A stretch of DNA of 64,000 nt from Rickettsiales bacterium (GCA_965228885.1 OZ245841.1:21168-85167); one strand, 5' to 3'; counted from the stretch's first letter, positions 1 through 64,000 are shown. A program made the numbers and translations. The notes: generated from the sequence alone by a model not told the origin.

Positions 1-2028
1 ATCGCCTTGTATAGCCACCGCTAAAGCCATATCTTCTTCAAGTAAGGACAAGGTCTCATCTAAATCTTTTATAAAATTTTGGATGTCCTGATGAGTGGTT
101 CCCGTGTCGTTAGTTACATAGCATTCGCTGCTCCAATTATCTACATCCTCTTTTTTACTGGAATCATAATAACTATTATTTGTACAGCCTGGAGCAGAAG
201 TATCTAAATAGGTTGAACCATCTGGCTCAGTTATATTTTTTGATAAATCCTCTAAATCATCACCAGCATCGATAATATCTTGAGCTTTGCGTACTGTATC
301 TGATGAATCTTTATAATCCATCGCATCTATTGTAGTCTTCCAGCAAGTTTCCACCTCTGGATTGCCTGAATAATCTTGAATATCACTACCTAAAGTCATG
401 AACATCTGTTGAATTCCCTCTTCTGCCGAAGGGAGTACACAGCCAGCATCATAGCCATCATCAGAATCATCAGAATCTGTTCCAGTATCAATCGTGTAAT
501 CAAATAATGTTACTATGTAATCTAATTGGATCTTTATTGATTCATTCTGATCGGCTCCACCACTATCATCAATTAATCCAGCACTCAAAGTTTCAGCCTC
601 TGCTCTTAAACTATCAATAACACTAGCATCACCAACTCCATTAGGATTATATGCATCAATCAACTCTAACTGTAGAGTTAACTCATCATATAAACCATCA
701 TTCTGATCCTCTAAGTAACTGATGGTCTGATTATTTTCATCTATCTGGTCTAACTGACTTTGGTAATGTTCCTCATCAACTGTAGATTCGCCAAGAGGAT
801 TAATAATTTGTAAATTTAGCGTATCTCCTCTAGAGGCAAAACTAACTCCTCCTACGAAATCAGCTGTCTCGCCTTTGGTTTCATCAAAAGTTGCATACCC
901 CCCCCTAAGATGAGTACATCCATCAGGGCATGGGTTATCACTATCCGCCTTATTATCACAACCAGATGGACATACAATCCCCCCCTCCATTGCATATAAT
1001 CTATATCCACCAGTATTCCAACAAGTGTCAGTTTCCCCCTTTTGATTATATGAATAAGGCTCTTTAGCATAGTCTTTACTATTACTTCTATCTCCACATT
1101 TTGGAGCGCTATGAGTACCATCATCTCCATGACCATCACAATACTCATTCTTGCTACCATCTGGAAGATATGGTGGGTTAGTATCATAAACATAGTAATC
1201 ATTGGGGGGGTTGCCATCACAAATATATGGATAAGCATATATGCCAGGTTCATTATTTGGACAAACATTATAGCTAATATAATTACCATCGGAGTCTGTA
1301 TATCCAGATGAATAAGCATTTTCTTGAATTGTTGTGAAGTGAGCACAATCCCACTTCTCCCAAGACCAACAAGTTCCAAAGATATCTTCAGCACAGCATC
1401 TATTCGCATAACATTCGCTTCTTGCATCATTACCAAAATAAAAATCTATTACATCTATATAATTGCAATTTATTTCGTCTCTCTGCCACCCAGTAGCCCA
1501 AGTCCATTTATTTGGTTTGCAACCATTATCTTCAATACAATAATCAAAGGTGCTAGTAGAACAATCAACAGGAGTGCAATAATCAGCGCTATTAGTGCCA
1601 CAATCATCAATAATTACATTAATCTGTTGATTGAGAGCAAAATCAAAATATTCACCATCCTCATCTAAGATTGGAGTAACATTACCTTTAGTAGCTGGAA
1701 TAATGAATTCTTTACCATCCCCCAAATTAGTATCATCTTCATAATCTGTGGCTATGATAATTTGCCCTGTGGCACTAATTTGAAAATCATCATCTTTACT
1801 AACATAAAAACCTGAATCAACCCACACTCCATAAGTTGAAGTATCTCCATCAGGATCTTGAGCGCTCACAGAATAAACTTTTACAGTGGTTTCATTAACT
1901 TGCTTAATACCGTCTGAATCTGAATAAGCGTCTGAACTACTCCCTTCACACCAAGAGTCATTGTCATTACAAGCAGAAACAACAAGCACCATCAATAATA
2001 AGAGAATAATTTTCTTAAATTTTATCAC
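1..2028 (-). CDS. Large Cys/Asp-rich lipoprotein, partial (runs off the left edge); possibly the N-terminal hydrophilic part of an rvhB6/VirB6-like protein
   Basis: Hand translation from GTG at 2028 gives MIKFKKIILLLLMVLVVSAC-NDNDSWCEG, a signal peptide with a lipobox. Several segments checked (1-120, 781-960, 1441-2028) have no stop in this frame. It is absent from the ORF track, probably because no stop lies in the window. The VirB6 identity is only a guess. Confidence 0.75.
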   Translation of the reverse strand, partial: MIKFKKIILLLLMVLVVSACNDNDSWCEGSSSDAYSDSDGIKQVNETTVKVYSVSAQDPDGDTSTYGVWVDSGFYVSKDDDFQISATGQIIIATDYEDDTNLGDGKEFIIPATKGNVTPILDEDGEYFDFALNQQINVIIDDCGTNSADYCTPVDCSTSTFDYCIEDNGCKPNKWTWATGWQRDEINCNYIDVIDFYFGNDARSECYANRCCAEDIFGTCWSWEKWDCAHFTTIQENAYSSGYTDSDGNYISYNVCPNNEPGIYAYPYICDGNPPNDYYVYDTNPPYLPDGSKNEYCDGHGDDGTHSAPKCGDRSNSKDYAKEPYSYNQKGETDTCWNTGGYRLYAMEGGIVCPSGCDNKADSDNPCPDGCTHLRGGYATFDETKGETADFVGGVSFASRGDTLNLQIINPLGESTVDEEHYQSQLDQIDENNQTISYLEDQNDGLYDELTLQLELIDAYNPNGVGDASVIDSLRAEAETLSAGLIDDSGGADQNESIKIQLDYIVTLFDYTIDTGTDSDDSDDGYDAGCVLPSAEEGIQQMFMTLGSDIQDYSGNPEVETCWKTTIDAMDYKDSSDTVRKAQDIIDAGDDLEDLSKNITEPDGSTYLDTSAPGCTNNSYYDSSKKEDVDNWSSECYVTNDTGTTHQDIQNFIKDLDETLSLLEEDMALAVAIQGD

Positions 2029-2159
2029 GCACACAAGACATTAGATTAGATTTTCAATATAGACTATCCAAAATGCAATCAAAAGTATAGATATTTTCTT
2101 TTAAGATAACAATGAGATGACATAATTTCTTCACTCAACTAGAAAGTATTAAAAAATAT

Positions 2160-2174
2160 TTAAGTATAAATTAA
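2160..2174. promoter_or_regulatory. CtrA-like box TTAA-N7-TTAA
   Basis: TTAAgtataaaTTAA in the divergent intergenic region; chance occurrence is plausible in AT-rich DNA. Confidence 0.25.
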
Positions 2175-2301
2175 TTAAGTTCTTGATTTATATTAACTTA
2201 TAGTGTAATAGTATCACAAACATAAGTTAATATATTATTATAGATTTATTATTATTTAAGCACTTACTTAATAAAAATTAACAGAGATAGGGATAAAATT
2301 A

Positions 2302-4707
2302 ATGACAGGAATAAAGCTTACCAGCAGCAAAATTAAAATTTCTAAAAAAGAAATAGAATCTTATGAGAAATATATTGTAAACACTTATAATTATATTGCT
2401 ACAGAACTTAACCTTGAAGTTCGTTCCATAGGAGGAGGATCTTTTGCATTTGAAGATGCCTTAGCGTTCAGAATAATTGAAGATGACACAGAAATATCAT
2501 TAGATCGCTCTATTGAACTTAGAATAGATAAAAATGGCATATTATATTTTGATAGCATTCTTGGGTCTATACAGCTAACAACACTTAATTCTGCACGAGA
2601 GTTTAAAACTATAATTAAGAAATTAGATAAACTAAAATGCAGTAGACATGACGATAAAGTATATACAGCAACTGTAGACGTCTCAGGACTTACCTTGCCT
2701 GATAGAGAAAACAGTAAAAACTCCGATGAAATATCCGATATTATAAGAGATCTGCCGTCAAGAATATTTGATAAAAAAGATATCGTCTATAAATTATCAG
2801 GAATAACAAGAACAGAATATAATATAGTCATAAACTTCCATAGCGAAGTATATGAAGAACCCGAAGATAACACTTCAGTTTATGAAAATCCAGTTACCAT
2901 TACCGAAGAACAACAAGAGATTGATCAAAATCAGCAAAAAGAAGACAGCGAAGCAGAAACTCCAGCCCTGATAGCAGCAGACAACTCAGAACAAAAAGCT
3001 GATGATGACTTAACAGGAAACTCTACTGTAGAAACATCCTCAGATGCTACAGTCATTAAAATTGTTGAACCTCCTAAAGGAAACGAAAGAAATATAACTG
3101 TAGTAAAGAAGCCTACAACAAATGCATCATCTAATACCCCAAGAATTACAATTGGTGAAAAACCTAAAGGAAATGAATCCAACATAACTTTAGCAACGGA
3201 AAACACCGCAGAAGCATCATCTGATGCTCCAAGTATTACAATTGATCAGGAATCTAAAGAAAATAATAATGATTATAACTATGAATATACCTCTGCTTCG
3301 TTACCGAACAGCCAAACTACATGGACGCAATGGGCCTATGACAATATGTATTATATTATTGGAACTATTACCTGCTTAGGCGCAGCTTGTTTCTTCTTTT
3401 ATTACAATAGGTATCCAGTGAATCCAGGCTATGAAGATGCAGGAGAAGTAGCCGATCAATTAAGATTAGATATGGGGCTAAGCAGAGGCACAACATTAGA
3501 AAACCAGCAATTGTTAGAGACATCATCATTTTCTGAAGAACTATCATATATGGCAGAAGACGCAATAGAAAACGTAAGAGATCTTACTGAAACCACCCTC
3601 GGCAAAATAGGATTATCTCCTATACCACGAAAATTTCCTGTAGGATTTGGTACCCCGCAACGGCCAAATCTAGATGATAGATTTAAGAGCACACCGCAAG
3701 CTTGCAATACTATAGCAACTCGCACCGCACAAAAAGTTAAACAAGTTGTAAGAGACATACATCAAGAAGAACAAATATTTAGCGATGCAGCAAAACAATT
3801 TGTAAAGCATTTCAAAGTCCAAACCTCTCCATGGTTAGCTAAAGGTGGAAAGGATGTTTTGGAAAAATACCTAAAAAATCTCTTTAAAGATGCAGCAAAT
3901 ATTGACGATCATCCGGCCGAAAAAATAAAAGATTTATTATTAGAAAATTTTCGTTCAGACAACACATTAGACCAAAAAGATTTCACAAGCATAATAAAAA
4001 GTATAGGAACAAGAAATGTAAATGATGTGATATTTACTTTCCAAGATGCAGTAAGAGAGCTCAATATTCATTCTGTATTTGGTGATACAATCGAAAATCC
4101 TGAGGAAGCCCAAACGGCAGCAAATGGATTACTCGCAGATATACTCAATCAAGCTGATCATAAATATATCCTTTACGTAGCCATAATGACGGTATTTCCT
4201 TTGGTTAATTCCGAAGAAATCGCCACTGAAGATAACTTAAACAACAATGCAACCGAATGGCATTCTTTATCTATGATAACTGAAGCTGACTTTGATGATG
4301 AAGGTAGTGAAGGTGATGCAATTCACTATAGTAAAACTCATCCTCAATTGGTATTAAAAAACCTGACTAAGTCTACTGAAAACAGCTATGCACTCTACCC
4401 TCACTTAGACCTAAACTACCTTTCAGACGGCAATATTAAATGTAGACTTGCTTTAAAGAAAGCCATATCAGACACAGCAGATGTTTTATACATTTCTAAT
4501 ATGATGATTGCTGAGATGATGCTGCAAGGAGGAGGAACAGCTTTAAAAGATATCTTCTCCCTTTCTAACCTGAATCAGTTTGTGATTATACCGCAGTTGC
4601 TTTCAGATGACATGTCAGATGAACCAGTGAATAAATTCTGTGACCTGGCTGAAAATGGATATGAAGCTGCTTTAGAATTTCTAGGAATTGACAACTCTTC
4701 CGAGTAA
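2302..4707 (+). CDS. Hypothetical membrane-anchored protein (801 aa), candidate effector
   Basis: Long ORF with one internal hydrophobic segment (YYIIGTITCLGAACFFFYY), an internal repeat and an acidic C-terminus; no family recognised. Confidence 0.8.
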   Translation: MTGIKLTSSKIKISKKEIESYEKYIVNTYNYIATELNLEVRSIGGGSFAFEDALAFRIIEDDTEISLDRSIELRIDKNGILYFDSILGSIQLTTLNSAREFKTIIKKLDKLKCSRHDDKVYTATVDVSGLTLPDRENSKNSDEISDIIRDLPSRIFDKKDIVYKLSGITRTEYNIVINFHSEVYEEPEDNTSVYENPVTITEEQQEIDQNQQKEDSEAETPALIAADNSEQKADDDLTGNSTVETSSDATVIKIVEPPKGNERNITVVKKPTTNASSNTPRITIGEKPKGNESNITLATENTAEASSDAPSITIDQESKENNNDYNYEYTSASLPNSQTTWTQWAYDNMYYIIGTITCLGAACFFFYYNRYPVNPGYEDAGEVADQLRLDMGLSRGTTLENQQLLETSSFSEELSYMAEDAIENVRDLTETTLGKIGLSPIPRKFPVGFGTPQRPNLDDRFKSTPQACNTIATRTAQKVKQVVRDIHQEEQIFSDAAKQFVKHFKVQTSPWLAKGGKDVLEKYLKNLFKDAANIDDHPAEKIKDLLLENFRSDNTLDQKDFTSIIKSIGTRNVNDVIFTFQDAVRELNIHSVFGDTIENPEEAQTAANGLLADILNQADHKYILYVAIMTVFPLVNSEEIATEDNLNNNATEWHSLSMITEADFDDEGSEGDAIHYSKTHPQLVLKNLTKSTENSYALYPHLDLNYLSDGNIKCRLALKKAISDTADVLYISNMMIAEMMLQGGGTALKDIFSLSNLNQFVIIPQLLSDDMSDEPVNKFCDLAENGYEAALEFLGIDNSSE
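3031..3260 (+). repeat. About 2.5 copies of a ~30-aa imperfect intragenic repeat
   Basis: TSSDATVIKIVEPPKGNERNITVVKKPTTN / ASSNTPRITIGEKPKGNESNITLATENTAE / ASSDAPSITIDQESKEN. Confidence 0.7.
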
Positions 4708-4949
4708 TCTTTTCCCATCTTTTGAGGGAGCTCTCCTCTCCCTCATTAAATTTAATAATCCTTGGATCCACTAAGGAACATAACGAAGCAAAAAAGTTTT
4801 TAACTAGATTCTTAAAAAACCTAACGATTTCTAAGAATAGCGAGTTTTGTGCTCATCTTCCCTTGCATCCCTTAATAACTCTTAAGCTTTTTCATTGACT
4901 TTGCCCCTAGTTTTATGTTACATTCTTTGCAATTTATGAGAGAGTATTT

Positions 4950-6050
4950 ATGCATAATCATTTCAAAAAAGACCCTAAAGACACTAAAATTGTAGTAGCC
5001 ATGTCTGGTGGTGTTGATAGCTCTGTTGTGGCCGCTATGATGGTTGAACGGGGATATCAAGTTATTGGTGTGACCATGCAGTTATATGATCATGGCCTAA
5101 CTGTTGGCAAGAAAGGGTCTTGCTGTGCAGGACAAGACATCTACGATGCAAAAATGGTGGCAGATCGTTTAAACATTCCTCATTATGTTCTTAATTATGA
5201 AACTGCTTTCAGAGAATCAGTTATTGATGACTTTGCTGATAGTTACCTGCGTGGAGAAACTCCAATTCCTTGTGTTAGATGCAATCAAACTGTAAAGTTT
5301 CGTGATCTTCTAAAAATGGCAAAATCTTTAGATGCAGAAGCATTATGCACCGGACATTATGTTCGTAAGGCAGCAAAACCTCATGGATTTGATTTGCTTC
5401 GTGGCGCAGATCATAGCAAAGATCAGAGCTATTTTCTCTTCGCCACAACAAAATCTCAATTAGACTACACCTTCTTTCCTTTAGGTGGACAATCAAAAGA
5501 AGAAACTCGCAAGATAGCAGCAAAACATGGTTTGATAGTGGCAGACAAACCAGATAGCCAAGACATCTGCTTTGTACCGGACGGAAATTATTCTGATATC
5601 ATCAATAAATATCGCCCTGGATCTTTAGATAAAGGCGAAATAATCCATGTTGATGGAAGAGTTCTTGGCGAACATCAAGGAATTATTAATTATACTATAG
5701 GACAAAGAAGAGGACTCGGAATCTCAAGTGCTGAGCCACTATATGTAATTAAAATTATTCCTGACACCCGACAAGTAATAGTAGGCCCTGCAGATGCCCT
5801 GCATAAAAGAAAATTTATTATTAAAGAGGTGAATTGGTTAGGAAATTTCCAAAGCCATCCTATAAGTGCATCAGCAAAAATTAGATCCACCCATGATGCG
5901 GTGCCTGCAAAAATAAAACTTCTTTCAAATAAAACAGCAGAGGTTACTTTGCTTTACCCTGAAAAAGCTATAACTCCAGGACAAGCCTGCGTGGTATATC
6001 AAGATGAAAGAATTCTTGGCGGGGGCTGGATCACTAATAAAATAAGCTAA
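4950..6050 (+). CDS. mnmA: tRNA-specific 2-thiouridylase MnmA
   Basis: AMSGGVDSS PP-loop, TPIPCVRCN, TGHY, KDQSYFL, DSQDICF, TPGQACV motifs. Confidence 0.97.
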   Translation: MHNHFKKDPKDTKIVVAMSGGVDSSVVAAMMVERGYQVIGVTMQLYDHGLTVGKKGSCCAGQDIYDAKMVADRLNIPHYVLNYETAFRESVIDDFADSYLRGETPIPCVRCNQTVKFRDLLKMAKSLDAEALCTGHYVRKAAKPHGFDLLRGADHSKDQSYFLFATTKSQLDYTFFPLGGQSKEETRKIAAKHGLIVADKPDSQDICFVPDGNYSDIINKYRPGSLDKGEIIHVDGRVLGEHQGIINYTIGQRRGLGISSAEPLYVIKIIPDTRQVIVGPADALHKRKFIIKEVNWLGNFQSHPISASAKIRSTHDAVPAKIKLLSNKTAEVTLLYPEKAITPGQACVVYQDERILGGGWITNKIS

Positions 6051-6568
6051 GCTTTATATTCATCCACATGTTTGAGATAATTATTAGCTGAAATCATAAT
6101 ATAATCTGCCTCTTCCTGGGTCATATTTCTAAAAAACTTGGCTGGGTTACCTGCCCAAATTTCACCTTTCTTGATCCTTTTGTTTGGTGTCACCAAACTT
6201 CCAGCAGCAACCATTCCTCCAGTTTCCACCACCACTCCATCCATAAGAATTGCTCCCATACCAACAAAGCATCCATCTTGCAATATGCATGCATGAAGCA
6301 AAGCTTTATGACCAATTGTTACATCATCTCCAATAACGGTTTTGCCACCACCTCTAGTGCAATGAATCACTGTCCCATCCTGAATATTAGTATTCTCACC
6401 AATGGTAATTGGCTCAACATCCCCACGAATCACACAATTAAACCAAACACCACTTCCCTTACCTATTGTAACATCTCCTATTATAGAAGAATTTGGCGCT
6501 ATAAATGCCCCTTCATCAATCTTTGGTAATATTCCTTTATAAGAAAAAACACAAGATTTATTCATCAT
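6047..6568 (-). CDS. Gamma carbonic anhydrase family protein (YrdA/PaaY-like)
   Basis: Hexapeptide repeats, IRGD, TNIQDGTVIH, IGH...LHAC. Confidence 0.92.
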   Translation of the reverse strand: MMNKSCVFSYKGILPKIDEGAFIAPNSSIIGDVTIGKGSGVWFNCVIRGDVEPITIGENTNIQDGTVIHCTRGGGKTVIGDDVTIGHKALLHACILQDGCFVGMGAILMDGVVVETGGMVAAGSLVTPNKRIKKGEIWAGNPAKFFRNMTQEEADYIMISANNYLKHVDEYKA

Positions 6569-7907
6569 TATTACCCTCCTCTTCTAATGTCTTGCCCTCA
6601 ATCATGGTCATCTTCTTACCTGAAATAACTTGATATCTATCTATCATTTCTGGCATCTGCTTATTAGTTTTCACTGAAACCCCAAGCTTCTCTAGCTTCT
6701 TAGATCTGGACAACAAGCTGCTATTAAAACTGGCTGCAAATTTATCAAAATAATTCATTGAACTATAAACGCTATTGCCCAATTTTTTAGCATGGCCAGC
6801 TAAGTTTGCAATGTTATATAAAAGAGAACTAACCTCTTCAATAATTGAGTGATAATTCTCATTTTTTCTATCCTCACTTATCTGGAATTTAGAATGAGAT
6901 AAAATATTTACCAACCCCATAGGCCCAGCTGGAAAAATATTATTTTGCCAAGCATCACTAATTATTTGTTTATCAATCTGCTGTAACTGCTCTAAAGCAG
7001 CCTCTGTTGGCAAAAACATCACCGTGGAAATGTGATTAATTTTCTTTTTATGCAAATGGCTTGATATAGCCTGACGATAATCCTTAGATCCCAGGCTCTT
7101 TAAATGATTTCGCATGGAATTCTTAAGTTTTGATTTAATTTCAATTGCTTCTTTCTCACTGGAAGCCCGACCTAGCTCTAAAAAGAATTTTGATGCCTTA
7201 CTATCAATTACCAAAATATTATCTCCAGGCAAGAAGATAACCGCATCAGGACGCAAACGATTATTATCACTATCAGTAATAGAATACTGCATTTGATAAT
7301 CAACATTAGCAACAAGATTCAAAGATTTAAGAATATTCTCTAAAGTAAGCTCCGCCAAACTACCTGTGGTGTTTGGAGCAAGCAAAGCCTTATACACCAT
7401 ATCTGTTGTAGATTGAGATGTGGTAACTTGATCCTTTAATGAAGATATTGTTTGAGTCAAACTCGAAAAATCTTTATATAACCCTTCAGTTGTAGTTTTA
7501 AATTGTTTCTGGGATTCCTCCTTTTGAAGATCACTCTCTCTTTTATGCTCAGCAATTAATTGATGTGACAGCTTGTTACCAACATCGAAAATAGCAGCTT
7601 TAGCGTTTTCTATAGATTGCTGCTTGTGAACTTCCCACGCTTCCATTTTTTCTTGAATTGCCTGGCATTTTTGATTCGCTAAAGCTTCATTCTGTTGAGC
7701 TAAAAATTTATCTTCTAATGCTTGCTGATATAATTGATTAATTTCATTCTTTTGATGCAATAATTTATCGTTCTCTTCCATCAACCATTCTATTCTACTA
7801 TGAAGTCTATAATGTTCAGCTTGCATCCTATTGCTGTAAGTTCTCATCACAACAAATATTATAGAAAAAACAGCTATTGATATTGTAATTATCAAGTAAA
7901 TTGGCAT
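6558..7907 (-). CDS. rmuC: DNA recombination protein RmuC
   Basis: N-terminal TM plus coiled coil, G.LAELTLENIL, LRPDAVIFLPGD..LVIDSKAS, VMFLPTE. Confidence 0.92.
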   Translation of the reverse strand: MPIYLIITISIAVFSIIFVVMRTYSNRMQAEHYRLHSRIEWLMEENDKLLHQKNEINQLYQQALEDKFLAQQNEALANQKCQAIQEKMEAWEVHKQQSIENAKAAIFDVGNKLSHQLIAEHKRESDLQKEESQKQFKTTTEGLYKDFSSLTQTISSLKDQVTTSQSTTDMVYKALLAPNTTGSLAELTLENILKSLNLVANVDYQMQYSITDSDNNRLRPDAVIFLPGDNILVIDSKASKFFLELGRASSEKEAIEIKSKLKNSMRNHLKSLGSKDYRQAISSHLHKKKINHISTVMFLPTEAALEQLQQIDKQIISDAWQNNIFPAGPMGLVNILSHSKFQISEDRKNENYHSIIEEVSSLLYNIANLAGHAKKLGNSVYSSMNYFDKFAASFNSSLLSRSKKLEKLGVSVKTNKQMPEMIDRYQVISGKKMTMIEGKTLEEEGNNDE

Positions 7908-7941
7908 ATAACTTATCCTATGTAATTAAACTATACTTAAG

Positions 7942-9201
7942 TTAGAAATTTTCTTTAAACCAAGTGATAAACTTTCTAACCAAAGAAATTTTGGATAAAC
8001 CTTTAGAAGATCTAGCAGCGCTTTTATCTGCAAAATACTTTAACACACCTATTGCTGCAGAATAAGTAGCATTAATTGATTCAGCACTAAGCCCTGAAAC
8101 GGTTATTGGTTTGCCTAATCTGACCTTACTTCTAAAAATCTTAGAAGCTTCATGGCTTATACCAGATAACAAGCTCCCTCCCCCAGTCAAAACGATATTA
8201 CGCTGAGTTTCACAAAAATTTTTCTTCTTATCAAAAGTAGCTTTAAGAAGAGTTAGAATTTCTTCTATTCTAGCATTAATTACATCATTTAATTCAGCAT
8301 TTGAAATGTTTCTTTCTTCATGATCAAAAGGATCATCCAAGTTATCAATCTTGCAATGAATCATCTTCTGAGAATCAGCATATCCAATACTTGCTGCTCC
8401 ATTAATGGTTTTAATTCTTTCAGCTGTAGATAAATCAAGCATAAAGCTTTTAGCTATATCTTCGGTTATCGCTCCACTTCCTATCGGAACAAAACCACAA
8501 TAAACTATATTTTTTTGCAGGAAAAAAGCATAGGAAGTGATCCCTGCCCCAAAATCAATTATAGTGGCACCTAATTCTTTATCACTATTATTTAAAGTGG
8601 CTAGACCTGCAGCATATGGAGCAAAAACACAATCTTCCACATCTAACTGACAACTGGCCAAGCAGTTGATGATATTTTCAAGCATAATAGATGGCACAGT
8701 AACAAAGTGAATCTTAGCTGATATTTTATTTCCAAGTAATCCACTGGGATCATAAATTCCATCATTCCCATCAATAATATACTCTAAAGGAAAATAGTGA
8801 ATAACTTCACGTCCCTGCTTCTCAAGATCCCTAACTCCTTGAGTTATAAGAGCATTAATATCACGATTATATACTTTATGCTTTTTAAGCTCTAAAGAAG
8901 GACAAATGTAATGGGAGCGTATTTTATTTCCATTTAATGCAAGAATTATCTTATCAACTGTTATTCCTGCTATTTTCTCTGCTTGATCAACAGCTGCTAT
9001 TATTGATGTTTTGGCTAATTCACTATTGGTAATAACCCCATTTCTGAAGCCATTAGCACTATGACATCCACTACCAATGATATTAATTGCACCAGACTTA
9101 ATATTAGCAATCAAACAAACCACTTTACTAGATCCAACGTCCAGAATGCTAACTATTTCTCCATCATAAGAAGATGTGGATATGATTTTTTTGAAATTCA
9201 T
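7942..9201 (-). CDS. ftsA: Cell division protein FtsA
   Basis: LDVGSSKVVCLIA, IDFGAGIT, LTGGGSLLSGI actin-fold motifs. Confidence 0.96.
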   Translation of the reverse strand: MNFKKIISTSSYDGEIVSILDVGSSKVVCLIANIKSGAINIIGSGCHSANGFRNGVITNSELAKTSIIAAVDQAEKIAGITVDKIILALNGNKIRSHYICPSLELKKHKVYNRDINALITQGVRDLEKQGREVIHYFPLEYIIDGNDGIYDPSGLLGNKISAKIHFVTVPSIMLENIINCLASCQLDVEDCVFAPYAAGLATLNNSDKELGATIIDFGAGITSYAFFLQKNIVYCGFVPIGSGAITEDIAKSFMLDLSTAERIKTINGAASIGYADSQKMIHCKIDNLDDPFDHEERNISNAELNDVINARIEEILTLLKATFDKKKNFCETQRNIVLTGGGSLLSGISHEASKIFRSKVRLGKPITVSGLSAESINATYSAAIGVLKYFADKSAARSSKGLSKISLVRKFITWFKENF

Positions 9202-9992
9202 TTTTTCTCTACATATATTTTATTGGCAACTCTTAAATCCAATGATTTAATATCAGGCAAAAATAACTCATTATTCTTATAAAGTTTTATCACCTTTTTC
9301 CAGGCCTTTTCCATATTTTCCCCTGGCAGCTTCACTTCTAATTTATTATCAAACCTAACATTCCAACGACGCTCACTAACTCTGGTAACCGAACTAATTC
9401 TTTTAAATAACTCAGAATCTTCTTTTAATGTTTCCATCAAAGAATTAACATAAATTTCCGCTCCATCACCTATAATTATAGGTAAAGACATATGAGAAGC
9501 CAATTCTTTTTCATTAATAATAACCCCTTCATTATCTATAATATATAATTTACGATTTTTTTGCCCCAAAGCTAGAGGGACTCTCTCTTTTATATATATA
9601 TGAATATCGTTTGGAAGCTCTCTTTCTATAACGGCATGTTTAACCCACGGCAAAGATTCTAGATTTTCTTTCAACTCTTCAAGTGAAACAGAAAAAATAG
9701 GCATCCGTTTTTTTAAATTTAATTTTCGACCAATCTGATCATTATTAGTATATTTCTGACCATCAACACTTACATGCTCTAAAACAAACCCAGCTCTAGC
9801 TGTGATTTGATACCAATCTTTCACTATGCTATCTATACTCAAATAAATTAGAATAAACAAAGACACAACCGCCAAAATTAACAATGCTTTTGCAAAAAGC
9901 ATAATCTTCTTCACCAAAGAACGTGACTTTCGCGCACGTGCCCGAGCAACCTTAGGCTGTGTTTTCGGCTTTCTTTTTGTTTTAGCAACCAA
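9198..9992 (-). CDS. ftsQ: Cell division protein FtsQ
   Basis: Basic N-terminus, single TM, POTRA (LESLPWVKHAVIERELP), C-terminal LDLR; overlaps the ftsA start. Confidence 0.92.
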   Translation of the reverse strand: MVAKTKRKPKTQPKVARARARKSRSLVKKIMLFAKALLILAVVSLFILIYLSIDSIVKDWYQITARAGFVLEHVSVDGQKYTNNDQIGRKLNLKKRMPIFSVSLEELKENLESLPWVKHAVIERELPNDIHIYIKERVPLALGQKNRKLYIIDNEGVIINEKELASHMSLPIIIGDGAEIYVNSLMETLKEDSELFKRISSVTRVSERRWNVRFDNKLEVKLPGENMEKAWKKVIKLYKNNELFLPDIKSLDLRVANKIYVEKK

Positions 9993-10246
9993 TGTTTAAG
10001 CACCAAAATTGTTAATAACTTACTTATAGAATAAAGAAAAACCTTAAAATATCAATGGATATCTAATTAGATTTATTCTATAAAATAATCAAAAGATATA
10101 GAAATAAAGAATCTTGCGAATCAACATCCCTTTAGTCTTAACATCTTATATAAACGTTATTTAAGAAAAATATTTACTTATATTAGTAAATTATATAAAA
10201 TATGTATTAACTAAGGTTAATAAAATAACACGAAACTAGTTCTACT

Positions 10247-11143
10247 ATGAGAAAATATATTCGATCGATGCCAACGAACTCAAAAATACATTCTGTAATC
10301 TCACTAGGCAGTAATTACTTTAAAAATCAGTATAGCACAGCCGAAGAAAGAATGGAAAAAACCTTTGTAAATTCATTAGAAATACCTGAACCTTCGTTAT
10401 ATGGGGTATTCCAAAGCGCAGATCATTATCTAAAGACTCTAAATTTGCTTATGCTATCTACTATAGAACCTCAACACAAGGAAGAACTTTTATTAAGAAA
10501 GATCATACCTGAATTGCAACAACATAGAAATTTACTGGATATTGGAACTGGAAGAGGAGATTTTACACAAATTATAGGAAAGTATTTTAACAATATAACT
10601 GCAGTAGATAACAGTGAAGAGGCCCTAAATAACCTACCAAGCTTTATTGAATCATCCCCCGTACATAAAGTAAAAGGATCTATCTTAGATTGCAACTTAA
10701 ATATCTATAACATTAAGTATGATATGATTCTAATATCACACACCATTTATTATATACCTCAAGAAGAAAGACTTCCTTTAATAGAAGACATGACTCAACT
10801 ACTTAGCAAAACAGGAGTTCTGGTCTTGGTATTTAATGATGAGGGAGACAGAGCGTCCCTAGGAAAACATTATGGAGCTATAGACTCGGGATTTAGCTCA
10901 ATTCATAATACTCTTCCTCAGTTACATAATAATTTTCAATTATATAGAATAGATGAATTTCTAGACGGAGGAGATTTAAATTCTATGATGCATATTGCAG
11001 GAATTTGCCTTAATGATTATGAAGTAAATGCCACAAAAGAGAGTCTATCTAGCTATCTAACAGAAAACTACTGTCCTAACAATATTTGCCAATTAAGCAT
11101 GACCCAAAACATTATAGTGATAGGACAAGATGAGAGTTATTAA
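10247..11143 (+). CDS. Class I SAM-dependent methyltransferase, small-molecule type
   Basis: Motif I LLDIGTGRG, post-I AVDNS, YDMILISHTIYY; overlaps the downstream kinase by 14 nt. Confidence 0.88.
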   Translation: MRKYIRSMPTNSKIHSVISLGSNYFKNQYSTAEERMEKTFVNSLEIPEPSLYGVFQSADHYLKTLNLLMLSTIEPQHKEELLLRKIIPELQQHRNLLDIGTGRGDFTQIIGKYFNNITAVDNSEEALNNLPSFIESSPVHKVKGSILDCNLNIYNIKYDMILISHTIYYIPQEERLPLIEDMTQLLSKTGVLVLVFNDEGDRASLGKHYGAIDSGFSSIHNTLPQLHNNFQLYRIDEFLDGGDLNSMMHIAGICLNDYEVNATKESLSSYLTENYCPNNICQLSMTQNIIVIGQDESY

Positions 11144-12866
11144 TAATATAAAACATAGTTTATGGTCAAACATGACTACTAACACTAGAGAGTCTGAACC
11201 ATACTTCACAATATTGGGATATTTCTTAGGAATCTCTTATCTAATTTTTTATATTTTTAATAAGGAAGTATCATCCCCAGAAATATATGAAAATGTATAT
11301 CTTAGAGTCACCATTACCATACTTGGATGGATCTTAGTATTTTACAAATATTGGCCCAAAATCTTAAAAACCATCTGTCCTTTATATTTCTATATAACTA
11401 TATTTATTAGTTTTCCCTTCTTTTTTTCTTTTATGCTTCTGCACAACCAAAACTCTACCATGTGGCATGTAAATGGATTAGTGGGCCTAGTATTTCTTGC
11501 AATTTTTGTGGATTGGATTTCTTTTTTACTATTATCCATTGCAGGGGCAACACTATCTGTAATATTATCCTCGGATAACATCACTTATAACTCTACCTTA
11601 TTAATTGCACTTAGCTCGTATGTAGCTCCTCTATTCTATCTATTAATCTTTTCTAAAAAGAAACAAACTCTTATAGAAGAAAGAAGTAAATATATTACTA
11701 AAATAAAAAAACTTAATGAAGACTTGGAACAAAAAGTACAACAACGCACGAAAGAACTAGAAAAAGCTTTAGCAGTTAAAACGGATTTTCTTAATAATAT
11801 GAGTCATGAAATTAGAACTCCAGTCCATGGGTTTACAGTTCTTTCCGAAGGATTAACAAAATCCTGGGATATATTAAGCGACGAAAAAAAATATAAATAT
11901 ACAAAAGATATTTCCACTAATGCAAAGCGCCTAGAGAACTTAATCAGTAGTATTTTAGACTTATCCAAATTTACTGTCGATAAAATGGTCTTAAATTTCA
12001 AACAAGTGGATTTTAACAAAATAATTGAAGATATTATAGAAGAATGCAAGGGATTATATTTATCTAAAAAGCATATTAATATTGAATATATATCAAATGG
12101 TGAATGCATGATCACCTCCGATCATGAAAGACTTGGCCAGGTATTACGTAATTTATTTTTTAACGCCATAAAATTCACCCCAGATAATGGACATATAAAA
12201 GCTAGCTTTACAGTTAAAAATAATGAATGCCTTCACTTCACCATTAGCGATTCCGGTATAGGAATTCCAGAGCAAGAATTAGATTCTATATTTGAACCAT
12301 TTACTCAAAGCAGCTTTACCAAAACTTCAGCTGGAGGCACGGGGCTTGGGCTTGGAATTTGTCAAAATATTATTAAAGCGCATTCCGGACTCATTTGGGC
12401 AAATAACAACCCTAAAGGAGGTGCCAGCTTTCACTTTACCATCCCAACAAACCAAGGATCATCTACTCACTCTTGCAGCTCACATCCCCCCCCTTCCAAA
12501 ACCATTCTAATGATTGATGACGAAGAAATATGTAGAACAAGCATGGAAATCTTACTTCTAGAAACAGAATATTCTTTAATCACAACTAATGGGGGTGATG
12601 CAGGTATGAAATATCTAAAACAACACTCTGATTCAATAGACATAGTATTATTAGATTTGATGATGGTGGATATGAATGGTCTAGAATTTTTCGAACAAAT
12701 GAAAGAAGACCCAAGACTTACTGAAATCCCAGTTATTTTACAAAGCGGAACTTCTAACCAAGATTTGATAAATAAAGCATATAAAGCAGGAATTTCTAGC
12801 TTCTTGAGAAAACCTTACCAAAAGAAAGATATCCTATCAGCAATACAAAAATCTTTGAGAATATAA
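11130..12866 (+). CDS. Hybrid sensor histidine kinase with a six-TM CqsS/LqsS-like input domain, HisKA, HATPase and REC
   Basis: Six hydrophobic segments including ENVYLR..WP and FPFFFSFMLLHN..STMW; H-box NNMSHEIRTP; NAIKFT, DSGIGI, GGTGLGLGI; REC MIDDEE...DLMM...KPY. Confidence 0.9.
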   Translation: MRVINNIKHSLWSNMTTNTRESEPYFTILGYFLGISYLIFYIFNKEVSSPEIYENVYLRVTITILGWILVFYKYWPKILKTICPLYFYITIFISFPFFFSFMLLHNQNSTMWHVNGLVGLVFLAIFVDWISFLLLSIAGATLSVILSSDNITYNSTLLIALSSYVAPLFYLLIFSKKKQTLIEERSKYITKIKKLNEDLEQKVQQRTKELEKALAVKTDFLNNMSHEIRTPVHGFTVLSEGLTKSWDILSDEKKYKYTKDISTNAKRLENLISSILDLSKFTVDKMVLNFKQVDFNKIIEDIIEECKGLYLSKKHINIEYISNGECMITSDHERLGQVLRNLFFNAIKFTPDNGHIKASFTVKNNECLHFTISDSGIGIPEQELDSIFEPFTQSSFTKTSAGGTGLGLGICQNIIKAHSGLIWANNNPKGGASFHFTIPTNQGSSTHSCSSHPPPSKTILMIDDEEICRTSMEILLLETEYSLITTNGGDAGMKYLKQHSDSIDIVLLDLMMVDMNGLEFFEQMKEDPRLTEIPVILQSGTSNQDLINKAYKAGISSFLRKPYQKKDILSAIQKSLRI

Positions 12867-12881
12867 TAGATAATTTTTAGA

Positions 12882-12956
12882 TGGAGCGGGTGAAGGGAGT
12901 CGAACCCTCGACATTTACCTTGGCAAGGTAACGCTCTACCACTGAGCTACACCCGC
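12882..12956 (-). tRNA. tRNA-Gly (GCC)
   Basis: Reverse complement gcgggtgtagctcagtggtagagcg-ttacc-ttGCCaa-ggtaa...ggttcgactcc...cacccgctcca. Confidence 0.97.
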
Positions 12957-13075
12957 TTATTTTTCCTCTACTATAAGGTAGAGTAGAAAAATATACCTAA
13001 GCAAAAAAATAATGCAAGTATAAACTTCAGATTTATTATAGTTTTTTAAAACCTGAAATTTATACTTTTTACAAA

Positions 13076-16000
13076 CTATATAAAAATCTGATCAATATTA
13101 AGCTTCTCCTCCCCAAAAAACATTACTGGAGATTCACTAAATGGTAATTTAGGCATCATATATTCATCTTGAGATATTGGAACATAGTACGAAGCATTCT
13201 GCAGTTTCATATCAAAATGATAAAAATCACCTAACTGAACATGTGGTTTGTTATCATCTAGTCTTTTTTGAACTTCTTTGATAGCGTCTTCATATTCTTC
13301 TTTTTCAGCATCTACTACCTTTACCTCAGGAAGTGAAGATAATGATATACTTATCTCTTGTAACTCTCCCTGAGAACTATCTTCCTCAGTAGAAACTTTA
13401 TGCTTCTTAACACCTTTATATCCTTTTTTGTTCTTTTTAGGAGGTGATTTAGCAACCGCTCCACCACCTCTACCATCATCACCACCATGATTATAAGCAC
13501 TTGTTGATGTCTCATTAGCAGAACCATAAAAACCATTAGGGTTGTATGGGGGATAAACAGGCATAGTAAATTGATTCCCCCATTGATCAATACAAACACC
13601 ATTTGGGTCCATATAAAAATGTTTTACACTACCATCATCAGGATTGAACATACAAGCATTACATACTACTGGAACAACAGGAGGTAATTGTTGCTGATCT
13701 TTATAATAAAAATGAATACCTTCTGGACCTGGAACGGAAATATATTCACCACTAATATTACTCACTGAACCACAGGAAGCTGCACTGCCATCTGTATGAC
13801 CACTGGAAATCGAAGATTCCATATCCTGATTCTTTCCATCATCTTGTATTTCAAACTCTTTTTTGTAATTTAGGCCCCCTGAATCTTGCTCATCTTTCAT
13901 TCCTTCTGAAGACGCTGTATTAACTGGTGAATTACTTACCAACTCTTTTGTACTTTCTTCTCCTGATTTATTTTTTGTCTTTTCTAATAACATTGCCTTA
14001 TAAGACTTTACCCCCACCTTACTAGGCTTATCTAAACTAGTTTCCTGCTCAACAGACTTCAAAGGTGAAGCTTTTTTAGAAGCTGTTTTAACCTTTGAAT
14101 TTCCCTTAATATCTTTTGAATTCTCTCTTTTCTGTGGTGACTTTATAGAGCCACCTCCTCCTGCTCCACCTGGCTTATCAGAACCACTTACAGCCTCAAC
14201 CTCTCTCCCTCCTTTTTTTGTTTTTTTATAAGAAATTTGTTGCCAATCATCTTCTACAATTTCTGGCCCAATTACGACCTGATTATTCAAGCTATAATCA
14301 CCTTCTTCATCTTGTTGCTCAGTTAGAGGCTGATTCTTTAATCCAGAATCATCGGAAGTTGTGTCTTCGGCTTTAATTTTTCTATCAAGATTAGTTTTCT
14401 TCTTTTTGATTTTATTCTTTTTCTTCTTACCTTTAGAAATACCGTCTTGAGATAAAACCTCATTAGGAGAAGCCACCTTAACTTCTAAATTAACAGAATA
14501 TGCTTTAGAAAGGCTAGCATCTTCTCCAAAAAGCAAAGAACCCTCTAAGCCAGTAATGTCCTTTATCGCTTTATTTGCTTTTTTCTTATTATCCTTACTA
14601 AATAAATTATTTTTTATAATCCACTCTAACTTGCGACGCTCACCTAGTAGAAAGTCTAGCTTTTTCTGATCTACGTTATTATCATCTAACTTTTCTTTTA
14701 TCCCTTGAAACACCTCTTGAAGAAATTTTTCTTTTTCTTCGTCGCTTAATTTTCCAAAAGAAAAAATAAAATCTTTTTCTATGACATCACTCTTATTTAA
14801 AATTTTCTGCGGACTTAGGGTATAAATTTTCGTATATTTAGAAAATAATTTCTTTGCCTTTTCCTTAAACTCTTGTCCTTCACACTTACTTAAAATATTT
14901 TCAAATAAATCAATACTTAAAAGACCTTTTTTGTATAATTTTGTTAAAATAATATCTTCTTGATCTTCTTCAGCAACTTCAATAATACTATATATTGTTC
15001 CCTCTCGAACTTCATTAATAGTGGCGTCTTTAACTGTCGTCACTTTAGAATTCCAATAACCTACAATATATTCAGCAATAAATGGTACAATAACGGCTTT
15101 TAATTCAGTATACTCATCACCTTTAGATTTTTTTAAAAGATTTTTATATAAATGTATTCCAGCCACTATAATATTCTTATTAGTGAAAATTTCTCTTAAA
15201 AGAGCCTCTCTTGTTTCATGCCCTGACCTTAAAATAATGAACCTTACTATTTCCACCTTCTCATGCTCGGTATAATGATTCCATGAAACAGAATTAAGAA
15301 ATTTTAGACAAGTATCGTGATCTCCCCTAATAAGAGCAGAAAACAAAATAGAAACAAATTTTTCCATATTATAAAAGAACACAGTCTCTGCTGACCCTGT
15401 ACGCAGATCCTTTTCTATTATAGAAAGACCATTATTAACAATAAACTCAACTATCTCTGCTCTATTAAACTTCACAGCCATAATAAGAACAGATTCTATG
15501 CATGTATTTATATACTTCTCTAAAGCAGACCTATTACCACTTAACGATCTAATTTTCATCAGCATAAGAGTAGTCACACGTGATTGCTCTCCCCTTATAA
15601 CATTAAGAAGCAAGTCTAGCTGCTCAAAGGGTATAATATCTTCACTAATATTAGATTTTACCCCTTGCCACTCTCCTTCCGATATATCTCCGGTCAACTC
15701 ACGCAATTCTGCTGGAGATAAATAGTCGCTAGCTTTACTCAACACAAGTGCTATAGGGCTTATTATTTTCAATGCAATGATATTCTTCAATAAAGCGCTA
15801 AATATTATAGGTGCATAATCTGCATAATTATCTGTTCTGCCAATACTTGCGCTTAACCCACCTTCAATAGTACTATTTGCTGCCTGCAAGAGAACCAAAG
15901 GAATATAATTATCAATTAGATAATTAATAATTTTTATTTCTTCTTTTAAACTACTTCCCTCTTCATTTTGAAAACCACTATCTGCAAGCAATTGCTGTAA

Positions 16001-16474
16001 TAAACTTGTCTTATTATCCTTAGCTTTTTTCATAATTTCTATTATCTTATCTTCAGATAATAAATTATCAATGAACCGTGAGTAATGCACTTTATCTAGG
16101 GCTATCTTTGTTAACTGATTAGACTTATTAAGTATTATTTGATTAATATCAATTATCAACTGCATCAGTTTAGTGTGCGTTTCCTTGGAGAATCCAATTC
16201 TTTCTAATAATTTTTCCCTCTCAATAGTTCCATCTGAAGTTGTAATTATTCTATATTGAAATGGCTCAGCCTCAAATGGTGGCCTTTGCATACCTAAACG
16301 CTGCCTAACATGCTCAAAAGGCACGGGCCCTGCCATCCCAGGAATATAATGGTCTATGGGAACATTACTGAACTGCATTCCTCGCCCCCTCATATTATTA
16401 TTTAAAAAATTCAATATATCTTGATCTGATTCAGTTGATTTTTCTTCTTCTGGCTTTTTTCCTTGCTCTTCCAT
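13076..16474 (-). CDS. Large hypothetical protein (1132 aa), candidate secreted effector
   Basis: Helical N-terminal half with one ankyrin-like segment (SVLIMAVKFNRAEIVEFIVNNG); low-complexity Lys/Ser-rich C-terminal half with polybasic clusters. Confidence 0.8.
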   Translation of the reverse strand: MEEQGKKPEEEKSTESDQDILNFLNNNMRGRGMQFSNVPIDHYIPGMAGPVPFEHVRQRLGMQRPPFEAEPFQYRIITTSDGTIEREKLLERIGFSKETHTKLMQLIIDINQIILNKSNQLTKIALDKVHYSRFIDNLLSEDKIIEIMKKAKDNKTSLLQQLLADSGFQNEEGSSLKEEIKIINYLIDNYIPLVLLQAANSTIEGGLSASIGRTDNYADYAPIIFSALLKNIIALKIISPIALVLSKASDYLSPAELRELTGDISEGEWQGVKSNISEDIIPFEQLDLLLNVIRGEQSRVTTLMLMKIRSLSGNRSALEKYINTCIESVLIMAVKFNRAEIVEFIVNNGLSIIEKDLRTGSAETVFFYNMEKFVSILFSALIRGDHDTCLKFLNSVSWNHYTEHEKVEIVRFIILRSGHETREALLREIFTNKNIIVAGIHLYKNLLKKSKGDEYTELKAVIVPFIAEYIVGYWNSKVTTVKDATINEVREGTIYSIIEVAEEDQEDIILTKLYKKGLLSIDLFENILSKCEGQEFKEKAKKLFSKYTKIYTLSPQKILNKSDVIEKDFIFSFGKLSDEEKEKFLQEVFQGIKEKLDDNNVDQKKLDFLLGERRKLEWIIKNNLFSKDNKKKANKAIKDITGLEGSLLFGEDASLSKAYSVNLEVKVASPNEVLSQDGISKGKKKKNKIKKKKTNLDRKIKAEDTTSDDSGLKNQPLTEQQDEEGDYSLNNQVVIGPEIVEDDWQQISYKKTKKGGREVEAVSGSDKPGGAGGGGSIKSPQKRENSKDIKGNSKVKTASKKASPLKSVEQETSLDKPSKVGVKSYKAMLLEKTKNKSGEESTKELVSNSPVNTASSEGMKDEQDSGGLNYKKEFEIQDDGKNQDMESSISSGHTDGSAASCGSVSNISGEYISVPGPEGIHFYYKDQQQLPPVVPVVCNACMFNPDDGSVKHFYMDPNGVCIDQWGNQFTMPVYPPYNPNGFYGSANETSTSAYNHGGDDGRGGGAVAKSPPKKNKKGYKGVKKHKVSTEEDSSQGELQEISISLSSLPEVKVVDAEKEEYEDAIKEVQKRLDDNKPHVQLGDFYHFDMKLQNASYYVPISQDEYMMPKLPFSESPVMFFGEEKLNIDQIFI

Positions 16475-16682
16475 ATACTCTCCATCTTAATTTTACATCT
16501 AAAAATGGATGATATATCACATAAAATTATTAAATTCTAGGTTTTTTCACTAATAATTATGATCTAAATACTTCTTAAAGTTTCTAAAATTAAAGTTTTA
16601 TTAGATATATCTTTAAGATGATTCTAGACAAACTAATAGAACCGACTATAGTTATTAGCATTATTGTCCTGCAAGCAATTTA

Positions 16683-17228
16683 TTGGTAAAAATATTGAAG
16701 CATAAAACAAGTAGTAGAAAAATAGCATTTTCTATAATATTATTAGTTGTAGGCATGACTATGCTTACATTTGCTGCAGTGCCAATTTATAATTTATTTT
16801 GTAAAGTTACAGGATATGGAGGAACAACCAAATATACTTCTATAGCCTCCACTAGAGTGGGCACTAAAATGATGAAGGTTCGCTTTGATGCTAATGTTGC
16901 TAACGATCTGCCTTGGAGCTTTAAAAGCGAACAAAATGAAGTTACTATTAGAGTTGGAGAAAATAATTTAGTTTTTTATAGTGCTGAAAATAAAACAGAT
17001 AAGCCTATAATAGGAACGGCAATTTATAATGTCACTCCACATAAAGCAGGAGCTTATTTTAATAAGATTCAATGCTTTTGTTTTGAGGAGCAATTATTAA
17101 AGCCCAACCAAAAAATGATAATGCCGGTATCTTTTTTTATAGACCCGGCAATTGAAGATGATAAAAATTTACAGGATGTGGATACTATTACTTTATCCTA
17201 TACTTTTTACCCAATAAGAGAGAATTAA
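16683..17228 (+). CDS. ctaG: Cytochrome c oxidase assembly protein CtaG/Cox11
   Basis: YNLFCKVTGYGGT, FNKIQCFCFEEQ, TLSYTFY. Confidence 0.97.
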   Translation: MVKILKHKTSSRKIAFSIILLVVGMTMLTFAAVPIYNLFCKVTGYGGTTKYTSIASTRVGTKMMKVRFDANVANDLPWSFKSEQNEVTIRVGENNLVFYSAENKTDKPIIGTAIYNVTPHKAGAYFNKIQCFCFEEQLLKPNQKMIMPVSFFIDPAIEDDKNLQDVDTITLSYTFYPIREN

Positions 17229-18044
17229 ATGAGTACCAAACAAAATCACCCATATCACTTAGTTGATCCTAGTCCACTGCCAATATTCACAGCATTCTCA
17301 ATGCTAATATTAGCTATTGGCGCTGTAATGTTTATGCATGATCAATTCCTTGGCAAATTGGTCTTACCACTGGGTTTTGTATTAGTATTATCATGTATGT
17401 TCTCTTGGTGGAGCGACGTGATAAAAGAAGGTCAACAAAAGCATCATAGTAAAGCCGTGCAGAATGGATTATCTATTGGAATGATGCTGTTTATTCTATC
17501 TGAAGTAATGTTTTTTGTTGCGTTCTTTTGGTCATTCTTTCATGCAAGACTCTTTCCTCATGAAATGATAGCTGATGAACCATGGTCTGTTATCTCTTCT
17601 ATATGGCCACCGAAAGGAATTGTACCTTTAGATCCATTTAATTACCCCCTAATTAATACTTTGATTTTATTACTTTCTGGAACCACAGTTACCTGGGCTC
17701 ATTATGCTCTGCATCATAGAATGCGTGAAGAAGCTTTGAAAGCCCTAAAAATTACTATATTTTTGGCTGTTTCATTCACCATGCTTCAAGCTTATGAATA
17801 TCATCATGCTAGCTTTGAATTCACCGAAGGCATTTATTCAACCAATTTCTATATGGCAACAGGATTCCATGGTTTCCACGTAATTATAGGAACCATATTC
17901 TTGTCAGTATGTTATTTTAGAGCAAAAAAAGGGCATTTTGATCATGGCAATAATATGCTTGGATTTGAGTTTGCCGCCTGGTATTGGCATTTTGTTGATG
18001 TGGTATGGATATTCCTATTCATTTTTGTGTATATATTAGGATAA
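17229..18044 (+). CDS. ctaE: Cytochrome c oxidase subunit III
   Basis: HPYHLVDPSP, LFILSEVMFF, FYMATGFHGFHVIIG, AAWYWHFVDVVW. Confidence 0.97.
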   Translation: MSTKQNHPYHLVDPSPLPIFTAFSMLILAIGAVMFMHDQFLGKLVLPLGFVLVLSCMFSWWSDVIKEGQQKHHSKAVQNGLSIGMMLFILSEVMFFVAFFWSFFHARLFPHEMIADEPWSVISSIWPPKGIVPLDPFNYPLINTLILLLSGTTVTWAHYALHHRMREEALKALKITIFLAVSFTMLQAYEYHHASFEFTEGIYSTNFYMATGFHGFHVIIGTIFLSVCYFRAKKGHFDHGNNMLGFEFAAWYWHFVDVVWIFLFIFVYILG

Positions 18045-18055
18045 CAAAAATTCCA

Positions 18056-18721
18056 CTACCTACCACGACCAGATTTAGCAGCTTTTTTAATAGAGTCGCC
18101 TATGGCTTTTGACCTTTCTGTTAATTTTTTATATTTCTCCTTGCTTCTTGCGGGTGACTTATCATTACCCATAAGTTTCCACTTTAAGCGTTTTACAAAA
18201 TTAATGTTATTTTTGATAATTTTTCTATCTAACTTACCTTTAACTTTTTCTAATCGCTTTTTTAAATCTTTAAAAGGAGCTCCTTCTAATTCTTGAGCCA
18301 CAGGATTCTTCATCTTATCTCGAGCTGCAATTAACGTAGATTCTTTTAAGTTGGCTCCTCTATCAACTAAATCTACAATAACCTTAGTATAAGGTTTTTG
18401 TTTATTTAAAGGCCTATTTTCTATCCTATCAACAAAATTTTCTAAAGGGGTTTTTCCCTCTTTATCTGGAGCATTAATATCTGCTCCCTGCACCATTAAC
18501 TTAGGTACAAGCGAGATTAAAAGCTCTGGATAAGCTCTTTTTATAGCATCATGTAATCTTTCCGTTGCTTGATATGAATTATATGATATTATATCGGTGA
18601 ACAACTGATCCACTTGCTTTGAATCATCATAATCAATAATCTCTTTATCTTCTGTCGCAGGTTTCTCTACAACCTTTTTCTTTTTTCTAAAGAATTCACC
18701 CATTCTTTTCATAAACTTCAT
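18056..18721 (-). CDS. Small ankyrin-repeat protein with a basic C-terminus
   Basis: LMVQGADINAPDKEGKTPL and LVDRGANL ankyrin motifs; ends AAKSGRGR. Confidence 0.75.
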   Translation of the reverse strand: MKFMKRMGEFFRKKKKVVEKPATEDKEIIDYDDSKQVDQLFTDIISYNSYQATERLHDAIKRAYPELLISLVPKLMVQGADINAPDKEGKTPLENFVDRIENRPLNKQKPYTKVIVDLVDRGANLKESTLIAARDKMKNPVAQELEGAPFKDLKKRLEKVKGKLDRKIIKNNINFVKRLKWKLMGNDKSPARSKEKYKKLTERSKAIGDSIKKAAKSGRGR

Positions 18722-18814
18722 ATTTTTTACCTAACAATCAATTCTCAAAGTTTTTATCTATTATAATAGGGTAATAGCCTAAGGGTAAATAAACAGTTAA
18801 CATTCCATAGATTA

Positions 18815-18843
18815 TTGACTTTTAGGTTATGGATTATTATATT
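18815..18843 (+). promoter_or_regulatory. Sigma70-like promoter for erpA
   Basis: TTGACT-N17-TATATT about 30 nt upstream of the ATG. Confidence 0.45.
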
Positions 18844-18873
18844 TATAGGAGTAACACATAAATATATGGCTCT

Positions 18874-19224
18874 ATGACTACAGCTGAATCAACGCAAGAT
18901 TTTTCACTCTCTGATAACGCCTGCAAGCGCATTGCATTTCTCATTAAGAAACGCAATGACCCACAAATAAAACTTCGCATATCAATAGAGGGAGGAGGAT
19001 GTTCTGGTTTCCAATATCGTTATAATTTTGTTTCTGAAGAAGCAACAAAAGATGATTTATATCTTGAAAAAGATGGAGCTAAAGTTTTGATTGACCTAAC
19101 CTCCCTAGAACTAGCAAAAGGATCCACCTTAGATTTCAAAGAAGATCTCAACGGGTCCTATTTTCAAATAAAAAATCCAATAGCTGCAAGTGGTTGTGGC
19201 TGTGGAAATTCATTTAGCATCTAA
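18874..19224 (+). CDS. erpA: Fe-S cluster insertion protein, ErpA/IscA (HesB) family
   Basis: LRISIEGGGCSGFQY and C-terminal NPIAASGCGCGNSF. Confidence 0.9.
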   Translation: MTTAESTQDFSLSDNACKRIAFLIKKRNDPQIKLRISIEGGGCSGFQYRYNFVSEEATKDDLYLEKDGAKVLIDLTSLELAKGSTLDFKEDLNGSYFQIKNPIAASGCGCGNSFSI

Positions 19225-19399
19225 GATCAGATTTTCAACCTACGCGAGAATAAAGCAATATTTTTATCAATTATTTCAATTTGCACGATAATATCTATTT
19301 ACAACTCCTTCAAAATCTCCTACTAATATTAATAACCAAGATTTATTCAACTATTACGAAAGTAATATTTGCTTGATAACCAAGTAAACAGGGGCGGTT

Positions 19400-21454
19400 A
19401 TGAAAGAAAACAATAAACACACTTACTCTCTTCTAGGTAGATTTATTAGTTTAATATTTCTTATATTAATTAGCATATCAGCATATATCACTTGGAAGAT
19501 TGAAAACAAGTATAAGAAAGAAGTAGAGAATAATTTAGCTAACATTGCATATAACATAAAACAAAATATTATTACTAATTCTCCAGATAAATTACCTTCA
19601 AGAATTTTAGCAAATGAACTTGATCAAATAATTCACACTAACCAATATAATCAGGAAATTATTACATATTATGCAGTGTTCGACAAGCGTAACAATTTAG
19701 TTATCACACATTCTCCTCAACTTGACATTAACAATCAAGAAAAAGTAACTAAAAACCTCTCTCAACTTATCTCAAATAAAAAAGAACAAATATTACATGT
19801 AACAAAGAGCGCAAGTTATGTACTCTTTAAATTGGAAAACTCACCTTTTATTCTTCTTCTTGGAACCAATCCTATAACAATAAATTATAAAGATTATTTT
19901 TATAACCTCTTAGATTATAAGCTTGAATTATTATTCTTATTAACAACCATTTTAAGTTTAATTTATTTCTTTTATAAATCTATTTTAGAACCATTTCTAG
20001 CTTTATCTCAAGCAGCACTAGATATTTCAAATGGCAACATAGATAGCGCAATTCCTAAGACTAACAGCAAAGAAGGTACTATGGTTGGTAACGCTCTTGA
20101 AAAGATAAAAAACTCCCTAAAAACTGAGAAGGAACTTGTTCAAGAAATTAGTAAGACAAGAAACTCTCTGTCTCTAGTAAATTTAAAACTTGAAAATAAT
20201 GTTGCCAATAAAACAACAGAGTTGAAAAAAGCTTTAGAAGAGAAAACTTTATTCATTAATAACTTAAGTCATGAAGTTAAAACACCTTTACAGAGCATTT
20301 CACATATCTTAGAGAACTTAGTATCTAACTGGCCTGAATTAAATGAAGAAGAAAAGTTTAACTTCTCTACTCAAGCCGCACATAGCTCGCAGCATTTATT
20401 ATCTTTAGTAGGAAACTTATTAGAAATAGCAAAATTTTCTGATGGAAAAATAATCCTAGATCTAAAAAACACTAATTTAATTGAAGCAATTAAAGAAGTG
20501 GTAGAAGAATGTAAAATGCTATATATGAATAACAAAAAGATTAAAATTATTGTTTCTAATAAAGACCCTGTCTATACAAATATAGATAGAAATCGTATCA
20601 AACAAGTCATACGTAATTTATTACTCAATGCAATTAAATTCAGTGGAAATGACGCCTATATCTCAATTGCTGTGTCTCCAACAAAAATATTAGGTCAAAA
20701 TAGTTTTATGTCAGACGCTTTACAAATCTCTATTCATGACCAAGGAATCGGTATTCCAGAAGATGAATTATCTAATATTTTTTCTCCTTTTATCCAAGGA
20801 GCTAATACCAAAAACAAATCAATAGGAACTGGATTAGGACTAACAATTTGTCACGAAATAATCTCCGCTCATTATGGAAAAATATGGGCTGAAAACAACA
20901 AAGATGGAGGAGCAACTTTTAATATTAGCATTCCAGTAACACAACCTATTGAATTAACAAACTCTATCTCAGATTCAATAACGCTTCATAATAACGGCTA
21001 TAATATATTAATGATTGATGATGAAGAAATTTGTTTAAATAGTATGGAAATGATCTTATATGGCACTCAATATAACTTAGTTAAAGTGAAATCAGCTCAA
21101 TTTGCTTTAGAATATTTAAAAGAAAATTATAAGTCTATATCCGTAATCTTTATTGATTTAATGATGCCTGATATTTATGGTCTTAATCTACTCTCTTTAA
21201 TTAAAGAAGACCCCCATTTATCTTTAATTCCCATAATTCTTCAAACAAGCAGTAGTGATGAAAATGAAATACTAAAAGCTTTTGAAAAAGGCGTTTTTAG
21301 CTTTATAACAAAACCATACAAAAAAAATAAACTACTGGAAGAAATAAAAAGAGCTATTCAATTTAAAGAATTGGGAACAGGTGAACAGCCCCCCTCGCCT
21401 TTATTACCATCGATGAACAATCAAAATAAAACCTTTACTTCTACTAATTTATAA
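19400..21454 (+). CDS. Hybrid sensor histidine kinase (two TM, periplasmic domain, HAMP, HisKA, HATPase, REC)
   Basis: Two TM segments; HAMP-like ILEPFLALSQAALDISNGN...KEG; H-box NNLSHEVKTP; NAIKFS, DQGIGI, GTGLGLTI; REC MIDDEE..DLMMP..KPY. Confidence 0.92.
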   Translation: MKENNKHTYSLLGRFISLIFLILISISAYITWKIENKYKKEVENNLANIAYNIKQNIITNSPDKLPSRILANELDQIIHTNQYNQEIITYYAVFDKRNNLVITHSPQLDINNQEKVTKNLSQLISNKKEQILHVTKSASYVLFKLENSPFILLLGTNPITINYKDYFYNLLDYKLELLFLLTTILSLIYFFYKSILEPFLALSQAALDISNGNIDSAIPKTNSKEGTMVGNALEKIKNSLKTEKELVQEISKTRNSLSLVNLKLENNVANKTTELKKALEEKTLFINNLSHEVKTPLQSISHILENLVSNWPELNEEEKFNFSTQAAHSSQHLLSLVGNLLEIAKFSDGKIILDLKNTNLIEAIKEVVEECKMLYMNNKKIKIIVSNKDPVYTNIDRNRIKQVIRNLLLNAIKFSGNDAYISIAVSPTKILGQNSFMSDALQISIHDQGIGIPEDELSNIFSPFIQGANTKNKSIGTGLGLTICHEIISAHYGKIWAENNKDGGATFNISIPVTQPIELTNSISDSITLHNNGYNILMIDDEEICLNSMEMILYGTQYNLVKVKSAQFALEYLKENYKSISVIFIDLMMPDIYGLNLLSLIKEDPHLSLIPIILQTSSSDENEILKAFEKGVFSFITKPYKKNKLLEEIKRAIQFKELGTGEQPPSPLLPSMNNQNKTFTSTNL

Positions 21455-21587
21455 CTAAAGTTTTCTTATAATACTGAGCTTATTATATTTTTATATAAGA
21501 TTTACCTTCAATTATGTATTTTTTTGATAAAAACTATTGCTTTATATGATAAACTGTATATAAATAAACTCTTTAAAGTTTCTTTGT

Positions 21588-21664
21588 CGGGGCATAGCGC
21601 AGTCCGGTAGCGCACCTGGTTTGGGACCAGGGGGTCGGGAGTTCGAATCTCTCTGCCCCGACCA
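21588..21664 (+). tRNA. tRNA-Pro (TGG)
   Basis: cggggcatagcgcagtccggtagcgca-cctgg-ttTGGga-ccagg...gttcgaatc...ccccgacca. Confidence 0.97.
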
Positions 21665-21852
21665 CTTCAATTAATATAACCAACCTTAAACAACTCTTCC
21701 TGTAAATTCAACTATCTTTAATTAACATCGTATGTCTCTTATAGCAACACTGTTTTACTATTTATAATAGTCACCTGGAGATACAAAGAAAAATCTGCAT
21801 AAGAAAAAGACAATTTAACAACCTCTCTTCCTGACAAAAGTCTTCCCAATAA

Positions 21853-22416
21853 TTAATCCTTAACCCAACGCTCATTTAAAATAATATCTTCAGGCTTAAG
21901 ATTAATATTACCTAAAAGAGCAATTCCTGTGTCGGTATGTTTACCTTTAATTGCCACATAAGTCATTGGCATATTATTAAATTTCTTATGAACCACACGA
22001 ATTGCTTCAGGAGATATATCTCTCATACAAAAAATTTTTAATTTATCTTGGGCAGGATTAAAACCTTCAATCACATTCACCTTCCCATCAATAATCTTAG
22101 TACTACAAAGGCTATAGTAAAGCTCGTCCGGTCCTGTATTAGCAACAACATAGTTTAAACCACCTTTAGCAAATATCTTAGACCCTTCGGGTGAAGCAAT
22201 TATTAAATCATCCTCTGGAGTTCCCTCTATCACTTTAGCATTTATAAGACTATTAATACTCAAACCATTAGCGGTTATCGCAAAAGGCTCAAAATCTATT
22301 CTATTTTTTCTTTGATAATCCTGATAGTAAAGATATGCCGCAATAGCTATAAGAGCTATAATCACCTCCACTATACAAACTTTCACCATTCTAGATTTAA
22401 AAATATCTTTTATCAT
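21853..22416 (-). CDS. Membrane-anchored protein with a degenerate RTX/serralysin-like beta-roll C-terminal domain (paralog 2)
   Basis: N-terminal signal anchor; GTPEDDLII-ASPEGSKIF-AKGGLNYVV-ANTGPDELY nonapeptide period followed by VIEGFNPAQDKL. Confidence 0.75.
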   Translation of the reverse strand: MIKDIFKSRMVKVCIVEVIIALIAIAAYLYYQDYQRKNRIDFEPFAITANGLSINSLINAKVIEGTPEDDLIIASPEGSKIFAKGGLNYVVANTGPDELYYSLCSTKIIDGKVNVIEGFNPAQDKLKIFCMRDISPEAIRVVHKKFNNMPMTYVAIKGKHTDTGIALLGNINLKPEDIILNERWVKD

Positions 22417-22422
22417 ATTATT

Positions 22423-23082
22423 TTAACTCCAAACTTCGTTTAAAATGATATCACTCACCTCAATTGATATATCTCCAATTAAGGCAATTGCAGATATTTT
22501 ATTTTCTCCAGCAACCTCAATATAAGTTACATCTGTATTATCCACCTTATCATGAATTATTTTTATATCCTCTGGATAAACTGTTTTTTTAGTACAGAAA
22601 AATTTTATTTTATCTTGGGCAGGGTTAAATCCTTCAATTACTCCAACTTTACTATTTATAACATCGGTGCTGCAAAGACTATAATATAACTCATCTTCTC
22701 CGCTACCAGCCACAACGTAGTTCAAACCACCTTTAGCAAAAATCTTAGCCCCTTGGGGACATGCCACCATCAAATCATCCTCCGAAGTGCCCAGCATTTT
22801 AACTGAGGTTCTAACCACATTCATCTCATAACCTGGAGTATCTGAAGATAAGGCAAAAGGTTCGTAGTTAATTACTTTAGATTGATAATTAAAGTACTCG
22901 CCAAATTTTGTAAAATATCCTCCTATAGCCGTGCTCACACCCACTACCGCTGTATACACTATCTTTTGATTAGTTTTACAAGCGAGAGAACCCGCTACTT
23001 GTCCTGCTGCTCCAGAACCAGTTGCTGCGGTTACAGTAGCACCAACAACATTTCCTCTGTCACACCCACAGCCACTCACCAT
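22423..23082 (-). CDS. Protein with a Gly/Ala-rich N-terminus and a degenerate RTX/serralysin-like beta-roll C-terminal domain (paralog 1)
   Basis: GTSEDDLMV-ACPQGAKIF-AKGGLNYVV-AGSGEDELY followed by VIEGFNPAQDKI; visibly paralogous to 21853..22416. Confidence 0.75.
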   Translation of the reverse strand: MVSGCGCDRGNVVGATVTAATGSGAAGQVAGSLACKTNQKIVYTAVVGVSTAIGGYFTKFGEYFNYQSKVINYEPFALSSDTPGYEMNVVRTSVKMLGTSEDDLMVACPQGAKIFAKGGLNYVVAGSGEDELYYSLCSTDVINSKVGVIEGFNPAQDKIKFFCTKKTVYPEDIKIIHDKVDNTDVTYIEVAGENKISAIALIGDISIEVSDIILNEVWS

Positions 23083-23105
23083 ATAAACCTCTTTATTAAT
23101 TAAAA

Positions 23106-24275
23106 TTAAATACCCAGTACTTTATTGTAAGTATTTATAATCTTTTTACCCATAGTTTCAAGGGAAAACTTTTTTTCCACGTTATTTCTTGCGGCTTTAG
23201 CATGAACAAGCCTGGTAGAAAGATCCATTTGAAGAATGTTTTTGATTGTATCAGTAAGTTGTTCAACATTATTTGGCTCTATCAACCAACCCGTCTTCTT
23301 AGAAATGATGGTTTCAACAATACCACCAATATTAGTAGCAATTACCATCCTTCCCATAGCCTGAGCTTCTATAGATACCAACCCAAAAGATTCAGGCTTT
23401 GTTGAAGCGCAAACCACAATATCAGATAATCCATAAATAGCAGGCATATCCGAAACATTACTAGTCATAATAACTGTTTTACTTAAACCATACTCTTTGA
23501 TTTTATCTTGTAATTCTTTCCTATAGTTTGAATATTCCTTTCCACCACCTACAAATAGACAGGTAACTGACTGAGACGGCAATTCCCTTATAGCCTCCAA
23601 TAAAAATAGATGCCCTTTATTGCGAACTAAACGCCCTGGAAGCATGATAATAGGTTTATCCGTTGGAATACGAAGATTCCGTGCTATATCTATAATCCTT
23701 TTATCTCCAACTTCTGAATAGTTAAATTTATCAATATTAGTTCCACAATGAATAACTTCTAATTTTTTATGATCAAATTTATAATTATCCTTGGCGTATT
23801 GAGCTATGAATTTAGATACAGCAATCACTTTTTCACCTTTGGTCATCACTGAATTATAGAGCTTTTTAAATAAACCAGTTGTGCTATGAGCACCATGGAT
23901 AGTGGTTACAAAATGACATTTAGCCAATTTAGCAGCATAATAAGCACTCCATGCAGGAGCACGAGACTGGGCATGAACAATATCTATATTATTTAATTCA
24001 ATTATCTCTCTAAGCCTAAAGATATTTTTTAATATTACAAATGGATTCTTACTATTTAATTCTAAAACAAAATGCCTTGATCCCTGCTGATATAACGAGT
24101 TTACTAAACTCCCACCTGAAGAAGCCAAAAAAGATCTGTAACCTGATTTTACTATAGCTTCAGCAGTATCCATCACTTGTCTTTCAACACCACCAGACAT
24201 TAATGCGGGCAGCACCTGCAAGATACCTGGCTTTCTAACTATATTATGGGAAGTTTTTACTTTTTTCTTAGACAT
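23106..24275 (-). CDS. Glycosyltransferase family 4 (GT-B fold)
   Basis: LPALMSGGVER, VHAQSRAPAW, PGRLVRNKGH, ESFGLVSIEAQAMG. Confidence 0.93.
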   Translation of the reverse strand: MSKKKVKTSHNIVRKPGILQVLPALMSGGVERQVMDTAEAIVKSGYRSFLASSGGSLVNSLYQQGSRHFVLELNSKNPFVILKNIFRLREIIELNNIDIVHAQSRAPAWSAYYAAKLAKCHFVTTIHGAHSTTGLFKKLYNSVMTKGEKVIAVSKFIAQYAKDNYKFDHKKLEVIHCGTNIDKFNYSEVGDKRIIDIARNLRIPTDKPIIMLPGRLVRNKGHLFLLEAIRELPSQSVTCLFVGGGKEYSNYRKELQDKIKEYGLSKTVIMTSNVSDMPAIYGLSDIVVCASTKPESFGLVSIEAQAMGRMVIATNIGGIVETIISKKTGWLIEPNNVEQLTDTIKNILQMDLSTRLVHAKAARNNVEKKFSLETMGKKIINTYNKVLGI

Positions 24276-24590
24276 GTTATAAACTACTTGTATTATTTAT
24301 GAGCAAAAATCGACTACATCATAACATAAAATATCTACAAGAAAAATAACAAAGAAAGTATAATAAAATAAAGGTCTTCTATTCTCTAGTTCAAGATTTC
24401 CCCTGTTTTTGCAAAATTCCTTCCAGAATAAGATAGAGAAATATTAGACTCTATAAATATTTTGTAATTCATACTAACTCAATGTTTAAGTTGCACTTTA
24501 ATTAACAAATTATAAAGCATTGCAAATTCTAAAACAATCAACTAAATTATAGAATAGAATATATCACTATATACTTGAAAAACCGAACTT

Positions 24591-25349
24591 ATGAATAATT
24601 ATAAAAAACTGCATCACAAAGATGGATCATTCACCACATATCAACAAGTTCATGCCAAGCAAAACAACGAACAAGGAATACTCTTCTTAAGTGGATTTAA
24701 GTCTGATATGAATGGTACTAAAGCCCAAGCTCTAAGCAAATATGCTAAAGAAAACAATCTAGATTTAACTCTTTTTGAATATTCAGGACATGGCAATTCA
24801 TCAGGTGAATTTATTGATGGAACTATAGGATTATGGCTAGAAAACACTCTAAATGTTATTGATCTATTAACTGATAAACCGCAAATTCTAGTAGGCTCCA
24901 GTATGGGGGGGTGGATTATGCTTCTTGCTGCTCTTGCAAGACCTGAAAGAGTATCAAGCTTAATAGGCTTAGCTGCAGCTCCAGATTTTACCGAAGAATT
25001 AATTTGGGATTATTTAAACTTAGAACAGAAAGATGATCTTCTTAAGAATAAAAAAATTGATTTTAGCAATGAGTTTTGTGATACACCATATCCTATTAGT
25101 TTTAATCTAATCACAGAAGCTCGCAACCATCTATTGTTAGATAAAGAAATTCCTCTTGATATACCTATTCATCTTATTCATGGAATGAACGATAAAGACG
25201 TTCCTTATCAAACCACAATCAGAATTGCAGAAAAACTTACTAGCAATGATGTTAATGTGCATCTAATTAAAGAAGCTGGACATGGCTTATCAAGACCACA
25301 AGATTTAGAATTTATTTACGAGATAATAAAAAAAGCGCTTAGAAAATAA
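24591..25349 (+). CDS. Alpha/beta hydrolase (ABHD10-like)
   Basis: GFKSDMNGTKA, nucleophile elbow GSSMGG, HGMNDKDVP, AGHGLSR. Confidence 0.92.
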   Translation: MNNYKKLHHKDGSFTTYQQVHAKQNNEQGILFLSGFKSDMNGTKAQALSKYAKENNLDLTLFEYSGHGNSSGEFIDGTIGLWLENTLNVIDLLTDKPQILVGSSMGGWIMLLAALARPERVSSLIGLAAAPDFTEELIWDYLNLEQKDDLLKNKKIDFSNEFCDTPYPISFNLITEARNHLLLDKEIPLDIPIHLIHGMNDKDVPYQTTIRIAEKLTSNDVNVHLIKEAGHGLSRPQDLEFIYEIIKKALRK

Positions 25350-25418
25350 GTTTAACTTTTTCTTTACATATTTTAAATACACTATTAAATACATGTGTTT
25401 TTTTTAATATATAAGTAA

Positions 25419-27551
25419 ATGAATAATCTACCCGTTAGATATAAAGCCTTAGTAACCCCCAAGTGGAAGAACATTCCTGGAAGAGTGTTTGGTTCAGCTC
25501 AACCTGGATATCTAATCAATAGTGAACATGACAATAATATGCTCAAACTTCTACTAAGTGGAAAATCTATATCTGAAGCTAAGATTGACAACAAACTACT
25601 TTTAAACTTAAAAGCAATTTATAAACAAGGCATTAGAACCATTTATAGCTTGGCTAGCTTTCCTAGCGATAGAAAACCAGAATTAATAAAACATCTCTGG
25701 GAAAGCTTATTTGATGATACAAACTATATATTAACGCTTAATGACCTTACTACTGAAATCAAAGATTTTCATGCACCAACTTTAAAACAATTACAAAATT
25801 TAGTGAGTGATGCCTTAAAAAGAATCACTAACGGAGAGAAAATTTTAATTCATTGCGGGGCAGGAGTTGGAAGAACCGGAACTTTTCTGACAGCAATTCA
25901 CATGCAAATACATGGTGAATATAATGTTGAAGAATGTATCCAGCTAATTCGCAAAAACTATAATTCTCAATCTGTTGAAGGAGAATTACAACGCAAAGCA
26001 TTGCAAGAATTTAGTAATCACTTACAGACAATGTATATAAAAGATAATCCACATAGTGATAATTCTTTAAAATTTGCTGTAAATCTGGATCTGAGAAAGG
26101 AAGCATTAATAGCTTTAAAAAATGGTGCTGATATTACCGCAGCCTTTAAAAATGAAATAAATAAAAATAAAGCTCTTATATTCACTATCAACAATAAATT
26201 ATATTCAGAAGCACTAGAGCTTATTAAAATAGGAGCTAACATTAACTCCCAAAATGAATTAGGCGACAGCATTTTAAGTATAGCTATAAAAGAAGGAAAT
26301 ATAGAAATAATAGATCAGCTTCTTACATTTTCTGAAATTGATTTAGAAATAAAAAATGATAAAAACATATCTCCCATTATGCAAGCCTGCATAAATAAAA
26401 ACTACGATATTATCTGGAAATTAATTCAAAAAGGATGTCCATTAAAAGAAGCTAAAACTTTAAATAACGATGAATTATTTCAATATTGGAAAAAATCGTT
26501 AGATGAAGGAAATCTTAGGGCCATCAACAACCTTGCTAAATTCAACGTAGATCTAAATACCTACCCTATAAATGGAATGTCAGCTTTAAAATATGCTCAA
26601 AAAAACAAAGAACTGTATGTGGGAATGGCAAGCTTAAGAATAGGGTCTGATCATAGAAATGAACTTAAACAATCGCTTATTGAAGCTAAATATCTTATAT
26701 CTACCTATCCACAAATGACTAGGAATTTAATTTTAAGCGGAGCTAATTTAAATAATTTAGATATTGTCTTGTCTCAAAAAAAACTAACTGAATTCTTAAA
26801 AGAAGCTATTGATAATGCTAATTTATTCTTTTTAATGAATTTAATTTCTTATGATAAAAATATTAAAAACCTAAAAATAAAGAGAGTATCAGCCCTACAA
26901 TATGCAATTGTGAATAATCATTATGAATTAGCGATAAAAATGTCCGAAATAGGATTTTCTAATGATAATCAATATTCTAATCTTACCAATGCACTAAACT
27001 TAGCAATCACTTACCAAAATAATAAAGAAGTTAAAAGACTAATCACCGCAGGAGCTAATGTTAATGCTAAATTCAATGATATTCCCCTCCTGATAAAGGC
27101 TATTCATACCAAGAATCCAATAATAACAAACCTTCTTATAGAAGGGGGAGCAAACATAAGAGATTCGGATAAGAATGGCAAAACTGTTTTGATGCATGCC
27201 ATCGATGTGGACATTATAGAAATACTTAATCCTATTTTAAAATCATTAAAACCCGCTGACCTTAAAGTGGCTGACAAAAACAATAAAACTGCTATCATGC
27301 ATGCCGTCTCTGCAACCGCTCCCTTTGTTATAAAAGAGCTTATAGACCATGGTGCTGATATTAACCAAGTGGTAAATGATTCAACAGCCTTAATGGAGTC
27401 TGTTATCTTAAAAAAACCATCTATATTAAAAATACTTATAAAAAATTATAATGCAGATGTTAATTTAAGCGATATCTCAGGGATAACTCCACTAAAAAAA
27501 GCAAAAAACTCTAATATTATTAAAATACTTGTAGAAAATGGAGCAATTTAA
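25419..27551 (+). CDS. Protein tyrosine/dual-specificity phosphatase-like domain fused to ankyrin repeats
   Basis: KDFHAP general-acid loop and CX5R signature IHCGAGVGRTG, followed by many ankyrin repeats (GANINSQNELGDSIL, GANIRDSDKNGKTVL, ADVNLSDISGITPL). Confidence 0.9.
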   Translation: MNNLPVRYKALVTPKWKNIPGRVFGSAQPGYLINSEHDNNMLKLLLSGKSISEAKIDNKLLLNLKAIYKQGIRTIYSLASFPSDRKPELIKHLWESLFDDTNYILTLNDLTTEIKDFHAPTLKQLQNLVSDALKRITNGEKILIHCGAGVGRTGTFLTAIHMQIHGEYNVEECIQLIRKNYNSQSVEGELQRKALQEFSNHLQTMYIKDNPHSDNSLKFAVNLDLRKEALIALKNGADITAAFKNEINKNKALIFTINNKLYSEALELIKIGANINSQNELGDSILSIAIKEGNIEIIDQLLTFSEIDLEIKNDKNISPIMQACINKNYDIIWKLIQKGCPLKEAKTLNNDELFQYWKKSLDEGNLRAINNLAKFNVDLNTYPINGMSALKYAQKNKELYVGMASLRIGSDHRNELKQSLIEAKYLISTYPQMTRNLILSGANLNNLDIVLSQKKLTEFLKEAIDNANLFFLMNLISYDKNIKNLKIKRVSALQYAIVNNHYELAIKMSEIGFSNDNQYSNLTNALNLAITYQNNKEVKRLITAGANVNAKFNDIPLLIKAIHTKNPIITNLLIEGGANIRDSDKNGKTVLMHAIDVDIIEILNPILKSLKPADLKVADKNNKTAIMHAVSATAPFVIKELIDHGADINQVVNDSTALMESVILKKPSILKILIKNYNADVNLSDISGITPLKKAKNSNIIKILVENGAI

Positions 27552-27793
27552 ACTCCATCTTCTTCAAAATCACCGCCTAAACCAATAAGAACATTTGCGT
27601 TTTCTTCTGCTGTTAACTGAAAATTATCATCCGCACCTTTAATAAAAAGTTGATCAATTACGTCATTTAGTTCATGTATTACTGCTAAGTACATTGGAGT
27701 GAATCCTTCTTTATTTTTCTCATTAATATTTGCACCGCCATCTATCAACATATTGGCGACAACAGAATTATTATTTTTGGGGATGACACCTAA
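27548..27793 (-). pseudogene. Ankyrin-repeat fragment (5'-truncated), convergent with the PTP-ankyrin gene
   Basis: The frame reads LGVIPKNNNSVVANMLIDGGANINEKNKEGFTPMYLAV...GADDN; an in-frame stop lies just upstream and there is no full gene. Confidence 0.6.
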
Positions 27794-27965
27794 TTATTTA
27801 ATATTATGTCAAATATTCTTTATTTTTTCTACACTTCTAAAGAATGTACTTTACCAGCCAGACTTAATATATACTATATTTTCTAAACTATAAGCTTTAA
27901 AATCCACCTTGTATCTTGCAAGTTATTGGTTTATATTTTTAGTTAAATTATATAAGGAGAGAGTC

Positions 27966-29387
27966 ATGCATCAGAAATATAGTAGCTTAATTAAATTATT
28001 GCTTATCTTCATAGTCGGAACTTTGATGTGGTTCAACCCTATATCCAATGAAATTACCCCGCAAGCCTGGCATTTATTCGTTATATTCTTAGGAACCATG
28101 GTGGGGATTGTTCTAAGCCCATTACCCATTAGTGCAATGGCCATGCTTGGTGCAGGAATGTGTTTACTAATGGGAGTGTTAACAACTCAACAAGTTCTTG
28201 ATGGATTCAGCGAAAAGGTAGTGTGGCTATTAGTTTTTGCTTTCCTAATTGCCAGAGGAATTATAAAAACTGGTCTTGGAAAACGAATGGCATATTATTT
28301 TATATCTAAAATTGGAAAAACTACTCTTGGTCTGTCTTATGGCTTAGTAATTACAGAATTATTCCTTGCTCCATTAATTCCAAGCGTTACTGCACGTGGT
28401 GGTGGTGTGGTTTATCCAATAGCTACGTCATTAGTTGATGCTTTAGCAACTGAACATCATGATGATAATAAAAGCCATATTAAACGAACAATGGGATATC
28501 TCAGCCAAGTATGTTTCCAAACTAATCTTGTTACCAGCGCAATGTTCTTAACTGGGATGGCTGCCAATCCATTAATTCAAAGCTTTGCTAATAAAGCAGG
28601 CGCTGAAGTTTCATGGAGCAGCTGGGCTTTGGGTGGAATAGTTCCTGGTTTAATTAGCTTATTTGCTATGCCACTTATCATATATTTACTTCACCCCCCT
28701 GCTATTAAAACTTCTCCTAAGGCACCTCAGCACGCTCTAGAAGCATTAAAGAAAATGGGAAAAGTTACTATCCATGAACTAGTAATGATTATAACCTTTG
28801 CATCATTAATTGTTGGCTGGATATTGGACAAAAAGATTGGTGTGGACGCAACTTCAGTTGCAATGATAGGAGTTGTAGCATTACTAGTAACTGGGGTTCT
28901 TGATTGGAGTGATGCTCTTAATGAAAAAGGAGCTTGGGACAGCTTCATCTGGTTTGCCATTATGATAATGCTTTCTGGTTACTTAGCTGAATATGGGGTA
29001 ATTAAATGGATAGCCACTCATATTGCTGAAAGTTTAAAACATTATCCTGCAATAATTGCAGTGCCCGCACTTATGTTGCTATATTTCTATTTACATTATT
29101 TCTTTGCAAGTGTGGCTGCACAAGTGACTGTGTTATTCAGTACATTCCTTATCTTAATTATGAGCTTTAATGTGCCTGTGATGATTGCGGCGATGACCTT
29201 GGCTTATTTTTCTTCACTTTCAGGAGGATTAACTCATTACGGAATTGCTACTGCACCAATATATTTTGGTACCAAATCTGTAACCACAAAAGAATGGTGG
29301 AAAATTGGTTTCATAGTCAGCTTAATTAACATTGCCGTTTGGAGCGTTGTTGGTGGAGTATGGTGGAAATATTTAGGATGGTTTTAA
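27966..29387 (+). CDS. DASS family dicarboxylate transporter (2-oxoglutarate/malate translocator- or CitT-like)
   Basis: APLIPSVTARGGGVVYPI, SAMFLTGMAANPL, LTHYGIATAPIYFG; ATG at 27966 preferred over the TTG at 27909. Confidence 0.9.
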   Translation: MHQKYSSLIKLLLIFIVGTLMWFNPISNEITPQAWHLFVIFLGTMVGIVLSPLPISAMAMLGAGMCLLMGVLTTQQVLDGFSEKVVWLLVFAFLIARGIIKTGLGKRMAYYFISKIGKTTLGLSYGLVITELFLAPLIPSVTARGGGVVYPIATSLVDALATEHHDDNKSHIKRTMGYLSQVCFQTNLVTSAMFLTGMAANPLIQSFANKAGAEVSWSSWALGGIVPGLISLFAMPLIIYLLHPPAIKTSPKAPQHALEALKKMGKVTIHELVMIITFASLIVGWILDKKIGVDATSVAMIGVVALLVTGVLDWSDALNEKGAWDSFIWFAIMIMLSGYLAEYGVIKWIATHIAESLKHYPAIIAVPALMLLYFYLHYFFASVAAQVTVLFSTFLILIMSFNVPVMIAAMTLAYFSSLSGGLTHYGIATAPIYFGTKSVTTKEWWKIGFIVSLINIAVWSVVGGVWWKYLGWF

Positions 29388-29392
29388 AAAAG

Positions 29393-29743
29393 ATGCCACA
29401 AATTATTCTTGAAGCTAGCGATAATATAATTGAAAGGGATTTAAAACAAACATTATCTAAGATTCATCATATATTAGTGGACACTCTTCCAACTAAGCTG
29501 GAGTCTTGTAAAAGCCGAGCTATTCTCCATAAAGATTTTTTAATTGGCAATGGAGATATAAACAACGCATTCATACATTTATCTATAAAGATAATAGAAG
29601 GCAGAACAAGAGAAACCTGCGAATTAGCTGCCAATAAAATTCTTGAAGAATTAAAAGATAGTTTCCAAGAATCAATGAATAGATTAAATTTAAAATTTAG
29701 TATAGCCATTGATAATCTTCCTAAAGTATATATAAAAACTTAA
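29393..29743 (+). CDS. 5-carboxymethyl-2-hydroxymuconate isomerase-like tautomerase
   Basis: M-P-Q start (catalytic Pro1 after Met removal), SCKSRA, FIHLSIKIIEGRT; begins 6 nt after the DASS stop. Confidence 0.8.
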   Translation: MPQIILEASDNIIERDLKQTLSKIHHILVDTLPTKLESCKSRAILHKDFLIGNGDINNAFIHLSIKIIEGRTRETCELAANKILEELKDSFQESMNRLNLKFSIAIDNLPKVYIKT

Positions 29744-30279
29744 AACTTCTTGGCTATTTCTATAGATAATTTACATCCTAGTTTTATTGCATTATACAAA
29801 ACTTTATGACCAAAATTTAGATCCTTCATATTGTCTTTAGCCATATGATGATGCTCTAATTCTTCCTGTCTAAACTTTTCAATATTTTTAGCTAAATTTT
29901 TCTCTTTTTTGGAGTCAAGTTTCTTTAATTGATCTTGATAATGTTGATCTATAACTTCTTCAACCGCCTCTGTGCAAACCATTGCAGAATTTTTTCCTAA
30001 AAGAGCAGTGCCAGCCCCAAGAGCATATCCCAATGCGTGCCAAACGGGGAGAAAAGCAGATGGCCTGATTTTTCTTTGCTGCATTTCTTTTACAAAATAA
30101 TCTAAATGAATTTCCTCTTGATCTGCCATATGCTTTAGCATCTTCTGATCATCAACATTCCTTAGAACTGCCATTTGCCCTTCATAAATACGCTTAGCGC
30201 CATATTCTCCAGCGTGGTTAACTCTAATTACCTGATCCATTAACTGATCACCATTTAAATCACCTGGCATTTTACTCAT
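29740..30279 (-). CDS. coq7: Demethoxyubiquinone hydroxylase (Coq7, di-iron)
   Basis: IRVNHAGEYGAKRIYEGQ, QEEIH, CTEAVEEVIDQHY, FRQEELEH. Confidence 0.93.
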   Translation of the reverse strand: MSKMPGDLNGDQLMDQVIRVNHAGEYGAKRIYEGQMAVLRNVDDQKMLKHMADQEEIHLDYFVKEMQQRKIRPSAFLPVWHALGYALGAGTALLGKNSAMVCTEAVEEVIDQHYQDQLKKLDSKKEKNLAKNIEKFRQEELEHHHMAKDNMKDLNFGHKVLYNAIKLGCKLSIEIAKKF

Positions 30280-30736
30280 GATTTTCTTTCTCTATTTTTA
30301 AAAATCCATAAAGCAGACAAACAGCATATATAACATTCCACTCAGCCATTGAAAGCATCATAAATTTAAATGGAACTTCACTACAGCTGGCAGAAACCTC
30401 TTTAAAACTTAAAACGCCTGCTGGATTTTTTGCATTACAAGTATATACTTCATCTATCCAATAATGCTCCACCCCAACATGATAACCAGCCAAAGATATT
30501 TCAACTATATATAATAGCACAACTAAAGGTATAGTATATTTTCTAGATCCTGGAAATAATATACCCCCCCCAGATAATAACAATAAAATGAAATAAGGAA
30601 TCCTTTGATAAATGCATAATGAACATGGAGACAAATTAAATAGAAGCTCTGATACATATGCCAAAAACAATGCTGCTCCACTACTAAGCAAAACCAGCCA
30701 ATATGGATTCTTTTTAATTTTATCAAGCAAAGGCAT
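30272..30736 (-). CDS. dsbB: Disulfide bond formation protein B family
   Basis: PCSLCIYQRIPY, AGYHVGVE, second Cys pair, LSMAEWN. Confidence 0.88.
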   Translation of the reverse strand: MPLLDKIKKNPYWLVLLSSGAALFLAYVSELLFNLSPCSLCIYQRIPYFILLLLSGGGILFPGSRKYTIPLVVLLYIVEISLAGYHVGVEHYWIDEVYTCNAKNPAGVLSFKEVSASCSEVPFKFMMLSMAEWNVIYAVCLLYGFLKIEKENHE

Positions 30737-30738
30737 AA

Positions 30739-31215
30739 TTAAGCTTCCATTTCTTTAACAGAAGATAAAACTTCTTCGACATGGCCCTTTACTTTTACTT
30801 TAGGCCAAATTTTTTGGATAACTCCTTCCCTATCTATTAGGAAAGTTTTACGAGCAATTCCCATATATTTCTTACCATACATAGACTTCTCTACCCAACA
30901 ATTAAATAATTCACATACTTTAACTTCAACGTCTGAAAGCAATATATGTTCTAGATTATATTTAGCACGGAATTTTTCATGACGCTTTAAATCATCCTTG
31001 GAGATTCCTATTATAACGGTATCAAGCTTCTTAAATTCTTTTATATTGGAGGTAAAATCCTGCGCTTCCATTGTACAGCCTGAAGTATCATCTTTAGGAT
31101 AAAAATAAATAACTACATTCCTCCCTAAAAAGTCTTTAATAGCAATATCTGCTTTTTGATCTGAAGGAAGAGTAAAATCTGGAGCTAAATCTCCAATCGA
31201 TAATTCTTTTGCCAT
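30739..31215 (-). CDS. bcp: Thioredoxin-dependent peroxiredoxin Bcp
   Basis: YFYPKDDTSGCTMEA, R.TFLID. Confidence 0.93.
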   Translation of the reverse strand: MAKELSIGDLAPDFTLPSDQKADIAIKDFLGRNVVIYFYPKDDTSGCTMEAQDFTSNIKEFKKLDTVIIGISKDDLKRHEKFRAKYNLEHILLSDVEVKVCELFNCWVEKSMYGKKYMGIARKTFLIDREGVIQKIWPKVKVKGHVEEVLSSVKEMEA

Positions 31216-31309
31216 GACTATTCTCCTTACAACTTAGATTATTAAGTGAAGGATATCACCTGAAGCAAAAGTGAACAAGAAATTTTTAGGATGGAAATTA
31301 TCTAATTAA

Positions 31310-31528
31310 CTAACTACCGTCTAAATCACTTACGCATACATCAGGAACCTCTCCATAAAGATAGTTCTTAAGATGGTTTGATGCAAGTTCTTGTCCTTTG
31401 TTAGCTGAAAGAGTGCTATATACTGATGATACAACAGCTGATCCAATCGAAAACATAAATTTTCTAACATGACTATTTGTATCAGCTACAATTGTAACTT
31501 GAGTAAAAAATGATTGCAACATAACCAT
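31310..31528 (-). CDS. Small hypothetical protein
   Basis: 72-aa ORF filling an otherwise empty gap; no family recognised. Confidence 0.35.
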   Translation of the reverse strand: MVMLQSFFTQVTIVADTNSHVRKFMFSIGSAVVSSVYSTLSANKGQELASNHLKNYLYGEVPDVCVSDLDGS

Positions 31529-31654
31529 TCTCCTTATCTTTAGTTTATATACTATAAGCTCATACTAAAAATGATAACTTGAGCCCCTCTTTAAGTCAAT
31601 TTATACTCTTAAAACTACATAGACATTCATCTTATAATTAAAGACATAACTCTT

Positions 31655-31669
31655 TTAAATTTTATTTAA
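31655..31669. promoter_or_regulatory. CtrA-like box TTAA-N7-TTAA
   Basis: TTAAattttatTTAA about 90 nt upstream of the first tlc gene; weak evidence given the AT content. Confidence 0.2.
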
Positions 31670-31757
31670 TTATAATGATAATAAAACTTGCATTATATTA
31701 AATATTAGTATAGATTCTTCCCAATTCATTCTTAATAGCCCTTTTTAGAGTAGATTA

Positions 31758-33263
31758 GTGCATAATCGTAGAAACTTTAAATATAATCCTTGGTATTGGC
31801 TCACCAAAATCGCTGCAGAGTTTTCGAAGAATAAACAATATATTCTTTGTAAATATCTTCCAACATCATTGATGTTATTGCTTTCCGCTTATTTAAATAG
31901 TTTTTTAAGAGGAGCAAAAGATATTGTTTTAGTTCCATCCTTAGGCCCAGAACTTATTAGTTTCATTAAATTTTATGGAGTATTACCAGGAACTTTACTT
32001 TTCTTCGTTTGTTATACAAAACTTGCTAATATTTTATCCAGAGACAAACTATATTACACCATTACTTTATTCTTTGGTGGTTTCTTTTTATTATACGCCT
32101 TTGTATTAAACCCTTTACAACCTTATCTAGAACCAGATTTTTCCTCATTAATTGGAAAATACCCTGGACTACAATATCAATTCATGATGATTCAGCATTG
32201 GCCCACAAGTATACTTTATATAATGTGTGAAATTTGTGGCACAGTTACTCTTTCTCTTATGTTCTGGCAATTTACTAACGAATTATACACCTTAAAAGAA
32301 GCTAGAAAAACTTATGCCTTATTTGGTATTATTGGCCAAGGAGGAATAATTCTAGCTGGCTTAATTCAAACCGGAATTTCAGAATATTTTATTAATAATA
32401 TTGAAGAAACACTCGTTTGGGGATTAACTTTAAAATGGATGATGTCCAGCGTAGCATTAGCAGGATTTGGACTGATTGCGCTCTATAGATGGATGTATAA
32501 ACATGTATTCTTTGATCCAATATTATGTACTAGAAAACATACCGGAATTCGTGAGAAAATTAGTCTATCTGTAAGAGAAAGTATAAAATATGTATGCGCC
32601 TCTCGTTATATCTGGTTAATAATGCTAATAGTCTTTAGTTATGGTGTTGGAGTTAATCTTATTGAAAGCTTATGGAAATATGAATTAAAACAAGTATATA
32701 CCACTAGCAATAGCTATGGCGCGTTTATGGGTAAATTCAATATGTATTTTGGCCTAACATCCATTACAGTTATGATATATGGTACTTATATATTACGTAA
32801 GTTTAAGTGGCTAATAGCCGCTCTTCACACCCCTTTAATAGCAGGCATAACTGGGGCTACATTCTTTATCTTTATTCTTTACCAAGATTCATTTAAACCA
32901 TTCTTTGCAAATTTCAACAGTAATGTTGCAATGATGGCTGTATTACTTGGATCGGCCCAAGTTATTTTATATAAATCATTAAATTATACTTTTGTAGATG
33001 CAACCAAAGAAATGGCCTTCATGCCACTAAATCGTGAACTTAGAACAAAAGGTAAAGCCGCTGTGGACGTTATTGGAAATAGAGGTGGAAAGGCATTTGG
33101 AGCTATATCTCAGCAATTAATGTTCCAATTTATTGATCCAAGCATAGGAAACTTAGTATATCAATTCTTTATATTCTTTGTGATAATTATGGTTACATGG
33201 ACTCTTAGTGTAATTACCCTTAACAAACAATTTATTAAAATTGCCGACCAAGCCAATCATTAG
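31758..33263 (+). CDS. tlc: ATP/ADP translocase family (Tlc/NTT) nucleotide transporter, paralog 1
   Basis: LGPELISFIKFYGVLP, FWQFTNE, DATKEMAFMPL...KGKAAVDVIGNRGGKAFG. Confidence 0.93.
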   Translation: MHNRRNFKYNPWYWLTKIAAEFSKNKQYILCKYLPTSLMLLLSAYLNSFLRGAKDIVLVPSLGPELISFIKFYGVLPGTLLFFVCYTKLANILSRDKLYYTITLFFGGFFLLYAFVLNPLQPYLEPDFSSLIGKYPGLQYQFMMIQHWPTSILYIMCEICGTVTLSLMFWQFTNELYTLKEARKTYALFGIIGQGGIILAGLIQTGISEYFINNIEETLVWGLTLKWMMSSVALAGFGLIALYRWMYKHVFFDPILCTRKHTGIREKISLSVRESIKYVCASRYIWLIMLIVFSYGVGVNLIESLWKYELKQVYTTSNSYGAFMGKFNMYFGLTSITVMIYGTYILRKFKWLIAALHTPLIAGITGATFFIFILYQDSFKPFFANFNSNVAMMAVLLGSAQVILYKSLNYTFVDATKEMAFMPLNRELRTKGKAAVDVIGNRGGKAFGAISQQLMFQFIDPSIGNLVYQFFIFFVIIMVTWTLSVITLNKQFIKIADQANH

Positions 33264-33281
33264 AAAAGAATATAAAAATAA

Positions 33282-33980
33282 TTAAGGCCTAGGAAGATTA
33301 GTAACTTTTTCTATTCTCTTTTCAAACTCACCTTTAAATAATCTATCAACAAAGATTCCAGGAGTATGAATATGATCAGGGTCTAGCTCACCTATCTCCA
33401 CCATTTCTTCCACCTCAACTATTGTCATTTTTCCAGCAGTGGCCATAATTGGAGAAAAATTTCTTGCTGTTTTCCTAAACACTAAATTCCCAGCTTTATC
33501 GGCCTTATACGCCCTAATTATGGTTAAATCAGCCAATAAACCTGTTTCTAGAACATAGGTCTCACCATTAAATTCCTTATGTTCTTTTCCTTCTGCTACA
33601 ACAGTTCCTACTCCTGTTTTAGTATAAAAACCTGCAATACCTGCTCCTCCAGCACGTATTCTTTCCGCCAATGTACCTTGAGGATTAAATTCTATTTCTA
33701 TTTCTTTATCTAAATATTGCTTCTCAAAAGTTTTATTCTCTCCAACATAAGAAGAAATAGTTTTCTTAATCTGATGTTTATCTAATAAAACACCTAAGCC
33801 AAAATCATCAACACCACAATTATTACTAATAACAGTTAAACCTTTAACTCCTGAATTGTATATTTCTTGGATTGCATTTTCAGGAATACCGCATAATCCG
33901 AATCCACCAGCCATTATACTCATATTATCAGACAAAACTCCCTCTAAAGCTTCTTTAGCATTATTATATATTTTTACCAT
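33282..33980 (-). CDS. scoA: Succinyl-CoA:3-ketoacid CoA transferase subunit A
   Basis: AGGFGLCGIPEN, SNNCGVD, PQGTLAERIRAGGAGI, IHTPGIFVDR. Confidence 0.93.
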   Translation of the reverse strand: MVKIYNNAKEALEGVLSDNMSIMAGGFGLCGIPENAIQEIYNSGVKGLTVISNNCGVDDFGLGVLLDKHQIKKTISSYVGENKTFEKQYLDKEIEIEFNPQGTLAERIRAGGAGIAGFYTKTGVGTVVAEGKEHKEFNGETYVLETGLLADLTIIRAYKADKAGNLVFRKTARNFSPIMATAGKMTIVEVEEMVEIGELDPDHIHTPGIFVDRLFKGEFEKRIEKVTNLPRP

Positions 33981-34132
33981 TTAATTGATTCTCCAAATTG
34001 TTATTAAGCATCTAATTATCATAGAATATTAGAATTTAGCAAGCTTTTGTTATTAGTTGAAACACCTTTTGGTGTTCATCAACTATAAATTATAGTACCC
34101 TTATATAAAGGTAACTAAATTATAGTAAAATA

Positions 34133-35539
34133 ATGACAAATTTATATCACGTTTTTTATAAAATGCCAGTTCTACGTAAAGAAGATATGTATATTGAGCT
34201 AGAAGAAATTGCGGAGAAATTTGTTAAATCTGGCTTATTAAGAATTGAAGCTGAACCTAAGCAAAATTTTGTTCGGTTTTCTATTCCCTCTCGTAATGTT
34301 CACATTAACTTCAGCAAACGTGAAATTTATGAGGAATCTTTACGCCCCAGAATAACTAAAGCAATAAAAAAAGCTCTCAAAGAATCTGGTAAAAGCACTG
34401 ACTTAGACAATAAAGTTATTCATGAAATTGAAAAATTAAAGGATCAATTAAAAAGATTTGTTGAAGTTGAGCCAGAATTGGAAATGAAGATAGCAAGAAT
34501 ACTTATCCAATCTGCTCATCCTGTAGTGCCTTTAATGATTATGCTAGAAGAAGTTGAAGTATTTGTATCTTACGGCCATAGTATTGGAGAAGTAATGGAC
34601 GTTGCCTCTTGGAGACAAGCAGGATCTAATAGCGGCATGCAAAGCACTGATGGGAAAAATGTGGCTATATTTGTATCCTGTGGAGGAGACCCATTATTTG
34701 TAGACCCTCCTCTTAGCAAAGAAGAAATGAAAGCAAAAAAGGCAAGAGAAGCTAATGAAGGAGAGAAAGAAGAAAAAACACATGGAGATGGAAAACCTGC
34801 TTTAGCAAGATTAATGGGAATAGCAGGACAAGAAATAGGTCATTATAGTGATATTGTTCGCAACGAGAGAGGACAGCAAGTAACTCGTATCTCAGCAAAT
34901 TTCAGCGGAACCAAAGCTGATCCTCAGGTGAATTTGGCACGAAAAACAGATATGAAGAATATTTACACTTATATAGATTTATTAGGTAAAATAGGTCTTA
35001 GTGATTTGCTTGATAAAGAAAAAGAGATTCGCTTCCAACGTCGTAATCCTAAAAAGACTGTAGGATATTACTTCAAACTTATGATGCTGAAGCTTGCTAG
35101 AATGAAATTCATCAAAAAGGCTAAAGAGATCAATTTCCTTCCCATCACTGAGTTAGAAAAGAATGAATATCTGGGCTTTAGCTTTCACGACCTTGCATCT
35201 GATATGTTATTTAACTTAGAACCAAAAGCAGATGTATATAGCAACTCAGACAAAAACATAGAAGAAGCAATTGCATGTATTGAGGCGTTGGCCAGAGTTC
35301 CTCAACAGGCAAATAAATGGGGGCATCAACATACTAAGTTCTTCTGGCGAAATCTTTACAAAATATATTATAATAAGCTCATACCAAGCTGTATTAGAGA
35401 TTATGAAAATATGTCGGGACAAAAGTTCACCGCATATCCTAACAGACTACATAAATATACCTGGAAAGAAAAAATTCAGTTTAGAATTGATGAATTTAAA
35501 GACAAGGTAATAAAATATTTTACTCCTCCAAAAAGGTAA
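34133..35539 (+). CDS. DUF2748-like Rickettsiales conserved protein
   Basis: QSAHPVV...SWRQAGSNSGMQSTDGKNVAIFVSCGGDP resembles the Rickettsia DUF2748 family as I recall it. Confidence 0.75.
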   Translation: MTNLYHVFYKMPVLRKEDMYIELEEIAEKFVKSGLLRIEAEPKQNFVRFSIPSRNVHINFSKREIYEESLRPRITKAIKKALKESGKSTDLDNKVIHEIEKLKDQLKRFVEVEPELEMKIARILIQSAHPVVPLMIMLEEVEVFVSYGHSIGEVMDVASWRQAGSNSGMQSTDGKNVAIFVSCGGDPLFVDPPLSKEEMKAKKAREANEGEKEEKTHGDGKPALARLMGIAGQEIGHYSDIVRNERGQQVTRISANFSGTKADPQVNLARKTDMKNIYTYIDLLGKIGLSDLLDKEKEIRFQRRNPKKTVGYYFKLMMLKLARMKFIKKAKEINFLPITELEKNEYLGFSFHDLASDMLFNLEPKADVYSNSDKNIEEAIACIEALARVPQQANKWGHQHTKFFWRNLYKIYYNKLIPSCIRDYENMSGQKFTAYPNRLHKYTWKEKIQFRIDEFKDKVIKYFTPPKR

Positions 35540-35634
35540 TAAAAGCAATTGTTACTTATACTATATTGACCTTACCCCCCTATTAGCTTATTATTCATAT
35601 CTTAAGTCAAGCAATTATCATCTAGGAAAAAAGT

Positions 35635-36876
35635 ATGGATTTCATCGAAGAATTTATTGCTCGCGGTTTTTACCATCAAGCTACAGATTTAGAAGGTTTA
35701 AAAAAACTTACCTCAAGCAAAAAAATCTCTGCTTATATTGGTTTTGATCCAACTGCCACATCTTTACATGTAGGAAATTTAATGCAAATAATGATGCTTA
35801 AATTACTTCAAAAACATGGCCACCGCCCCATCGTGATTGTGGGAGGAGGAACAGCAAAAATTGGTGACCCTTCTGGCAAAGATGAAATGCGTAAGATGTT
35901 AAACGCAGAAGGGCTGGAAAAAAATATAGCGGGCATTAAAGCTTCTTTAGACAAATATATTAATTTTGGCAAAAATGAAGCCATCATGCTGAATAATGAT
36001 GAATGGCTAAAAAAACTTAGTTATTTAGATTACTTGCGTGACTATGGAAAATTCTTTTCTATCAATAGAATGCTAAAATTTGATAGTGTTAAATTAAGAT
36101 TAGAGAGAGAACAAAATTTAAGCTTTCTTGAATTTAACTACATGCTCTTGCAAGCTTATGACTTCGTGGAATTAAATCGTCGCTATGATTGCCGCCTGCA
36201 ACTTGGTGGATCAGACCAATGGGGAAATATTGTTAATGGAGTGGAATTAAACCGCCGCCTAGAAGAAAAGGAGGTGTTTGGATTAACCTCTCCTTTAATT
36301 ACCACTGCTAGTGGAACAAAAATGGGTAAAAGTGCTAATGGAGCTGTTTGGCTTAGTGAAGAGTTACTATCTCCCTATAATTACTACCAATTTTGGCGTA
36401 ATAGTGATGATCGAGATGTTATAAAGTTCTTAAAATTATTCACTGAATTACCTCTAGAACAAATAGAAGAATATAGTAAAGCTAAGGGAAGCGAACTGAA
36501 TGAGATAAAAAAGATTCTTGCCTTTGAAACAACAAAACTATGTCATGGAGAGAAGGAAGCTAAGAAAGCAGAAGCTACTGCTATAAAAATGTTTGAAGAA
36601 AAAACATTATCAAATAATTTACCAACTATAGAACTTAGCAAAGAGAAAATAGAAAAAGGAATTCCAGCCTATTTACTTTTTCAACAAGCAGGGCTCACTT
36701 CATCTGGTGGAGAAGCTCGTAGATTAATTCGTGGAAAAGGCGCTAGGGTTAATGACAAAGTAATAGATGAAGAAGCTATTAATATTGATGTTTCTTATTG
36801 CAATAAAGATGGCGTAATTAAACTTTCTGCTGGAAAAAAACGCCATGCTTTGGTCTCAAGCTCTAAAAATTTATAA
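35635..36876 (+). CDS. tyrS: Tyrosine--tRNA ligase
   Basis: [15 protein letters not shown] (HIGH), [16 protein letters not shown]-terminal S4 domain. Confidence 0.98.
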
Positions 36877-37188
36877 AGCAGACTCAATCCATTTGGCAAT
36901 ATCTGCTTTAGAAAGAGCACCAACTTTAGTATCAACAATTTCACCATTCTTAAACAAAATCATTGTTGGAATTCCGCGCACGTTATGCTTACCTGCAGCA
37001 TCTGGATGATCATCAATATTTATCTTAGCAATTGTTGCTTTATCTTTCATTTCTTCAGAAAGAGCATCTAAAGTTGGGATAAGTTGTTTACATGGACCGC
37101 ACCAAGGAGCCCAGAAGTCAACCAATAGAGGTTTATCTGAAGCTTTAACTAATTCTTGAAAACTTTCTTCAGTTAAGTCTTTTATCAT
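36871..37188 (-). CDS. trxA: Thioredoxin
   Basis: [17 protein letters not shown]. Confidence 0.97.
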
Positions 37189-37263
37189 AATATTTTCCTT
37201 ATATTTTTCTTAATACTAAGATTATCCTAACCTAATATGATAAATCTCTCAAGATAATTTTAT

Positions 37264-37731
37264 TTAAATACCGCGTCCCTGTTGTTTACCAGATTGATTA
37301 GCATTACCTCCATAGCCCACTCCCTTATTATTTTCTTGCAATGTTTGCCTCATAGAGTTTGTCTCTTCTCTTTCTTTCTTTAATTTTTCTGCGTTATCTT
37401 TTACCCTCTCTAGAGCCTGTTTAAATTGAGGAGACTTCCCTTTCATATCTTTCATACCATTAACAAGAGTCTTACTAGTCATATTATGCCAGATATCCTT
37501 AACACGCTCTAAAAACGTCATTTCCTTTATCGCTGCTCTTACATGAGAATCTTCAACCACTTTCATAAATGTTGGAGATTGTTTATCGATATATTTATCA
37601 GGGAACATTTTCTTAACTAGTTTATTTTTTATATTGAATAATGCATCTTGAATACGCTCCAAGGGTGTCATCAATTTTCGTATTCCTTGTTTTTGTGTTT
37701 CTTCTATATCTTTATAAACACTTTTGTTCAA
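37264..37731 (-). CDS. Hypothetical protein with an internal duplication, immediately downstream of virB11
   Basis: Starts 4 nt from the virB11 stop; two MT(P/F)LER..D...SP.F units; ends GKQQGRGI. Confidence 0.7.
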   Translation of the reverse strand: MNKSVYKDIEETQKQGIRKLMTPLERIQDALFNIKNKLVKKMFPDKYIDKQSPTFMKVVEDSHVRAAIKEMTFLERVKDIWHNMTSKTLVNGMKDMKGKSPQFKQALERVKDNAEKLKKEREETNSMRQTLQENNKGVGYGGNANQSGKQQGRGI

Positions 37732-37734
37732 AAC

Positions 37735-38736
37735 TTACTCCTTCGAGCCTTCTTGAGCTTCCCTATAATACACTTCCGAAATATATCTTCTTCCTTTGTC
37801 AGCTCTTTTTAACTGAACTACAATATCAACCACCGCCAATATATAATTACGAATCTCATTGGGAGGCATACCTAAACCAGCCTGCATTACCATTAATTTC
37901 AGCTGCTCTAAAGCCATTGACGGAGTGTCAGCATGCAGAGTTGCAATAGAACCAGGGTGACCTGTGTTAATTGCCCTTAAAAAACTAAAAGCCTCAGCTC
38001 CGCGCAGCTCACCAACAATAATTCTATCTGGACGCAAACGCAAACAGGCCTCAATCAAATTTTGAGTAGTGACATTCGCCCTACCCTGCCCACCTTTGGA
38101 AGCAAGTAAATGAACCCTGTTTTTATGATGAGGTAATTGAACTTCTCGAGCATCTTCTACTGTAATCAGACGTTCTTCTGTGGGAATCTCAAGCAAGGCA
38201 GCATTGGTAAATGTAGTTTTACCAGTGGAAGTACCACCGCTAATAATGATATTCTTTTTACATCTTATGGCGTGAGTTAAGAAAGCTCTTATATCTTTCT
38301 TTTTAAGATGATCCATAAGAATTGGAACATTTGGATCCGACATTTCTTCTGTGGCAGTTTGATCAAAGGCTCCAAATTTTTGATAAGTATCAAACGTAAA
38401 AAGTTCTGTAGCACCTTTACGAATAGACATACACACTGTGCCAGGTTCACAAGCTGGTGGAAACACCACCTGAATACGATATCCATTAGGTAAAGTGGCT
38501 GAGAGTAATGGTTTTTCTTCGCTAATAACCTGCTCAGTAGACTGAGCAATCAATCTCCCCAAAGCTTTAAGATGCTCCATGTCTAATGTAGGAAGTTTTT
38601 CACAGCGCATATCACCACGCTTTTCAACCCAAGCTTCCCCTGGAACATTAACTGAAATTTCAGCAACACCATCCTCAGCGAATAATGCTTTAAATGGCTC
38701 TAAATATGTTTCTAATGCTGCATAATTCTGTTTCAT
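37735..38736 (-). CDS. virB11: Type IV secretion ATPase VirB11
   Basis: ISGGTSTGKTT Walker A, ITVED, CLRLRPDRIIVGELRG, NTGHPGSIATLHA. Confidence 0.97.
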   Translation of the reverse strand: MKQNYAALETYLEPFKALFAEDGVAEISVNVPGEAWVEKRGDMRCEKLPTLDMEHLKALGRLIAQSTEQVISEEKPLLSATLPNGYRIQVVFPPACEPGTVCMSIRKGATELFTFDTYQKFGAFDQTATEEMSDPNVPILMDHLKKKDIRAFLTHAIRCKKNIIISGGTSTGKTTFTNAALLEIPTEERLITVEDAREVQLPHHKNRVHLLASKGGQGRANVTTQNLIEACLRLRPDRIIVGELRGAEAFSFLRAINTGHPGSIATLHADTPSMALEQLKLMVMQAGLGMPPNEIRNYILAVVDIVVQLKRADKGRRYISEVYYREAQEGSKE

Positions 38737-48930: not shown

Positions 48931-50046
48931 TTATATTGTATATAACGAACCTCCGTAACTTGCAACCCTTGCTCCGGTAACATTTGGAATAGTAACGGAT
49001 AAACCGTAGAGACTGCGCACGGCCAAATATGCAAAAATCTCCGCCTCCATATAAACGCTATCCCAACCAATTTCACTTGCTAATTTAATATCAACCACAC
49101 CAAACTTGTCATTTAAATATTGCTTAAGAAACTTTAAAATAACTGAATTATTCCACCCTCCTCCTGCTAATACCCATTTTCTTGGAGCATTCATATCCAC
49201 ATTGTCTGTAATACATTTAGCTGTGAGAGCCTCTAATGTAGCACATCCGTCATAAATACTTAAAACATCTAATTCTTCAATTAAATGAAACTCCCCTGAG
49301 TCTAAAGACTTTGACGCTTTACTTTCAAGATATGATTGTATAAAAGTAATCATCTTATCTAAAATAACTTGATCAACCACTCCCTTTGATCCATATTTCC
49401 CATCTAAATCCATAAATTCTTGGTTATTAGTTTTTTCACGAATATAACGATCAATTAGAACATTACCAGGACCGGTATCAAAACCCATAACTTGGTTTTC
49501 ACTACCTCCATTGATGATTGTGATATTAGATATTCCACCACAATTCACCACCACCACTGGGAAATAAGAATCCCTTAATGCTAAAGCATGATGATAAAGA
49601 GGAGCTAAAGGAGCACCCTGTCCACCATTTCTAATATCATCACTGCGAAAATCATTTACAACTTTAATACCAGTTAAATCTGCTAATAATTGCCCATCAC
49701 CTATTTGAATGGTTATCCCCTCTGCGGGGTTATGGTAAAGAGTTTGCCCGTGATATCCTATAACATCAATATCTTTAGGTAATAAATTAGCCTTCTTGAG
49801 TAATTCTTTCACTATTATAGCGTGAAATTCTGTAGACTTATTTATAACCTCCAAAGAGGCTATATTTTTTTTAGCATCTCTTACAGCTAGCTCTGCCTCT
49901 CTAAGTTTTAACTTAAACTCATCATCATAAGAAATAGATGCAGTTACTTTAGGCTTTATAATCTTCTTGCCATCAGTTTCCATGAGCACAGCATCTATAC
50001 CATCCATAGAAGTTCCACTCATTAAACCTATGCTTTTTAAAATCAT
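48931..50046 (-). CDS. anmK: Anhydro-N-acetylmuramic acid kinase
   Basis: IGLMSGTSMDGID, GYHGQTL, DFRSDD...GGQGAPLAP, NCGGISN, FDTGPGN. Confidence 0.95.
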   Translation of the reverse strand: MILKSIGLMSGTSMDGIDAVLMETDGKKIIKPKVTASISYDDEFKLKLREAELAVRDAKKNIASLEVINKSTEFHAIIVKELLKKANLLPKDIDVIGYHGQTLYHNPAEGITIQIGDGQLLADLTGIKVVNDFRSDDIRNGGQGAPLAPLYHHALALRDSYFPVVVVNCGGISNITIINGGSENQVMGFDTGPGNVLIDRYIREKTNNQEFMDLDGKYGSKGVVDQVILDKMITFIQSYLESKASKSLDSGEFHLIEELDVLSIYDGCATLEALTAKCITDNVDMNAPRKWVLAGGGWNNSVILKFLKQYLNDKFGVVDIKLASEIGWDSVYMEAEIFAYLAVRSLYGLSVTIPNVTGARVASYGGSLYTI

Positions 50047-50053
50047 AACAGAC

Positions 50054-52093
50054 CTATTGTTTAACTTCTTTGCCTATAATATTTTCTGCTTCTAAAGCAT
50101 TCTTGGGAGCCACCCCATTAAGTATAAGATTAGCTCCTTCTAAATCTTCATCTATAGGCTGAGCTCTTCCTCCTAGAACTTTTGCTAGAAATTGTTCTGC
50201 TAAAGCATAGAATGATATTCTATTTTCTGGTCTTGCAAAACCATGCCCTTCATCAGGATATAAAGCATAAACCACAGGAATATTTTTACTCTGCATTTTT
50301 TCTACAATCTGATCAGATTCTATCTGATTTACTCTAGGATCATTAGCTCCTTGAGCAATAAGAAGAGGTTTTTTTATATTATCTACAAATGATATTGGAG
50401 AAACTTGCAACAAAGCTTGTTTGTCTTCCTCAGTCTCCCAAGGCCCCATCCATTTCTTCATTGCATTCAAATATGGCCCCCAATACGGAGGAACATTTTC
50501 TAATAAAGTAACAAGATTAGCTGGGCCAACAATATCAACTGCGCAAGCAAACACATCTGGAGTCATCGTAAGACCAACTAAGGCAGCATAACCACCATAA
50601 CTTCCTCCATAAATTGATATTTTTTTAGGGTTGGCTATTTTATTAGATATAGCCCAATTTACCGCATCTATTAAATCATCATGCATTTTCTTCCCCCATT
50701 GCCCATTACCAGCATTCAGAAAGTCTTTGCCAAAACCTGAAGAAGCACGATAATTAACACTCAAGACTGCATATCCACGATTAGCTAACCATTGATGTTC
50801 AGGATCAAATCCCCAATAATCCCTTAATCTTGGTCCACCATGAACATTAAGAACCAATGGAAGGGGATTCTCTGGCTGCATAGAATTATTTAATTTAATA
50901 TTTCTTGGAAATGTAATATAGCTAACCAAATCTAAACCATCCCTAGACTTTATAATCACTGGATACATTTTTGCCAATTTATATTGATCTAACATAGATC
51001 TGTGGCTAAATAAGAAGTTAGCTGTTTTTTTATCTCTATCATATTGGTAATATTTAATAGAAGCATCATCAGACATAATCACCACTATCCAATGCTTATC
51101 ATCTATACTACGACTCCCTATTATTATCTCTCCACCGTTTGCAACAGATTCTAAGTAAAGCATATCATCTTTAATAGAATCATCTAATAACTTATACTCA
51201 CTTTTTAAATAAGTAGTTCCTATTGCCTGGATAATATTTTTAGTAGGGTGAGAAGTGAAAATATTTACATCAGATTTATCATCTTTGGCTATTATATTTT
51301 CTTCTCCGGTTTCTAAGTTTATAGACTTCAAAGCTGCAGTATTGAGGTTACGACTGTCTGACAAATAAAGAACATTCCCATCTTCACTGAAACCATAAAG
51401 ATTTGTGCTTGTTATGTCATCAAAAGGCACCTCCATAAATGGCTGCCAAGAGTTATCTTCAAACTTAAAATATTCTCTTCCACCATTTTCAGCAATAAAA
51501 CTAGCAAAACGTATTTGTAGATCTTCATCAATAATTACATCATCGAATTTAGTATTTTCTAAAACTAACTCTCTGTTGCCAGTAGTTAAATTATATTTAT
51601 AAATATCAAAATATTGTTTATCTCTTTCATTAGTAGAAATCAGTGCCTCATTTGGGAACCTATGACTAACATAAGAAACATAAGCTCTCACAGCAGTTTC
51701 TGGAGTCAACAATTCTGTTACACCTGTCTCTATATTAATCGAATAAACACGATAATTCTCATCACCTTTATTATCAAGAGAATAGAGAAGATGTTTATTA
51801 TCATAAGCCCATGTATAATTCCTAATTCCTCTAGTATCATCATCTGTTATTACCTTAGCAGAATCTATATCATCTCTAGGAGCAAGCCAAATATTTAACA
51901 CACCATTGCTTGGCGCAATATAACTTATGTATTCTCCATTGGGACTAATTCTTGCTGCAAACTTATCTGGATTACCAAATAAAACACTACGTGGAATAAT
52001 AGGATCTATAACTTGATTAGATCTATTTATAAATAAATAACTTATAAAAATTAAAGATATGATAAGTATAATTGAAATGATTTTAAGGCGCAT
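50054..52093 (-). CDS. S9 family peptidase (acylaminoacyl/dipeptidyl peptidase-like)
   Basis: N-terminal anchor, beta-propeller region, VHGGP, nucleophile GGSYGG, GANDPRV, DEGHGF. Confidence 0.93.
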   Translation of the reverse strand: MRLKIISIILIISLIFISYLFINRSNQVIDPIIPRSVLFGNPDKFAARISPNGEYISYIAPSNGVLNIWLAPRDDIDSAKVITDDDTRGIRNYTWAYDNKHLLYSLDNKGDENYRVYSINIETGVTELLTPETAVRAYVSYVSHRFPNEALISTNERDKQYFDIYKYNLTTGNRELVLENTKFDDVIIDEDLQIRFASFIAENGGREYFKFEDNSWQPFMEVPFDDITSTNLYGFSEDGNVLYLSDSRNLNTAALKSINLETGEENIIAKDDKSDVNIFTSHPTKNIIQAIGTTYLKSEYKLLDDSIKDDMLYLESVANGGEIIIGSRSIDDKHWIVVIMSDDASIKYYQYDRDKKTANFLFSHRSMLDQYKLAKMYPVIIKSRDGLDLVSYITFPRNIKLNNSMQPENPLPLVLNVHGGPRLRDYWGFDPEHQWLANRGYAVLSVNYRASSGFGKDFLNAGNGQWGKKMHDDLIDAVNWAISNKIANPKKISIYGGSYGGYAALVGLTMTPDVFACAVDIVGPANLVTLLENVPPYWGPYLNAMKKWMGPWETEEDKQALLQVSPISFVDNIKKPLLIAQGANDPRVNQIESDQIVEKMQSKNIPVVYALYPDEGHGFARPENRISFYALAEQFLAKVLGGRAQPIDEDLEGANLILNGVAPKNALEAENIIGKEVKQ

Positions 52094-52163
52094 GGATTGA
52101 CACTATTTTAATAAAATTTAATATCAACCCATTCTATCTTAAAGATATAAAAAAACAATTATT

Positions 52164-53306
52164 TTAGCTAAAAATATTTTTTATCTTCTTAAAAAACCCT
52201 TCTGATTGAGGACTAGAGCCAGCTGTTTCTAATTCAGCAAACTCCTTCAATAACTCTTTTTGCTTGTCTGTTATTTTTATAGGAGTTTCAATCATTGCAT
52301 GAATATACATGTCTCCTCTACTTTTACTATGAATACGAAGCATACCTTTGCCTTTAAGTCTAAACTTAGCTTCGTTTTGAGTGCCTGCAGGAATTACAAA
52401 TTTCACAGAACCGCCATCAATACAAGGAACTTCAATACTACCACCTAAAATAGCTGTAGTCATTTTGATAGGAATTCTACAATGCAAATTCACCCCATCC
52501 CTTTCATAAAGTTGATGCTTTTTAATATTGACAAAAACATATAAATCACCAGCTTGTCCGCCTCTAATTCCGGATTCACCTTCTCCACTCAAACGAATAC
52601 GATTTCCATCTTCAATCCCAGCTGGAATAGTCACTGAGAGATTCTTCTCTCTTTGAACCCTTCCTTCACCTCTACAGCTTCCACATGGATTTTTAATCTT
52701 CTTACCTATTCCATTACAAACATGACAAGTGCGCTCTACCGTGAAGAATCCCTGTTGAGCTCTAATAGAGCCTCTCCCATTACAAGCATTACATCTTTCA
52801 GGCTGCCCTTTGTCGGCACTTCCAGTAGCATTGCAAGTTTGACATGAAGCCGCACAATTAAACTTAATTTTAGTTTTTTTACCTTGGAAAGCTTCCTCTA
52901 AAGAAATTTCTATGTTATATCTAAGATCAGCCCCTTTCATATTAAAGCTTTGGCTGCGTCTTCCTCCGCCTCCGCCCATTAGATCTTCAAATATATCTCC
53001 AAACATATCAGAGAATCCTGCGCCTCCCGGGTGGAACCCTCCACCTCCAAAGCCACCTGCGCCACCTCTAGGACCTGCGCCTTGTTCAAAGGCAGAATGA
53101 CCATAACTATCATAAGCAGCCCGTTTTTGAGCATCACTTAAAACTTCATACGCTTCAGTAGCTTGTTTAAACTTAACCTCTGCTTCCTTGTCATTAGGAT
53201 TACGGTCAGGATGATATTTCATAGCCAATTTACGATACGACTTTTTAATTTCATCTGCATTAGCTTTTTTATCCACACCCAAAATTTTATAAAAATCTTC
53301 TTTCAT
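52164..53306 (-). CDS. dnaJ: Chaperone DnaJ
   Basis: J domain with HPD, G/F region, four CxxCxGxG-type repeats. Confidence 0.98.
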
Positions 53307-53338
53307 ACTTAACCATAACCCTATTGTTATTAACGCAC

Positions 53339-53379
53339 AAAATCACCATCTCAGAATTAAAACCAAAAATGGTGATTTT
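53339..53379. terminator. Inverted repeat (11-bp stem) between dnaK and dnaJ; possible terminator or mRNA stabiliser
   Basis: AAAATCACCAT-N19-ATGGTGATTTT. Confidence 0.45.
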
Positions 53380-53405
53380 TTATTATTATATAAGAAATAC
53401 TTTAA

Positions 53406-55340
53406 TTACTTCTTATCTTTTTCGTCTTCATCTCCTTTTACTTCTTCAAACTCAGCATCAACTACTTTAGCATCATCTGGATTTGAAGACTCTTCATTTG
53501 GCTCACTACCAGGCTGTGACTCTGCCCCAGCTTGTTGATCTTTATACATCATTTCACCAATTTTCATAGAAGACTGCATTAAGCTCTCTGTTTTAGCTTT
53601 CATATCCTCAGGATCATTACCTTCTATTGACTTCTTAAGCTCAGCAATATCTGATTCTATCTTTTCTTTTTCTTCAGAAGATATTTTATCTCCATATTCC
53701 TTTAAGTTCTTTTCAGTATTGTAAATCATACTATCAGCATGATTTTTAGCTTCAATGATTGCTTTCTGCTTTTTATCCTCCTCAGCATTAGCTTCTGCAT
53801 CTTTAACCATTTGATTGATCTCATCTTCAGACAATCCACCAGAAGATTGAATTGTAATTTTCTGCTCTTTGCCGCTTGCCTTATCCTTTGCAGTTACACT
53901 AACAATACCATTAGCATCAATATCAAAGGAAACTTCAATTTGTGGCATCCCTCTTGGAGCAGAAGGAATTCCTTCCAAATTAAATTGCCCTAATAATTTA
54001 TTATGAGCAGCCATTTCTCTTTCCCCTTGGAAAACTTTAATTGTCACCGCTGTTTGGTTATCTTCAGCTGTTGAGAAAGTTTGGCTCTTGTTAGTTGGAA
54101 TTGTTGTATTACGATCAATTAGTTTTGTCATAATACCACCCATGGTTTCAATACCAAGTGACAAAGGAGTAACGTCTAAAAGAATAACATCCTTCACGTC
54201 GCCTCTTAGTACACCACCTTGAATTGCTGCTCCAAGTGCTACAACTTCATCAGGATTAACACCTTTATGAGGATCACGCCCAAAGAATTCTTTCACTTTT
54301 TGAATAACTCTAGGCATCCTGCTCATACCACCAACGAGAACAACATCCTGAACATCTTTTACAGATAATCCGGCATCTTTTAATGCTTTGCGGCAAGGCT
54401 CAATAGTTCTTTCAACTAAATCATCCACTAAACTTTCTAATTTAGAACGAGACATTTTAATTAATAAATGCTTAGGTCCACTAGAATCAGCTGTAATATA
54501 TGGCAAATTAATCTCTGTTTCTAAAGAGCTTGATAATTCAATTTTTGCTTTCTCAGCAGCTTCTTTTAATCTTTGTAAAGCTAAAGGATCTTTCTTTAAA
54601 TCAATACCATTTTCTTTCTTAAACTCATCTGCTAAGAAGTCTAAAATGCGCATATCGAAGTCTTCACCACCCAAGAAGGTATCTCCATTAGTAGATTTAA
54701 CTTCAAATACACCGTCGCCTATTTCAAGCATCGACACATCGAATGTACCACCACCAAGATCGTAAACGGCAATTGTTTTATTAGCAGATTTATCCAAACC
54801 ATAAGCTAAAGCTGCTGCTGTTGGCTCGTTAATAATACGTAAAACTTCCAAACCAGCAATTTTACCTGCATCTTTAGTAGCCTGACGTTGAGCGTCGTTA
54901 AAGTAAGCCGGTACAGTAATAACTGCTTTTGTAACTTTCTCACCCAAAAAACTTTCTGCTGTTTCTTTCATTTTCTGCAAGATAAAAGCGCTTATTTGAC
55001 TAGGAGAATATTTTTCATCTCTAACTTTAACCCATGCATCACCATTAGTTGCTTCTATAATATTATACGGAACCAAATCCATATCTTTTTTAGTTGTCGG
55101 GTCATTAAATCTACGGCCAATAAGACGCTTAATAGCAAATAAAGTATTTTTAGGATTAGTTACAGCCTGTCTCTTCGCAGAATTACCTACTAGCTTTTCT
55201 CCAGATTCAGTCATTGCCACCATTGAAGGAGTTGTTCTAGCTCCTTCTGCGTTTTCAATTACCTTTGGGTCCTTGCCTTCCATAATTGCAACACAAGAAT
55301 TAGTAGTACCTAAATCAATACCTAAAATATAATTTGACAT
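53406..55340 (-). CDS. dnaK: Chaperone DnaK
   Basis: True start [15 protein letters not shown] at 55340; the track's extension to 55514 runs through tRNA-Val. [22 protein letters not shown] motifs. Confidence 0.98.
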
Positions 55341-55391
55341 TTTTGTTCCTCTTTTAAATATATAAAAATTATTATTTGTTACATAAAGTAC

Positions 55392-55419
55392 ATATAGGAA
55401 GTGTTTTTCTTTATACAAG
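55392..55419 (-). promoter_or_regulatory. RpoH (sigma32) promoter of dnaK
   Basis: CTTG-N17-CCTATAT on the minus strand, matching the alphaproteobacterial heat-shock consensus, about 50 nt upstream of the dnaK ATG. Confidence 0.75.
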
Positions 55420-55453
55420 TGGGGGAAGAAAAAAATATTAGAATTTTTAAGGG

Positions 55454-55529
55454 TGGTGGGCGATGACAGATTCGAACTGCCGACCACCTCGGTGTAAACG
55501 AGGCGCTCTACCAACTGAGCTAATCGCCC
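55454..55529 (-). tRNA. tRNA-Val (TAC)
   Basis: Reverse complement gggcgattagctcagttggtagagcg-cctcg-ttTACac-cgagg...gttcgaatc...cgcccacca. Confidence 0.97.
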
Positions 55530-55629
55530 TTAAGAGACCAATTTTATATACTAAAAATTTATACTCTGCAATAGATTATATTCAAATTATGTGAAAATAT
55601 ATTTCTAAGAATTAAAATAGCATACATAA

Positions 55630-55644
55630 TTAACCAATTATTAA
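55630..55644. promoter_or_regulatory. CtrA-like box TTAA-N7-TTAA
   Basis: TTAAccaattaTTAA, 49 nt upstream of the ATG at 55694. Confidence 0.3.
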
Positions 55645-55693
55645 TTATACTCAAAGTATAATTTGATATAAACTTTTAAGAGAATATCATTCA

Positions 55694-56464
55694 ATGAAAC
55701 AAACAGCAGCACTCTTTACTAAAAACTCTAAAGCATTATTTAAAGCTGGACAAATAACAGCAGGTAATACTATTAAAAAAACTGGGCAGCAAACATATAA
55801 GGAAATCAACACCGTTGCGAAAGGCTCTATAGCAACCGCAAAACTTGCCGTCAAGGGAGCTACAGTTTTTGGTACAGTTACAGGCGCAAAAGAAGGAACA
55901 AACAGAGTTATAAATTATACACAAGGGACCACAGAATCTTCTACTACATTTTCTCTAGAAGAATGTCAGAAACAAACACAAGAATTAGATTCACAAACAC
56001 GCATTAAACAACAGATGCAAAATTTTAAAACCACCACAGAGAACACTATCGAAAATCTTGGAGAAAGAATAGAAAAATATTATACTGAATACGACGAGCA
56101 AAAAGTTGATAAATCAATAAGTAAAATACCTGTAGCCTCAGGTGTAGTTGCTGGAGTATCAAAAACAACAGGATCAAAAGAAATAGTAGCAGCATCTGCA
56201 GCTACTATCGATTTAATATCTGCTGCTGGCCCTGTAGCCATAGCAAGCATTGTTCAAAATGGAGTTGAGAAGGTAACTGAAGAAGCTGTCTTTACTGCTG
56301 GAAAATTAGTAATCGACACTTATAAAAAATATCAAACGGAACAACTCTCATCTAAAATAAAAGATACCCTTGAGCCAAAAATTACTCCTATAAGCAACAA
56401 AATAGAGTCACCGGCAACAACTCCAGCTCAAAAGAAACAGACTAGCAAATCAATGAGTATATAA
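55694..56464 (+). CDS. Hypothetical Ala/Thr/Gly-rich protein
   Basis: 256-aa ORF with small-residue hydrophobic stretches; ends TTPAQKKQTSKSMSI. Confidence 0.7.
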   Translation: MKQTAALFTKNSKALFKAGQITAGNTIKKTGQQTYKEINTVAKGSIATAKLAVKGATVFGTVTGAKEGTNRVINYTQGTTESSTTFSLEECQKQTQELDSQTRIKQQMQNFKTTTENTIENLGERIEKYYTEYDEQKVDKSISKIPVASGVVAGVSKTTGSKEIVAASAATIDLISAAGPVAIASIVQNGVEKVTEEAVFTAGKLVIDTYKKYQTEQLSSKIKDTLEPKITPISNKIESPATTPAQKKQTSKSMSI

Positions 56465-56468
56465 AATT

Positions 56469-56762
56469 ATGAAAGAACAAATAGATAACCATATCAAAAC
56501 CATTTATACAGCATATCAGAATTCTCCTGAGCTCAGCGATAAAATGTTGCTTAGCACAATCCCAGAACATGTAAGTACAAAAGATTTTAATACTGCAAAA
56601 GGAATTGTTGAGAAGGCAGCTACAAATCCTCAATATGCTAACCTAGCAAACTCTGTAGCTAGAGCTATGGAGGGACTAAGGAGTATTCACACCCAAGCCC
56701 CAAATACAAGTACATATACTATAATGGGGTTAGCGGCAAAAACCGTAGGTAACTCTCGCTAA
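56469..56762 (+). CDS. Small hypothetical protein
   Basis: 97-aa ORF starting 4 nt after the previous stop, so probably co-transcribed. Confidence 0.55.
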   Translation: MKEQIDNHIKTIYTAYQNSPELSDKMLLSTIPEHVSTKDFNTAKGIVEKAATNPQYANLANSVARAMEGLRSIHTQAPNTSTYTIMGLAAKTVGNSR

Positions 56763-56768
56763 AATCAG

Positions 56769-58115
56769 TTAATCCACAGTAACACCCAACTTACCATCAT
56801 GAAATTCAGCTGTTAACTTATCACCAGACTTAGCTTGATCAACTGAAGTGATAGCATTATTATCTTTGCTTACTATAATAGAAAAGCCACGTTCTAAAGT
56901 TTTCTTATAGCTATAACTATCTAATAAGGATCCAGTGAGCTTTAATTTCTGCAAAGAATTATTATAACAGATATCGCCAGCTCTATGTAACCTATTGGAG
57001 GCTTGCAACAACCTCTGCTCCGCCATTTTCATTATATCTTTAGGGTGTTTCAAACGGAGACTAAGAGTATTAAGTTTATTAGCCCTCAATTCACAATATC
57101 TAGTTCTTGAATTTACAAATCTAAGAGACAAATCATCCAATCTTTGAACGAAATGATTCAAAATACTTTCGTAATTAGGCAGAGACTTTTTTAACATCTG
57201 CAGTTTATTTTTTCTAAATTCAAAATATTTTGTTAAAGCATATTCTGCCCTATTAATAATACTACGAATATTTATAGAAATATTGCTCAATACAGGTATT
57301 GCCATTTCAGCCGCAGCTGTAGGAGTTGGCGCTCTTAAATCAGCCACAAAATCCAAAAGAGTGAAGTCTGTTTCATGACCAATAGCAGAAATAAGAGGAA
57401 TCTTTGAATTATACGCAGCTCTCACCACATTTTCCTCATTAAATGACCATAAGTCTTCAACTGAGCCACCACCTCTGGCAACTATAATAACATCTGGTTT
57501 ATTTTCCATATTATTAAAACCAGCAATAGCTTCACTAACCTGATTAGATGATTTTTCTCCCTGAACCAAAACCGGCCATAATAAAACATGGCTTGGAAAC
57601 CGGTCTTTAATTCTATGAATTATATCTTGAATAACAGCGCCAGTGGGAGAGGTGATAATTCCAATTCTTTTTGGGAGATAAGGAACTTTCTTCTTTTTAT
57701 CAGCATCAAATAATCCTTCTTTGGCAAACTGAGCCTTACGCTTTTCAAGCATCTCCATCAATGCTCCTATGCCCGCATGCTCAACTTTTTCTACCACTAA
57801 CTGATATTTAGACTGCCCTGGATAAGTTGTAATCTTCCCTATGCAGATAAGCTCCATTCCTTCTTTAGGTTTAACTGCTAAATTAGCAAAAACCCCTCTC
57901 CAACAAACAGAAGCTAAAGTTGCGTTATCATCTTTTAGAGAAAAATAAGCATGACCCGAAGGAGCAAGTTTGAATCCTGAAACCTCTCCACGAATTTTTA
58001 CATAGGAAAATTCATTCTCCACCACAGATTTTAAACGATAAGAGATCTGGCTCACCGTATATTCAGGTGGAAGCATCACAGCAATAGCTTTGATTGATTC
58101 AGAGAATCCTTTCAT
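56769..58115 (-). CDS. xseA: Exodeoxyribonuclease VII large subunit
   Basis: EYTVSQIS, RGEVSGF...SGHAYFSLKD, IGIITSPTGAVIQD, ARGGGSVEDLWSFNEE, TPTAAAE. Confidence 0.96.
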   Translation of the reverse strand: MKGFSESIKAIAVMLPPEYTVSQISYRLKSVVENEFSYVKIRGEVSGFKLAPSGHAYFSLKDDNATLASVCWRGVFANLAVKPKEGMELICIGKITTYPGQSKYQLVVEKVEHAGIGALMEMLEKRKAQFAKEGLFDADKKKKVPYLPKRIGIITSPTGAVIQDIIHRIKDRFPSHVLLWPVLVQGEKSSNQVSEAIAGFNNMENKPDVIIVARGGGSVEDLWSFNEENVVRAAYNSKIPLISAIGHETDFTLLDFVADLRAPTPTAAAEMAIPVLSNISINIRSIINRAEYALTKYFEFRKNKLQMLKKSLPNYESILNHFVQRLDDLSLRFVNSRTRYCELRANKLNTLSLRLKHPKDIMKMAEQRLLQASNRLHRAGDICYNNSLQKLKLTGSLLDSYSYKKTLERGFSIIVSKDNNAITSVDQAKSGDKLTAEFHDGKLGVTVD

Positions 58116-58651
58116 TACTTAGCCAATTCTAACCCTTCTAATATAACTTTTTTTGCAGCCATTTCATCTTCCCAGCCTGCAACTTTAACCCATTTACCTT
58201 TTTCTAAAGCTTTATAATTCTCAAAGAAATGCTTTATTCTGTTTATAAGAACTTCTGGCAAATCTTTATATGATTGAATATTAGAAAAATATGGATCAAG
58301 TTTAGTGGTTGGCACTGCAAGAACTTTTTCATCCATTCCTGATTCATCTTCCATCATCAACACACCAATTGGTCTTGCTTTAATAACAGCACCAGGAATA
58401 ATTGGATTATTAGCTATAACTAATACATCCACAGGATCTCCATCTTTTGATAAAGTACATGGCACAAAACCATAATTACATGGATAAAACATTGCTGTTT
58501 GAACAAAGCGATCAACCATGATCGCTCCAGCATCTTTATCAAATTCATATTTTACAGGATCACTTCCCATAGGAACTTCAATAATCACATTCACTTCTTC
58601 AGGAGCATTTTTGCCTGCACCAATTTTATTTATATCCATTATATTCTCCAA
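58115..58651 (-). CDS. ppa: Inorganic pyrophosphatase (family I)
   Basis: KYEFDK, YPCNYG, DGDPVDVL, DESGMDEK. Confidence 0.96.
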   Translation of the reverse strand: MENIMDINKIGAGKNAPEEVNVIIEVPMGSDPVKYEFDKDAGAIMVDRFVQTAMFYPCNYGFVPCTLSKDGDPVDVLVIANNPIIPGAVIKARPIGVLMMEDESGMDEKVLAVPTTKLDPYFSNIQSYKDLPEVLINRIKHFFENYKALEKGKWVKVAGWEDEMAAKKVILEGLELAK

Positions 58652-58785
58652 TTTATTTAATTAATTACTCACTCTTCAGTAAAAAACATCCAAGACAAAA
58701 GGTCAAGCTTATAATACATCCAAGGCTGTATATTATGATCTATAAACAAGGAATCAGAACCTACCAAAGGATGGATATAACTCTC

Positions 58786-59013
58786 TCAATAATTATGGAT
58801 GGAGAAAAATATCTCAATACCAACAGTTTCAAAGAAATTTTGTAAACCAAGTTTATTTGCAATATTATGCAAAACTAAATTCACAGAAGATTTATATGCT
58901 AACTTCAATTCGTTGTTATCATGAGGATAAGGAAGAGCAGTATTATTAAAACATGACTGCATCAAACTATGAGTACCTTCATGGAGGAAAACTGACAGAT
59001 CATCCGTTACCAC
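58786..59013 (-). pseudogene. Fragment with an HExxH zinc-metalloprotease motif
   Basis: VFLHEGTHSLMQSCFNNTALPYP in a short, stop-bounded ORF between ppa and trxB. Confidence 0.5.
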
Positions 59014-59052
59014 CTTGGTAAGTAAAAAAACTCAACAATACTAAAAAGCGCT

Positions 59053-60006
59053 TTATTTATCACTTAAAGAATTATCTAAAAACTTCCCAGCTTCTAAAGC
59101 AGACATACAACCCGTTCCAGCTGCAGTAACTGCCTGACGATAAATTTTATCCTGCACATCACCACAAGCAAATACACCTGGTATACTAGTTTGAGTGCTG
59201 TCTGGCTTAGTGATAATATATCCTTCATTATCTAGTTCAAGCTGACCAACAACTAAAGCAGTATTAGGACTATGACCAATAGCAATAAATACCCCATCTA
59301 TATCCATCTGATAAACTTCATTAGTTAGAGTATCTTTAAGCTTCACTCCTGTAACATTCTTAGGCTGCTCATCACCCAATACTTCCTCTAAAACAGTATT
59401 CCAAAGAACTTTTATTTTTGGATGTTTTAGCAATCTATCTTGAAGAATTTTTTCAGCTCTTAACTCATCTCTACGATGAACTAAAATAACTTCACTAGCA
59501 TGATGAGTAAGATGCAAAGCTTCTTCAACAGCCGTATTGCCTCCACCAATTACAATCACTTTCTTATTACGGAAGAAAAATCCATCACAAGTAGCGCATC
59601 CAGAAACTCCAAAACCTTGAAACTTAGCTTCGCTTGGAAGCCCCATCCATTTAGCTTGAGCTCCAGTGGCTAAGACTATACTATCCGCAGTGTAAACCAC
59701 ATCAGACTCAGTAGTTATAGAAAAAGGCTTTGTTTTCAAATCAATATTAGTTACATAATCATTAACTATTGCAGTGCCAACATTAGCTGCCTGATCTGCC
59801 ATTTGCTCCATAAGCCATGGCCCTTGAATTGTATCCGCAAATCCTGGATAATTTTCTACATCAGTAGTAATAGATAATTGACCACCAGGCTGAGTTCCTG
59901 TAATTAACATTGGCTCTAAACTAGCTCTTGCTGCATAAATTGCAGCAGTATATCCTGCAGGTCCAGAACCAATAATTATTATTTTACGATGATTAGATTC
60001 ACTCAT
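59053..60006 (-). CDS. trxB: Thioredoxin reductase
   Basis: IIGSGPAGYTAAIY, GVSGCATCDGFFF, GGGNTAVEEA, GDVQD..YRQAVTAAG.GC. Confidence 0.98.
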   Translation of the reverse strand: MSESNHRKIIIIGSGPAGYTAAIYAARASLEPMLITGTQPGGQLSITTDVENYPGFADTIQGPWLMEQMADQAANVGTAIVNDYVTNIDLKTKPFSITTESDVVYTADSIVLATGAQAKWMGLPSEAKFQGFGVSGCATCDGFFFRNKKVIVIGGGNTAVEEALHLTHHASEVILVHRRDELRAEKILQDRLLKHPKIKVLWNTVLEEVLGDEQPKNVTGVKLKDTLTNEVYQMDIDGVFIAIGHSPNTALVVGQLELDNEGYIITKPDSTQTSIPGVFACGDVQDKIYRQAVTAAGTGCMSALEAGKFLDNSLSDK

Positions 60007-60008
60007 AA

Positions 60009-64000: not shown

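Follow-up and report, generated by a model that had tools for sequence, protein, structure and literature searches.

A methyltransferase gene overlaps the gene for a CqsS/LqsS-family six-helix hybrid kinase: a candidate signalling pair in a Rickettsiales bacterium

In a 64,000-nucleotide stretch of DNA from a Rickettsiales bacterium (referred to below as the window) we identified a bona fide receptor of the CqsS/LqsS family whose ligand site is remodelled and which is co-inherited with a methyltransferase of the small-molecule type in host-associated Alphaproteobacteria. We are cautiously inclined to regard the two proteins as a signal synthase, or signal-modifying enzyme, and its cognate receptor, encoded by a two-gene, translationally coupled signalling cassette. 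To our knowledge, CqsS/LqsS quorum sensing is known only with the alpha-hydroxyketones of CqsA/LqsA, in Vibrio, in Legionella and in a number of environmental proteobacteria, and the pair points to an undescribed signal chemistry and not to these hydroxyketone signals. No publication describing a pair of a methyltransferase and a CqsS-type kinase was found in our literature search.

The original prediction was that a SAM methyltransferase gene overlaps the gene of a hybrid kinase by 14 nt, and the ORF map bears this out (Table 1; shared positions 11130-11143). A Shine-Dalgarno-like AGGA (11122-11125) lies 4 nt before the kinase ATG (11130), within the last methyltransferase codons. The tight junction recurs in relatives, where the genes overlap by 14, 11, 11, 26 and 23 nt or are 1 nt apart. 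A consensus scan found no terminator between the two genes, which are presumably co-transcribed. Their promoter probably lies in the region between ftsQ and the methyltransferase gene, where the same kind of scan gave one sigma-70-like match (10173-10201); promoter-like sites were not above shuffle expectation, so that this match is weak. The terminator scan returned 3 sites where 1.4 were expected, and it too is at shuffle level. The next gene downstream of the kinase is a convergent orphan.

Table 1. The gene pair, its flanks and the domains of the kinase (positions counted from the first letter of the window)
Feature	Position	Strand	Description	Basis
ftsQ gene	9198..9992	minus	divergent from the methyltransferase gene	
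Intergenic region	9993..10246	+	between divergent ftsQ and the methyltransferase gene	ORF map
Methyltransferase gene	10247..11143	+	cytoplasmic class-I SAM-dependent methyltransferase, 298 aa	ORF map
Translational-coupling junction	11122..11143	+		sequence read
Kinase gene	11130..12866	+	hybrid histidine kinase, 578 aa	ORF map
Six-TM CqsS/LqsS-family intramembrane ligand-binding domain (predicted)	11130..11699	+	kinase residues 1-190	hhalign, profile search, residue table
HisKA dimerisation/phospho-acceptor domain	11778..11969	+	kinase residues 217-280	Pfam PF00512, E 5.6e-14
HATPase_c catalytic domain	12120..12452	+	kinase residues 331-441	Pfam PF02518, E 5.6e-28
C-terminal receiver (Response_reg)	12504..12848	+	kinase residues 459-573	Pfam PF00072, E 6.1e-21
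Terminator-like hairpin, weak	12899..12912	+	33 nt past the kinase stop, before the convergent 1132-aa gene	consensus scan only

The six N-terminal transmembrane helices expected of the kinase were recovered by hydropathy: the segments 24-44, 55-72, 81-106, 109-149 (of double length) and 155-175 correspond to six helices joined by short loops. Six short helices with minimal loops and a kinase directly after them are the architecture of CqsS/LqsS-type receptors (PMC4821796). The hybrid transmitter carries the H-box SHEIRTP with His226, an N box at N345, a G2 box GTGLGL at 403 and, in the receiver, the acidic pair D463/D464, the phospho-acceptor D509 and K561. A 99%-identical variant (P0001) is without the receiver domain, and the module may therefore be decaying in some strains.

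The membrane domain had been said to follow the CqsS/LqsS pattern on the strength of two segments, YENVYLR...YWP and FPFFFSFMLLHNQNSTMW, both of which are present in the kinase. Pfam and NCBIfam gave no model for residues 1-195, scans of five family members brought up no NCBIfam model for CqsS, and a search of PDB sequences with the sensor profile gave no match; the names of cluster members ('hybrid sensor histidine kinase', 'hypothetical protein') were uninformative. Alignment A3 holds receptors linked to CqsA, among them a hybrid kinase of 693 aa from Vibrio and the published lqs cluster of Nitrococcus. When alignment A4 was compared with it by hhalign, the two matched over 186 columns, that is over the whole sensor domain (probability 99.95%, E 8.1e-38). 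Similarly, the A1 profile matched the 693-aa kinase of Vibrio hepatarius (1.4e-19) and the lqs cluster of Nitrococcus mobilis (1.2e-28; PMC3376566). When 1.84 billion representatives were searched with a sensor profile, the family numbered 1335 members. Judged from these comparisons, the membrane domain truly belongs to the CqsS/LqsS family; no other family was matched.

We compared the residues of the ligand pocket in 84 aligned rows, including 44 CqsA-linked and 7 methyltransferase-linked receptors, using V. harveyi numbering for W33, R47, F86, F87, W100, S103 and F158. Cryo-EM work of 2026 ties W33, S103 and F158 to the binding of CAI-1: CAI-1 is no longer sensed by W33F or F158A mutants, and the C3 hydroxyl is hydrogen-bonded by S103 (S107 in V. 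cholerae) (PMC13729885); roles of these head-group and gate residues also come from PMC3376566. The window kinase retains the scaffold residues R47, F86, F87 and W100 as R59, F98, F99 and W112, and these positions are conserved in 43-44 of the 44 CqsA-linked rows and in all rows linked to a methyltransferase or an iron enzyme. The change of W-x-x-S to W-x-x-N after the conserved tryptophan, noticed at the outset, is real (W112 and N115 in the window): CqsA-linked receptors have the serine in 41/44 rows, methyltransferase-linked receptors the asparagine in 6/7. It extends to two further ligand-contact residues, N44 and A166 in the window, at positions occupied by W (W33) and F (F158) in 44/44 CqsA-linked receptors each and by N and A, respectively, in 5/7 methyltransferase-linked ones. 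At its head-group and gate residues the kinase thus does not have the make-up of a strict alpha-hydroxyketone (CAI-1/LAI-1) receptor. It might nevertheless be an orphan receptor of the LqsT kind that eavesdrops on CAI-1/LAI-1-type signals of other bacteria, since it belongs to the CqsS/LqsS family; receptors of this orphan type, and Legionella species without lqsA, have been described (PMC8023197). Yet both CAI-1-essential residues and the residue bonding the C3 hydroxyl, all invariant or nearly so in CqsA-linked receptors, are replaced, and we find this explanation hardly credible.

The methyltransferase gave generic class-I hits only (Pfam Methyltransf_25/23/12/11, E 2e-8 to 2e-7). It has the Rossmann-type SAM-binding core, with motif I (GxGxG) as LLDIGTGRG at 96 and AVDNS as the acidic loop at 119; D98, G100, G102, G104 and D121 are invariant across the family (alignment A2). 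The AlphaFold2 model, built on an alignment of 7 sequences only, has two domains (pLDDT 85, pTM 0.83). The best Foldseek matches were 1jqd_A, 2aou_B and 1jqe_A (TM 0.61-0.65 over about 290 columns, probability 1.00, E 9e-11 to 3e-10), all three human histamine N-methyltransferase. The match is of full length and takes in both domains, including the substrate-binding one, and with 16% identity and no match at the sequence level it denotes a fold class, not orthology; a likeness of this order would leave N-, O- and S-methylation undistinguished. The next matches were other small-molecule methyltransferases, and the list includes the carboxyl O-methyltransferases of lipophilic acids JHAMT, BioC and Tam. 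No housekeeping or macromolecule equivalog reached the NCBIfam cut-off for this protein (RsmA, Erm, PrmC, PrmA, CmoA, UbiG/UbiE, BioC, TehB and Pcm were considered); the best score was that of TehB, 34 bits against a cut-off of 303, and the rest were likewise far below. The enzyme is no known housekeeping methylase, and the possibility that it would prove to be a known methylase of macromolecules did not materialise. Its family is rare, with 4 relatives among 5.8 billion proteins. Three further proteins, of 284 aa (upstream of the sensor at locus L017), 158 aa (L012) and 278 aa (L109), were considered as distant members and rejected, the hhalign probability being below 1%.

Conserved adjacency of the two genes had been proposed as the point to look for in relatives. 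Homologues of the methyltransferase gene were found directly upstream of the sensor gene at seven loci (L011, L010, L013, L026 from Candidatus Odyssella, L082, L014 and L093). Every strong enzyme homologue with readable surroundings adjoins, directly upstream, a receptor of this one clade, in six independent surroundings. Between different loci no neighbour other than the enzyme/sensor pair is in common, so that the pair is syntenic in relatives, travels as a unit between genomic settings and is adjacent far beyond chance. A strong match to the enzyme is present in 7 of 301 genomes of the order. Six of the 7 have it next to the best sensor match and in the same orientation; the remaining genome is fragmented. 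Both genes, enzyme and sensor, are pseudogenes in genome G169. It could be argued that the genes are neighbours without a functional link and that the methyltransferase, which matches generic domain models only, is an unrelated metabolic or housekeeping enzyme. This reading is largely refuted by the synteny, with its six unrelated surroundings and no other conserved neighbour, by the start/stop overlap recurring in most pairs and the joint pseudogenes, and by the lack of any housekeeping equivalog among the NCBIfam models; it is very improbable.

The receptor phylogeny tracks the class of the partner enzyme. All 7 methyltransferase-linked sensors fall within one clade of 9 rows (SH-aLRT 95), and the tree needs 15 changes of partner label against 37.4 in shuffles, none of the 200 shuffles being as low. 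The position upstream of the sensor kinase is taken by enzymes of at least five unrelated classes. The partners seen are PLP-dependent enzymes of the CqsA type, methyltransferases (histamine-N-methyltransferase-like, EgtD-like, LCM/hotdog and FkbM), haem-oxygenase-like di-iron enzymes, a radical SAM enzyme and an unclassified protein of about 390 aa with weak matches to NAD-binding domains. The window genome itself holds a second cassette of the same layout, in which a gene for a haem-oxygenase-like iron enzyme overlaps by 20 nt that of a paralogous kinase; this kinase has the same type of transmitter (53-58% identity), a different sensor and a different enzyme.

Other roles for the enzyme are conceivable: its target might be a host or imported compound or the kinase itself, or it might work by binding the kinase, as CqsA does with CqsS (PMC13729885).

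If the methyltransferase regulated the kinase directly, by CheR-like methylation or by CqsA-like binding of its cytoplasmic domain, no small-molecule product would be needed. Translational coupling favours stoichiometric complexes, CqsA is known to bind and inhibit CqsS (PMC13729885), and the methyltransferase has weak sequence matches to the protein-histidine N-methyltransferase METTL9 (E 0.007-0.016). The enzyme, however, co-varies with the clade of the membrane sensor and not with the transmitter, as the paralogue with its shared transmitter type illustrates; the variety of unrelated enzyme classes at the same position is hard to square with protein methylation, and the top fold matches are small-molecule enzymes. 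We therefore consider direct regulation improbable.

More weight is due to the possibility that the kinase senses a compound of the host or of neighbouring cells and that the methyltransferase converts, inactivates or tunes this compound, for instance by N-methylating a host or lipid amine in adaptation or quenching, in which case there would be no self-signalling. The closest fold is that of an enzyme that inactivates a biogenic amine of the host type. The bacterium is a coral-associated, Rickettsiales-type organism of the intracellular or symbiotic kind: T4SS and ankyrin genes lie in the window, and the organism is found in coral metagenomes. A search for sequencing runs turned up coral metagenome DNA and runs of unknown kind stored as contigs, and no RNA run. 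In addition, no precursor-building enzyme adjoins the pair, and no dedicated route to a lipophilic precursor is obvious next to it. Across this order, solute symporters are often found fused to the sensor domain or ahead of it, a hint that taken-up compounds are sensed. On the other hand, receptor clades that follow the class of the adjacent enzyme, together with the joint loss in G169, are the pattern of synthases and receptors, though compatible with a processing enzyme, and the enzyme is cytoplasmic whereas the pocket of CqsS is open towards the outer leaflet (PMC13729885). On this evidence such a role seems to us rather unlikely.

Under the explanation that we prefer, a synthase or signal modifier with its cognate receptor, the methyltransferase would make a membrane-partitioning small molecule or finish it by methylation. 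The kinase would receive it in a pocket that would retain the conserved arginine along with a hydrophobic scaffold for the tail; with the head-group site rebuilt at N44, N115 and A166, it would not read alpha-hydroxyketones. Whether the hybrid transmitter acts as kinase or as phosphatase (His226 to Asp509) would depend on occupancy by the ligand, and a separate phosphotransferase would take over the phosphoryl group. For this role the genome offers only a ChpT-like protein (PF10090, G000:C1:566545-566892) and the Hpt domain of CheA as candidates: a search of the genome for LuxU or a free Hpt protein found none, PF01627 matching only inside CheA, and an HMM for LqsR gave only weak receiver-domain matches. 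Similarly, there is no CqsA in the genome, where an HMM of 44 CqsA-like neighbours finds a single alpha-oxoamine synthase of about 400 aa (G000:C1:955214-956413, 165 bits), near no kinase; from its motifs it is probably a 5-aminolevulinate synthase. As a synthase for the window receptor this lone, ALAS-like protein, encoded far from any kinase, was rejected.

A circuit of this kind had been thought unfamiliar from Rickettsiales. This holds for the literature searched, in which nothing linking the CqsS/LqsS receptor family with Rickettsiales was found, but not for the genomes, as CqsS-type sensors occur in 45 of the 301 genomes and a single genome may hold as many as 10 of them. Reduced-genome intracellular bacteria are usually credited with little cell-cell signalling, and the proposal, if true, would place a circuit for sensing density or niche in such bacteria. 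If the enzyme makes the ligand, a new signal chemistry would be defined. From the clade of a receptor one can predict which class of enzyme is encoded next to it, and this can serve as a guide to several further signal classes. Experimentally, the sensor domain could be joined to existing CqsS or adenylate-cyclase reporters (PMC4821796), and the three diverged pocket residues could be swapped and read against the cryo-EM structure (PMC13729885). A broader proposal, which we hold with more doubt than belief, is that the six-helix CqsS/LqsS receptor serves as an all-purpose plug-in platform for lipophilic, private signals. On this view a mobile cassette, some 1.5-2.7 kb long and consisting of an enzyme gene and the matching sensor domain, would have branched out into many chemistries. 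It would have expanded above all in obligately host-associated Rickettsiales-type bacteria, for sensing the population within a host or host lipids; the window pair would then represent a new class of autoinducer, a methylated small molecule produced by an enzyme with the histamine-N-methyltransferase fold.

With the classical systems, CqsA/CqsS of Vibrio (CAI-1) and LqsA/LqsS/LqsT/LqsR of Legionella (LAI-1), the pair shares a six-TM sensor that is homologous over its whole length, a kinase directly after TM6 and the linkage of an enzyme gene to the receptor gene; like Vibrio CqsS, the window kinase is also a hybrid with a receiver. It differs in that the partner enzyme is a SAM methyltransferase in place of the PLP-dependent CqsA/LqsA and the transmitter is of the TorS/ArcB/BarA type, whereas in the two relatives of LqsS length that were scanned (P0004 and P0042) it is LuxN-like. 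In the classical clusters surveyed the synthase gene is usually convergent and two genes downstream, whereas the window enzyme is encoded upstream and is translationally coupled. Unlike the classical systems, the window genome is without LuxU or LqsR.

The Phc system (phcBSRQ) of Ralstonia and Cupriavidus can be compared with the pair on its architecture, a methyltransferase gene lying directly upstream of that of a membrane sensor kinase in one operon. There the methyltransferase PhcB makes methyl 3-hydroxymyristate or methyl 3-hydroxypalmitate, which is sensed by the kinase PhcS, and synthase and receptor co-evolve (PMC7694676); Phc and Lqs are treated as having different genes (PMC10653808). 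No PhcR/PhcQ-type gene follows the window kinase, the next gene being convergent. When the A3 profile was run on 121 genomes of Burkholderiaceae, the family of Paraburkholderia bryophila, it found lqs-type sensors only, in lqsA-lqsS(-lqsR) clusters, and no kinase was seen beside the LqsR/PhcX homologues whose neighbourhoods were retrieved.

The remaining comparison is with the other cassettes of an enzyme and a CqsS-type sensor. In these, as in the window, the enzyme gene is immediately upstream of the gene for the six-TM-sensor kinase, co-oriented with it and often overlapping it. Their enzyme families are unrelated to that of the window, whose histamine-N-methyltransferase-like family has a receptor clade of its own.

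The source genome, G000, is complete in one contig of 1.55 Mb, of which the window covers G000:C1:21168-85167. The ORFs, domains and hydrophobic helices confirmed, as originally predicted, a methyltransferase gene followed by a gene for a six-TM hybrid kinase; the two co-oriented reading frames overlap by 14 nt, and an AGGA lies inside the methyltransferase gene, 4 nt 5' of the kinase start codon. Upstream of the pair is a divergent ftsQ-ftsA-rmuC block, and downstream an orphan gene whose position is kept in an 81%-identical relative, L011, where the product has 1147 aa. Three runs with the label coral metagenome contain sequence near-identical to window positions 10000-13000 (share of words 0.30-0.66), pointing to a cnidarian-associated habitat of the organism.

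Positions of the gene pair and of other genes considered in G000
Feature	Position	Strand or orientation	Remarks
Methyltransferase ORF	window 10247-11143	co-oriented with kinase	298 aa
Hybrid kinase ORF	window 11130-12866	co-oriented with methyltransferase	578 aa
Orphan gene	window 13076-16474	-, convergent to kinase	1132 aa; only a faint ankyrin match
Third hybrid kinase	window 19388-21451	+	transmitter/receiver 42% identical to the pair's kinase
Second cassette, Haem_oxygenas_2 (PF14518) iron enzyme and kinase	G000:C1:822622-825091 (= locus L002, 1483-3892)	-	230 aa and 578 aa; 20-nt overlap
CheA (Hpt...HATPase-CheW-receiver) with preceding ChpT-like phosphotransferase (PF10090)	G000:C1:563938-566892	-	859 aa and 207 aa

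The kinase carries HisKA, HATPase_c and receiver domains (Pfam) with intact catalytic motifs (H226, N345, the G2 box, D463/D464, D509 and K561). Its N-terminal 195 residues, ahead of HisKA, had no Pfam match and form six hydrophobic helices with short loops. A word-seeded search with this sensor part returned only five relatives. When a profile of these five and the in-genome paralogue was searched against 1.84 billion proteins, 1335 representatives were matched, 841 of them with E<=1e-10, and the best 150 of the 1335 mostly had the length of LqsS (420-450 aa) or that of hybrid kinases (560-760 aa). Named genomes, when scanned, gave 79 sensor loci, including a 693-aa hybrid kinase of Vibrio hepatarius, Nitrococcus mobilis Nb-231 (PMC3376566 cites its lqsA/lqsS cluster), and loci from Paraburkholderia, Alcanivorax, Coxiellaceae, a Tatlockia (Legionellaceae) MAG, Candidatus Odyssella and MAGs labelled Rickettsiales and Rickettsiaceae. 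When the methyltransferase-linked sensors were compared profile to profile with ten CqsA-linked ones, Vibrio among them, 186 of about 190 columns could be aligned (probability 99.95%, E 8e-38). The proposed CqsS/LqsS-type membrane domain was thus borne out, and judged by its profile the sensor is a real member of that family. A protein from another sample (P0001), with 99% identity across the sensor part, terminates at residue 459 (...SSHTPPPKPF), corresponding to about 12480-12510 in the window; it looks as if a frameshift in a run of proline codons led into the frame of a small ORF (12292-12510) and cut off the receiver domain. The paralogous kinase of a same-genus genome (L109) is broken as well, into pieces of 395 and 125 aa.

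ORFs were called in all loci, the neighbours clustered and the classes checked with Pfam. The classical arrangement, a convergent Aminotran_1_2 (CqsA/LqsA-like) gene, was found in 44 loci, and in 43 the next gene downstream encodes an LqsR-like regulator. In 18, the gene directly upstream and co-oriented is that of a Haem_oxygenas_2 (PF14518) iron enzyme; this pairing occurs in Coxiellaceae, Legionellales, Tatlockia, Finniella and others. One such cassette (L044) is on a contig labelled MAG: Janthinobacterium lividum, but its proteins look AT-rich and endosymbiont-like, and the bin assignment is probably wrong. Six loci (L011, L010, L013, L082, L014 and, from Odyssella, L026) had a homologue of the window methyltransferase directly upstream, with phmmer E-values from 6e-162 to 3e-9. 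An FkbM methyltransferase and a radical SAM enzyme were the partners in one locus each. When 84 sensor domains were placed on a tree, CqsA-linked receptors formed one clade of 48 rows (SH-aLRT 95) and all seven methyltransferase-linked sensors fell in a nine-row clade (SH-aLRT 95), together with the FkbM-linked sensor and another whose upstream fragment is unclassified. The partner label changed 15 times on the tree, compared with 37.4 in shuffles (0/200 as low), so that on this tree the class of partner enzyme follows the clade of the receptor.

Members of the methyltransferase family are very scarce: a search of 5.8 billion proteins gave four relatives. The gene of one of these (P0159, 44% identity) again runs 11 nt into that of a 578-aa hybrid kinase bearing the same sensor, and the two are flanked by an AbiEii gene and sspB; another pair lies between infB and an hda-like gene. 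The methyltransferase is the sole conserved neighbour of the kinase, and no flanking genes are common to the different loci. Of 301 sampled genomes of the order to which the window belongs, 45 had the sensor (29 of 160 genera, up to 10 copies per genome) and seven a strong methyltransferase match (E<1e-50); in six of these seven it adjoined the best sensor match and was oriented alike, and the seventh assembly is fragmented. In G169, both the methyltransferase and the sensor kinase contain stop codons. At this locus (L110, G169:C1:1251000-1256500, another family of the order) the methyltransferase pseudogene has one TAG and the kinase pseudogene, in pieces of 134 and 513 aa, several stop codons; the two are decaying together. 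That the gene neighbourhood is a coincidence is a rival explanation judged very unlikely; the observed co-inheritance and co-loss indicate that the pair travels as a unit.

More partners were found upstream and co-oriented in a survey of 48 sensor loci of the order. They comprised EgtD-type methyltransferases (PF10017) in L120 (from G188, a genome of the same genus as the window's), L115, L131, L147 and L149 (gaps -16 to +4 nt), a hotdog/LCM methyltransferase (PF04072) in L143, further haem-oxygenase-like enzymes and, in five loci (L103-L107), an unclassified protein of ~390 aa with weak AdoHcyase_NAD/HcgC (NAD-binding-domain) matches and the conserved motif ACQHILPS.H.M.RSM. In another class, proteins of ~900 aa, the six-TM domain follows a fused sodium:solute symporter domain (PF00474, approximately residues 40-420) (L118, L130 and about 50 similar matches with open frames of about 860-960 aa, in families f27, f29, f23 and f3 of the order); genomes with up to 10 sensor copies carry mostly this class. 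In other loci the symporter (486 aa) is encoded by a gene of its own, immediately 5' of the sensor kinase gene.

According to a November 2026 cryo-EM study (PMC13729885), CAI-1 in V. harveyi CqsS forms hydrogen bonds with W33, R47 and S103 (V. cholerae S107) and is packed by F26, Y29, L83, F86, F87 and, in TM6, F158, F162 and F166; W33F and F158A abolished CAI-1 sensing. The sites W33, R47, F86, F87, W100, S103 and F158 were compared on the 84-row sensor alignment. W33 is W in 44/44 CqsA-linked receptors, whereas methyltransferase-linked sensors have N (5/7) or W (2/7), the window kinase N44; S103 is S in 41/44 as against N in 6/7 and K in 1/7 (window N115); and F158 is F in 44/44 as against A in 5/7 and S in 2/7 (window A166). 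R47, F86, F87 and W100 are kept in 43-44/44 and in 7/7 (window R59, F98, F99 and W112). These counts prove correct the predicted W-x-x-N in place of the CqsS W-x-x-S, which is W104/S107 in V. cholerae (PMC3376566), and the change belongs to a broader rebuilding of the head-group site, inside a hydrophobic pocket that is conserved. Such a pocket argues against hydroxyketone sensing, the rival view of an eavesdropping kinase included, and we infer a ligand that is different, yet lipophilic.

The methyltransferase matched only generic class-I SAM methyltransferases in Pfam and reached no curated NCBIfam equivalog (best TehB, 34 bits against a cut-off of 303). Its AlphaFold2 model, from an alignment of seven family sequences, had pLDDT 85 and pTM 0.83. 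The best PDB matches were human histamine N-methyltransferase, which aligned along the full length with TM 0.61-0.65 and 16% identity, followed by other small-molecule methyltransferases, namely HvrF, trans-aconitate methyltransferase, juvenile-hormone acid methyltransferase, BioC and natural-product N-/S-methyltransferases; rRNA, tRNA and DNA methylases were absent from the top of the matches. The model thus places the enzyme in the small-molecule methyltransferase fold class, closest to histamine N-methyltransferase. The protein has no hydrophobic N-terminus and is expected to be cytoplasmic. Two further alternatives concern this enzyme, namely that it processes a host-derived ligand, or that it directly regulates the kinase.

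The second cassette of G000 consists of a 230-aa enzyme gene overlapping by 20 nt that of a 578-aa paralogous hybrid kinase, whose CqsS-type sensor is of a different clade. The two kinases are 55% identical in the transmitter and 28% in the sensor; methyltransferase-linked orthologues of other genera share 47-49% in the sensor and 52-58% in the transmitter. From these identities, one transmitter type bears sensors that belong to different clades and have separate enzymes, which would fit an exchange of 'enzyme plus sensor' modules. The N-terminal part of the third hybrid kinase did not match the CqsS-type sensor profile. All three hybrid kinases may supply a single phosphorelay; beside none of them was an Hpt or regulator found, and the only Hpt found in the genome is CheA's own. 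Further receiver-domain matches lie near cheA, at about 554-568 kb, and the region looks like a chemotaxis-like cluster in a host-associated genome. No LqsR was found in the genome, and no CqsA-like synthase by the CqsA HMM, whose sole match, a lone 400-aa alpha-oxoamine synthase, is read as 5-aminolevulinate synthase.

In the literature searched, we found no paper linking CqsS/LqsS with Rickettsiales and no description of a methyltransferase as partner of a CqsS/LqsS-type receptor. The best-supported reading is that the window pair is a candidate signal synthase, or signal-finishing enzyme, and its cognate receptor, resembling Ralstonia PhcB-PhcS in layout but with a receptor of the CqsS family.
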